Assembly (NCBI GenBank): GCA_036867785.1
Contig: CP145411.1
Span: 1,364,001 to 1,428,000 of the forward strand
DNA length: 64,000 nucleotides
DNA from: Plasmodiophora brassicae
Lineage: Eukaryota
Direction: 5' to 3'
Both the position numbers and the translations under genes were made by a program. The notes under the pieces are model-generated. The model worked only from the letters and a program-made list of their open reading frames with translations. It was not told the origin of the DNA and ran no database searches. Shown here piece by piece: positions 1 to 64,000 of the stretch; the stretch's first letter is position 1; every line of letters starts with the position of its first letter.

Positions 1-1775
1 CTTCCCCAGGGATCCGAGGGTGAATCCGAACCTGTCCGACACCCGAATACGCGGACGGGAGTCGACATCTGCGAAATTGATCTGGACCCGCCTTAGCGAG
101 CCGTCGACTGGAGACGACTCGATTGACCCAAACAGCGTCCAAGCCATTAGGAACGGGTCGCTGCCTGCGCTATGGAGTTAGAGATGCACACAGTTGAAGG
201 CAGTCACAAACCATCAGGTGCTGTCGCCCCGGGCTGAAACGGCCGATGAAGTCTGTTGGACGGATAATGGTCAAAGACTTCTGATTCATCGTCGGCCATG
301 TCATCGCCGGGCTCGCCGTCATGTTCATCGTCTTCACCATCTCGCTCAGCACGTCCATCGCGCTTCCACAAACGAGGGCGCTTCCTATCGTTATCTTTTT
401 CTGGAGACGTTTCTTCCATGGAGGTGTCATTACCACTCCGAAGATCCTCGTCGTCCCCATCGTCGTCTTCCCGGACACGACTTTTGTCACGCTTGCCATC
501 CCTGGAAACCTCACTTAGACAGAGCAGCACATCATGTAAAATGCCATACACAGGAACAGCACGCTGCTTCTCTGCGAGGTTCTCAACAGGGCCTTCGGAT
601 ACCAGATCTTTCCATAAGCACAGGTTTCCCATAGTTGTCAGGTAGGCGACATGCGTGTCAGTCGGACACCACCCGATGCCCTGTGAAGATACGATAAGGG
701 CCCTCAGTTCGCAACGCAAAGCGCAACGCTTCAGACCGCGCACAAATCGACAGTCTCCTTCGTTGTAATCAGCGATCCCGTGAAAGCATTCCAAACAGCA
801 ATCTTGCGATCCATTCCAGCAGTGGCAATGTAGCGTCCACAGCGGGACCAGCGAACGATCGACACCTGGGACTGCGTCAGCGAAGCGCACAGGAGGCCGC
901 ATGACCAGACCGACATGATCAGTATGGCCACCCGTCAGCTTGACTGTTGTCTTCCATTTGCCGCCGACGCGTTCCATAATAACGGCATCCGTTCGGGCGG
1001 GTGCTGCTAGCTTCTGGCCACACCAGTCAAGCGACATGGCCTCATCCGAGTCGAACGCGGTTTTAGCCATGACAAAGCTGTCGTGCTCTTTGAAGTCGGC
1101 CCTGTCGCTGACGTTCCATATGAAAACGCGGCCGTCGACGCCCGCTGACGCCAGCAGTTCCCCAGATTCGTCGAAGGTGACGAACTTCACAGGGCATTTG
1201 TGTCCCGACAGCAAACGCACTTCCGACCGTTGCTCCAAGTTCACGAGTTTGATGTCAACCTCGCTGTTGAACACATCGGTGAACAATGATCCGACACACG
1301 CCTCTGCGGAAACGTACTCGCCGGCGACGGCCAGCCACGTTGATGACGCGTCGAAGGCCACCGACTTAACGTCACCAATGAGTCTTGTCGCGCAGAAGCT
1401 GAACGTCGGCTCCGTGAACCCCGAACCGAACTCGAACACGTTCACGCCATGCCCGGCGGCACACGCGAATCGATGACCCTGCACAGGAACACTCGGCGTC
1501 GAGACCCAGCAAACGCGCACGCGGTACATACATCGCGTTGGAATGCAATGGCAGCGACCGGATCCATTCCGTCCTCCATCTGGACCGACTCCGACATCGT
1601 TTCGACGGCGAACCCCTTGACAACGGCGTCAATCCCGCCCGTGAACACGAACCTGGGGAGCCACGATCACGTCCCGGTCCCGTCGCCTGCGACGCATGCG
1701 CCGATACCTGCCCTGCGGGTGCCATGCGAGGGCGCCCGGCCCCGCCGCATGGGCGAACACGCCGCTCGACGTCAT
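1..1775 (-). CDS. WDHD1: WD40/SepB replisome factor Ctf4/AND-1 (multi-exon, runs off window start)
   Basis: N-terminal WD40 repeats (LLSGHKCPVKFVTFDESGELLASAGVDGRVFIWNV), an acidic linker, then the Ctf4-type PFQPGAT motif. After an intron comes SepB-like FLMAWTLFGSI...VQINFAD. ATG at 1775, GT-AG introns. Confidence 0.85.
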
Positions 1776-2084
1776 GCGCTGCGTCTGCTGCTGCGGTCGC
1801 GCGCGTCGGAGACCGGGGTCACCCCAGACGAAAATGCCGCTGACTCGCGCCCCGCCGCGCCCTGTCCATTGCTCGCGTGCACATACCCACTCGGACGTCC
1901 TTGCATATAAATGTATATAACATAGTAGGTGTATATACGAATGCGGATTCGAAACGACCTGCGCGATGGGCGCAACACCATAACCTGTCGGCCGCATCAT
2001 AGGTCGGGGCGCTGAAATCGGGCTCCGATCGGAGGTGACGGTCGCCTTCCGATCCATCTCCGAATTCCGGGCTAGGCGCTCGGT

Positions 2085-3924
2085 ATGGCGAGGGACAGCA
2101 AGACGAACGCCAGGAGGCGCACCGCAGCCGGCGTAAGCGCACCACAGAAACGACCCGACGGTGAGCCCAACGGCAAGGCCGACCGTACTGGAGGTAAAGC
2201 GCGATCACGCTGTTACCTATTTCACGAGCGGTGACGTGCATTGCAGAGTATGAAACGTTGCTGAGAAGCAGGCTTGACCGTTTGCATGCGCTAGTCTATG
2301 GCGAACGTGGTGGTGCGTCCGGTGGGCAGAAAAAGGTTGGCCGTAAACCTCGAACACGGAGATGTGTCGCTAACGTCGGTCATGAATAGACGTCCAGTAT
2401 TACGAGTCTGTTCAAGGCTGCCCTAAAGACTGGTGGACGGTCACGGGCTGTCGCGAACGGCATCGGATATGGTGGATGGTCGTCGTTTGATGCCAGAACG
2501 ATGGTGAAATCGGAGACGAAGATGAGCGGTCAGGTGTCCAAACTGCTCGACGAGATCACAAGCCAACTGTCTAGCATGGACGACGAGGCGAACATTGACG
2601 GAATCTGCGACCTGCTTACAGACGGGAGCATTCTGTCCATCGTTCGAATCATGCTCTGTTCGGATTCACTCGTCGCGATCGACTCGTATCGCAAAGCCCA
2701 TGTGTCGGGTAGGATACCCTTGCCATAACGCGTCGGTGACGAATGGTAACGGTTTGCACCCCAGCGCTTGCGTTCTCGAAGATTATAGGCGAACGCTCTG
2801 AGTTGGCCTCTGTTGGATCGGCGAGGGTGATTGCGACGCCCACCGGGTGGAAATGCCTGTGGGACGTAATCGGCGACGTTGAGAGAATCGCAACGTCCGC
2901 CCACAACATGTACGCTAAAGACGAGACTGAAACTTACATCCACTCCATGCAGGTCGCCAGGGAGATCTTGTCTCAGGTATTGTATCTTCTGATGCGGATC
3001 CGCTCGTGGGCGAAATACCGACCGATCGCACAGGTGGAACTTCCGAGCGACCCACCGGAAACGGAATCGACACAGGAACGGCCTGTTGAGCAGGATATCG
3101 CTGCGCAGTACTGCCTGGAAATGTCTCGTCACAAGTTCGGCCTGGTGCCGCACTTTAGAAACCACCATTTCGCAAAGGGCGCACCAAACTCGGGGAGCAT
3201 ACCTCCAGCTGTCTGCAAACGCTTGTCGAAGGAATATGCTTCGCTGGAGCACTCACTACCAGTCACCTTTGACTCCTCGATTCTCGTCCGCGCTTCAGAG
3301 CAGAACTTGTGTTTGGCAAAGGTTTTGATTTTCGCGCCGCCGAACACGCCGTATGCCAATGGGGCATTCGGATTCGACGTCATGTTCCCCCAAAACTATC
3401 CGAACGTACCGCCTAAGGTGCACTTCCTGACCACCGGACGGAATACATTCCGGTTCGGCAACTCCCCAAATGTCAGACGTACGTGCTTGAACTCACGTAC
3501 CCACAGGTTTAACCCGAATCTGTACGATAATGGGTACGTTTGCCTGTCCCTGTTGGGAACCTGGTCCGGACGCTCGTCCGAGACCTGGAGCCCGGAGACG
3601 TCCACGTTTCTTCAAGTCGTGATATCTCTTCAATCGATGGTGCTTGGCGTCCCGGAACCGTACTACAATGAGCCAGGATACGAGAACCACCCCAAGCCGT
3701 CTGCGTCCTCTGCGTACAACAAGAACATCTACCCGAACACAATGCGCTTCGCCATCGGGGAGCAGATACGGAACCCGTGCGACGAGTTTCGCGATGCCAT
3801 TCGCACCCACTTTCACCGGAAGTCGCACATCATCGAGAAGCAGGCCCAGGCCTGGGGCACTGGCGGCGACAGAACCGGCGCCCTGTCGGCCCTCAGGTCG
3901 CTTGCCAAGGAGATGGCCGCATGA
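2085..3924 (+). CDS. Ubiquitin-conjugating enzyme, BIRC6/UBE2O-type UBC domain (multi-exon)
   Basis: KVLIFAPPNTPYANGAFGFDVMFPQNYPNVPPKV...RFNPNLYDNGYVCLSLLGTW...EPYYNEPGYE. Start position is inferred. Confidence 0.85.
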
Positions 3925-4178
3925 GGTGTAGTTCCAGAGCACGTGTAACGACTGCGTGCACGACTTTATGCAAATGAATAAAACTTCGAACATCACGTCT
4001 TGGACTTGGCCTCCAACGTGTCGTGGACGGCGGCGTGCAAAAAACAATGAACGAGGTGCCCCCAGGCCCCGGTGCCGGTGGGACTGGGCGGTCCCCGTCC
4101 GACCGACCGACCGACCGTCTGAGAGTCCACGCGGACCGGCGCATCCTCTGACAAGACGTGAGGCCATCGGGTGAATTC

Positions 4179-5498
4179 ATGGCACAATGGGGCCCGGCCG
4201 GATGGGCGCTGCTGGTCTGCTTGATCGTATGCACGGACGGGGCGGCGTTCCTGACCTGGTTCGATCGGGGGCAGCCGACCCCCGGGCCAACTCGGTCCGG
4301 GTACCTGCCAGTCGACGAGCACAACCAGACGACAGACGCGCTGTTCTTCGTCTTCTACGAGGCGCGCGTCATCTCTAGCGACCCGACCCCGATTATCCTC
4401 TTCCTGCAAGGCGGACCCGGGTGCGCCAGCACCTTCGGCGACCTGTACGAGATGGGGCCGTACCGTGCTGTGAAACCCCCTGCAGGTGGGGCCACGACCT
4501 TAACGGAGAACCCGTTCTCGTGGGCAAACAACGCCGCCATGCTATTCATCGATGCGCCCCTGGGCACCGGGTTCAGTTTCTGCGACGATGACGCCATCCC
4601 ACGTGATGGGCGGACCGCCACCCTGCACCTGTACAACGCCCTACAGCACTTCTTCCGGGTCAACCGCTACCTGCAGACGCGCCCGCTCTTCATTGTCGGC
4701 GAGAGCTATGGTGCCAAGTTCGCTGCGCGACTCGCCGACCTCGCCGAGAGGAAGCGGGAAGGGCCTGACGCGCCGCTGTTCGCCGTGGCCGGCGTCGGCC
4801 TGGGCGACGGCCTCGTCGCTCCCGACATCCAGATCGGGGAGCAGGCCGACACGGCCAGTGCGTTCGGCCTGTTGTCCCCCAGCGATTTCCAGAGCGTGTT
4901 CGCGAAGCAGGAGGCTGTCCTGAGGCACATCGAGCGGGGTGAGTGGCTGCAAGCATCCCAGCTGCGGCAGGACATGCTCCAGCAGATCGTGAAGGCTGGC
5001 GCTGCGGCGACGTTGCTCGACGTGAGACGTGACGTCAAGTACGATGCGGACCAGGTCGTCCAGACGTACCTTAACACGACCGCGGCTCGCGAACGGAACG
5101 GCGCCCGTCCCGGTCCTGAATTCCTCGAGTGCAACCCGAAGGTGGACAGCGCCCTGGCGGAAGATCGCATGCAAAGCGCACTGGATTCGGTCGAGTTCCT
5201 CCTGCGCCAAGGCATCCCCGTCTTGGCGTACCAGGGGCAGTTTGACGCCCAGGACGGCGTTCTCGTGTCGACACGCTGGCTGGACGCCCTGTCGTGGGAC
5301 GGCGCCGACGCATTCCGTTCGGCCACCAAGTCGTACATGACGGTCGCCGGGCGACCTGCCCTGATAACGCGCCAGGTCGCCCACCTACGCCACGTCGTCG
5401 TTCGCGGCGCCGGCCACATGGTCCCGCACGACCAGCCCGAAGCCGCCAGGGCCATGATCGACGACTGGATCGCGTCCATCCGCTCGGCCAGCGCCTAA
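4179..5498 (+). CDS. Secreted serine carboxypeptidase (peptidase S10)
   Basis: Signal-peptide-like N-terminus; LQGGPGCAS, FIDAPLGTGFS, GESYG nucleophile, GAGHMVPHDQP. Single exon. Confidence 0.95.
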   Translation: MAQWGPAGWALLVCLIVCTDGAAFLTWFDRGQPTPGPTRSGYLPVDEHNQTTDALFFVFYEARVISSDPTPIILFLQGGPGCASTFGDLYEMGPYRAVKPPAGGATTLTENPFSWANNAAMLFIDAPLGTGFSFCDDDAIPRDGRTATLHLYNALQHFFRVNRYLQTRPLFIVGESYGAKFAARLADLAERKREGPDAPLFAVAGVGLGDGLVAPDIQIGEQADTASAFGLLSPSDFQSVFAKQEAVLRHIERGEWLQASQLRQDMLQQIVKAGAAATLLDVRRDVKYDADQVVQTYLNTTAARERNGARPGPEFLECNPKVDSALAEDRMQSALDSVEFLLRQGIPVLAYQGQFDAQDGVLVSTRWLDALSWDGADAFRSATKSYMTVAGRPALITRQVAHLRHVVVRGAGHMVPHDQPEAARAMIDDWIASIRSASA

Positions 5499-5540
5499 AT
5501 TTTAATAATCCAAATCACCGCCCCCTGTCAGGAGACCGCT

Positions 5541-5630
5541 GTCGCAGTTCTCGGAACTGCACGCTTCCCGACTGGCGTCGAGCGCGTCGCAGTTCTCGGA
5601 ACTGCACGCTTCCCGACTGGCGTCGAGCGA
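5541..5630. repeat. Two tandem 45-bp units, each containing a GCAGTTC-TCG-GAACTGC hairpin
   Basis: 5541-5585 and 5586-5630 are identical apart from the last base. Confidence 0.9.
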
Positions 5631-5671
5631 GTCGCTGCCGACACGGGCGTCATTTTTGTTTGTGGGGCGGG

Positions 5672-7590
5672 ATGTTGCGTCCACATCACGACCAGGCGTT
5701 GCCGACGGTGACCGCGACGCCCGGGCAGACGTTCGCCATCGACCGCGCCGGCTGCCGGTCCGTGCACCGGACGGCGGATGACTTCGAGGCGATACGTCGG
5801 GTTCTTCAGACGCGATACGATTTCCGGGTGGGGCGTTGCGCGTCCTGGCCGCGATAGGGGGGGATTACTGATCCCCGGGCGCTCGTCCAGGAACCGATCT
5901 TGTCTGCTGGTAGCGGTGCGGCGGTGGGCATGCAGGCCTGGCTGCAGAAGGCGCTGACATCGCCGCTGACGCGGTCGTCACCAGAACTGAGACGATTCCT
6001 CGAACCGGACTCTGCCGACAGCGAGGATGACATTGATGCAGACCTGGACGACGCGCTCGGCAATCTGTCTGTAGACGAGGACCTTGACAAGGAGATCAAG
6101 CAGTCGCTGTCTGTGCCGACAGTACCAGCTAGCCTAGATGACTTCCAGCTTCTGAAGGTCATCGGGAAGGGCGCGTTTGGCAAGGTCATGCTGGTTCGGT
6201 CAAAGAGCGATCCTAAGCAAGTCAGTGGGGTTTGCTCCAGTCGCCCCGTGCTCCTGACTGACAGATACCACATCAGCTGTTCGCATTGAAACAGCTGGAC
6301 AAGAGCAAGGTGCGAAACAAGGGTCAGTCAGAGCACGCAATGACCGAGAGAAACATCTTGGAGTACATACGGTACATCGCAATCGCTGCAAATATGAATG
6401 TCTACTGACGTTGCCCTGTTCCAGGCACCCATTTATTGTCACAATGCGAGGTGCCTTCCAAACCGAATCAAAACTGTCGGTCTCTATTGCACTGGTGATT
6501 TGTTATTGTACGTCTCACTTTCGACAGGTTCATCGTTCTAGATTACTGCGCTGGCGGGGAGCTGTTCTTCCACCTGCAGCGCATGGGGACGTTCAGTGAA
6601 GAGCTCGCTCGATTCTACACAGCTCAGTTGGTTCTCGCAATCGAGTACCTTCACGAACTCGGCATTGTCTTCAGGGTTGCAAGTCCTTGAGAATGATGCG
6701 CACGCTCTGAGCTGACCGTGTCTGCAGGACCTGAAGCTGGAAAACGTCCTGCTGGATGCAAAAGGTATCCGAGAACCTGGGCTTGCAAACGTTTCTGCTG
6801 ACAGTGGTTGTCAGGAAACATTCAACTAACCGACTTTGGCTTATCGAAGGAAGGCGTTGCCGACAACGTGTCAGCACGATCCTTCTGTGGCACCCCAGAG
6901 GTGACTAGGTGATGCAGTATATATGGGGCGGCCTGTCACTGACACTGACGCAGTACTTGGCTCCAGAGGTCCTGACTGGGACTGGCTATGGTCGCGCTGC
7001 GGATTGGTGGAGTCTCGGGACCCTTCTGTTTGAGATGCTGACTGGGTTGCCTCCGTTTTACGCGAAGGACTCGAAGCAACTGTTCCAGAGGATACTGACG
7101 TCGAGACTGCGTTTGCCATACCATGTGTCTCCCGAGGCAGGGGATCTCCTACAGGTACTCACATATGATAACCTTGCGCAGTCATCGTTACATGTCTGAT
7201 TTGCCCGACCTACTCAGCGTCTGTTGAGCCGAAACGTGGAGTCCCGCATAGGAAGCAGTGACGATGATGCCCGTGAGATCAAACAACGTCCGTATCGATG
7301 TCAGGTATCGGTGGAACTGTGGTGTAACTTAACGATCCTTGGAATCAGACTGCTTCTTCGCTGGAATTGACTGGGACTTGCTTCTCGCGAAGGAGGTCCC
7401 CCCTCCTTTCAATCCTTGTGATGGACTCGCGCCTGACGATACGTCCAACTTTGACATCGACTTCACAAATCTGCCGGTTGCCTCCACTGACCTTGCGTCG
7501 GGGTCCTTCGTGAAAGATGTTGACCCAGATCTGTCCAACTCGTTGAGCGACTTCCCCTTCCCGCTGAACCCTGCTTCCGGCCAGCGTTGA
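5672..7590 (+). CDS. AGC-family Ser/Thr kinase (SGK/S6K-like) with degenerate N-terminal PX-like domain (multi-exon)
   Basis: LKVIGKGAFGKV, RDLKLENVLLD, LTDFGL, SFCGTPEYLAPE, DWWSLG and an AGC tail (PPFNP...DTSNFDIDF). N-terminal VHRTADDFEAIRR...SPELRRFL resembles PX. Confidence 0.9.
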
Positions 7591-7669
7591 ATCACCGGCG
7601 TGACTCAACACTGAACATGTAGATATATAGCGCTAATATCGCTCCTGTCAGACACAATTACTTATCTCG

Positions 7670-8326
7670 ATGGGCCCCTCTCGAATTGTCGTCCTAACGG
7701 TTGCCCTCGCAATCATCGCCAACGGGGTTAGCGCTTCAAAGAACCTTGACCAGATCAGCAGCGACGACGGCGCCAGGAATGGCGGACCAAGTGACGAATC
7801 AGTCTCGGTGGCCAGTGAATCCGTCAGCGCTTCGACGCGTTCGACTAACGCAGGATCATCGAGAGCGTCCAGCAATCTGCAGCGAAAGGTGCCGGCCTCG
7901 TCAAAGTCCCAAAGCGCTGGCTCCGGTGGCGAACCGGCGGCGAGCGGCGTTAGTAGTGATGGCAACAAACAAGTCGTCGCCCAGTCATCCAGTTTGGAAG
8001 GCCTGAAGAAGGACGACATTAAGAAGCTGTTCGGCGGGGGTAAGTCGAAACCGAAGAGGAAGAGCGCTGTTTCAGCAGGAAAGCGGCAACGGCAGGCGTC
8101 GGGTGCACCGGCCAGTTCAGGCGCGAAGAAGAAGGCAGCGCCTAGCAAGCCAGTCGATCGCGATCACAGTGCCAGCACAGCCCGGCAGATGTTCGAGGGT
8201 TTGACAGGCGGTATGTTTGGCATGGGACGACGTCACACCGGCCCTGACGACATCTTGGGCGACGGCGACGATGATGCCAGTGCTGGCGGCGGTGGCGCCA
8301 TGCCTGGATTCGGCTTCGGATTCTAA
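7670..8326 (+). CDS. Putative secreted Ser/Gly/Lys-rich protein
   Basis: Single 218-aa ORF with hydrophobic signal peptide (MGPSRIVVLTVALAIIANGVSA) and a low-complexity body. Confidence 0.7.
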   Translation: MGPSRIVVLTVALAIIANGVSASKNLDQISSDDGARNGGPSDESVSVASESVSASTRSTNAGSSRASSNLQRKVPASSKSQSAGSGGEPAASGVSSDGNKQVVAQSSSLEGLKKDDIKKLFGGGKSKPKRKSAVSAGKRQRQASGAPASSGAKKKAAPSKPVDRDHSASTARQMFEGLTGGMFGMGRRHTGPDDILGDGDDDASAGGGGAMPGFGFGF

Positions 8327-8909
8327 CGGTAATCACAGGTGGCGCAAATACAAACATATCTGGAATCTAGAGTTCAGTACTGACGACGTCGGTGCCTGGC
8401 CTGCAAGCTTGTATGGATGAGGATCGCTGTGGATAGCACCAGCCCGGCTAGCGCCACCGCGACTGGAACAATATCTGCACTGACAGTCAGTTGGTCCCGC
8501 TAGTACGCGCGCTCGTTTGAACAGACCAAGGCACCTGCCGTCGCGGTCGCCGCTGCAAGCAAAGAATCAGTCCCATGCAATTACAGCCGAATGAACAAGA
8601 CGCACAACCGGTCGTGGGTTCCTATGCCTGGTGGCCCGACCCCACCTGCCACGTCATCATCGTCATCAAGTCCACCTGCAAGGTGCGTTCAGGCCTGGCA
8701 GCAGTCGTCAGGGCAATGATCGTCAGACCGTGCCAGCGTGAGGCTGCCTCGCAGCATGCACGCGTCAGGATGGGGACGACGAAGGCTACGACGAGGGCGG
8801 ACGACATTAGGCGGGTCTGGGTGGATTCACAAGTTGTTTAATCGAGGAAGAATTCAGTGGCGGTGGCACTGCGGGATGGGTTTGACAGGTGGCATGGAAC
8901 GCGTCACGC

Positions 8910-9296
8910 TTATGCCCGGCGGAACTTGCCCCAGATGTGCAGCGCCACGACGAGGCCGATGAACAGCAGGCTGAGGACCAGGACGGACGTCGGGCCACTT
9001 GGCAAACGCACGCGCAGTCAATAACGATGGCATAATCGCACGGATGTCGCAGTACGAACATCTTGATCCCCGGTGTCTGATCCGAGTACAACTTCAGCAT
9101 GCCAGGCCCTCCCTGGCTGCCGCTGTCTCCGGTCCGGCGCCTGTGGAACCACACAGCCAACGTCAGCAACCAACCGATGGCGGCGCGGGTGCGCCCCGGC
9201 CCCCCGCCGACGACTCACTTGCGAATCCCGCTCTGCACGGGCAGCACGCCCCGTCAGACATCAGCGCACCACATTGCGCCCGGGCGGCCTTACCAT
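8910..9296 (-). CDS. SEC61B: Protein translocon subunit Sec61 beta (4 exons, not in ORF track)
   Basis: Spliced product MSGIRKRRTGDSGSQGGPGMLKLYSDQTPGIKIGPTSVLVLSLLFIGLVVALHIWGKFRRA matches the Sec61-beta signature. Confidence 0.92.
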
Positions 9297-9608
9297 TGTC
9301 TGGAAGAGAGAACCGGCCCGCGCACGGCAGACGACCCGACCGACTCGTCGAGTAAATAGAATGCCCGGCAAAACCGCGCCGCGCAATCACACCACAAAAA
9401 AAGCACACCCCGGGTGCAATCCGCGGCGGAATCTCCATTCTCCGGCGCCCGCGTTTTTTGCCGACCGCGGTGGCGCCGCCCGGGCCCTCCAACAGCAACC
9501 ATTCGTCAGCGTTTTTTTTCGTTTCCGTTTTCGATACGGGAGGCGGCGCAACCCGGGGCTGACGAAGAATGCGGCCGCCCAGATCGTTTTGTGGCGGGTC
9601 GTGCGACG

Positions 9609-11706
9609 ATGGCGCCACTGACCGCGATCGGCCTGGTCGCGGCGCTGATCGTGTCTGTGCGGGCGGAGGGCGAGCATTCCTATGCGGTCGGCGATAAGGT
9701 ACGCTAGGGCGCGCGCGTTCAGTGGGTGCGTGCGTGGGTTCCGATTCGACGGGTGCCGGGTAGGTTCCCGTGTATGTCGACACGATCGGGTCGTTCTACA
9801 ATCCGGCGGAGGCGTACCCGTACTACAGCCTGCCCGTATGCGCGCCATCGGAGGTGGTTGACATATCGCCGTCGTGGGGCGACCTCCTGTCCGGGAGTCG
9901 GCGCCAGACGTCCGTGTACGACATCAAGTTTGGGCAGTCTGCGAAACGACAGGTTTCTGTCATGTCAGCGTACGCTGTCGTTTGCGGTGCGTTAACGCTC
10001 CGTCTGCTAGAGTGCATGCAAGAAAACGTTGCAACCGAGCGAGGTCAAGCAGTTTATGGCAGCGATTGACAAGGACTACTCGTACAAGGTCTACGTTGAC
10101 GATCTGCCCATCTACGGGTTCTTTGGGGAGAAGGAGACGTTCCTGGTGGATTTCGGGGACCACCAGCACAACGTGACACGGTACTTCCTGTACTCGCACA
10201 TGGTGTTCACCATGGAGTTCAACGAGCATAACGTGATCACGGCTTCGATCACGGCCGACGTCGATGGCCGCGTGGAACTCAAGGAGTCGCAGACCGAGCC
10301 GCTGACGGTCGACCTCACATACAGCACCGAATGGGAGGAGACGTCCGGCAAGTTCGCGGATCGCATCTCGCTGCATTCGAACCATATCTGGAGCGACCAG
10401 TCGATGAATATCCACTGGCTGTCCATCATCAACTCGTTCATCCTGGTCCTGCTGCTGACGGTGTTCCTGGCCATCATTGTCCTTCGTGTCCTCAGGAACG
10501 ACTTTGCGCGGTACAGCGACGCCGACGACGAACTCCTTCCTCTGGAGGGGTCCGTCGACGAGTCTGGCTGGAAGCAAGTCCACGGCGACGTGTTCCGCTT
10601 CCCCACGAGACCGATGCTGTTCAGTGCGCTCATCGGCAATGGCACACACCTGTTCACCTGGCTGTGTATCTTGCTGCTGGCCTCCTTGTCTGGTGCGTTC
10701 TCCATCGACAGCCACGGCGGGTTTTACTCCACTGCCATTCTCGCGTTTGCTGTGACAGCGCCTATCGCTGGCTTCGTTTCCGCCTACCTGTACGCCCAGA
10801 TCGCCGGTGACCAGAAGTGGGCCACCAATGCCGTCCTCACTGCCGGCCTGTTCTTTGCACCACTCGCGGCCGTCTTCCTGACGCTGAACATGGTCGCATC
10901 CGCGTACGGGTCTCTTGTCGCTGTGCCCTTCTTCACCGTCTTTGGGCTGATCCTCTTGTGGATGCTGGTCGTTTTCCCGTTGACGGTCGTCGGGGCGATG
11001 CGCGGGCGAACGCTCGCGAAACCGTTCGACGCCCCGTGCAAGACGAACCGCGTACAGCGCGAAATCCCGCCTTCGCCCTGGTACCAGACGAAGCTGGCAA
11101 CCGGGTTCATGGGCGGGTTTCTGCCGTTCTCGGCCATCTACATTGGTATGCGTGCTGTACGGCTGCGGTGAACGGCAGCACGCTGACCTTACTGTTTGCC
11201 ATGCAGAGATGCATTACATCTTTGCTGCGGTCTGGGGCCACCAAGTCTACCGGCTGTTCGGCATGCTCGTTCTAGCGTTCGTCATGCTGGTCCTGGTGAC
11301 GTCGTTCATCACAGTATCGTGCGTGCCGATTCCGTGTCCTTCTAGCAGCGACGACGTGCTGAATGTGCTGGCCATAGGTTGACCTACTTCCAGCTAGCGC
11401 ACGAGAACTACCTGTGGTGGTGGTCGTCGTTTATCAACGGCGGCGCGAGCGGCGCTTTCGTCTTTGCCTACTCGGTGTTCTACTATTTCTCGAGGTTACT
11501 CTATTCACGGAACGTCGTGCGATGCTGCCGCGCAGACGATGACGGCTGCATTTAGATCATCAATGTCGGGCGGCCTGCAGGCCTCGTTCTTCTTTGGCTA
11601 TATGCTGATCGTGTCGCTGGCGTTTTCCCTGATCATGGGCACCATCGGCTTCATGTCGTCCCTGCCGTTCGTGCGCTACATTTACGCGAGCATCAAGTCG
11701 GACTGA
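9609..11706 (+). CDS. Transmembrane 9 superfamily (EMP70/nonaspanin) protein (multi-exon)
   Basis: Signal peptide, YPYYSLPVC, IHWLSIINS, ESGWKQVHGDVFRFP, GGFLPFSAIYIE, ENYLWWWSSF, C-terminal IYASIKSD. Confidence 0.95.
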
Positions 11707-11921
11707 CCTGGCCCGCCCCCCCGCATCCCGCCACACGCTAATACACACGTCGCCACTGTACTTATTATCCGGTTCGTCCCCGCCTGCCGACGTGGAGCTG
11801 CAGTGGCGCGCGCACCCCCTGCAGCACACGGTGCGGACTGCAGCCAGGTGTTACATAATGGGAAGGTGCGGTTCGCCAGTCACGAAGAACTCCGCAGCCG
11901 CCACTGTCCGTTGCAAAGGTC

Positions 11922-13123
11922 ATGTCGGGTGCCCGCAAGCAACGCAAGGTGGTCGTGCTCGGGTTCTCGTTCGTCGGGAAGGTACGTTCGCGTGCGCCAA
12001 CCGCGCAATGGAGTACGCCGCTGATCGTGCGCAGACGGCGATCTCGGTCCGGTTCTGCGCCGACCGGTTCAATGAGCGGTACGAGCCCACGTACGAGAAC
12101 TCGTTCCGACGCGTGATTCGGCATCGCGGGCAGGATATCGATGTCGTCATCACCGACACCCAAGGACAGGTATCGGACCGCCAGATGCGCCTGCGTCAGA
12201 CGGGACGTTCGCTGACCCCGCGCCAGGATGAGCAGGAACTGTTCCGGAACGAGTACTGCCTGGGCGCACACGCCTACGTTCTCGTGTTCAGCCTGACGTC
12301 TCCGAGGTCACTGCAGAACGTAACGCTCGTTGTCATGGAACGCGTCCGTCTCCAGTAATCTGAGACGGTCCGCCAGGTCAAGGTCATTAATGACAAGCTG
12401 ATCAACCTGATCGGGCACACGAAGATCCCGCGTGTGCTCGTGGGCAGCAAGCAGGACCTGGACACGGATCGGCGCATCCCGATCCAGGAATGCCTGGACC
12501 TGTCCCGGGAATGGGGCGTCCCGTACGTGGAATGCTCAGCGAAGCAGAACCTGAACGTCGACGAGGTGTTCCGCCTATCGCTGCAGGAGATCGACCGGTT
12601 CAGTGACGACGACATCGTGGGAGCGGCGCCCTGGTGGGCCTGCCCGCGCATCCCAAAGTTCTCGCCACCGTCCCCAGAGCTGACCATGACCGTGATCGCG
12701 ATCACGTGCATCGCCTGGGCCTGTGGCCTTGTCGGGATCGGCGTCTGGGAAGCCGTCCGACCGAAGAGCAGCGACGTCAACGACGTTGAGGCGTACCTTC
12801 TGTTCGGGTTCGGCCTGCTGACGATGTTCGCGTCCGTCATGGGCCTGATTGGCATCCGGAACATGCGCCACGAGTACATTCGGGGCTACGCGCTGTTCAC
12901 ATGGGCGCTGCTGCTCACTGAGGCCGTTGTCGCAATCGTGTTCGTGTGCGGCGGCATTGGGCGCCGTGCCGTCTCGTTGCTGTTTTCAGTCCCGGCTGTC
13001 GTTGCCAGCGTGGTTCAGTTCTCGGGCGCCCTGATCGCCTGGCAGTTGCAGCGGGATCTTCGGCACGTGATCCCGGACGACTTTGACCATTACGTCGCCG
13101 TCCCGAACGATATCTATCCCTGA
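11922..13123 (+). CDS. RHEB: Rheb-like small GTPase with four C-terminal TM segments instead of CaaX (multi-exon)
   Basis: RKVVVLGFSFVGKT, YEPTYEN, DTQGQDE, GSKQDL and ECSAK, followed in frame by four hydrophobic helices. Confidence 0.85.
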
Positions 13124-13193
13124 TGAGCGACAACGCTATTTATCCATTGGTTGTGGTTGCCGGTATCGCCAGACAATACACGACGTGCTAGTG

Positions 13194-13683
13194 TTAGGTG
13201 GCATCGATCGACATGATGTCCCTGGCGGTCTGATCGATGAGGTCCTGCGGCGCGCTGATTTGATGGAGCAGCTCGAGGTTGCGGGCGATCGCCCGCTTCT
13301 GGCAGGATCGGATGGTGCCGCCGTTGTGGATGACCCGAACGATCACCTGGCGCTGTTCGTACAGCGTCAGGAGCGTCAGCGCCACCCAGACCATCCGATG
13401 GTGTGAACGTGGACAGCGGATAATCGCAACGTTCGTAGCGTTGTTGAAGTATTTCACTGCGGCGCGCACACACACGTCGTCAGCGATCCGCAGCGTCTGA
13501 CGCGCGATGCGCGCACCGACCCTGCGTCGCATGCTGACAGGCAGCCAGGCCGAACTCACCGAACCCATCCGCGATCACCTTCTTGACGGTCCGCTGCAGC
13601 ATCGTTGCCGACAGGGAACGGTCCGTTCTGCCATCCGCCCAGATCAGTTCGACCAGCAGGTACCGGTTCTTGAACCGCACCAT
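13194..13683 (-). CDS. POP5: RNase P/MRP subunit Pop5 (2 exons)
   Basis: MVRFKNRYLLVEL...FGEFG...VKYFNNATNVAIIRC...GGTIRSCQK. Confidence 0.92.
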
Positions 13684-13804
13684 GACTACGTCCTATACTT
13701 CATCGCCTGTGCCTGGTGGCATTCACGGACTCCGCCACGCTGTACGCGGACTTCGACCATTCGCCGCCAGGCACAGGCCCCCGTTTGCGCCGCTCAGATC
13801 AGCA

Positions 13805-14563
13805 CTAACACAGTTGCCGTTGTGGTTCAGTATCAGTGGTGTTCGACGACGACGACGGCCAGTGGTCCGAGGGCGGGCGCCGTCTGGCGTTGTGGGGAAT
13901 GTCTGCCGCAGAGATCAATGGGGCATGACAACGCACGATGATGTATCTAATCGATCCGCGACGGCCATGGAGTGTATCAGGGTCCAAATCGTTGGTCGTC
14001 GAGTCGTCGTCTGGGTGCAGAGCCGCGCACACGCCAGTGTGTGCAGGCAGGCGTGCCTCTGGATCGGAAATGCAATCCCCGGTCACGATGACGGGAACGC
14101 TCCGGTTCTCTTCGCGGAACTCCTCGGGTCGCGTCAGGATGAGTTGCGTGCCTTGGTGGTCGCGCGCGACCTCATTCATGGCCCAGATGCGTGTTCGCCA
14201 GGAACAGCCTCGTCGCACACGTGCGATCCGTCGAGACAGCCGCCTGGTGCCCCAGGAAGGCGTTCTCCCGGGGATAATATCGCGGCAGGTCACGTGTGCA
14301 GAGCCAGGGCGCTCTCAGGTTCAGTCAGATCACGGCCTTGTGCCAAACGCGACCGGCGTGGGCCGCCGCCAGCGAGACGCCCAGTGGCATTGCACCTCCT
14401 GAGAACAACAGTGGGATTCGCGAATTTGACAGGCAAACATGTAACGCGACGTACAACGTGAAATCCAAACATGAATGTGGTGGGGCGAAGGGCGGTGCAA
14501 CCTTTGCAATGTCGCAAACGGCGACAGACGAGAGGCCCCGAGCGAGCCAAATGGACGCATCAT
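13805..14563 (-). CDS. Possible small multi-exon gene, unidentified
   Basis: Transit-peptide-like start (MMRPFGSLGASRLSPFATLQR) and coding-looking fragments. No family recognised; strand and structure are uncertain. Confidence 0.25.
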
Positions 14564-14612
14564 GCCCTGGCCGTTGTGATTGTTTACTTCCTGTCAGGCA
14601 CTGCTGCCCAAT

Positions 14613-17600
14613 TTATTCCTTCTTGGACGATGGGCGGCGGAGGCCGGCTCGACCAGGAGGCGACGACGCACGTCTGCGCCCGACGTTGGTAGGTCGCTGT
14701 CCCTGCTCGGCGTCAGCGGCGTCGACGATCGCGATCAGAGACGTGACGATTGCGGAATGCATAGCGACCCTGTCAGAACGCCGTCTGCCACCAGCATCTG
14801 TAGATACATGACAACAGTCAGAACAGACAGAGCGTCCAAGTGGAACGATAAGGCGGCCGTACCCTTGGCCGCTTTCTTTGCAGGATGTTCACTGTTCACC
14901 GTTGACAGTTCGGGGCTGGGATTCAGAACCGAATCGTCGACAAGCTTCCTCTTGGGCTTGCGTATCACTGGGTCGACTGATTGTTGGTCAGCAGGCACAT
15001 CGAACACCGGTTCAGAACTTGTTCTTGCTGGACGTCCCCGTCGACGGGTCGCCTGAGCGCTCGACGTCGGCGAAGACGATGGAGCGGCAGCAGCTGCTTT
15101 GTCGGCGTTTGCGGTATCTGATTTCGCTGGCCGTCCGCGCTTACGAGCAACGACGACATGGGCGGGCTCCACAATCGCATCAGTTGGATGGGTGGCGGAG
15201 GGTAGTTGCGAAACAATTCGACGACTGACCCGCCGGCTAGAACGTCCTTCGTTAAGCTGGTGGTCACTGTCGCCAGGCTCATTCGAAGACAATGGGAGCC
15301 CGTTAACAGCCTCGTCATCATCATTCCCGTCAACGATCACTTTCGGTCGCCCTCGCTTCCGAACAAGAGTCCCTCTTGTCCCTCGCTCAGAACCGGGTGA
15401 CCCAGAAGATACAGCCGGGACGTCGTCGGAAGCATTCTTCTTCGGGCGTCCACGTCTGCGAACTGGCGTGACCTCAGCAGCAGCACGTGGGGCAGGGGTC
15501 GATTCGGTCGGCAATGCAGTTGTACCGGCAGGTGATGGTGTGCCGTTCCGTCCCCTCGCTCGACCACGACGTACAGAAACGGGGCTATCGCCGGACGCGG
15601 ATTGAGCAACATTATTGGCAGCGGCCGTCGGCAAAGCAACAGCCGTCCCATCGTCTTGAACACCAGCGCCCGACAACCGGGTCGAATGACCTCGACTGCG
15701 AGTACCGGCGAGATCGTCGTCTTCAGAAGACGAGTGTGCGTCGACTTGGGCATTGCCTTGACCATCCATGGACCCTGCCGTCGACGCATGCTTCTTCGGG
15801 CGGCCCCGTTTGCGAGCAGTAGGTGAAGGACCGGCTTCCTTAGACGGTTTCGCTAGAGCATGTGGTCCTTGCTCAGAAATCGTATTCTTTGGGCGTTCGA
15901 TCGTTCGAGGCGTTTCAGCCAGCACTGCAACAGCGTGCTCGACACCGGGGACATCGGCGTCCCAATCAAGCAGACACAGCAGCGTACAGCTCGGTTCGTC
16001 GATGATGGTATTTGGCTCTTGCGACAATTTCCTCGATCGCCTCCGTGTCTGGAGACCGACGCTGGATGGACCTGCACGCTCGCCTCTCGACCTGCCGTCC
16101 TTGCAATCTGACGCCCGATCAATCGAGAGCGTCCGAGACGATCGCCTTCCACGACCGCAGCAAGCGTTCGCGGGAAAGCGTACGTGTCCTGAATGAACAG
16201 AATGGTCGACACCACCTTCAACAGTCTCATTCGCAGGGTGTTGGAGATTGTCACGAGCGCCATCAGTATTTGCCGACTTGCCGGTCCCGTCGCCGTTTTT
16301 CAATTGGCCTCGTCTGCACGTAATGACTACCTCTGGAGGGGGTAGTGCTAACGATGAGTCCTCGACCACGGCAATCGGTGCAACCTCAGGCGCTGCTGTC
16401 TCCCCATTAGCAAGGCTCTTCTTCGATGGACCCTTGGGACGAAGTGGCGCGGTTTCCATTCGAGGTACATCAACATTGTCGGAAACAGGCTCGTGCGAGC
16501 TTGAGATCGGTTCATCCGCAGATTTGTCGCATTCTGGAATAACCGCATCCCCCATAGCAACAGGAACCACATTGTCACGTTCAGAAGTAGCGACAACACC
16601 CAATGCAGAAGTATCGATGCTTGTTTGTGCGGAGTCGGTAATAGCCAGATCGCGATGCGCTGCATCATCGAAGGGAGCATCGGGTTCAACACGTTCGGAA
16701 ACAGCATCCGGTGGAGTAGAAACGTCGGCAATCGGTACCGCCGACACGAAAGACGTATGGGGCGGTTGCGCAGCATCGTTAACAGAATTTTCAGCCGTTG
16801 TTAGCATAAGCCCTTCGTCAGCAGAGGCGATGTTAAAAACTGGGACTTCAGGTAGAACCGGCGGCGGTGATAAATGCTGGATGCCAACACCATTCAAGGG
16901 AAATTTCGGATATTCCACAGAGGGGGGAGACAAACGAGTGGGAGACATGTGATGGCTCTTCAGGCCAGACTCAGTGCCTGGGGACGGCGAACGTGCAAGA
17001 TTGGACGGAGACATCCGGAGACTCAGGTGATCCGAAACAGTTGTCTCGAGAGGAGACGGTCGAAAATACGTTTCAGATTCGTCACGCTTACGAACAATTT
17101 GAGATGCATCCGGGGATGCGGGACATACGTCCACCTTTTCAGGGCCCGAGATGCCTTTGTCAAGGTGATGGCCAGAAGACTCGACAGATATCGGCAAACT
17201 AGGCGTCCCTGACCCTGCATACTTCGGTAGATGAACTGGATCGAATCGCTGTTTCTCAGAACGGCTGTCTCGAGAAAATGGTTGGACCGGCGACAGCTGA
17301 GATGGAGGACAACTTGGTGGGGGTGGCGGTGGAGGAGGCGGTGGAATGAAACGGCGAACTTGATCACCTATTGGACAAAAATCAGATAACATATCAGGGA
17401 ACCGATGCCCGAATGTACGAACCTCCATGTGCAGGACGTTGAACACTGCCTTTCGAAGAAAATAATGAGCGTGCTTGAGCGCACGTCACCTCAACAAACA
17501 CGCTGAAGTCAGGGACAGCATTAATGCGCATGTACTCAAGCATATCCCAGCAAACGGTTCGCACGTGATCCGCCGGAACTTGCTGAAATGCCGAGCAAAT

Positions 17601-19282
17601 GCGACGCGAATCGAACTGCTGATTGCATCCAGAAGCAACTTTCAGTAAGGCGTCGATGGCGACGGACGGATTTGGGGGCGGCGATAACCGAGCAACGTCC
17701 GGTGACAGTATGGCCAAGACTGACGATGGAATAACAAATACAGGCAATGAACCTGTCTGGATGTAATCCTCCCGGTCCTTCGGGGTCCAGTGATATGATT
17801 TGCAAAGCTCATCATTGCAAAGGTTTCGGATGTACGGCACACAGAGCACCCGACGAATACCGTTGGGCGGATAGAAGGCAATTCGGTTTGGAGGATGAAG
17901 CATGGGACATGAGAGGTCCAAACAGCCAAGCTGGGAAACGAGTGTCGGGCAAATAGGTAAAGGCTTAGATTCGTGAACAACTGGGCTCGAGATAGACAAG
18001 CGCCGAGCGGCGCTGGGATCAAGGGTATCGGAAGAGAGCGATGGTCGACGAGAGCAGATGGAGTGGATCAGTCGCCTAAGCAGTGGATAATCGGGGTAGT
18101 CGGCGAACCGGAGACCGTTCAGATGGGCAAACATCTCGTACACGGAATCCGGAAGTCGGTCTAAGCGCACGGGATTGATCCCAAACATTTTCTGTTTCAT
18201 CAGAGCGACTTCATGCTAGAGACAGTATGAGTGAACAATTACATTTGTAATCGGCACTAACCGCACCCGTGATTTACAATCAGCCCAAGGAACACGACCA
18301 AGAAGGAAATCAACAAGAACGTATAGTAAAGAGAATATGTCGTCGCGAGGGGCAAGCTCCTATGTAGAACATAATGAGACCAGCACCTGCCATGATTCGA
18401 ATGCGGTAACCTTAAAACTGTGAGAGTTCAGAGACGCGTATTTGCTAGTTCCTTTGAAATCAGCCGACATTCTAACAGCGCCAGTTTACACAGTGAACAC
18501 TGTAACCAGTTTGAGATCGGGAAACTCTTACCTAGGCGCTAGTATTTGTGATCCGTTAGAATGGCGACGAGCTAGGCCGAAATCGATCAAAAGACACTCG
18601 TGCTTGGCGGATCCTACGGGCCTGACAAAGTTTGACTGACAATAGGCTGATTCAGTAGCGACATTTGAGGAAGCGGTACTGTTCGTACCGGTTTGACATC
18701 ACGGTGAACGTAGCCGCACTTATGCAGAGCTTCCAAGCTGTCCAGCATAGAAAGTACGATAGCCGCAGCCTTACCAGGTCGAAACTGACCTCCAGGCTGA
18801 CGCTTTCTATATTCCGATATCGTTTCCTGGCATAACTGCATTGCAATATATGTCCCGCCAGATTCCAAGGTACCCTGCTCTACCATAGGGCATACACCGG
18901 GACACCCTGACGAACATGACTGTTAACGCTTCGCCATGTTAACAGCGAACCGCGTACTCACCTTGGATATCCTCGAGAACGGAGGCTTCCCACTCCAGCA
19001 AACGGCCTTCCTCTGGGATATCCGCCTTATCAACTTTAAGAGCCACAAATTCTGTGGATCCTTCGATAACGTCCTTTCGCATTGCGATATATACATCACC
19101 TGCAACGGGTTTGAGTTACTCGACAGTGCGGGACGCGGTTATCGCCACGTACTGTATCGACCCTGGCCCACTCTACGTTTCAAGACCCACACCCCATTGA
19201 GCAAGTACCCATCCGGGAACCGTTGCTGTGTCGCCCCGTTGCCTGACGGTGCACGCGGGGGCGCTGTTACCTCCGAGGCCAT
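14613..19282 (-). CDS. CK1-group (tau-tubulin kinase-like) kinase with long C-terminal region carrying multiple AT-hooks
   Basis: VGQGRYST, VALKVD, YVHRDVKPSNF, LIDFGLARR, FKGTSKYASLNSH, RDDIFSLLY, DYPDY. The C-terminal ORF has five RGRP motifs. The last exon is inferred. Confidence 0.8.
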
Positions 19283-19738
19283 GGTTTCACCTATGAGACG
19301 GCACGCCTCCAACCGGGATGATATTCCGGGCGCGCGGCCTTTCATCACTTTTTGCAGTGTCGTCCCCGTCCCGCGCTTCGAATCCGGTGCACCCCAGACG
19401 CGCTGATCTTGATGGAGGTAGGTCGGATTGAAGTCCGCCAGCCGGCCTGTCAGCGTGGAGCCTGGAGCGGTAACGTCGGTTCGACACATTCTCTAGGAAT
19501 GTTCCGAAACTGGGCGCGTTACATCGTACCACTGCCGGTTTGCCAGTAACGCCTTCCCAGTGCGAGCTGCACATCGACCTGGCTGGGCTGCCAGTCGGCG
19601 GCCAATGTGTTGCACGAAGGGGTGAAACTGAAAGGACCCTTTATCCGCCATCATCTGTGCACGGACCTCTCCTATCCTGGTCATTCTGCAATCGGGTTGT
19701 CACGCACCGCATCAACAAGACATCCAAGGCTGATCGAC

Positions 19739-20278
19739 ATGGGTTTCAACGGCCAAGTAACGACCTACGCAGCCCCGTTCGCCCCCGTCTGTCGCCAAGG
19801 GAAGTCCTACTTTGGCAACCCAGGCCAGTACGTCCCTGACACGTATCAGTGCTTCGGCAACGACCTGCTCGGCTCTTACGGGGCTGCGGCCGGTGACGCT
19901 CTCCAATTCGGCACAAAGTTCTTCAGCCACGACGACCGCGACTATCTGCGTGCCGACTTCAAGGACTGCCAGAGCAGCTACATGCTCTACATCGACACGC
20001 CCGGCGCCAAGAAAGACGACTGCTCGATCAAGTGCGATCCGGCGACGCACGTCCTGAACATCACCGTGCACTTCAAGGGCTGGGAGTCGTCGGCACAGCA
20101 GAGCAAGGTCCTGTGGTCAGAGCGACCGGTCGGCTACATGACACGTCAGATCAAGCTGCCTGCTGACGCGGACGTGAACAAGGTCTGCGCGAAGGAAGAG
20201 TGCGGCATCCTGCGTCTCGCCTTCCCGAAAATGACCGGCAAGGACGTCCAGTCCATGGTCGACATCCAAGTTCAGTGA
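19739..20278 (+). CDS. Small heat-shock protein (HSP20/alpha-crystallin domain)
   Basis: LRADFKD...YIDTPGAKKDD...SERPVGYMTRQIKLPADAD...GILRLAFPK. Confidence 0.9.
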   Translation: MGFNGQVTTYAAPFAPVCRQGKSYFGNPGQYVPDTYQCFGNDLLGSYGAAAGDALQFGTKFFSHDDRDYLRADFKDCQSSYMLYIDTPGAKKDDCSIKCDPATHVLNITVHFKGWESSAQQSKVLWSERPVGYMTRQIKLPADADVNKVCAKEECGILRLAFPKMTGKDVQSMVDIQVQ

Positions 20279-20448
20279 TTGCGGTCGTCGCCTGTCTCCG
20301 TCTCGTGTAGGTGCCTCCGAGCGATGTCGTTTTCATTAAACTGTTCCACTGTTGAGGCCCAAGTTCTGACATACAAGCCCTGAAAGTACGCATCGACGGC
20401 GCATGGACCTATGAGACACACTGTTCATTTACATCCGCTGTGAGGGTG

Positions 20449-21538
20449 TTATCGCCAACGGCGCTCCTTGGACGGAACAGCCGGCTGATTTCCAGGGCAA
20501 CGACGCAGAGGGCTGGGCTTGTTGATAACTTTGGCGCAGATCTCAATATGGCGATCGGCGGCGGGGCGACTGAACCGGCGGGAACAGTGCGGGCAAATCG
20601 CGAACTCAGATCTGGGATCATCCGACGGCGTCGTACGCTGCAAACTTCTCGATCGAGGTGCACTTGGCGGGGTCCTTGGCGTTACTCGGGAGGACGCGGA
20701 CGCAGGTCTCGTACTTGTCATGGTAGCAGACCCCCAATTCGCATTCAACATCGGTTCAAACGCCGACAACGGTCTCGCAAGCGGCGTTGTCGCCAAGGGT
20801 TCGCCACAGCGTGAGCAAAAGTACCCGATACGATCGGTTGCGCCGCAAGCGAAGCACGCCTTCTCCGAAGACGACGACATCGTCGACGATCGGCGATTTA
20901 TGCCCATGCAGATATGCTGGCGCAAGGCACCCGCAGTGGGGTACAAGAACCGGCACGTTCGACATATGCGGTCTTCGACATTGTCATCGCCGTCCGAAGA
21001 CCTGAGCAGCACTTTATCCAAGCGGCCGCTCACTTCCGCCCGCTTCAAAGACGGGCCAGCGTTTGCAAGATGTGCCTCTGCAGGGGCAGCCGATGATGGC
21101 TTCGTTAGGTACATGTTAAAGGTGGCCGAGAAAATACCCTTGCTCGCCCTGATGCATACCACGTGAGTACGAGCTGGGCCTAGCAATGCATCACTCCTGA
21201 CCCATTCAACGTGGAAGATGCAGTTGAAGGTCGAGACGCCGGTTTAGGTTTCCTGATCATTGGCGGGGGACGCGTCCGTCTTCGCATAGTGGCATCGTTC
21301 TGAATACAAGGGGCGTCAGACGCGCGGAGCACCCGTGCCAGGACCGCATTACAGGCCACTGCATCGTATTCTGTCGATCGACGAGCACGTCGTCATCGTC
21401 GGCCGACGTGTACGCCGAGCTGGACGGGTCGGTGGAGGCGCCCCCCTCATTCTCCTTGTCGACAAAGAAATCAATCGTGTCGAGCTCGCGGAACTGATTC
21501 GCCATTGCCCATCGGGTCCGGTGACGGGTCCAGTCCAC
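20449..21538 (-). CDS. C2HC-type zinc-finger protein (ZC2HC1-like, multi-exon)
   Basis: CPHCSRRFSRPAADRHIEICAK, CRTCRF...LRQHIC and CFAC...FCSRCG ribbon. Confidence 0.7.
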
Positions 21539-21751
21539 GACCGATACCGACCGGCGACGGCCCCCGCCAAGTCACCCCGCGCAATCAAAATGTCCTCTGC
21601 CCCGCAGACGTCCCCGACCCCGGGACTGACCCTGCAGTGCGGACTCTCTGCTGCCCCTGCCACAGCCACCCGCGGGCTCGCTCTGCGACAGCCACACCTG
21701 CCGATTTGCACAAACACACGTCTACGTAGGTCGTGAATGTATTCCATGCGT

Positions 21752-24700
21752 TCAGCGTCGCGCACTGGAAGGTGGACGACGCTGTGGTTGTGGACGCCGG
21801 GAGTCGTCCAGCGGCGGTCCTCGCGGGACGTAGGGCGCGTAACGGGAATCGTCACGTGCCTGGTAAGGGTCCGGTCCCCGTTGTGGGTACCTTCGCCCGT
21901 CGTTGTAGCTGTTGTACCCGTACGATGACCCGGACTGGTAGTCGTAGTACTGGTCTCGCGACGAGTAGGACTCGTATCGGCGATGCGAGTACGCGGCCAC
22001 GTCGTCGGACGCCTGGTACCGCCTGTCAGCGTAGTTGTTGCTGCTGTTGCTGTACACCTGAGAGCTGGGAGGATAAGGTTGCCGGTTGCTCCTCCTGTCG
22101 TCGTAACCCGCTTGCCGGCCGTAGTTGGTATACGAGTACGACGGTTCGCTGGGGCGACCGTAATACCGATAACGGTCGTCTTCGGAACCCCTGGTAGGCA
22201 GGGCCTGCTGTGCCATGCGGACGCCAGCGGACGAGAGTTTGGCTTGCGGCTGACGGCCGCCTCCACCGCCGGCATCGAACATCAGGGACCGACCTCCGTA
22301 CCTTCGAAAACTGGTGACGGATGAGAAGTCTTCAGGTTTCAGGACAGGTTCCGCCACGACGGTACCCGGCAGCAATTGGCACCGATGTTCGACTGGAGCG
22401 GGATGCTCGAAGATCGCGGATATGGCTCGATTATGGGATAGGGCTCTGGAGAATGGACCCAGGTTCAATGTAACGCGCGACGAGGGCAGCGCTGCCTTTG
22501 GATACGGTTTCAGCTTCCCGGTCACACCTACGCTCTGAAGGGTCGTCGTTGTCAGTTTCTTCCATCCAGATAACGCTACTAGGAGAGAGACACTCTGTTT
22601 ACCTTGTCCCCTGCGATATGAGTACCGGCGCTGTTCAGCATCTCGGCGCTCGTCTTGTGTTTGAGATACAGGGCCGATATTTCGATGCCGACGACATGGG
22701 AAGCATTCGTGTACAGGTAATCGGAGCCGGTCGAGTCGCGCGCCTTTTCGACATCGTTCAGCGTTGGGCGGACCGTCTCCAGCGTCTCCAATAGAAGGTT
22801 CTGGTCAATGAACGGAAGCAAGACAACTGCCTGCCAAGCCCACTTCTTCCCGTTCAAGTCAACCTATGATATCGATTAAACTGACGTCGGTCCCAACCCA
22901 TTGCCGGGTATTACCGCAAAGTCCTCCGGGTAGAAGTGCAGAATCGGGGAATCAGACCTCGTCATTAAGTCCCGATAGGCTGGAGGAAGACAATGAGAAC
23001 TGGCCGCTGGAAGAACGCCCATCAACTGGGAAAGTGGCGAGAACGGTTTCCCCAGGGTGAGCTGGACGTCGAACTGGTCGATGTTCCGGAGGTCGGACGC
23101 AAACGGCGCATAATGGTACGGATAGAACCTGTTTGCCCAACTGTCAAACCTAAACAGCTCGTGGCACGCGGATACCCAGCACTCACCACTCCCAGGACTG
23201 GCATCCTCGGTAGTAGTAGAGCATCACCCAGCGCAGGCCTTGTGTATAACATCGGGCGATCTCAACGATTTCGTCATGGTTCGCCGTACGGTCGTAACCG
23301 AACTTTGCCTTATAGTAACGGTCCTGGAACCGAGTAAAGGAGTGCTCATGATAACAATCGTGCCAGGGACGACATACCTTGTAGCCTTGCTCATGGAAAC
23401 GAAGAGTATCTGGCGCGTCCGGCACGCGGTTCATTTCCTCGACTGCTTTCTTGACGAAAAGCGCATACTCGTCGTGATGAGCTGGCCAAACAAGACGGAC
23501 TGAGCCGCTTTAAGCCACACTGTCATGCGACGAACGTACCGGCAGCCTGCTTGAGGTCAGCGAGTACCTCATCCTCGTCAGATGAGCTGCTTGAAGGAGC
23601 TGCAACGTCTTCCTCTTCTTGCTCCTGTGCTTCAGCGTCATTGTCGGCAAGGACCTCAGCTGCTGCTGTGCTCGGATCGCTCGCTTCCTCTTTGTCATTA
23701 TCAACTGGAGCTTCAGCCGACGCAGCAGGCGACACAGACGACAGCCTTGCGCGTAAATCGCTCGCCGCCGCCTGATTTGCGCTAACCGAGCTTCCCTGAG
23801 TGACAATGTTCCCGGGTTTGATCACGCGCCGCTCTGGCATAATAGGCCTGATGCCGCCGACTGCATCGTCAGCAGCGATACCGCTTCTCCTTGATTTCTT
23901 TCGTCGTTCCTTGTCATCTTCACCGAGCTATGGACTGCGTTAGACACTATTACAGGAAAGAAATGCCATGGCGAATACAAGGGCGGATTCGGAACGTGAA
24001 CGCTTCAACGCGTCTGCCTTTGACTGACGGTCGCGCTCTTGCTGCTCCTGGCGTCGTTTATTCCGCTCCTCTTGCCGGTGACGACGACGCAGGAGTTCGG
24101 GTTCTTGCATGCCAATCTATTCCCAGAGTCAGCCAGCTGGAAATGAACTAGAGTACGCGTTCATCATACTTCGTCGAAAATCACATCGACGCGAGATAGA
24201 TTGACTTCCCCAGCATTCGTCAGGTACCCGCCGAGCAGCGGCAGTTTCGCTTTGTACAGCCTTATAAGGTCATCTATCAACGCAGCATACCGTCAGTAAG
24301 TCCTGGACAATAGGAGCAGCAGACAGAGGCGAGCAGTACCGAGGGCGCCTTCCCGAATTTCCAAGGACGGCAGGTGCGGAAGGAAATCGTTACCGACGAA
24401 GAAGCATAAGAAAACAAAATCGTCAATGACACGTTCGAGGTCCCATTGGAACGGTAGATCCTCAACGTAAAGTTCCTGATTGTGGCGCACATAAGTATCA
24501 AGTCGTGGCGACACACGACAAGAGACTAACAGAAGCCAGGTACTCCCGGAGCACGCTGATGCTCAGAAACTGAAACGGGGAATCCTTGACGGCAGTAGTC
24601 TCGTCGAATTCCGTCTCCTTAGTCTTGGCCTTGCCTTGACAATCGGCAGCAAAGTGGCCCTGCTGCCCACACGTATGGCAACCCTGCCCGATCACTTGTC

Positions 24701-25682
24701 AAACAGGAGCTCATGGCCAACGCAGGCCTTCAACCAAACCTTTTGCTTTCCAAACAGAACCGTCTCTCTGATAATGGTGAAGTGTGGCTCATGTGTGGCT
24801 AGTGACAGCATGATAAGGTCGGCATCCATTCCGTACACGACATGCCGCAAATTGGGCGGGTATCCAGGTCGGGCTCGCTGCTGCCTGATGAACTGCATAA
24901 TTTTATGCTCACCCTCGCCTGGGACGTTCGCGTCAGAATAGATGACTTGAACCTATAGGTGCAATCGGTCAGGCAACCTGGCGGAACGTGCGAAATGCAC
25001 CATGACACACATCAGCCCAGCCGGGATCCGATGTGATCCGGTCGTTGACATAAAACGTCAGTGCCTGACTCAGCTTCGCCATGAACGGAGTGCCTGGCTA
25101 CTCGACAGGTTAGATCGTTTCCCCCAGCGTTCGTCGGAGGCAGTACCGTGATGACATTATGATCCCATCTGTCGCCCTTAATCGGGGGCAGGGGACGTCC
25201 TTCCTTTTCCCATGCGTCACGAATCTCATTCTCCTTTGCTTTTCGTTGCGACATCTCCTGCGCGGCGCGGAAACGTCGCGATCGTTGTTGGTTCATCTTG
25301 GCGCGAGGCGCCACGCCATCAATGGCCATGTACAATAGTCGGCGCGGGCGCACCATCCCGAAGATGCGGTCAATGTACTGGAACACGTTAGCGATCATCT
25401 CCTCCTCCGACGCCGGTTGGGGCTGTGCACCTACGTCAGGATCGACGAACACCTACGCTATTCGCTGCAGGCAAGTACCTTGTCCTCTGGGTGACAGCAC
25501 GGATGGATCAACCCGTTCATGTCCAGGTAGAGGCAGTCGTACTCGACGGCATTCGGGTTGGCCTGCGACGTATCCGTCGGGACTTCCACCCCATCAACAA
25601 CGACGCGTTCGGCTTCGATGACGTCCGACACGACGCGCGGGTACTTCTCGCTCAGCCACCGATAGAAGGACGGGACACCCAT
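21752..25682 (-). CDS. XRN2: 5'-3' exoribonuclease XRN2/Rat1 type (multi-exon)
   Basis: [50 protein letters not shown] knuckle ([14 protein letters not shown]), [30 protein letters not shown]. Confidence 0.95.
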
Positions 25683-26241
25683 GGACGGCCGCGCGTCGTG
25701 GATCGACCGTAGAGTAGTGCGCCACGCACTCTGCGGGAGAGCTGGCTGACCCCGTCATCGACCCATGGCCACTCGCCCGCGACTGCCACCACTCACCAGC
25801 GACGACAGCGTACTGCGATCCAGGCGCAGCTCATACTGGGAACAGGGCTGCGAAGCATGCCGACGCTGGGCAAATACCGACTCATGCAGCGTTATGATGC
25901 AGCATTGGTAAACTTGTGGTTAGTGCGTTGAGGATGCACTCGAATGGCAACGCCAACGTTTATCACCGAATTATGAGCGTGTATATACGGCTATGATGTT
26001 ATAGAATCGGGAAGGGATTTTGTTGCTGGTGGTGGCTGTGGAAGCGTCGCAGCTGCCGGCAGTTGTGGAAGCGGCGTCCCTTGTCGATGACGATCGCGGT
26101 GTTCATCTGTTGCATTGTATTGCTGCGCTGTGATCACTGTGATCTAATAAGTACTGACCTTGCCTTCGCCGATGATGTTGAGCACGGCATGCTGCCCGAC
26201 TTCAGATCAACATGCGCCAGTGCAACTAATGGCGTGTCCGT

Positions 26242-26322
26242 GGCTTGTTGACCGAGTGGTTAAGGTGAACGATTAGAAATCGTTTGGGCTTGCCCGCGCA
26301 GGTTCGAATCCTGCACAAGCCT
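26242..26322 (+). tRNA. tRNA-Ser(AGA), copy 1
   Basis: Cloverleaf with GGCTTGT/ACAAGCC acceptor stem, AACGA-TTAGAAA-TCGTT anticodon arm, long variable arm and GGTTCGAATCC T-loop, followed by a T-run terminator. Confidence 0.95.
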
Positions 26323-26450
26323 GATTTTTTGCCGCGCCTGTAGCGTGCTTGGCTTGCTCTCCATGGCGGCAACTGGACATTGTGCACCTTTCATGCAATG
26401 TGCCAGTTAACCTGTTGTGGTCAACGATGGCGTCGGCGCTCAGTGGCTAT

Positions 26451-26531
26451 GGCTTGTTGACCGAGTGGTTAAGGTGAACGATTAGAAATCGTTTGGGCTT
26501 GCCCGCGCAGGTTCGAATCCTGCACAAGCCT
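26451..26531 (+). tRNA. tRNA-Ser(AGA), copy 2
   Basis: Identical to copy 1; followed by TTTT. Confidence 0.95.
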
Positions 26532-26633
26532 CTTTTGGCGACGAACCGCTGTCCTGCATTCATTTTCTTCTTGCTGGAGCTGAAGATTTTCAGCAATCGG
26601 CGCGCATGGGAGCAATGAATTGCTAGATCTGTA

Positions 26634-28964
26634 TTAGCGTGCAGCAAGGAGAGGACCAGCGGTGGCCATGAGCATCTCAACGGCGCGAAGCTCTCGCAAC
26701 TGTGCCATAGCGTTCGGGAACTTGCTCAATTTCGCGGCGGCAATAGCAGCGTTACGACGCGCGGCGACAGCGTTGTTACTGTTGCTGACGACGTCGACCA
26801 GAACCGGAATCAGGCCAAGCAGGCCGTCAGCGACCTCAGCGCCACCTTTACTTGCGTCCAGCAATCGCGATACACACAACGCCAGATTGCCGATAACCTG
26901 GACGTCCCCAGCGGCCATCGAACCAATCCGCACCAAGCACGCAGGGACCTGTTTCTGATCAGTACACGCGTAGAGAATGCTGGCGAACCGGTCGCCCTTC
27001 GACAGGGCGGCCATGGCACGAACGCCATGGTCCAGGACCGGCGACTTCTCCATAAGACCGCTTACGACGCTCCAGACAACTGGCAGGACGGCATCGAGGC
27101 TGTCATCAACGCCCACACTGCACAGCCTTGCTAACGCTTGCAGGCACCGCTCCTGAACAAGAGCACCTTGCCCAGGTTGAAGAATGTTGCAGAGAACGGG
27201 GACCATACCCGCTTGGTGAAGCCGTTCAAGGCCGATTGGATCCGCCACTAGATTCACGACGACGCTCAGCATCTTTTCCAGTGTGTTTCTCTGCCTTGGG
27301 CCCGCCTTCCGTGATCGTTTCACTGCGCCAACCAAGACCTGAAACGCACGAGGATCCTCATGCGTGGCAAGTTGGTTCCTTAGCCGATCGTTGAGAAGCA
27401 GGTTTCCAAGCGCTGCCACTGCCCTCTCCTTCAGATCGTCAGTCGCCGCCCGATTCGACACAATAGCCAAGAGGCGGTGGGTGATCGGCGACGTCCCGGC
27501 GATGCTGGAACGGAACCGAGATTCCAACGCCAAGTTGCCCAGGAGGGCGATTGCTGCTGCTCGAACCTCGATCGCTTGATCTTGTTCCATCCATCGTCGG
27601 AGAGCTCGCCACGTCTTGTCGCCAGCCACGTCGTCAATCAAGCGATGCCGGACCTCGCCTAACGACGACAACGACAACAGTAAGGACAGCATGGCCTTAG
27701 CGTGATCCGGCGAGCACGACTGGCGATCCAGACACGTCACCAAGTCCTCGACAAGCGTTCCAGCTTGCGATACGACTTCCACGTTGTACGGGTTCCCATG
27801 GCATGCCTCGATTAACGCGTTGCATGCGTCGATCGGTTGCGATCCCATCACCGACACGGCCTTTGCCACGCCTTTCAGCACCCGAAACTGAACGCGCACG
27901 TCATCCCCGCCCGCCTGCATCAACGTCGTCGCCTTCTCCAGGTCAGTCGCGTTCAACGCGTCCTGCAGATCAGCGTACCCGCCCTGTGCGCGAACGCGTT
28001 TCTCCCTGTCGAGTTCGCGAATGTCGCGTCGGCACGCCGCGATCAGGTCCAAGGCTTCCCGAGCATCCGGCCTGCATCGTAACGCGCCGTTGTCGAGTGC
28101 GTCAATGGCGTCCCGGGTGCGTCGCAGGCCACGAAGGGCGCTGGCCCGTCGCATCCAGGCCTTGAACACCACCGGCCTGTTAAGCGGGAATCTGTTCCCG
28201 TCGAGAAACTCGGCCATGTCCAGGACCGTGTCGCAGTCGATCAGCGCCTTCGTGTACTGCTGCGTGCGGATGTACGCCAGCGCCCTGTTCGTGTAATACT
28301 CCTGGCCGTCCTTCTTCGCCTCGATCGCCTTCGTATAGAGGTCTGCCGCCTGCACGTACCGCCTCTTCGCGAAGCACTCGTTGCCTTCGCGTTTAAACGC
28401 GTCGGCACGCGCCTGCTTCTCGGCGCGTTGGCGTTCCCGTGCGACCATATCGGCCTCTAATGCGGCGAATCGTGGGTCGTCACGATCGGGGACTGGCTCG
28501 TCGTCGGAATCGGTGTCGGGTTCCCAGGCGTCCCAGCGTTGGTAATCGGTGTCGGAAGCGCGTTTCTGCCTACGATGCTCGATGTACCGTCGCCAACGCT
28601 GACGCCGCGCGATACGTTGCTCGCGATCCTTCATGAGGTCATCGACACGCGATCGAAGGTACGCTTGGCGTGCCTGGCGTGTCTCCAGGACGTCAGCCTG
28701 TCCACAATTCGCACAGACAGACACGTCGTCGATGTGCTCGGTGTTGCAGCCGCGACAGAAGATGGCGTACGAATCGGAATGGCCCGGCCCGGATCGAAAC
28801 GTTGGCGCTGGAGCCGCCTCTGCTATACGCTTTGCAGGGCGCGTGACGCGATCCAGCGTCGCGTCACATTCGGCATCGGTGATCGTCCCATCGACGAGGC
28901 CGTTGATCGTCTTGCTGACATCGTCGATCCGGTCCAGCCAATCGTCCAGCTCGGAATCACCCAT
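26634..28964 (-). CDS. TPR plus armadillo-repeat protein, TTC12/UNC-45-like
   Basis: 776-aa single ORF; ADAFKREGNECFAKRRYVQAADLYTKAI, YYTNRALAYIR and ARM-like C-terminal repeats; DYQRWD motif. Confidence 0.8.
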   Translation of the reverse strand: MGDSELDDWLDRIDDVSKTINGLVDGTITDAECDATLDRVTRPAKRIAEAAPAPTFRSGPGHSDSYAIFCRGCNTEHIDDVSVCANCGQADVLETRQARQAYLRSRVDDLMKDREQRIARRQRWRRYIEHRRQKRASDTDYQRWDAWEPDTDSDDEPVPDRDDPRFAALEADMVARERQRAEKQARADAFKREGNECFAKRRYVQAADLYTKAIEAKKDGQEYYTNRALAYIRTQQYTKALIDCDTVLDMAEFLDGNRFPLNRPVVFKAWMRRASALRGLRRTRDAIDALDNGALRCRPDAREALDLIAACRRDIRELDREKRVRAQGGYADLQDALNATDLEKATTLMQAGGDDVRVQFRVLKGVAKAVSVMGSQPIDACNALIEACHGNPYNVEVVSQAGTLVEDLVTCLDRQSCSPDHAKAMLSLLLSLSSLGEVRHRLIDDVAGDKTWRALRRWMEQDQAIEVRAAAIALLGNLALESRFRSSIAGTSPITHRLLAIVSNRAATDDLKERAVAALGNLLLNDRLRNQLATHEDPRAFQVLVGAVKRSRKAGPRQRNTLEKMLSVVVNLVADPIGLERLHQAGMVPVLCNILQPGQGALVQERCLQALARLCSVGVDDSLDAVLPVVWSVVSGLMEKSPVLDHGVRAMAALSKGDRFASILYACTDQKQVPACLVRIGSMAAGDVQVIGNLALCVSRLLDASKGGAEVADGLLGLIPVLVDVVSNSNNAVAARRNAAIAAAKLSKFPNAMAQLRELRAVEMLMATAGPLLAAR

Positions 28965-29241
28965 CGCGGGACAACGAATGTGACTGACTGGCTGCCCACA
29001 GGCTGCGGTTTCGATTTCCGTTCACCAGATGATGGCCCCTTCATACGATGCTGGAATACACCAGGCCCCCGGAGTTGCCGCGCATGAGCACGAGGAGACA
29101 TTCTTGCCATTAGGGGTTGATGCAAAGTCAAGTGCTAGTCGCACTCCTCTACAAGTTGATGGCCGCTCGACGGCGGACTCCGTGGCTAACGAGCGCAGCG
29201 CCGCCCGGACGGCTACTATGGGACCGCACGCAGCAGGAGTC

Positions 29242-29793
29242 TCATGTCCATTCGTCTTCCCATTCCTTCAGGCGCTCCTGGTCGTCGCGAGACAGAGCGC
29301 GCCCATGGCACTTCTTGTACTTTAGGCCCGAATTGCACGGGCAGGGCTGGTTCGCTTGTTTCGACCGACGCTGCACAAGGACGGGATCCGCGTTCGTCTC
29401 GATGTCGGCGGCCAGCGCCGATATGCTCTGGTACCTCGTTGATGGCCGGTTGTGCCGCATGTCATCGAAATCTATATTCCTGTCAATATCAGAACCGTGT
29501 ACGATACTCGGGGCAACACTCCCAGCCACCTTCCACGGATATGGTGCCAGGTAATGGTCGGCCGCCTTCGTTGAAGACCGCGTACCCGGAGGCAGTCTCG
29601 CCAGGCGCCTTGGTGCCCAAGTTGGACAGGATCACGAACGCGATCAGCGCTATCGTCCCCAGCTCGAAAAACCCAGCTGGATATAGGATCAGACTGACGC
29701 GATGCAGACGGGCCGGTTGACGGCCTCACCATACGCCGATGCGATCCAGATCGTCAACGCCACCGCGCATCTCACGCTGACGCAGCCAGCCAT
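29242..29793 (-). CDS. SAYSvFN-motif membrane protein with C-terminal SEC-C zinc motif (3 exons)
   Basis: Spliced MAGCVSVRCAVALTIWIASAY/AGFFELGTIALIAFVILSNLGTKAPGETASGYAVFNEGGRPLPGT.../RRSKQANQPCPCNSGLKYKKCHG. Confidence 0.8.
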
Positions 29794-30531
29794 ATTTTGT
29801 GTGCGCAGATGGCAGACGCGGGACACCACCACACTGTACGACATAGTAGTGCAATACAGTAACACAACGGCTCATGGAAGGTTTATCATTGATGTTGACG
29901 TTCCCGAACAGTACTTCAGTGGTTAACAATCAGTACTCGTTCCCAAGAACGCGTCGCCGATGTACAATCGTGAACGCGAGGCTTCCAAGACGGTTGCCGT
30001 GTCACGTCATCATCCTGCGCAACAGTCGTCCGAAGCCCGACAGCAGATGGCCGGTGATCATTAGCGGAAACACCAGGAATGTCGCCGTCTCATTCCCAAC
30101 TGGTTCGCGAGCGCCGCCTACAAAAGATGACACAGTCAGACACGTGAATCAACAGATCGCTGGATACTGGACAACGCCGACACGCAATGCCTCATAACCG
30201 GTTTGACATCATCGAATATCTCACGCTTAACGAGATTCCAATAAATAAATTTTAAATCATAAGCAATGACGATATCTACAGCGTATGAATATCTAAATCC
30301 AGGTGCATACATGCGCACGTAAACCGCGATCGTATCTTGGCATTCGGCACGTTTGAGGATCAGGCGGCACCTCATCGTTGATGTCCTTGTGGCACGATTG
30401 CCTGATAGGCCATGCGCAGTCCGCCACGGACAGCGAACGCAATATTAGGGCGGGCCACACTCTGAGTGGACAATCATCCTATTGATGACGAACATCTAAC
30501 GCATCACGACAAGAAGATCTAGGTATATTGA

Positions 30532-32865
30532 TCACAGCAACGTGCAGCTGCTGAGCCACCAGAAAGGACCCCGGTGCGCCACAGCCTCGCGTTCGGGGCT
30601 TCGCTGGTCTTCGTTAGCGCGCGGCTCGATCCCCTCCAATGGGGACCCACGATGGTCACCGAGCGACGCCTCCTGAGCAACATCCGATTCGAATGGGCGG
30701 ACGTCGATTTCACCAGGCACGGGTTCTTCAACAACTTCGAGAATCGCGTTGGCATCCAGTTGCGGGATCAAGACGGAACCGACGATATTGTCCAGATCGT
30801 TCAGCGCCGCTTCTGCGAGGGCCTTCACGTCAACCTCCATGTCGGTCGTCGGATTAACATCCACGTCCTCCTTACCGTTGTCCACATCCATATTGCCCAG
30901 CGACGATTCAATGATAGCGGTAACTTGAACGTCCGCCTCGGTGATAACGATGGTTTCAGCGACTTCCTGAGCGCCATGTGCGACGTCGTCCTTGACGGCA
31001 TTCTCCAGCGTTTCGACAACAGTTGTCTCCACGTTGATGTCGAGTTCGATTGCCGATAAGACGTTTCCTGCATCCTGCACGATGACATCGTCTTTGCTGT
31101 CAGCTGACAACACGGTGTCCACGTCGGCGACCGGCTTCAGCTCGACGCCCTTCTTGATGTCGGCCTGCAGAGCCAGCACGTCAGTCAATTCGACCCTGCT
31201 CTGTTGATCGACGTGCGCCAAGTCGACACCCTTCTCGATTTCCGCATTGAGAGTCAGGACGTCAATGACGGAAAGACGGGGCGCAGGCTCGACATGGTTA
31301 AGTTCGACACCTTTCTTGATCTCGGCCTCAAGTGCAAGAACGTCCGTCATTGCGATACGCGGCCCAGGCTCGACGTGCTTCAGGTCCACGCCCTTCTTGA
31401 TATCGGCCTCGACTGCAAGAACATCAGGCAGCGTAACACGGCGCATAGAGGTCTCGACCGGATTCAGCATCGTATCGCCCTCGGCAATCTCAGCGTGCAC
31501 ATCGCTCATCTGCTTGACGATATCGTCATTCGCTGGAGCCTCGCCAACGTCCTGTTCGACCTTGTCCTCAATCTTGGTACCGTCAATGTTCACGTTCTCT
31601 GCCAACGTTTTAACCGACCGCAGGCCTTCTCCCTCAGTCTCAGCCTCCGGAACCGGAACGTCAATCAGGGCAGGTTCCAGGACAGCGCTCGTTTCGATCT
31701 TGCCCTCAGGCTTGGATACGGCAACATCCACAACAGTCTCAACAGCCGGAACGCCACTCAGGTCAGATTCATTGTCCTTCCCGATGTCGTCTCGGACCTC
31801 GATTGTGTCGGGAGAGGTCGCCGAAGACCCCAAAGACTGCATGGCCTCCCCCTCAGTCTTCGCCTCAGCTGACGGACCGCCCGCCATGGCATGTTCCCGG
31901 AAAGAGCCTTCGTCGACCTCGTCCTGGAGCTTGACCGCGTCATGGTTCTCGTCATGCGGATCCTTCGTGTCGTTGTCGCCCTCCACGGCCGGAACATCGC
32001 CGGAGTCGGTGAGATTTTGCTGCTGCTCGACGCTGGCCCGCTTCGCATCGCCTTCCTTGATATCCTCATCAGCAGCGGCAGCAATCGCAGGTGCGACATC
32101 CTCGACGCCGAATACCGCTTCCGCATCGCATTCATCGACGTCCTCGGAGGTGGAAATCGCAGGCCTCGAGACCACAGTTTCTGAAGTTGGCGAGGTAGCC
32201 TCTTGATCCGCCAAGGTAAACCCGACATCCCGACCGGCCTCCTCTAGAACGACCTCGTCGCGTGCGCCAGTGGAACCAGGTTCGGTGCCCTGGAGAGCAA
32301 ACCCGACGTCGTGGCCAACTTGAGAAAGGACAGAATCTTCAACTGGCACAGCGGCATCCTTCGATGGTGCATTCGATGGCAGGGCTTCGTCCGTCCTAGC
32401 CTCGTCCTTCAAAGTGTCGCTCTGGTCGGCAGGATCGCCGCTGGCCAAATCAGAACGGACTGTCTTGATATCGTCGGCAGCAACATCGATTTCACGAACG
32501 GAAGTTATCTCGCGATCGGCGTCGAAGGCCCCTCCAGCATCGCATAGGTCCACCTCCTCCGAAGTCGAAATCGTGATCGCGGGAGCAGGGGACACGGTTT
32601 GCGATTTCGTCGAATTCGGCTTTAGACCTGCTAGTTCGAATCCGACATCCCGATCGACCTCATCCAGAACCGCGTCATCGCGTTCGCCGCTTCCCGGTTC
32701 AGCGACTCCGGCGTCATGCGCGACCTGGGTGAGGGTGGGATCCTGCTGCCCTGCTACCGACGATGAAATGCCCACGCCGGTATCAACGACCTCATCGCGC
32801 TCCGGCTTGCCTGCGGCACGGGCGACGACGGCGTCAGCTGCTGCAGCGGACGCACCCGACGACAT
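30532..32865 (-). CDS. Acidic repeat protein with four WH2-like repeats and C-terminal CaaX (CTLL)
   Basis: 777-aa single ORF; four 26-aa repeats (LxA[DE]I[KE]KGV[DE]LxxV); ends WWLSSCTLL. Confidence 0.8.
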   Translation of the reverse strand: MSSGASAAAADAVVARAAGKPERDEVVDTGVGISSSVAGQQDPTLTQVAHDAGVAEPGSGERDDAVLDEVDRDVGFELAGLKPNSTKSQTVSPAPAITISTSEEVDLCDAGGAFDADREITSVREIDVAADDIKTVRSDLASGDPADQSDTLKDEARTDEALPSNAPSKDAAVPVEDSVLSQVGHDVGFALQGTEPGSTGARDEVVLEEAGRDVGFTLADQEATSPTSETVVSRPAISTSEDVDECDAEAVFGVEDVAPAIAAAADEDIKEGDAKRASVEQQQNLTDSGDVPAVEGDNDTKDPHDENHDAVKLQDEVDEGSFREHAMAGGPSAEAKTEGEAMQSLGSSATSPDTIEVRDDIGKDNESDLSGVPAVETVVDVAVSKPEGKIETSAVLEPALIDVPVPEAETEGEGLRSVKTLAENVNIDGTKIEDKVEQDVGEAPANDDIVKQMSDVHAEIAEGDTMLNPVETSMRRVTLPDVLAVEADIKKGVDLKHVEPGPRIAMTDVLALEAEIKKGVELNHVEPAPRLSVIDVLTLNAEIEKGVDLAHVDQQSRVELTDVLALQADIKKGVELKPVADVDTVLSADSKDDVIVQDAGNVLSAIELDINVETTVVETLENAVKDDVAHGAQEVAETIVITEADVQVTAIIESSLGNMDVDNGKEDVDVNPTTDMEVDVKALAEAALNDLDNIVGSVLIPQLDANAILEVVEEPVPGEIDVRPFESDVAQEASLGDHRGSPLEGIEPRANEDQRSPEREAVAHRGPFWWLSSCTLL

Positions 32866-33738
32866 TATTTTGACAGAGCCCGCACGGCATTCGCGGCAAG
32901 TAGGGGTAGCCTCCCCAGTCCCCAGTCCCCAGTCCCCCGGATCCCCCGCACAGGCAGGTCATCCAAAAAATCGTACGGATTCCGAATTTAGCGCTCGGAC
33001 TGCGCTCCCCGTCCGTCCGACTGGCGACTGTGGCCCCGCCTGCCGGTTTATTTGTGGTCACGGTAAGCAGATCGTATCTAGCGGACGGCAACGAAGGGAG
33101 GCTGGAGGTGGGATATCACCAGAAGCAAGCCAATTTTACAGGGCAAGCGCAATGGTATTTTTACCAAGGGCCAAGATATGTTTCGTATGACCCTTAAGGG
33201 ACGGGGCGGGGCGGCGGTGTCCTCAAACACGGGATCGGAAAAGACGGCCACGCGGAACCCCGTTACGCCTGTGACACAAGTGTGACTCATTGTTACGGTT
33301 TGGTTTCGCAAGGAACGGGTCGACCCGGTGGCGTTTGAAAGATCATACCACTAGAAAAGTTGTCTGGAAGGTTTCACAACTATAATTGCGCGATCTTCGA
33401 ACGACCGCGCCGCGCCGGGGCTCACGATCCGGTCGGCTCGCCCGTGTCCGGATCGGGAAATCCCTACCGAACCGATAACCAGTTTGCACCTCCGCATACC
33501 ATCCCGTGGCGGTTTGCTTCGAAGACTGACCTGGCCGGCCGGATCTGGGACGGACCTGCGAAGCTGCCGGATCGGATCTTCCTCTGGCCCTTTGTTTCCT
33601 TGTACCCCAGTCACACGTCGGTTCTGGCCGGGTACTCCGTACTCCTCGATCCAGCACCAAACGGTCGAGGACGGCCGGTCGACTCGATCGCAGTGCTGTC
33701 GTAGTGGCGATTTTGTCCCCAACCAGCTATCTCGCATC

Positions 33739-34296
33739 ATGCCCCGTCCGCCGGTCAGCGATGTTTACCGCCCGCATCTATGCGAGGTGTGCGGCAAGAC
33801 CTTTCCGACGGACGTCGGCCTGGCGGCCCATTCTCTTCTCCATTCCATGTCAAGAAAATATGTCTGCATGTACTGTGGCGAGCGATTCACACGGCACAAC
33901 GTTCTGGATGAGCACATGCGCATCCACAGCGGGGAGCGGCCGTACCAGTGCGAGCTTTGCCAGAAGACGTTCATGTCGTCGACGAACCTCAAGACGCACG
34001 AACGTGTTCACTCGGGCATCAAACCTTACTCCTGCAGTGACTGCGGGCGGTCATTCTCGACCAAGGGAAGCTTGACGACGCACGGCCGTACGCACACTGG
34101 CGTACGTCCTTATGTCTGCGAGCACTGCCAGAAGGCGTTCGCTGACCACAGTAGCCTTACCCGGCATCGGCGGATCCACACTGGAGAGACACCGTTCAAG
34201 TGTGAGGACTGCCAAGCCATGTTCTCCAGAAAGAGAGGTCTGGACCGACATCGGCAACGGTGCGAACAGGCAAAGGAAGAGAAGACACCTACATGA
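33739..34296 (+). CDS. Tandem C2H2 zinc-finger protein (5 C2H2 plus 1 C2HC)
   Basis: Kruppel-type linkers HSGERPY, HSGIKPY, HTGVRPY, HTGETPF. Confidence 0.9.
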   Translation: MPRPPVSDVYRPHLCEVCGKTFPTDVGLAAHSLLHSMSRKYVCMYCGERFTRHNVLDEHMRIHSGERPYQCELCQKTFMSSTNLKTHERVHSGIKPYSCSDCGRSFSTKGSLTTHGRTHTGVRPYVCEHCQKAFADHSSLTRHRRIHTGETPFKCEDCQAMFSRKRGLDRHRQRCEQAKEEKTPT

Positions 34297-34570
34297 CCCA
34301 GGTCGTTTGGTTCCAATACTTCCCCCTAACCTCTACCTATAACCTGCATAAATTTTCTAGAAGTATTTTGTTATCTTCAATGTTCTGGGGTCCCATCACT
34401 TTATGCTTGCGTGTCACAATTATGACCACACGCTCCATGATGCACTCAAGGCCTATGATGCCCGGCCACTAGCATATCGGTTGGCATGCATGCGGAGGAA
34501 ACGCACACATTTGGCACAATTTATGCCGGTTGCAGACGTTAGCGCAAGTATATAGGACACGGGCACCCTA

Positions 34571-34841
34571 CAGAACGCGTGCTTGCTTGATGATTCTTGC
34601 CGGGAACCTGCATACCTATATAGATCTGGCGTGTGGGCACTACGTTGACCGGTTATCTCGGGTTCTTGAAGGTTGACCGAAGAATTGTCAAAGCAGCTAG
34701 TCCCTCGGGCTAGAATTGACAGTGAAACGCGTTCTGGTCACAACCTGGCTTTGTTTCCCTACTTAGAGGCATCTTAACTGCTACGTTCTCAGGAACTTCG
34801 CGGACGTTGTCTCGGGTCGGGTATCTCTGCGGACCCGAGAC
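34571..34841. ncRNA. Candidate structured non-coding RNA (unclassified)
   Basis: Nested stems found by eye (see findings), upstream TATA-like GTATATAG, no ORF. Confidence 0.3.
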
Positions 34842-35268
34842 CCCACGATTGGCACTCGGCGCGCGTTCGTTTCAATCGCTTCTCATCGCTGTTGGATGGC
34901 ACGATCCTGGACTTCATTAATTGTGTCACTGGTCTCGCCGATCCTGGCTGGGCAGATCTGAGGTTTCTGTAGAGGGCTTGTTCTGCTATTTCCGTACGGT
35001 GTCCTTTGGCCCTGCATGAACGGGAGCAACATTTCTTAAAACCGAATGAATGAATACCGGTAATCCCACTAATCGACGCTGGCCATTACATTTTGATTGT
35101 ACCTTACAGGTTATAATACATGGTCCAAGTCAACGGCAGACAATTTCGAAATGGTTTGCTGCATCAGATACAATTTGCCTACAATGGTCGAATACATGCA
35201 TGTGCAGGATGGCAGTGTCGTCTTGACGATGGGCATTCAGGTACGTATGCAAGAAACGCGTATTCGGC

Positions 35269-35433
35269 AGATTTGTGAAGCTCGAGAGTAGATGACAAGG
35301 TGCAAATCTACTTATGAAAGATTTCAATTAGTGTTAACTGCATCTCGAGATTTGTGAAATCTCGAGAATAGATGGCAAGGTGCGGAATCTACTAGTCTTA
35401 TGAGCGATTGTGAAACTAAGCTGCTTCAGCTTA
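35269..35433. repeat. Diverged direct repeat (about 55-60 bp, two copies) with perfect short hairpins
   Basis: AGATTTGTGAA..CTCGAGA.TAGATG.CAAGGTGC..AATCTACT at 35269 and 35348; 11-bp inverted repeat at 35343-35367. Confidence 0.7.
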
Positions 35434-37059
35434 CACTTTCGTCAAGACGGATTTAATGCAGACAAAGGAACCCCTTTGCTTCTATTGGATTCATGATTGC
35501 CTTGCCAAACGCAGTTCTTCATCTGTCTGCGAAATATGCATCGTGGGATGCAGGAGAATTCCCGTCTACAAACGTTCCCGTTGTATCCCGTATGATTGCA
35601 GGAGCGCTGTCGAAAGGCTTAAAACACGATCATGTATGTATAAGCTCGCGGTTGGAATCTGTAACATATTGCTCTAATGCAAATGATTTTCTTTAAGGAA
35701 ACGATGCTCTGGTGAGTCTTGCAAGTTTGCCGGATACAGTTTTGTTTCGGTGATTTCGCCGCTTCCCTCCAATTCATGAATTCTCATGCTCATAAGTTAC
35801 ACGCAAGAAGTCGGGACACTCTGTTATGCGCGGGGTTCTGACTGAAGGCGATACTGTGGCCATAATGACGGTCTTGAGATTACGAACCTGGAGTACTGCT
35901 TTGTCTGCCCAGTTTCAAGCCATAATCGCTAAGCAACTTTCCATCGCAAATGTGTCGCGGAATTCTTCGCTTATGTCCATATAATCACGGTACGTGATTA
36001 CGTTCATTGTACTCGTTATGCGGGCTACACTGAGAAAGTATACAGTCGGAACTTGACTCGTCAGTCATTGTTTGATGTTCAGCATTAGGCAATATTATTG
36101 CGCATACATACTGTGTCGTATCCTGCCTATTATTCTGCAGTTACCGGTTTCCGTAAAGGTTGTGTCATTTCGGACCCTGTGGATCAGTGCAATCACAACC
36201 GAGTCATTCACTGACCGTACCGATATGGCCTCCTGTAGGTTGTTTACGCTGAGTTGCCTGGGTTCGAGGTTCCCACCAACGCGGTTGGATACCTTCAAGC
36301 TACCGTCTTCCGTCTCGGCGCGCGTATGCTGTCAACAGGTCGCATACACTATGATCATACCACGGGAAAACGAGGCCCAAGAGATCACAGCGTGAAGGAC
36401 AGGCCTGGTGTTCCCACCAGTTCCGTTGAGCTAACAGTACGCGAGTGTCGCGCCGAATTCTAAACCATGAGTGATCTCGTGCATTCACAGGGTTTCGAGT
36501 CGGCGGCGCCACGCCAAACGCCCGGCCTCAGCATTCTTCCTGGACGCTGCGGGTTCAACCGGTTACTGCGACGAACACCTCGCCTGATCTACAGAGAGAT
36601 GCGGGAGGAGGACGGATCCAGTGTCATTACGCGTGCGTTGCGCGCCCAGGTGTGCTGTAATACTTTGCTACTGCTGACACTTTTGCATTTGAGCTGAGTC
36701 GGTACGTCTTCGCGCGTAACGTCCAATATACACATCGCCCCTGCAAGCTTCTAACGGTTATACAGGTGTGTATTAAGGCGAAAGCGCCCACGTCGACGCG
36801 TCAGGTCTACAACGTCCATGTAGGACAGCCGATGTCGCTTATGGGGTGCCGGGGCATCGGACCACTGGTAGGACCGGTCGCTGTCACGAAGTCCCGTCGT
36901 CGGGCATACCTACATAGTACACGTTTTTGGGCAGCGTGGCCCGTTACATGTCGACGACCAGCTGCGTCCATCATTATTATATTGTCGATATATTCGTCGG
37001 GATCGCAATGCGGTTGGTGGTCGCTGTCCGCCGCTGGTAGTGGTGTCGCGGGGGGCATC

Positions 37060-39624
37060 ATGAGGCGGACTGCGGCTCAGGTCGAGCCGCTCCTGGGCGA
37101 CATTGGCGCCGTCGTGCGATCGCACGGCGGCCACTGGGCGCTGCTGGCGGGCGCTACCCTCGTTGTATGCTGGTTCGCCGCCATGCACGACGCCGTGTCC
37201 GGGTCGCGCCTGGCCGCCCGCGGCTACGCCAACTATTGCTCGCTGCATCCGTCGTTCCCCAAGCCCGAGCTCATCCTCGAGTCCGACTGCTCCGATCGCT
37301 TCCGTCTGTATCGGCTCAGGGACGCGCGCGCGCTCACCGTCGACCGACCCGGCCCCGCTCAGTTCGTCATTGTCTTCGTCCCTGGTCATCATGGCCACTT
37401 CACACAAGGCGACCCGCTCGCGTCGTCGGTCAGCGAGGTGTACGCTGCGGATCCGTCCGTTTCCATCGAGGTCTACGGCCTTGATTTCCATGAAGGGTCA
37501 TCGGCGTTCGACGCCAGCGTGGCGTTCTCCGAGATCCAGTTCGTTCGCAAGTGCATTCATCATTTGCTCAAGGCGCATCCGACCGCCGAGTTCGCGATCG
37601 TCGCGCACAGCATGGGCGGGGTCGTCTCTCGGCACGCGGTGGCTCAGGAAGCGGACAACGAGCGCATTCGTCTGCTGCTAACGCTGAACTCGCCGCATCG
37701 AGCACATCCGTTTCTGTCGGATGGCTGGCTGGCCCCGTTGTACGACGAGTTCGCGCACGGCAATGCGACGCTCGTGTCGATTGTCGGCGGCCATCGCGAT
37801 ACGATGGTGCATTCGTCGCTGGGGCTCCTGTCACCCGTCGATGACGCGCATGTTCACCACTTCGGGGATATCATGACCGTCTTTTCGTCCGCGATTCCTC
37901 AGGTCTGGATGGACGTTGATCACGATGCCGCGATGTGGTGCGCTGAGCTGTCCAGGCGGGTCGTTGCCGTTGCCCTTCAGGCCCTGCGCCAACGAGGCGA
38001 TATCCAATCTCGTGTTCGCGTCCTTCGATCCGCGCTACTGGGTCCCTTGTCATTGCCTACTCAGCCACGGTCTGTCCCAAGCCTGCCTGTGGCGCACACG
38101 GATCCTGTAATGTCGGTTAATATGGTCGGCGTGCCGTTCCACTACCCAATGGTGATGATGTCGAGGCACCCATGCGAAACGTTTCTTGGCGAAGGCGTTC
38201 AATGGATTAACGTTCCGGTGCCGTACGTGCATGACCATGAGACGTTGAAGCTTCACGATTTCATTCGTCCGGAACCGGACAATCCGAACGCGTTGCTGCG
38301 ATGTCTGGCGGTCGCTACGCCAGACAACTCGTCGACGATATACCCGGCCGGTGGGTTTGCATCACTTGCCGTCGCTGTGGGCCGGCAGTACAGAACCAGT
38401 CTCTTTTATGGTGGACGCCCTGTTGAAATCCCTCCTGGAACGTCACTTGTCGTCATCGGGTTACCTGTCGCGCCCACGTCTTTTCTCTCTCGAACGCTCT
38501 GGGAGGGCTTAATTCCGTCGGTCACTGTCGTCCATGTGGAACGCGTGTCACGACTGTCGACCACTGCCAATTCAACCATGCTCCCCGAAGCACTCTTCGT
38601 GAGCTGCGAACAGCCCCTGTCTGGCGAACTCCGGTGGTACCACAATGAGAAGCTGACGTCGTCGTGGTACATCTCCATCGCGATGCACCCTGGCATATCT
38701 CGGGCCCTGCTGGCAAGGTTGATCATTTCGCCGCACTTTCAGTACCGCGTATCTGTCGGATTGGACATGTTCGCAACATTGTCAACTGGTGCTCGTCTCT
38801 ATTCCGGTTTTCTGATGCCGTCTTCCCTGATCACGATATGCCTATACCGGCTAGCAGCATTACCTGTTCCGACCGTATCATCGATGGTTGTTCTACCCCT
38901 GACGGCATTCTTCGTTCGCTCCGTACTGCACTCTGCTGAGCCAATTGCGCCAGCCGGCCTGTTTCTGACGACTTTCTCCTTCTGGGTTTGCTACGGCCTG
39001 GTGCTGGTTGTCTCCTTCGTGTTATGCTCATTACGACAGGCGGCGCTTCGGTTAACGTCCTGTGGTCGTGTATTGAAAGGACGCTACTATACGCGGCGGA
39101 AGGTTGCTATCGTGATCAGTTTGCTTGTCCTGTCGTTTGGATTCGGACCATGGACATGCGTCCTTGCCGTATGGATCCGTCTCGCTATCGAATTGTGGCG
39201 CCCGCCCGCATCCCCATCGTCTCGTGTCATGATCGCAGCTGTGTACCTTGTCATCATCCTCCTGAAAATCCCCGCTGGAATGGCCGTGTTCAAGCGTATC
39301 TCGATGAGTGGCGAAGTCGGTGGCGCTTCATGGATCTGGCGTGTGATTTACTTGGGTCCGGGCATTGGCGGCCTCGCAGGCAGTGAATTCCTCCTCGCCG
39401 CCCCCATCCTCTTCCACATGCTTCTGCTGCTGTACACTCCTGGCGCAAAAGTCGAAGCGGAATCCTCCTGGCTTCGCGTTTGCGTATGTCTGGCGTGCGC
39501 GTTCAGCACAGCCACCCACTTGAGAATGTACGAGATCGTCGTCAGCATCAGCGCGCTTTCATACTGTTTCCTGTTCGAAACCTGGGCGCGCAGAATATCC
39601 CCATATCGCAAGGTGCCGAGCTGA
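37060..39624 (+). CDS. PGAP1: GPI inositol-deacylase (PGAP1/Bst1)
   Basis: N-terminal TM, VIVFVPGHHGHFTQ, IVAHSMGGVVSR lipase motif, LTLNSPH, GGHRDTMV, VDHDAAMWC and a multi-TM C-terminus. Confidence 0.88.
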   Translation: MRRTAAQVEPLLGDIGAVVRSHGGHWALLAGATLVVCWFAAMHDAVSGSRLAARGYANYCSLHPSFPKPELILESDCSDRFRLYRLRDARALTVDRPGPAQFVIVFVPGHHGHFTQGDPLASSVSEVYAADPSVSIEVYGLDFHEGSSAFDASVAFSEIQFVRKCIHHLLKAHPTAEFAIVAHSMGGVVSRHAVAQEADNERIRLLLTLNSPHRAHPFLSDGWLAPLYDEFAHGNATLVSIVGGHRDTMVHSSLGLLSPVDDAHVHHFGDIMTVFSSAIPQVWMDVDHDAAMWCAELSRRVVAVALQALRQRGDIQSRVRVLRSALLGPLSLPTQPRSVPSLPVAHTDPVMSVNMVGVPFHYPMVMMSRHPCETFLGEGVQWINVPVPYVHDHETLKLHDFIRPEPDNPNALLRCLAVATPDNSSTIYPAGGFASLAVAVGRQYRTSLFYGGRPVEIPPGTSLVVIGLPVAPTSFLSRTLWEGLIPSVTVVHVERVSRLSTTANSTMLPEALFVSCEQPLSGELRWYHNEKLTSSWYISIAMHPGISRALLARLIISPHFQYRVSVGLDMFATLSTGARLYSGFLMPSSLITICLYRLAALPVPTVSSMVVLPLTAFFVRSVLHSAEPIAPAGLFLTTFSFWVCYGLVLVVSFVLCSLRQAALRLTSCGRVLKGRYYTRRKVAIVISLLVLSFGFGPWTCVLAVWIRLAIELWRPPASPSSRVMIAAVYLVIILLKIPAGMAVFKRISMSGEVGGASWIWRVIYLGPGIGGLAGSEFLLAAPILFHMLLLLYTPGAKVEAESSWLRVCVCLACAFSTATHLRMYEIVVSISALSYCFLFETWARRISPYRKVPS

Positions 39625-39787
39625 TACGCACTTAGACTAAGAACTAAATATATTTATACGCCACTGCCGTGTGTCAGAGTACTGAGCTTATCAGGCCATC
39701 GGTTTCATGTTTCGGTTCGCATCGGCTTCCAACGGGTACCCGATATGATCTCCCCGCTAATCGTAGGCTGCGTTTGGCGTTCGCAGG

Positions 39788-40496
39788 ATGGCGAGCCAGA
39801 CGGTGCCCGTGATCTGGCAAGCACCCAACACGCTATGGCTGGAGTCCGCTGTCGTAGCGGCATCGGTTCTGGCCATCATCGTATATCGATACCGACGCAT
39901 GTTCCGGCCATCCGCGCCAGACTTCGCCAAACGTGCCCTTCTCGACCTACGGGTCCTCGGCGTTTGTCAAATCGTGAGCGCCCGTCGTGTTCCAGCGCAA
40001 ACCCGATCTGACAGATGCGGCTGTATGCCAGGCCTGCGCATCGGTGCTGACGAACCGAGCAACGTACCCGGCCACGACTTCGTTCTTCAGCCCGGAGTCG
40101 GTTAGTAAAGGGTGGTGGGCAGGAGTCCGCGCATGCCTCTTCCTGGTGTCAGGCCTAGCAGCCTGTCAACAAGGTTGGACGTTCCGAGCGACTACCATCG
40201 CGCTGTCACCCGTCTTGCTGGTGCTGGACATGGCCTCCGAGGTCTTCCAGGCGTACGAGCTCGACTGTATCGCTTCCGCTGCGTGCAGTGTCACAGACAC
40301 AACGACCGGCGCCTTGCAACTGTTCATCGTCCGCGACCTAGCGTCCATCGGCACGACGGCCGCTCTCCTGGTCTACGTGATCATTTCCAGCGCCCATCTC
40401 GGCCTCTGCCACAATCGAGTCCTGGTCCTTCCCTCGGAACACAGGCGCCTCGCTTTCCAAGACGACGACGACGACGACGACGTCTTTATAAAATAA
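39788..40496 (+). CDS. Hypothetical multi-pass membrane protein (2 exons)
   Basis: Two ORFs joinable by a GT-AG intron near 39974-40032; several hydrophobic segments; acidic tail. Confidence 0.6.
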
Positions 40497-40662
40497 CTTA
40501 CGAATATCTGGAACAGTCGACCTGCTCAGGAGATGGCTGCTGCAAAGACAGGCCCATGAACAAGGCGCTGCCTCTGTTCGGACGCAAAAATGCAAAATCG
40601 GAACTGCCGTTTTTTTGGCCTCGTTGACGGGGCTACCTTCGTCAAATCCGCCGGGGGCGTCG

Positions 40663-42484
40663 ATGGCGTTCCAGAGACCGGACGGCGCTCGCTGGCCGAC
40701 GCCGGCGTCGTTCGCGGCGGTATCACCGGCGCCATCAACGATCACTGATGCGTCGACGCAGCTGTGGACACCGGTGCCCGCCGGCAAGCAGTTGTCGTTC
40801 GAAGAATACAGCCCGATCGCGCCGGCCGTGCCCCCGTCGCCGTTGCGTCCGCCAGATGCCCCCGCGGCCCCATTGCCGCCTATGCCGACGAACGACAAGC
40901 AGCTGCGGTCGTCGCTGTCGGTCGCTCGCGCTGACTTGAACAACGCCATGCTGCAGATCGAGCACCTGCGCCGGTACATTGTCGACCTCGAACGGGACCG
41001 GGCCGCCTCCCAGCACGCCGCCCCAGGGACCCCCGAGGAATTCGACCGAGAACTGAACCGGCTACGGGAGGCCATCGTGCAGCTGCAGCTGGAACGGATC
41101 AGCATTGAAGCGGATCGGGACAGCAAAGCCAAGGAACTGCTCCGCGTTCGACAAGAACTCGACGAACTTGGCGTCCTTTATCGAGGTTGGTGTCGATCTG
41201 TGTTCGGTCGGCGTCACGAACCCAAGCTTGATTGCCTCAGGGAAGGACCGCGAGCTTCGTCGGCTGCAGGATCTGCACGAGGCGCAGGCGCGGCGCGACA
41301 CGAAGGAGAGGGCGGCCGATGACGACCGCATCAGGGCGCTCGCCGAGCTCGTTACGCGATTACGTAACGGTCTGGCCGTCACGAATGATATGCTGAACAA
41401 CGAACGGCAGCGTTCAGCGCGATTCGAAACCGAGCTGGACGCCTGTCGTGAACTTCATCGGCAGGTCTGGGCGGTGTCACTGACAACGTTTGTCTGGGTG
41501 GCGTCTGATGTTGTGTAGGCGTGCGTCAGTCTGGATCAGTGCCGATCAGATCTGCTGGCGTCGCGGAACGAGGTCGACGAGCTGTTGGCCCAGCTGTCGG
41601 AGATCACAGCGAAACGCAAGGACGTGGTGGGCGATGGAGGCGTCCGTGTTCAGCAGCGACAGCCTGCCCAGTCGGATGCGGTCGTAAATGACGCCACTTC
41701 GACCGATGACCACGCGCGTCCTGCTCGTGCATGTACGCCTACGTTGTCGTCAGTACCGGCGGATGCAGGCCAGCGCAGGGCGGAACCCTCCAGGGCGTCG
41801 GACGCCAATGGGTCCAGGGCAACGGAGCCTTCACCGTCAAGGTCAGCCGGACCTACCGGCAGCGACATACCTGAACCACCACCGGACGTCGACGAACTCG
41901 TCAGAGAGCTCTCCAATGAGGTTAGGCTGACTTGTAAACGTCCATCAGCAGCGTCACCTTTAACTGCGTTTGTAGCGAACGCGAGTCGTTGAGCTGACCG
42001 AAGGACTTGAAAGGGCGAGGCAACGCGAGCAACAGACTGACCGGCTATGCGACTTGCTTCAAAGTGAGATCGAGACCCTGAAGCGCCACATGCCGCGTGA
42101 ACCGTCAACGAGTAAGCGGGGGCATTCCATCATAGTAATTAACGACGAGGTTGACGTCTCGCGTTCGTGCAGGCAGAACTGGGTCGGGCACTGACGATTC
42201 GTCGTCGGGGCTGCTGGATATATGCATGGACGAATGCAGCAAGCTCAAAGATTCGAACGCCGAGTCTGTCTTTGCTCAATGAATGCCATGCGCCAAGTTT
42301 ACCTGGGTGTCGTTGCAGGCTGATGCAAGCATACGAACGTGCGGCTGCCCAATGTACGAGGCAAGCTGAAGAAATCAAGAAGATGAGGGACCTGCTCCAG
42401 GCGTCCCCCGATCGGCGTTCCCGCCGCGTCACGTTTTCCCCGGTACGAAGTGTCGCCAATGTCAGCGTTGCCCAACGATACTGA
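40663..42484 (+). CDS. Hypothetical coiled-coil protein (multi-exon)
   Basis: Pro-rich N-terminus followed by heptad-rich E/R/L segments across successive ORFs separated by intron-like gaps. Confidence 0.65.
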
Positions 42485-42743
42485 TCGTCGGCGGGTAGGT
42501 CATCGAAAGGAACAACTCTGACGTATCGACAGTTGCGAAGTCCTGTCTCGAGACACCGCAGACCGTTCGGTCTGATTCGAGCAGGGTCGTTTCGAGAGTC
42601 TGGCGGTAGTGCACCGGGTCGCCTGTGTACATATATGCGCATCGTGTACATTTATCGTAAAGTCGCCTAATATTCCCAAGCGTCACGTTCACCTATGCAA
42701 GTCCAGTTTGTGGGAGACCGGGGCTCCCGCACACACCGCATCG

Positions 42744-43715
42744 TTATTCCGAACGAGGCGTCACGCTGCCAGCTTCTGCACTCAGCTTCGGTTCGCGTGC
42801 CTCGCCTGACTGGATCCATGCCTCTCTGGTTTGGAGCTCGTCGAACCCGCCAATATGGTGGCCGCTGACAAAGATTTGCGGAACCTTCGTCGACCCAGAA
42901 ACGGCGCGAAGCACCTGGTTCGAGACGTCCTTGCCGACGACTACTTCTGAAAATGACAAGGACCTATTCTTGAGCCACTCCTATACGTCAGACGCGTCAG
43001 ACGATTGCCCATTTCAACGCAGGACATCAACCACAACTTTTGCCGCGTGGGATACTGGGCACGTCGCCTTTGTAAACACGGTGATGTCTGGTTGAAGGAT
43101 CAAAGAAGGGCACAAGTACGCGAGCATCGTATCTGCGTCAGACACCTTCGCGGGTTTCAGACGTATAGGCAGGACGGCCAGGTGATTCGGACGTACCGCA
43201 TACGGGTCACCGACAACGTTCGGTTCGACGAACGCCTTCTCAATTAAGCCGTCGCGAACCAACATTGAGTATCTTCGGGAACGGTGCCCAAGGCCCGCGG
43301 ACGACAGGTCCAGAAGCATGCCCAGTTGCTTGGTGAATTCTCCGTTTCCATCAGGCACCATTACAACGGTATCGTCGTTGCCCTGGTCCTTGCTCCACGC
43401 ATCCAGTACGAATGAATCGTTGACACTGAAATAGGAGAACCCGTCATTTGAATAGGGCACGTCGCGCTGGCAAGACACCGCGGACCTGATACACAGAATC
43501 GCATCCACCCCGTTATCGAAAAAGTGTTGAGCGAGCTCCAGGTACCGTGGGAAGTGGTTGCTCGAGCACGTGGGAGTGAACGCACCAGGAAGTGCGAAGG
43601 CGACGATCGACTGATTGTTGAATAGTTGGTCGGTTCGCACGTCGGTGAACCGACCATCCTTGAAGAACCTGAACGTCGCGTCCGGAACACGCCGACCTTC
43701 CAGTGAAGTCGCCAT
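42744..43715 (-). CDS. Hybrid peroxiredoxin-5/glutaredoxin fusion (bacterial hyPrx5/PGdx type), 4 exons
   Basis: LPGAFTPTCSSNH, SVND, PDGNGEFT, RSRRYSMLV, GDPY/VSDADTML, then a Grx domain FTKATCPVS...VPQIFVSGHHIGG. Confidence 0.93.
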
Positions 43716-43805
43716 CTTCTCGCCTCGCCGCGTAGGCAGCCGTCCAGAAAAATCTATGAATCATTCGGATCGGACACGCAAGGATGTGGCACTGCGAGCA
43801 CTTCA

Positions 43806-44698
43806 TTAGGCAATGAGAAACCCTCCATCGACAGCAATGGTCTGGCCGTGAACCATCCCGGATTGAGGGCTGAGAAGATAGACGACGGCTGATGCAGTGT
43901 CCTCTGTGCAAGTTCGAACTCAGTACCTGTTCTGGCTGTTCGAGAGGCTCAGACCTGGCTCCGCGAACCTCCCCAACGGAGTTCGCTCCATCATCGGCTT
44001 CGCCTTGACAGGATCGCTCCAGGCTCGACGGCCCTAAATGGTTACACTGAGGACATGTGCAGTGACGATTCGAGGTGCCTGCAGCACGTACCATGTCCGT
44101 CATGGTGATCGTCGGTGCAATGCAATTGACCCGAATCCCGTGTTTGCCCAGTTCAAGCGCCATGCAGCGTGACAAGTGCTCCAAGGCCGCCTTGCTCGTG
44201 CAGTAACTGGCATGGTCGCGCAACGGATGGCTCCCACAGATGCTCGAGATATTGACAATGGACCCTCCGCCATCGGTGGCCATCCTTTTGGCCACCGATT
44301 GCGACAACTTCATCACCGCACGAACATTGATCCGGAACGTGCGGTCAAAGTCGTCGATGTCGGTATCGAGAAACGGCGACGTGATCGCGATCCCAGCGCA
44401 ATTCACCAGACCGTACAGTGGAAGGGCGGCGTTAGCTAACCGTCCTGTCAAAGTGCGGAATTGCTCTTCACAACCATCGGTTACCGAGCTTGTCGACCTC
44501 ATCTGTGTTCGACAGATCCGCAACGATCGTCGTAATACCGGGCAGGTGCCGCGCCAGGTCGTGCAGGCCGCCTTCCGACGACGCAGTCGCGACCACGATT
44601 GCGCCTTCCGCCACCAGGCGCTCGCAAATGGCCCGCCCCAGTCCACGTGACGCGCCCGTCACCAGCACGCGACGATCGTGCAACCCCGACGACGACAT
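43806..44698 (-). CDS. Short-chain dehydrogenase/reductase, L-xylulose reductase (DCXR)-like (multi-exon)
   Basis: TGASRGLG, VNCAG, NISS, YCTSK, GIRVNCIAPTITMTDMG...WSDP...VDGG. Confidence 0.88.
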
Positions 44699-45025
44699 CA
44701 ACCAGACCACCACCGCCACCACCACGTACGGCACCACCCGTAGCGCACCCAAATTCCAAATGGCAGCTTCCCAGTCCGTCGCGCCCACCATTGCCGATAG
44801 GCAAAACGTGCCCGCCCTGCTGGGTACGGCCACGAGAATTCGTATTCGACACAATGGGCAGTGCTGCCGATCGTGTCTGCAAGCGCGACGGGACGGTTTA
44901 ACTGCATCAGGTAGCTGTTATAGAGATTTGCGCGGCACGTGCGGGAGGAAGTCCGCACAGGCGTCCATTCCGTCGTGGGAATTCGGTTGAGGTTGGCGTT
45001 TAACAGGTCGCTGGGCGTTGCTGCG

Positions 45026-46288
45026 ATGGTGCGTCGCCGGTCATCGGGCGCGGATGAGCTCTTCGAGGTCGAGAAGATCGTCGGGCAGCGGGCGCGCAAC
45101 GGCCGCGTCGAGTACGAGGTGATAACCAGTCGTCGCCTTTCCGTCGTGGCTCGTGACTCAGTGGCTCGCGTTGTAGGTCAAATGGAAGGGATAGTACGTA
45201 ACGTTGCGCAGCCGTGCGGGAATGGCGTTTGGATCACAGGTGTTTACTAGTGCGAAGAAGTACAATACGTGGGAACCGGCCAAGAACCTGATGTGCCCGA
45301 CGATTCTCGACGAATGGCACGAGAGGCAGAAGAAGGCGTCGATGCCATCCGTGTCGAAGCGTTACGGTGAGTCCGACGCTGACGACGAAAGCGTTGGTTC
45401 TAGTGAAGAGGCAATGCGTCCGAAGAAGTCGACGCCGAAGCGCAGGACGCCTACGTCGGACAAGAAGGCGTCGTCGCACTCGGCCAAGAAGTCGAGAAAG
45501 AAGTCGCTCGAAAAGAAATCACTCAGTGACCTGGAGGACGTAATCGGGGAGGACAGCGATGACGCATGGATTACGGGCAAGAAGTCCAAGGTCCAGGCCG
45601 AGGGCGATTCTGTTGAACCTGTTGCCAAGAAACCAAAGATCTCTGACGTGCGCATGAAGGTCATCAAGTACGTTGGGCCGGATGGCGTCGCGGAAGCGGC
45701 CGAACCTCCTGCCACAGGCGAGGTGGCCGAGGTGACCTCTGGGGAACCGTTTACGAAGGAGAGGGAGGCTCCAGAAGAACGTCCCGCGATTGACGAGGCT
45801 CCCGCCAGCGAGTGCGCTTCGCCTGAAGAGCCTGATTCGACCAGGGACAGTAAGTGGGCGTTCCTATTGCTCCAGTGGACAAACTTAAGGGATCGTCCGT
45901 GATAGCAGACGTTGCTGTGGAGTTCGAAAAGGTGGTCGGGAAGCTTCATGAGCAACTCGTGCACGCGCATGGGGAGGCCGCTCGACTGAACGACGATCTG
46001 CAGAACGAGCGCAAACGTTTGCAGGAAGCCTACGAAACGATTGACCGCCTTGAAAAGGAGGTCCAACAAGAGCGCTCTGAGACCCAACGTCTAACCGATA
46101 TCATTCGTTGCATGACGGATGCGGCCGCGGCCGCTCCTGATGCTCCAGCTCCAAGCAGCCCAGTTGCGGAAGAGGCGTGCCCGTCGATACCCAGTGAGCC
46201 GGCCTTACCCAGTGAGCCGGCCTTACCCAGTGAGCCGGTCTGCGTCGCAGGCCTTGCTTGCTTGGCGACAGCAGAGAATTCTTTGTAA
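45026..46288 (+). CDS. Chromodomain protein with C-terminal coiled coil (multi-exon)
   Basis: FEVEKIVGQRARNGRVEYE/VKWKGY/AKKYNTWEPAKNL with an aromatic cage; K/S-rich hinge; 18-bp PSEPAL repeat near the end. Confidence 0.85.
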
Positions 46289-46409
46289 TATTGTACATTG
46301 AAAGACCAGTCTGATGACGTCATGTATTCGATGCGGGAACGCTGTGTGAGAAGGCAATTCGGAGGAGTCGCCGTGACCGACATCGAATAGCATGTCCCTC
46401 CAGGCTCGA

Positions 46410-47045
46410 TCATGGTTGCCAAGAAGGTTCAGGGCGCCGTTGCGCCTGCTGGCCGCTTGCCGCTTCGGCGACGAACCGCCCGTCGTCGGTGACACCCCTC
46501 TCTGCGACGATGTGATCTGGCATAGACGAGGACGAGGAACTGACGCAACGTATGAAGCTTGAGTTTGTGTTATTGTTGGACAGCTTTCCATTTCGTAAAG
46601 CACTAGTAGGCATATTTGGAGATGCCCATTTCGGCCTGTCGCTTGATTCATCGATGCAATGTAGAGTTGTAGGCGTTGGCGCTACAATACCCTTCCCCGA
46701 AAGACATCTTTCGAGAACGATCTCAAAGACAGCTGCAGGTTGGCCTTTGATACCAGGATGATCGCGCGAGAAGTGTCCCGTTCGACGTCCCCCGAAGTCG
46801 ACGAGTAGAATGTGTATCATCCGGCGAACTTCTGACTGCAGGCTTCGACTGCCCCCTCCTGGGGACTGTGGGCAACCTGGATGGGTACGACTTGGCCATT
46901 CCGGCAACGCGCACGTCACCATGTTTAGTCGCATACTCCACAGGTGAGTGTTTCCCATGGCGGTCAGCAAACGGAGAGAGAGACGCCGCAGATCGGTGCG
47001 TCGATGATCACATCTTCGTGGCCAGCCACGATGCACACGGGACAC
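46410..47045 (-). CDS. Possible hypothetical gene
   Basis: 211-aa ORF probably interrupted by introns; no recognised domain. Confidence 0.3.
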   Translation of the reverse strand: MSRVHRGWPRRCDHRRTDLRRLSLRLLTAMGNTHLWSMRLNMVTCALPEWPSRTHPGCPQSPGGGSRSLQSEVRRMIHILLVDFGGRRTGHFSRDHPGIKGQPAAVFEIVLERCLSGKGIVAPTPTTLHCIDESSDRPKWASPNMPTSALRNGKLSNNNTNSSFIRCVSSSSSSMPDHIVAERGVTDDGRFVAEAASGQQAQRRPEPSWQP

Positions 47046-47229
47046 TCAACCAATACACTAACTTTGAAGGCCCACTTTGATGGCATCATGTATTCCAGTG
47101 CTATGCGGGACCGCTAACAGATAAGTGACATCGGAGGCATTGCTAGCCCCGACCAACGTTTTATAGCACGTCTCTACAAACCTCAATAATGGTGTTGCCA
47201 AGAGCCGGGACCTCCTCGGGTTAGCCGCC

Positions 47230-49189
47230 TCATGCAGGTTGGTGAACAACGGATTCCACAATGCCGGATGCAACGACACGCTGAAGGTGTCGGAGAACTA
47301 CGCGATTCAAAGACGACCGGTGGGTACCAGTCTGCGCCTCAGTGCACAGCGGTTTCTCTGGAACAAGGCATATCTGTTCGAATCGCATGTTAACGGCATC
47401 CTTGGTCGCAACGGCAATGCTGTTTACACTGGCGCAGTCTCCTGGGTCGACTCGTCGTGGATTATCTTCGAAAAGAGTAGAGAAACTGGCGTCGTACTTG
47501 CCAAGCAGGCTGTTAACGGTACAGGGCACCGATGCAGCATGTAAAATGCACTACAAGACAGGCAATGAAGACAGGCAATGTCAGCGGTTATAGATTCCCA
47601 CAGAACGCGGCCTGCTGACGGTGAATGTATCCCCGACAACGATCGGGAATGCCTCGGGAAGAACCTTGACCTTGGCTGAAGCAACCGAGCTGGTCAGATT
47701 CGAACGGACCGAACAAATGACACTGGTACCAGTGAAGTTTGAAACCAGGTGGACAGGGCACTTAGCATCCGAGATCAGTTCGCCCGGGTGCACAGAGCGT
47801 ACATCAACGCCCCGAACGTGGATGCTGACGGTGGCTCCAGGACGCCCTTCGTCGACTTGGACCTTGTTGATCTCCAAGTCCCTGACTTCAGCTGTAATGC
47901 CGGCGCACGCCAGCTTAATGTTCATACCACAACGTATAACGCCTTGTTCAACCCGACCCACAATAATCGTCCCGATTCCTAACGACGTTCCCATGAGACC
48001 GAGCCGCAGCCCCACGAGCAAGTACGTACAGACCGCCGATCTTAAACACGTCGTGGACTGCCAACCTTAACGGCGACTCTGGATCCGCGTACGGTTCAGG
48101 GCAGATATCAAGAGCCTGCATCCGGACTCGATGAGGTTCGACCAGGGAGATCGAGGCGCATCCTTACTTCAATAAGCGGCCGTCCAGAATACCAAATGGT
48201 TCGTGGGGATATTGACAACAGGTTGTCACCATGTGCAGTCGACACAGGAACAAACATCGTCTTGTCACGAAACCTATTGAGCAGGCATTCAGAGCAGGGA
48301 GCATCCGTCACATGTACGCCCCATACGATTTCGTCAGTTTCGCAGCCTTCATGATCCTGAGCGTCCGCGACTTGATATCGGTATACACGGTTTCGTTAAA
48401 CATCACTTCGGGATGGTCCATCTTACTGACGGCGACAATGCACGGCCTGTCGAGAATCAGGATGAAGGAAGAACAAGCTATGCCACAGAACGAGACCACC
48501 TTCCAACACCGCAGACAGTTTGCCAAAGGAGCTTCATCTGGTTGTCATCGAACTCGGATGGGACGCAGGACACGACGACCAGCAGCAGATCAGCCTGAAG
48601 CACTGCTGTAAACATGCCGTCCGCTAGCGAAGCGATCCCTGAACGCAACCCAGTCTTAAATCGAAGCGCACCAGGAAACCAATGATGTGGAGGAGAACCT
48701 GCTGTGTCTACGACATTGCAGGACCAGACCGTTGTCTCAAACGAATACAGCGGTCGCTGGACCGAGCTGCACCGTTCTCGATCGGTTCGCATGTGTTCCA
48801 GTATCTGCCCAACAAGACGTCAAGGCCAAGCAGACAGGGGGCCGCGAGATCGCCAGACCATGTCGTACTGGATTCCCTTGGCCAGCTGCTGCCCCTTCAG
48901 CGCTTTCTGTACACACAGGCGACACACACACGATGAGACACCGTTCTCGTCCATGCTGCAGGCAGGCGCAACCTTGACGCGCCAGTCCGTTTCTGACAGC
49001 GCGCGCCCCCTGGTCAGCACACGATCGTACCGCGCGACGCCTGCCGCACCTACGCTTGTTCTGCTTCCAGAAGATATACACAAGGTGGCCAATCAGCGAC
49101 GTCTTGCCGGACCCAGCGGCACCGACGACGGCCGCGTTCAGGTACGGCTTCACCGTCGCATCGCCCTGCACGGCGGACAATCCCGTCAT
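47230..49189 (-). CDS. Highly divergent EF-1alpha-family translational GTPase (multi-exon)
   Basis: [90 protein letters not shown] and domain III. Confidence 0.85.
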
Positions 49190-49342
49190 CAGTCAGCGCC
49201 TGCAGCTCGGACAGTTTGCCGACGACGGGCGGCGAATTTGCCGCACAGTCCAGTCCGCCTCATTGCGCAACGACGGACGGTGCCAAGTGGGCAGCGACGG
49301 TCAGCCAGAGCGCAGAGCGTTGCACCCGCGCCCCGTGGCCGA

Positions 49343-49767
49343 ATGGCGGGAATCGGGTTCGCGAGTGAGGCGGAGCTGCTGCGCATCCAGGTCGACGAGC
49401 TCGAACGCTCGCTGTGGCATCTGGAGAAGTCGAATCAGGTGCGCGAGGCGAGCGCCCGGGTGGCCCGCGGCGCTCCCTGATGAATCGTGTGCAGGAGTTG
49501 ATGGAAGCGGACCCGCATGACCCAGTGTACCGTCAGGCGATGTCGGTACCTCGTTCATGGCCCGTGCGCGTTGATGGTTCGTATTAATGTGGGCTGTGTA
49601 GCATTGAGAACGAGGATGTCATCCACAGGAAACGGGCCAAAGTCGCCGACCTGAAGGCGCAGCTGGAGAGCATCAGCTCACATGCCGCCTATTATCCGCC
49701 GGCGCCCGCTCGTCCAGCACAACAAGCAAGGCGCGCCGGCGGTCCAGACCTCGGCGTATTCCTGTGA
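49343..49767 (+). CDS. Small hypothetical coiled-coil protein (3 exons)
   Basis: Spliced MAGIGFASEAELLRIQVDELERSLWHLEKSNQ/ELMEADPHDPVYRQAI/IENEDVIHRKRAKVADLK...DLGVFL. Confidence 0.7.
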
Positions 49768-49862
49768 TCTCGCCCCCTATCCATTCGTTTCCTAACATGT
49801 GTCTCGGAACGTGTGTCGCAACAAATTGGCGCGGCACGCTCGGTCAGTGCTGCGTATACTCG

Positions 49863-50183
49863 ATGGCGACGATCGCGGTTGAAGACGACTGGGTTCTGGT
49901 CGACGAAGCGCTTCTGGACTGTGTGATGCCCAGCGCGTTCAGTGAGAAGCCATGGGCCGGGCCGTGCGCCCCGGTGCCTGATATCAAACGTGTCCCTGCC
50001 GGCCGGCGTGGCACACGACGTTCGAGCGTCTGGCACCCGGATAATGTCGCCAAGTTGGTAGAGAAGCTGCGAAGGTACCACATCGCGGGGCCTGCCCCTG
50101 GCACGCAAACCGAACCGGGCGCCGGCGACGTCGTAGAGCAATACGAACGCGATATGGATGCTCTGTTCTCGGTGCTGATTTGA
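49863..50183 (+). CDS. Small hypothetical protein with N-terminal EDDWVLV motif
   Basis: Clean single ORF from the ATG at 49863. Confidence 0.55.
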   Translation: MATIAVEDDWVLVDEALLDCVMPSAFSEKPWAGPCAPVPDIKRVPAGRRGTRRSSVWHPDNVAKLVEKLRRYHIAGPAPGTQTEPGAGDVVEQYERDMDALFSVLI

Positions 50184-50214
50184 CGGCCGGCAATAAACGG
50201 CGACGCGGGTGGTG

Positions 50215-50917
50215 CTACGCCCGCTTGCCTAATGTATTGGTCGTGCGCCTGGCTGGCTTGAAGAAACTCGTAATTTCCGTCGTCCTTGACGACACGGCCC
50301 GGTAGGCATGCTCGCGTACTCTCTTGGCGCCCTTAATGGAATCCAGAATCCATTCTGCAGCGGGCGGTTCGCGTCAAGGCATCGCGCACAGTGTGATGGC
50401 GATGTACCTGGACGGACGAAATGGACACGACTCTTGGGTCCGGATGCCACGACCTTGGCCGACTTGATCGCCGACAGGTTCTCGCAGACGACGTGCGTGA
50501 CCACCTTCACCGACAGCATGGGCGCGATCCGCCCACCGCACAGCCGAACTGAGGGACGTCCAACGCCCCGTCAATCCACTAGCAACGCAGACACGGGAAC
50601 GCCAGCGAACCGAAACTCTTCAACTGCAGGGCCGAGAACTCGCCCGAGCGCCCGTTGAAGTAAACGCAGACGCCCTGGAAGACTTGCGGCCAGTACGGGA
50701 CGCCGTCCGACACGGGCAGGCGTCCCGCCAGCAGCGCCATGGACACCTCGGCGTCGGGTGCCTGCACCAATCAGCTGCGCGGCGCAGGCAGTCGGCGAAC
50801 GCGCACGACGACCTTCTCGTCGCGTTTCTCCTGGACCCACCTGTAGTAGCGGGCGGCGGTCCACCTGTCCTTGCCTTCCGAATGGTCCGTCACCGACGGC
50901 CCATGCATGCGATCCAT
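50215..50917 (-). CDS. Stand-alone BRCT-domain protein (multi-exon)
   Basis: VFQGVCVYFNG...VTHVVCENL...HFVRP/WILDSI; C-terminal EITSFF. Confidence 0.8.
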
Positions 50918-51123
50918 CGTCCACGAAGGACGCCCCGGCGGCCGGCAACTTCGGTTGGCCTTCGCGGACCCCGGGCTGACCCCACGGGCCCGAATCAAGC
51001 AGGCCCCGATAACGGTTAACGACGCACGTACCTACCTGACTGTTGATGTGACGGGCCGCGCTTCTCACGGGACCACAGCCGCAGGCGTTGCTGGAGGGTT
51101 TATATTACATAGTGCTGGGGGGA

Positions 51124-52192
51124 TTACGTCAGGTCAAGATGGATCTTCGACGGTATCTTCAGTCGTTCGTCGTCGGTGAGTTGGTCAACCTGTGTGGACA
51201 GCCAGTCGTTAGGCGCGCGATATGATGGGCACACAGTCCGCCCGACGTACGTTTGTGACCTTCTGGAGGCTCTCACGGGAAGCCAGGCTGCCGTACAGGA
51301 CAGAGCTGGGCGTGACCATGAAGAAGACGCGGTCCTTGCTGTCGGGGGCTGTGCTCGGCATCGTCTGCGTGTAACGGGCGGTCCAGTCGTAGGCGGACGT
51401 CGCCCCCGTGCTCTGGGTGTACAAGTCCTTGGTTCGAGATTGCGGCTCGCCGGCCTGAACGAGGAGACCGCTCGAATCCATTCTCGTCTTCCCCGGTGGA
51501 ATCGGCACCGGCCGGTCGAACATAACGTGACTCAGTTTGAGTTTGCCCAGGTCCAGGTCGGGGTAGACAGGCAGCACAGAGACGGCTTCCAGATTCTTGT
51601 TCGTTGCATGTACAGGACGCCGACGATGCACGGCGAACGACTCCTCAACGCGATGCGAGATCGCATCGGGGTTGGCATTCGCCTTCTGAGCCGGGCCGTT
51701 CGCCTCGGGGATGCTGTCTTTCCGCTTCGCCACGGCCGTCGTGGCAAACAGGTTACTCGACATGATCTCCGGCTTCCTGAACCATTTGGCAACGGGCGCT
51801 TCCTGGGCTTGTTCACGCCGCCTCGTGATCGCAGAACGGCCCGTCTTCATGAGGTCCTTGGCGAGTGACACGAGCAGCTCGTCATCAGGGTGCAACTCAG
51901 TACTTCCCGACGGGTGCAGCGCATACGCGTCAGGATCAATAGCCTCGATCGGGATGGACAGGTCCCATTCTGTGAACAGCTCCGTCTTCGTTCGCACCTC
52001 CAGCGAGCTGGCGCAGAACGCCACGATCCGATCCATGTCGACCGGCATGCGCAGCAGCTTGCCGTCGCAGGGCACTTCGGGCAGTTCAACCCGCATGTCG
52101 ACATCGCCCATGAACTGCGACCGTTTCTTCTTCGGCGCCGACCCGCCATCCGCCTGCACCTTTGCCGGCGTCGCTGCCGCACGCTTCGACAT
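51124..52192 (-). CDS. PAF1: RNA polymerase II-associated factor 1
   Basis: ELPEVPCDGKLL...SSLE...ELFTEWDLSIPIEAIDPDAY...LHPDDELL, KWFRKPEIMS, VEESF...HATNKNLEAVSVLPVYPD match Paf1 blocks. Confidence 0.82.
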
Positions 52193-52496
52193 GGCAACTC
52201 CGTCGCGCGCGCCGCACACTTTGTGTGCAGCCACGTTAGTCCGAAGCTGGACGCTGCCCTCCTGTGGTATGTATGTAGGTACAGTAAGTACATGACTCTG
52301 TATTGTATTGTAGCCTACAATACAATAACAACCCATTCATCAAACACACCTATACAAAAGGCCGCGCTCGCTTCACCGATCTTTTTGTTGAGCCGGACGA
52401 CAAATCGTCACAGTCGGTCGCTATTTCTGGTAATCGCGGCATGATGCGATCTGCAAGGTCGCGGTGCGGCCCGCCGGCAAAGTGCGAAGCTGGTTG

Positions 52497-54017
52497 ATGG
52501 CGGAGACTGCGTCGACGGCGGCGAATGACAGGGCGCCGTATGCGGTCTGCGCCTTCCTGATGGGCGTCGCCGTTTTCCTGTCCATATCGCCGATCGAGTC
52601 GTACCTGCCGGAATACCTCCGCACGCATGTCGGCCTGTCGCTCGAGCAGATCAACGGCGATATCTGGCCCATCTACAATTACGCGTTCGTCATCGGCATT
52701 GTTCCGCTGTCCGTCATCAGCGAATACCTGTCCGGGTACACGGTTGTCATCGCGCTGTCCATTGTGCTCCGCCTGCTGTCCTCGTTGATCATCCGGTTTG
52801 GGGCGCCCGGATCGTTGATGACGCAGCAAGCGGCCATGGTCGCGTTAGGCGTCTCGGCGGCCTGTAAAGGCCCGTTCATCGCGTTCGTGTACACGCTGCT
52901 GCCTTCACGACATTATCAAATGGTAACCGGGTGGATGAGGGCAGGCAACCTTGCCGCGCACGTCGCCGGTGGCCTTCTGGGATATTTGTTCAAGTCGACG
53001 CTGGACGCTCCTTGGTCAACGTTCTTCAATGTGCAACAGTCGTCCATCTGCGTGTCTTTCCTGTTCCTGGTTCTCGCCATCATTTCGTCCAAGTTCGTGA
53101 TCAAGAAGGCAGGCAGCGCCGACGTCGTATCGACAGCGCCGATTGTGAAGTCTGTTGCACAGCTTAGGAAGCTAATTGGTGCGCTGGAACATGAATTCCG
53201 CCGTGCACGACGCTAATCGTTGGTTATGTACCTAGGCGAACTGTACCCGACGTCAACGATAGCATTGTGGTCGATCTGGGCCTGTTGTGCGTTTGCGTTG
53301 TTTGATTTGATCGCTGGTTACCATTCGACGTTGTACCTGACGATTGATCGGTCCGCGAACAAGAACGGGATTGTTCTTGCTGTCAGCCGGGTCTCATCAG
53401 CACTCACAACCCTGGCTGTCTCCCACACGTCGTTTAGTGTGGTATGGCGCTCCGTAACCAATATCTTGACCTGCAACGCCCGGCTGAGTGATGTCGTGTC
53501 AGGATCGTTTCGGACTACCTATCGTCAGCGTCGGTTCGTTGACCATCGCCTGCTTGACACTTGCCTCAGGTTCGTTGCTGTGCTTCCGTATGCGATGTAC
53601 CTTTCTGACGTCTGTCTAGGATTCGCGACCAATATCTACGTTTCGTAAGTTACTCTGTCCTCTGCAATGCGTTTGGCTGGTGCGATTAAGGCGTCCGCTA
53701 GGTATTGCTGCTTGATTGTCATATGCTCAATGTTTGAGTGCCTGTTCTGCCTGGCGCGGTCGTATATCGCAATCGAGACACCTCGATCGCTGCGCGGTAT
53801 CGCCATCTTCTTCAACACTGTCGCCGCCCTGATCATCGAGGCCGGCCTCCAGATGGCATGCGGCCCGTGGATGTTCGCCCTAAGCATCCGCGTCAAATTC
53901 CTTGTCTTCGGTGTCCTATTCGCTGCTCTTTCCGTGGGCATCGCTATCGGGCACTGGTCGCGATCGTCGTCTACGCCTGAAAAGAGCACCACAGTAGGTG
54001 ACGTCGAGATAGCCTAA
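52497..54017 (+). CDS. SLC19-family reduced-folate/thiamine transporter (multi-exon)
   Basis: SPIESYLPEYL, QINGDIWPIYNYA, HYQMVTGWMRA, LWSIWA, NKNGIV and about 12 TMs. Confidence 0.85.
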
Positions 54018-54236
54018 ACCGCGTAAACCATATAGACGTCGGCGGGGACGTGTTCGGCTGCCCGTTATCGTGGTGTGCCGCCCGTGGTATCAAGCAAGGT
54101 TTCACTCGGTTCATTGTGGCCTCGCTATTGTCATATTGTAACACACTGGTCCTTCGCCTGGCCGTTCATATCACCTACCAACGCTTGGCATCTTGTCGTG
54201 TTGCCGGTTCCTAGAAGGATAGAAGGATGGTGCCGT

Positions 54237-55304
54237 TTATTGTCGGCTGCATGCTGCCTTCTTGCAACCGGGTCGGATCTGCTGCCAGTGGTGGTGCGCC
54301 TCACGAATGATATCGAGCGCGTAGTCGGCTGGCATCAGTCGACCGTCGAACAGCAGCTTGTTCTTGATGGGGTATCCTTCAGCGATCTTGTAGGTCGAGA
54401 AGAACTCGCGTATGGCATCAAGGTTCGCTTCCGGCACGGGGGCCCCAGCATCGGCGCCCCCTGATGACTCCTCCGGAACCTTCCGCACGATGACTTTCCA
54501 GTCGGCCTCGTTCTGGTCAATGAGACCGACGATGCCCAGGACGTGAACCGTGGCAATCTCGCCTATGAAAATGCACTCAGACACAAATGGGCCTATAGCA
54601 GTGACCCGCCTGGAAAGCCTACCATACGCCATGGGGGTTTCCGACACTTCCACGGCGTCTGACGTCACCGATTCCGTTAGATACGTCTGCCCTTGGTTCT
54701 CACGACAGCAACAACGGGTACCTACCGAGCGGGTCGTCGTCACCTCCGCAACGGGCGTCGGGATGCACCCATTGGGGATCCTCCCACGTTTGTGGCAGCG
54801 CGCCGTAGTTGAACGGAATGTCGCCAATTTTGAACTCCCTATGGAGGAACACATCAGGCACGCGTGGGAGGCGTCCTTGACGAACCAAACCGCAGCTCGC
54901 CCGCTTTGTTGATGTCCTGCCGAATTGGGTTCATGTCGTCGTCTTTGGAGATTTCCATCTTCCGGCGCGTCCTGAACGCACACGCGTTAAGGCCCGCTTC
55001 AAGCGGGGTGAAACCGGGACACGAACCCTTTGGGGATCTCGTTGACGTAATTCAACAGCAGCGGGCCGCTGCTGAACAGCGGGATATCGTGCCATGCGGA
55101 GACGCGCTGACCGGCGCGCGTGACGAACAGGCGGTACTTGTACGACCCGACGGCACCGTCCTCGGACGTCCCCTATACGTCCGTCGAGTTCAGACGAGCC
55201 GAACCCGCGCACGTCCCGCAATCGCTAGGACCAACCCATACGGTCGACAGGGACCGCCACCATCCAGGCCGGCGCGCACCGCGACGAACGACCTGCCGCA
55301 GCAT
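54237..55304 (-). CDS. Family I soluble inorganic pyrophosphatase, likely organelle-targeted (multi-exon)
   Basis: SAWHDIPL, KMEISK...NPIRQD, NYGALPQTWEDP, GDDDPL/DAVE, LIDQNEADWKVI; Arg-rich presequence. Confidence 0.92.
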
Positions 55305-55532
55305 TGCACGTCGTCGACGGAGAGACGCGCGCGCGCTTGCGCACGGCATGTCCCGTGAGGGGTAACCGCTCAGGAAGCGCGCTAGACGTCTGATATGCAT
55401 TGTTGGCGCTAACGCCTGGATGCGTTGCTGCGATGCCGCCTGTTCGCTCGCAGACCTACGGTCCCGATTCTTTCCCGAGGCGTTCCCATTCGTTGTCGGA
55501 GGTCGTTCCACGTCAGTAGACAGTGTCGATGT

Positions 55533-56542
55533 TTATTCGCCTTTGTACTGCGGGGTTCGTTTCTCAAGGAACGCGGCGATCCCTTCACGCCGATCGGCCG
55601 TATTGATGACCTGCGCGTAGCACAGCTCCTCGATGGCCATGCCGGTCGTTTGGTCGACCTCCAGTCCGCGGTCGATGGCCTGCTTCGCGACCCGCAGCGC
55701 TATCGGTGCCTGATGGATGACACACCGTTATATGCCGAGACGGCTCGCCGAGAGCGAATCTCCTACGCTCGGAAGGATTTCGTCGGCCAACTCCAGGGCG
55801 CGATCGATGGCCGACGGGGCATCCACAAAGTGGCTGACGACGCCTGCCGTTCGGGTCAGCCTGCGTCACGTGGTATACGACGCCCCGATCTACGAACCGA
55901 ACTCGAACGCGCGCTTGCCGTCGAGCCTCCGTCCTGTGAAGATGAGTTCCTTCGACCTCGTGGCACCAATCAGTCGGGGAAGCCGTTGCGTCCCACCGGC
56001 CCTATCACAACGCCGTTGCTCAGCGGATAGGCGACTCGCCTGCGTTCGATCGGATGCGCGCACCCAGGTATAATGCCCAGGCGGGTCTCGACCAATCCCA
56101 GCATCGCCGACGGGCAGGCGACACGGAAATCGCATGCCAGCGCCAGTTCGAGCCCACCGCCGACGGCGGCCCCGTCAATCACGGCGATCGTCGGCTGCGG
56201 CAGCGTCTCCACTTCCGTGAACGTCGCGCGCAGGCCTTGCACGAACGCGGCGACGTCGGCGGGCGACATTGTCGCGCGCTCCTTGAGGTCGGCGCCGGCG
56301 CAGAACACGTTCGGCACAGCGCTCTCCAGGACCACGACGCGCACGCTGCGGTCGAACCGCACCGACGCGACCGTCTGTCGCAGCTGGGCGACCAGGTCGC
56401 GACCCAGCGCGTTGCGCGCCTCGGGACGGCATAGGGCGATGCGCGCGACACCGTTCGGCGCGACGCGGACGGACGCCTGGACGGCCGCCGCCGCCGTCCC
56501 GATCAGACGGCGCCCGCACCGACGCGCCGCCGCTGAAAACAT
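55533..56542 (-). CDS. AUH: Methylglutaconyl-CoA hydratase (crotonase family), mitochondrial (multi-exon)
   Basis: [68 protein letters not shown]. Confidence 0.9.
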
Positions 56543-56620
56543 TGATTTTGACGCTCGTTTGAGGCAGCAGCAGAGAGGCGTCGCGTGTTCTTATTCGTGC
56601 AACGCAGGGGGGGATGCCCG

Positions 56621-58150
56621 CTACGCGAACGCGTATTCGTCGTGGGTGTAGGCGTCGGTGTACAGCTCGAACATTTCGGAGGCGGTGGCGATGCGCGGGT
56701 TGTTGCCCGGCGATCCGGACGCGATCGCCTGGTCGACCATCAGGGGGACCAGGCGGAAGTACCGCTCGTGGTCGACGCCGTACTGCTTGGGCGTTGGGAT
56801 GCGCAGGTCGTGGTTGAGGCGCACGAGCTCTGGGCCGACCGTTAGGGCTGTGGCTGCGCAAGGTCGAGCAGGCGGAACGAACCTTCGAGTAGGAGTTCGA
56901 CGGCTCTGAGGTCGGCGCCTTTCTGGACGTCGATGCCCATTGCACGAGCGCAGTCGGCGTAACGTGCAACGTCCTGCGTCAGACACAGGGAGTCAGAGGT
57001 CTGAAGGTTGCGGTCGACGTTTGGGGGGTGCGGCTGACTGACGGCTTGTACTGAGAAGCCCGTCACGACTGGAAGAAGCATGGCGTTCGACAGACCATGA
57101 GGGATGCCGAAGTGTGCACCGAGAGGGCGGGCCATGCCATGGACAAGGGCAACGGACGCGTTGGAGAACGCCATGCCTGATCAAGCAGAGGCGCCAGTGA
57201 GTATTGACCAGCCCCCTTATCGTGACCAACGCGAACCTGCTTGAGTTGCCCCCAGCATCATTGCCTCGCGGGCCGTCCGGTTCGTGGGCTCCGTACAAAC
57301 GGTACGAATGTGCTTCCCGATCGCGCCCATGGCCGCGAGTGCCAGTGCATCGGAGAACCCGTTTCGCTTCCGGGACACGTAACTCTCGATGGCATGCGTC
57401 AACGCGTCCAGCCCGGTATGAGATGTTAACGTCTTGGGACACGACATGGTGTACTCATAGTCGACCAGCGCCGCTACCGGTTGGAACGCGGGTGCCATGC
57501 ACAGTATCTTCTCGTGTGTCTTGGAATCGGTGATCACGGTAGCCTTCGTCACCTCCGATCCTGATCAGCGCGCTCAGACCCCTCAGCTACTGGGCAGTTA
57601 CCTATACGCATCTGACCTGTCCCTGCCGTGGTCGGAAGCTATAGTGATGATAGTCAGCGTATCGTACGGGTAACAGCGAGCCAAACGGGCAGACATACAG
57701 CCACGACTGGATACCCGGGAGCGGGATTGTTTGGAGCGCGGTACTTTGACAGGTCCAGATCGTCGTGGCCGATAACCGACACAGCTTTGGCGAGATCGAT
57801 AGGTGACCCGCCACCTAACGCAACGATTCCGTCGTAGCCGCCCTGGCGAAACACGTTGAGCGCATGCTCTAAACAGTAACTGGTCGGCTCCGGGACAGTC
57901 TCGTCAAAGACATCCATGTTTGCTACAGCAGGCCTGCGTCAAACACGCCGAGCAACCCAGCAGCAGGGCACAACGAGCACGGACGGCAAACGTCTGACGC
58001 GAGGTCGACGAGCTCGCCAGCGTGGCCCGCCTTGACCATGAACTTATCGGTGATCAGCAGAGGTCGCCGGATGCCGAACTGATCCAGCGCCGACCCGATT
58101 TCGCGCCGCGCCCCGCCCCGGATGCACAGCAGGCGCGGCAGCGAAATCAT
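56621..58150 (-). CDS. Iron-containing (group III) alcohol dehydrogenase (multi-exon)
   Basis: GGGSPIDLAK, PTTAGTG/SEVT, TGLDALTHAIESY, VHGMARPLGAHFGIPHGLSNA. Confidence 0.93.
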
Positions 58151-58411
58151 GGCCCAGGGCGGCGATCAACAGCCGCAACCCCTAAAGCCCCGTGGCGATT
58201 GCGTCGGCTGACAAAAACCAACCGGCGCCGCCGCCGCGTGGCAGCTGCGTCCGGCGGCCGTTGACTGCAGGCGGCAACGGGGGCAGCAGCCGGGGCTGCA
58301 CGAACGTTCCGTAAACTGAAAGACGGCCCCAGCCCCGGGACCGCGTGGCGTGACTGTTGACAGGACGGAGTAGGACGTAGGTAGTCCGTGACGTGCCTGC
58401 CCTGGGCGCCG

Positions 58412-62694
<4,283 letters not shown>

Positions 62695-63062
62695 ATACCT
62701 AGGCAGGCAGATACGCGAGCGTACACGATAAATGGCAATTGCACTATTATTTACCACGTTGTCTGACGCCCAACAAGCGTGACACGGTTGAAAGTTTGCC
62801 TTATAGCAGATTCTTTTTCGAATAGAACGGCCATTAGGCTGCCAGACGCGCGCACGGTAATGCCATATTCTGCACAGCCTCGTCCGTTACCACTCGCCTC
62901 TCCTGATGATCCAATTATTATTTATGCCACTCGCAGCGTCCGCCCGAAACGATGAACTGCAATCTCCGCCGAAGTTCGCGCCGAACCTGATGTGCCCTAA
63001 ATATAGCGCGACGACTCCCACAGATCCGGGTCCGCGGCCGGCCGGCTGACAGAACGGCGAAC

Positions 63063-64000
63063 ATGACGACAAGAGTGGCAATATTGGCAGCGACGGCACG
63101 GCAGTGGGTGGCGGCGCACGCCGTGCCGGTCATCGGAGTGCTGGCGCTGACCGCCGTCGCTACCTGTGTAACCATCGCCGTCGCCATCAACCACGGCAAG
63201 AGCGCGTCTCCGTCAGGGCATCCCGTGCCTCCCGTCCAGAACCAGCCGCCGTCGCTTCCGCCGACCTTCGCCGCACGCATCCTCCGGAACCCTGCTGTTC
63301 AAGCCGCTGCCGGTGGATTTCCTCTGCTTGCATTATCCGGTCTGAGCGAGTATGGCAACGTCCCTGTTCCGGCCGTTGAACGCTGGTTGAGCGTCACATG
63401 TGGTGGCAAATGCAAGGCGGCGTTGTTAGCGGCGGCTGTAACGATTGTCCCTGCAACGATTGGCGCCTATCGTTTCACGTCGCAGAGCTCACGACAAGAG
63501 AAACAGGAAACTCCTCATCCTCCAGCGCCGCAAGAAGCAAGTGATGCATTGGCTGCTCCGGTTTCAGCCCAACCTGTTGACCGACCGTGGCCCACCGGGA
63601 TCAAGAACCTCGGAGCGACCTGCTATTCGAACAGTATTATGCAGATGCTGAGTGGCATCGACCCCGTCGTCGACTACGTCCTGTCGATCAACGGGTCGGC
63701 GCTTTCCAAATTGCCGCCGACCATGCAGCAGGTCGTCGCGACGTTACAGGTGGTGATGTCGCACGTCACGAATCCGTCAGCGGAGGTCGTGTCCGCGGAA
63801 GATTCGCAGAGCATGTTCGGTGCCATGAAGAGCGCCGCCAAGGCGGGCGCATTCGCCCACTCTTTGAACGACGAGTTCGTGGATGAGATGGTCACTGAGC
63901 GCCAATGCGCACGCGAATACCTGATGATGTTTGTCAAACCGCTGCTCGGTGCGATCGAGGCGGGACCCCACTGGAACCGTGCCCTCCAGTTCTCGCTTAC
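63063..64000 (+). CDS. Ubiquitin-specific protease (C19) with hydrophobic N-terminus, truncated at window end (not in ORF track)
   Basis: Open frame from the ATG at 63063 to the window end containing GIKNLGATCYSNSIMQML (USP Cys box) and RQCAREYL (QQDAxEF-like). Confidence 0.85.
   Translation, partial: MTTRVAILAATARQWVAAHAVPVIGVLALTAVATCVTIAVAINHGKSASPSGHPVPPVQNQPPSLPPTFAARILRNPAVQAAAGGFPLLALSGLSEYGNVPVPAVERWLSVTCGGKCKAALLAAAVTIVPATIGAYRFTSQSSRQEKQETPHPPAPQEASDALAAPVSAQPVDRPWPTGIKNLGATCYSNSIMQMLSGIDPVVDYVLSINGSALSKLPPTMQQVVATLQVVMSHVTNPSAEVVSAEDSQSMFGAMKSAAKAGAFAHSLNDEFVDEMVTERQCAREYLMMFVKPLLGAIEAGPHWNRALQFSL

Follow-up and report, generated by a model that had tools for sequence, protein, structure and literature searches.

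The closest described relative of the gene reported here is the hybrid Prx5 of Haemophilus influenzae (HI0572, PGdx; structure 1nm3), a peroxiredoxin (Prx) fused to a glutaredoxin (Grx), for which Pauwels et al. 2003 reportedly demonstrated a glutathione-dependent peroxidase activity. Enzymes of the 1nm3 type are tetramers with an inter-subunit contact between the Prx and Grx domains. Stand-alone type II/Prx5 peroxiredoxins, such as poplar PrxD (1tp9), human PRDX5 (1hd2), Plasmodium AOP (1xiy) and the Chara braunii protein P0199, have no fused Grx domain, and several peroxiredoxins of this type use a separate glutaredoxin together with glutathione as the reductant. A 2009 survey records peroxiredoxin-GRX fusions in proteobacteria only (PMC2679010).

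The Plasmodiophora brassicae gene described in this study lies on the minus strand at positions 42744-43715 of the window, by which we mean the whole 64,000-nucleotide stretch of DNA that was analysed. Its product belongs with the hyPrx5/PGdx of H. influenzae, joining a Prx5-type peroxiredoxin to a class-I glutaredoxin. It shares with the H. influenzae protein the order and length of the domains, without domain-level gaps, as well as the PGAFTPTCS motif, the arginine of RYSM, the VSDADTML linker, VPQ and the GG motif. In contrast to the H. influenzae gene, the P. brassicae gene is nuclear and has three introns, and its product has CPVS rather than CPFC at the Grx site, an R where SWRYSM has its W, a K where TVPQ has its T, one residue more near QGNDD, and about 25 additional residues that form a C-terminal tail. 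With the stand-alone peroxiredoxins it has in common the Prx5 fold and the catalytic motif, the matches of its Prx half to them scoring 86-109 bits. The public annotation already contains this gene model as locus PBRA_008042, where the product is named only "Thioredoxin domain-containing protein", and the novelty is therefore limited to the nature and origin of the gene. No paper on it was found in the library searched, and neither its accession nor its locus tag turned up in the supplements available as text.

Gene structure and transcript evidence

The gene consists of four exons separated by three GT-AG introns and runs from an ATG at 43715 to a TAA at 42746-42744. Its features are as follows.

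43486..43715, minus strand: exon 1, 230 nt, with the start codon at 43715-43713; N-terminal half of the Prx5-type domain including PGAFTPTCS
43566..43568, minus strand: codon of Cys50, the peroxidatic cysteine, in PGAFTPTCS
43426..43485, minus strand: intron 1, 60 nt, GT..AG, phase 2; interrupts the conserved ILCI/SVND; open in frame
43197..43425, minus strand: exon 2, 229 nt; remainder of the Prx domain including PDGNGEFT and the conserved Arg of SRRYSM
43146..43196, minus strand: intron 2, 51 nt, GT..AG, phase 0; between GDPYA and VSDADTML; open in frame
43038..43145, minus strand: exon 3, 108 nt; VSDADTML linker, then the start of the Grx domain with the active site
43050..43061, minus strand: codons of the monothiol Grx active site Cys182-Pro-Val-Ser185 (CPVS), in exon 3
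42981..43037, minus strand: intron 3, 57 nt, GT..AG, phase 0; within the Grx domain (HAAK/EWLK); contains an in-frame stop
42744..42980, minus strand: exon 4, 237 nt including the stop codon; remaining Grx domain (KVPQIF, GGFDEL) and the C-terminal tail

Removal of the introns leaves an 804-nt frame whose only stop is terminal, and the spliced product of 267 amino acids is identical to the annotated P. brassicae protein P0002, so that the three introns proposed in the initial annotation hold to the nucleotide. The motifs quoted there were likewise all found in the translation (EGRRVPDATF, PGAFTPTCSSNHFPRY, PDGNGEFT, EPNVVGDPYAVSDADTMLAYL, FTKATCP and RAVSGSTKVPQIF). According to PMC4471660, P. 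brassicae genes average 4 introns of 60 bp, with which the sizes seen here agree. The corresponding protein of a second isolate, P0308 (CEP00308.1/SPQ95087.1), has the same CPVS site and differs at 4 of the 267 residues. In the alignment the N-terminus coincides with residue 1-2 of the bacterial hybrids, and the in-frame stop directly upstream (the open reading frame begins at 43760) leaves no room for a presequence, in agreement with the earlier view that a targeting peptide is absent. The alignment also shows that the tail encoded by exon 4 is absent from the bacterial relatives.

All three introns are skipped exactly in contigs of runs X2, X9 and X12, which come from three studies (three of the four runs compared, one contig each). 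Contigs of run X8 include the joint across intron 1 (43425/43486) along with unspliced contigs. No listed run is recorded as RNA and the run kinds were guessed, but because their joints are spliced the X2, X9 and X12 contigs derive from cDNA. The proposed check of the introns against cDNA thus has its answer, and the gene is real, spliced and transcribed. Across the contigs compared, no letters differ in the CPVS codons.

Since the proteins of highest sequence similarity are bacterial, and since a prokaryote-style gene call reads through introns 1 and 2, both open in frame, to give a continuous 233-aa ORF (P0001), we considered whether the locus might be bacterial contamination, a mis-assembly, or separate Prx and Grx genes wrongly joined. 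The probability of this is negligible. The exact removal of three GT-AG introns in contigs from three studies refutes both contamination and misjoining; two assemblies place the gene on contigs 1.86 and 1.88 Mb long; the gene region is present in 20 listed runs from 10 studies; and the neighbours of the gene are a PGAP1-like ORF and, 90 nt upstream, an SDR gene that itself has introns. The argument from introns and eukaryotic neighbours that had been put forward at the outset is borne out by these observations. Intron 3 splits the Grx domain, and the CPVS codons and the linker are both on exon 3, which means that the two domains must come from one mRNA and that separate Prx and Grx genes are excluded. 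Separate Prx and Grx transcripts, which would have spoken against the initial reading, were not seen; single spliced contigs span both domains. The Atlas clusters of the upstream SDR gene are mixed, with bacterial and eukaryotic members, and there is therefore no sign of a co-transferred block.

Domain architecture

Pfam Redoxin matches the product of exons 1-3 (E 2e-22, 80 bits against a cut-off of 26.6) and Pfam Glutaredoxin matches that of exon 4 (E 3.6e-6, 27.5 bits against 22.9). The Redoxin domain has the marks of the Prx5 type, namely PGAFTPTCS with Cys50 and the conserved arginine in SRRYSM, and the Grx domain follows on the same polypeptide through the VSDADTML linker. The best of 15 NCBIfam matches is TIGR02190 (GlrX-dom), the Grx domain specific to Prx-Grx hybrids, although the score of 82.7 bits is below the curated cut-off of 99.3. 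Colinearity with the bacterial hybrids, as initially proposed, extends from end to end: residues 3-239 match residues 2-237 of 1nm3 with 52% identity (E 2.6e-82), and the AF2 model (pLDDT 90) superimposes on 1nm3_A with a TM score of 0.86 and an rmsd of 2.9 A. The C-terminal tail is modelled with low confidence (pLDDT 54 and 48 in the last two blocks). A class II monothiol glutaredoxin of the Fe-S-binding CGFS type was rejected as an identification, the site being CPVS and the best Grx models being class I types (GlrX-dom, Grx3, GRX_euk).

Active sites and predicted catalytic cycle

The peroxidatic motif is nearly invariant among 119 aligned hybrids, which have PGAFTPTCS (101), PGAYTPTCS (17) or PGAFTPTCT (1). 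At the Grx site the P. brassicae protein stands alone: its CPVS, at residues 182-185, occurs once in the 119 and the other 118 have C-x-x-C. The nucleophilic first cysteine is kept and the second is absent, so that one of the four usual active-site cysteines appears from the sequence to have been lost. The monothiol site pointed out in the initial annotation is thus confirmed, and its presence in both isolates adds to this. Two other positions depart from the consensus. An R in place of the W before RYSM is confined to P. brassicae among the eight commonest forms of that motif (117 of the 119), and the K of KVPQ replaces a T with which all of the eight commonest forms (106 of the 119) begin. 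With these three departures, C185S, W to R and T to K, an altered or reduced activity is possible.

The product is predicted to be a cytosolic hybrid peroxiredoxin-glutaredoxin, and the conserved residues together with the literature suggest a cycle of four steps. Cys50, assisted by Thr47 and the arginine of SRRYSM, would reduce H2O2 or organic hydroperoxides and become a sulfenic acid, which would then react with glutathione to give a mixed disulfide. The fused Grx domain would strip off the glutathione using its N-terminal Cys182 alone, and Cys182 would be regenerated by a second glutathione. Because Ser185 replaces the second Grx cysteine, the enzyme would be restricted to this monothiol, strictly glutathione-dependent cycle. 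By analogy with other glutaredoxins the CPVS site should be compatible with glutathione-dependent turnover: according to PMC7286987, natural and engineered CPYS class-I glutaredoxins are active. The enzyme may have a putative role against the host oxidative burst.

An alternate explanation is that the gene is of bacterial origin but that its Grx domain no longer recycles the Prx domain, which would leave a plain 1-Cys peroxiredoxin, a redox sensor or relay, or a Grx that serves as a glutathione-binding or scaffold module. The rarity of CPVS, the W-to-R and T-to-K changes and the TIGR02190 score under the cut-off all lean this way, as do the gregarine proteins discussed below, in which such modules were retained despite the loss of active sites. 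However, the P. brassicae protein retains Cys182, the cis-proline of VPQ and the GG motif and preserves the entire fold, and CPVS persists in two isolates. Deglutathionylation normally proceeds by the monothiol route, and in yeast the enzymes with a CPYS site show full activity (PMC7286987). The metagenomic protein P0123, which has CSHS and RARRYAM and so resembles the P. brassicae protein in its monothiol Grx site and in the R before RY, suggests a viable natural variant. We therefore regard loss of Grx function as unlikely and prefer an active, glutathione-coupled hybrid enzyme.

Phylogenetic position

Bacterial affinity is apparent in the searches. Among the best 120 of 8000 scored matches, every one of the 19 rows that name another organism is bacterial, and the nearest Atlas clusters are 100% Bacteria. 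The closest proteins are P0084 (55% identity), P0314 (56%) and P0123 (48%), and none exceeds about 56%. A careful tree of 46 rows places the query inside a 21-row clade of Prx-Grx hybrids with support of 99/98. Its 20 companions comprise 11 named bacterial and 9 metagenomic proteins, the latter including the nearest ones, P0084 and P0123, and being probably bacterial; a member of the P0084 cluster is on a 125-kb contig. The neighbours that carry a name come from Proteobacteria, a myxobacterium and a cyanobacterium, and the clade includes "glutathione peroxidase" hybrids of Gamma- and Betaproteobacteria, Sorangium and Pannus as well as P0084, P0314 and P0123. Unlike the P. brassicae gene, the bacterial and metagenomic hybrids have uninterrupted ORFs.

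A tree built from the Prx columns alone again yields the hybrid clade, with support of 96. In a quick tree of 88 rows the query falls in the hybrid-containing half (96). P0123 is its sister in the quick trees, with support of 88 in the 88-row tree and 81 in another, a pairing that the careful 46-row tree leaves open. Because the forks that put Sorangium and P0104 outside the query have support of 91/81 and 86/81 and are not starred, nesting among the bacterial hybrids is only moderately supported.

A vertical eukaryotic PrxII/Prx5 lineage was rejected as the source of the gene. The plant-type PrxII clade, anchored by the Chara braunii protein P0199, is separate with support of 98/98. The approximately unbiased (AU) test rejected one clade of the query and eight PrxII-like rows (delta lnL 73, p 0.0005), a set that was picked after the first tree had been seen and in which P0199 is the one named row. 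The BLASTP and phylogeny suggested at the outset thus place the query within the hybrids, and this placement, the AU result and the spliced eukaryotic locus together uphold the gene as a candidate for horizontal transfer.

Further searches brought up neither a closer relative nor a named donor. The 24 matches of a search with the Grx half were all hybrids and none was closer; the three loci of a metagenome scan had 37-45% identity, with no closer relative and no donor named; and a scan of genome contigs, which gave a single locus (L001, 39% across the Grx part, in a Thiomicrorhabdus MAG) owing to peptide patterns that were specific to P. brassicae, named no donor. A search for longer proteins returned seven metagenomic fusions; the gregarine proteins were absent from its results.

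Relatives in gregarines

Two proteins in EukProt, P0121 of Gregarina sp. Poly1 (1075 aa) and P0157 of Blabericola migrator (1154 aa), resemble the P. brassicae protein in being eukaryotic and built of the Prx-then-Grx module. Each, however, contains four tandem units, most of them with degenerate active sites (PGAFTPxC is kept solely in unit 2 of P0121), whereas the P. brassicae protein is a single unit. The initial annotation had held the fusion to be characteristic of bacteria. This stands for the close relatives, which are bacterial, but not for the gregarines, which also encode it. As to whether the fusion is instead widespread in eukaryotes, which would count against transfer, none was found beyond the gregarines in the best 150 representatives or the best 120 rows, although a clade shared with the gregarines was not rejected.

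These proteins raise the possibility that the fusion entered eukaryotes once, in an ancestor of Rhizaria and Alveolata or with a later eukaryote-to-eukaryote transfer, so that P. brassicae and the gregarines share the acquisition and most other lineages lost it. The gregarine units pair one-to-one across the two species (unit 4 with support of 99, unit 2 with 97, unit 1 with 94, unit 3 with 83), which shows that the genes are the gregarines' own rather than chance contaminants. One clade of P. brassicae and six gregarine units was not rejected (delta lnL 18.4, p-AU 0.105) in a test that compared the best tree of the careful search, whose bootstrap was unconverged at iteration 100, with a longer constrained search stopped early. 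The test has little power because the gregarine rows are very long branches.

In the best tree found (lnL -15932.35), however, P. brassicae is in the core hybrid clade, whereas the gregarine units fall outside it and join P0135 and P0141. In BLAST searches with seven of the gregarine units, P. brassicae ranks 3rd to 58th of 56-102 matches, and it is not matched by the eighth. Identity between the gregarine units and P. brassicae is 23-39%, against 55% between P. brassicae and P0084. Since no other eukaryotic hybrid appears in the 150 best representatives or the best 120 rows, vertical descent would need very many losses. A shared origin with the gregarines is thus disfavoured, and we consider a single entry improbable. 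An AU test on the quick tree, in which the constrained topology of P. brassicae with gregarines was 6.9 lnL better (p 0.635), was set aside as misleading because the free quick search was poor.

Origin of the gene

From the phylogeny and the distribution, an old transfer from a bacterium to a eukaryote is the best reading, and we think it likely. An ancestor of P. brassicae would have taken up an already-fused Prx-Grx gene from a bacterium, and three spliceosomal introns of 51-60 nt would later have been inserted into an otherwise uninterrupted conserved coding sequence. As is expected of a transferred gene, it is found among bacterial sequences, is patchy in eukaryotes and is integrated in its host, the depth of nesting being moderately supported. 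P. brassicae and the two gregarines are the only named eukaryotes with hybrid-type matches among the best representatives and matches listed.

It is conceivable, and we propose it tentatively, that P. brassicae and the gregarines, which are unrelated intracellular parasites of the SAR group, independently captured the bacterial pre-fused Prx-Grx, and that in P. brassicae it became an obligately monothiol, strictly glutathione-coupled peroxidase (CPVS) that aids survival in living host cells. If true, parasites would have converged on the recruitment of one bacterial antioxidant fusion. For clubroot biology, the sequence points to one more probable cytosolic, glutathione-linked route of peroxide removal, of non-eukaryotic ancestry and without a close plant counterpart. 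The gene is a clear, expressed, intron-bearing eukaryotic member of an enzyme family that is well known in bacteria, and it amounts to a natural test of whether a hybrid Prx-Grx can do without the second Grx cysteine.

The gene is also an example of intron gain in a transferred gene that can be dated by amelioration. Its GC3 is 0.65 compared with 0.665-0.67 in the neighbouring genes, and its share of neighbour-preferred codons is 0.48 compared with 0.46. Because the codon make-up fits that of the neighbours, three introns have been gained and the closest protein is only about 55% identical, the transfer is taken to be old.

Gene structure and transcription

On the minus strand, the stretch from 43715 to 42744 reads from ATG to TAA once three short segments of 60, 51 and 57 nt, each starting with GT and ending with AG, are removed. 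The four exons, joined by script, amount to 804 nt with one terminal stop, which confirms to the base the initial annotation of a gene at 42744-43715 with three GT-AG introns.

Exons and introns of the Prx-Grx gene (exons from the scripted splice)
43486-43715, minus strand, exon 1
43426-43485, minus strand, intron 1, 60 nt, phase 2, GT..AG, interrupting ILCI/SVND
43197-43425, minus strand, exon 2
43146-43196, minus strand, intron 2, 51 nt, phase 0, GT..AG, interrupting GDPYA/VSDADTML
43038-43145, minus strand, exon 3
42981-43037, minus strand, intron 3, 57 nt, phase 0, GT..AG, interrupting HAAK/EWLK
42744-42980, minus strand, exon 4

The lengths of introns 1 and 2 are divisible by three and neither contains an in-frame stop, so that a single 248-codon stop-to-stop frame (43014-43760, minus strand) runs through both and only intron 3 breaks the frame. 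The Pfam Redoxin domain lies on this frame (E 2e-22), and the last exon carries Glutaredoxin (E 3.6e-6). All three intron positions lie within conserved, indel-free stretches of the alignment with bacterial hybrids, a pattern that would be expected for insertion into a once-continuous gene. All three intron lengths are divisible by three, for which the chance is 1 in 27, and an unspliced message would encode a continuous protein through exon 3; P0001, in the protein collection, is exactly this read-through ORF, produced by prokaryote-style gene calling. The lengths, together with the open introns 1 and 2, could reflect chance or tolerated intron retention.

The locus is present in 20 of 24 listed sequencing runs, from 10 studies, and the contigs of four runs (X2, X8, X9 and X12) were aligned to it. 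X2, X9 and X12, which belong to three studies and three organism codes, each contain one contig lacking all three introns. The skipped segments (42980-43036/43037, 43144-43194/43196 and 43426-43485) end in CT..AC on the plus strand, that is GT..AG on the gene strand, and the transcript check proposed for the introns therefore finds them skipped exactly. The kinds of the runs, RNA or DNA, are only guessed, and spliced RNA is the sole possible source of such contigs. X8 contains the intron-1 joint at depth 2 as well as unspliced contigs across all three introns. No differing letters relative to the window were reported in the contigs of the four runs. Spliced contigs occur in runs under four organism codes, which hide the organisms concerned, and this fits expression in infected tissue. 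Because intron 3 lies inside the Grx domain and CPVS shares exon 3 with the linker, the Prx and Grx parts cannot be separate transcripts, a possibility that had been raised against the fusion.

Identity of the protein

The spliced translation is identical to P0002, a 267-aa NCBI protein named 'Thioredoxin domain-containing protein [Plasmodiophora brassicae]' and retrieved in a search of 5.8 billion protein clusters. P0308 (CEP00308.1 / SPQ95087.1, locus PBRA_008042), from a second P. brassicae isolate, differs at 4 of 267 residues (T14A, A153V, M160I and E190G) and keeps CPVS. These two records identify the window as that of P. brassicae, the clubroot parasite (Rhizaria). One NCBI name of P0308 is 'unnamed protein product (mitochondrion)', despite the nuclear location of the gene, on contigs of 1.86-1.88 Mb, and the lack of a presequence in its product; the tag seems to be a mislabelling in the submission concerned.

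The public annotation already contains the gene model, whereas its nature as a hybrid peroxiredoxin with bacterial ancestry is apparently new as far as the literature searched shows. A search of a limited collection found no publication citing PBRA_008042 or its protein accessions. Among papers joining Plasmodiophora, peroxiredoxin and glutaredoxin, including PMC7826189 and PMC9667741, the available sections do not treat this gene, and in those of the P. brassicae genome papers the only horizontal transfers mentioned concern transporters, chitinases, lectins or mitochondrial genes.

The end-to-end colinearity with bacterial hybrids claimed in the initial annotation was borne out by alignment, apart from an insertion of one residue and about 25 extra residues at the C-terminus. 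The Haemophilus influenzae hybrid Prx5 structure (1nm3) matches query residues 3-239 with its residues 2-237 (E 2.6e-82), whereas eukaryotic Prx5 structures reach 86-109 bits and match the Prx half only. An AlphaFold model built from a 40-sequence alignment (mean pLDDT 90, pTM 0.84) superposes on 1nm3_A with a TM score of 0.86 and an rmsd of 2.9 Å at 52% identity. The 1nm3 enzyme is a tetramer with inter-subunit Prx-Grx contacts. The query begins at the same point as the bacterial hybrids, with no N-terminal extension, and an in-frame stop precedes it closely, in agreement with the earlier remark that there is no targeting peptide.

The Prx half has kept its catalytic residues, namely Cys50 within PGAFTPTCS and the RYSM Arg, and the Grx half retains Cys182, the VPQ cis-proline motif and GG. 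The monothiol CPVS site noted initially is indeed present, and is the sole case among 119 aligned hybrids, the other 118 having C-x-x-C. In addition, R replaces W in SWRYSM, a change found only in P. brassicae among the eight commonest forms (117 of 119 hybrids), and K replaces T in TVPQ, T being the first residue in each of the eight commonest forms (106 of 119). Of the NCBIfam models, the hybrid-specific GlrX-dom (TIGR02190) scores best, and its 82.7 bits, under the cut-off of 99.3, are consistent with these three departures from the hybrid consensus.

Bacterial affinity and the gregarine proteins

The best 120 of 8000 scored matches include the read-through ORF of the window itself and one P. 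brassicae entry; wherever a different organism is named, in 19 rows, it is a bacterium (Gamma- and Betaproteobacteria, Sorangium or the cyanobacterium Pannus). The ESM-Atlas clusters closest to the query are likewise made up wholly (100%) of Bacteria. When 1.84 billion representatives were scanned exhaustively, 5393 matched at E <= 1e-3, of which 113 reached E <= 1e-30.

The query fell on the hybrid side in both quick trees (110 and 88 rows). A careful tree of 46 rows comprised the query, 20 hybrids (11 of them named bacterial), 17 other stand-alone Prx5 and 8 N-terminally extended PrxII-like rows with Chara braunii P0199 as anchor; it excluded frameshifted fragments, gregarine units and the longest rows. 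Here the query lies within a 21-row hybrid clade at 99/98, and the PrxII-like clade stands apart at 98/98. The Prx columns alone recover the hybrid clade with the query (support 96), which shows that the grouping does not arise from the Grx columns. Constraining the query and the 8 PrxII-like rows to one clade, a group named after the first tree had been seen, was 73 lnL units worse (p-AU 0.0005). Sorangium and P0104 branch earlier than the query inside the hybrid clade, at 91/81 and 86/81, and the query's position within that clade is best regarded as soft.

The nearest rows in the quick trees are the metagenomic hybrids P0084 (55% identical) and P0123 (48%); another, P0314, is 56% identical. 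Quick-tree support for P0123 as sister of the query is 88 and 81, a pairing that the careful tree does not resolve. P0123 is a JGI metagenome protein of 269 aa with a 25-residue N-terminal extension, a monothiol CSHS Grx site and RARRYAM in place of SWRYSM, and could mark the donor lineage or come from an unsampled eukaryote. The codon make-up of the P. brassicae gene cannot be told apart from that of its neighbours (GC3 0.65 against 0.665-0.67; preferred-codon share 0.48 against 0.46); this, the three introns and a highest identity of about 56% to any other sequence point to an old transfer event.

The reading of the gene as a bacterial-type hybrid gained by horizontal transfer is thus supported by the hybrid clade and the spliced introns; the accompanying claim that the fusion is characteristic of bacteria was too strong, as it also occurs in gregarines. 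The representative scan also found two EukProt proteins, P0121 of Gregarina sp. Poly1 (1075 aa) and P0157 of Blabericola migrator (1154 aa), each with four matched stretches corresponding to four tandem Prx-Grx units. Most units lack the peroxidatic motif and/or the Grx C-x-x-C, PGAFTPVC being present only in unit 2 of P0121. The units pair one-to-one between the gregarines in the 110-row quick tree (u4 99, u2 97, u1 94, u3 83), so the four-unit architecture predates the split of the two species.

Two separate transfers, into P. brassicae and into gregarines, are favoured by the sequence comparisons over one acquisition common to both. In BLAST searches with the gregarine units P. brassicae is not the nearest match, ranking 3 to 58 at 23-39% identity, with no match for one unit. 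In the best 54-row tree (lnL -15932.35), from a careful search that ended before bootstrap convergence, six units group with P0135 and P0141 outside the core clade holding P. brassicae. On the side of a shared acquisition, a search constraining P. brassicae and the six units together reached lnL -15950.71 with an AU p of 0.105, in a test that is weak on such very long branches. A p of 0.635 from a poorly searched quick tree was discarded.

Proposed mechanism and role

The folds, the peroxidatic site and the first Grx cysteine are intact. From what is known of the family, peroxide would oxidise Cys50 to a sulfenic acid that would then be glutathionylated, the fused Grx domain would deglutathionylate Cys50 via Cys182, and a second glutathione would regenerate Cys182. 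According to the available part of PMC7286987, deglutathionylation normally needs the N-terminal cysteine only, and CPYS enzymes, both natural (Grx7) and engineered (Grx2 C64S), sustain yeast without any cytosolic thioredoxins or dithiol glutaredoxins. Turnover in the CPVS protein should therefore survive loss of the second cysteine, a loss that would remove the dithiol side route and make the cycle strictly glutathione-dependent. Judged by its motifs, P0123 (CSHS, RARRYAM) shows that natural variants similar to the P. brassicae protein exist. The protein may help the parasite withstand the oxidative burst of its host, a plausible but hypothetical function. The gene is a eukaryotic addition to a known enzyme family, with a natural variant site of the monothiol kind.

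Neighbouring genes

Upstream on the same strand lies an SDR gene (43806-44658, minus strand; adh_short, E 5e-35), whose 51-nt intron (43904-43954) is spliced in the same contigs as the Prx-Grx gene. Its stop codon and the Prx-Grx start codon are only about 90 nt apart, and individual contigs cover both genes. In the Atlas the SDR has both bacterial and eukaryotic neighbours, which give no sign of co-transfer with the Prx-Grx gene. Downstream, a convergent plus-strand gene has a 56-nt GT..AG intron (42442-42497) spliced in X8, X9 and X12, and Pfam gave no match on the ORFs of this region. At most a few hundred bases separate the end of this gene from the Prx-Grx stop codon, and contigs run across both genes, which suggests that their 3′ ends overlap. 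A 987-codon open frame at 36661-39624 (plus strand) carries a PGAP1-like (GPI inositol-deacylase) alpha/beta-hydrolase domain (E 2.5e-32), typically a eukaryotic gene.
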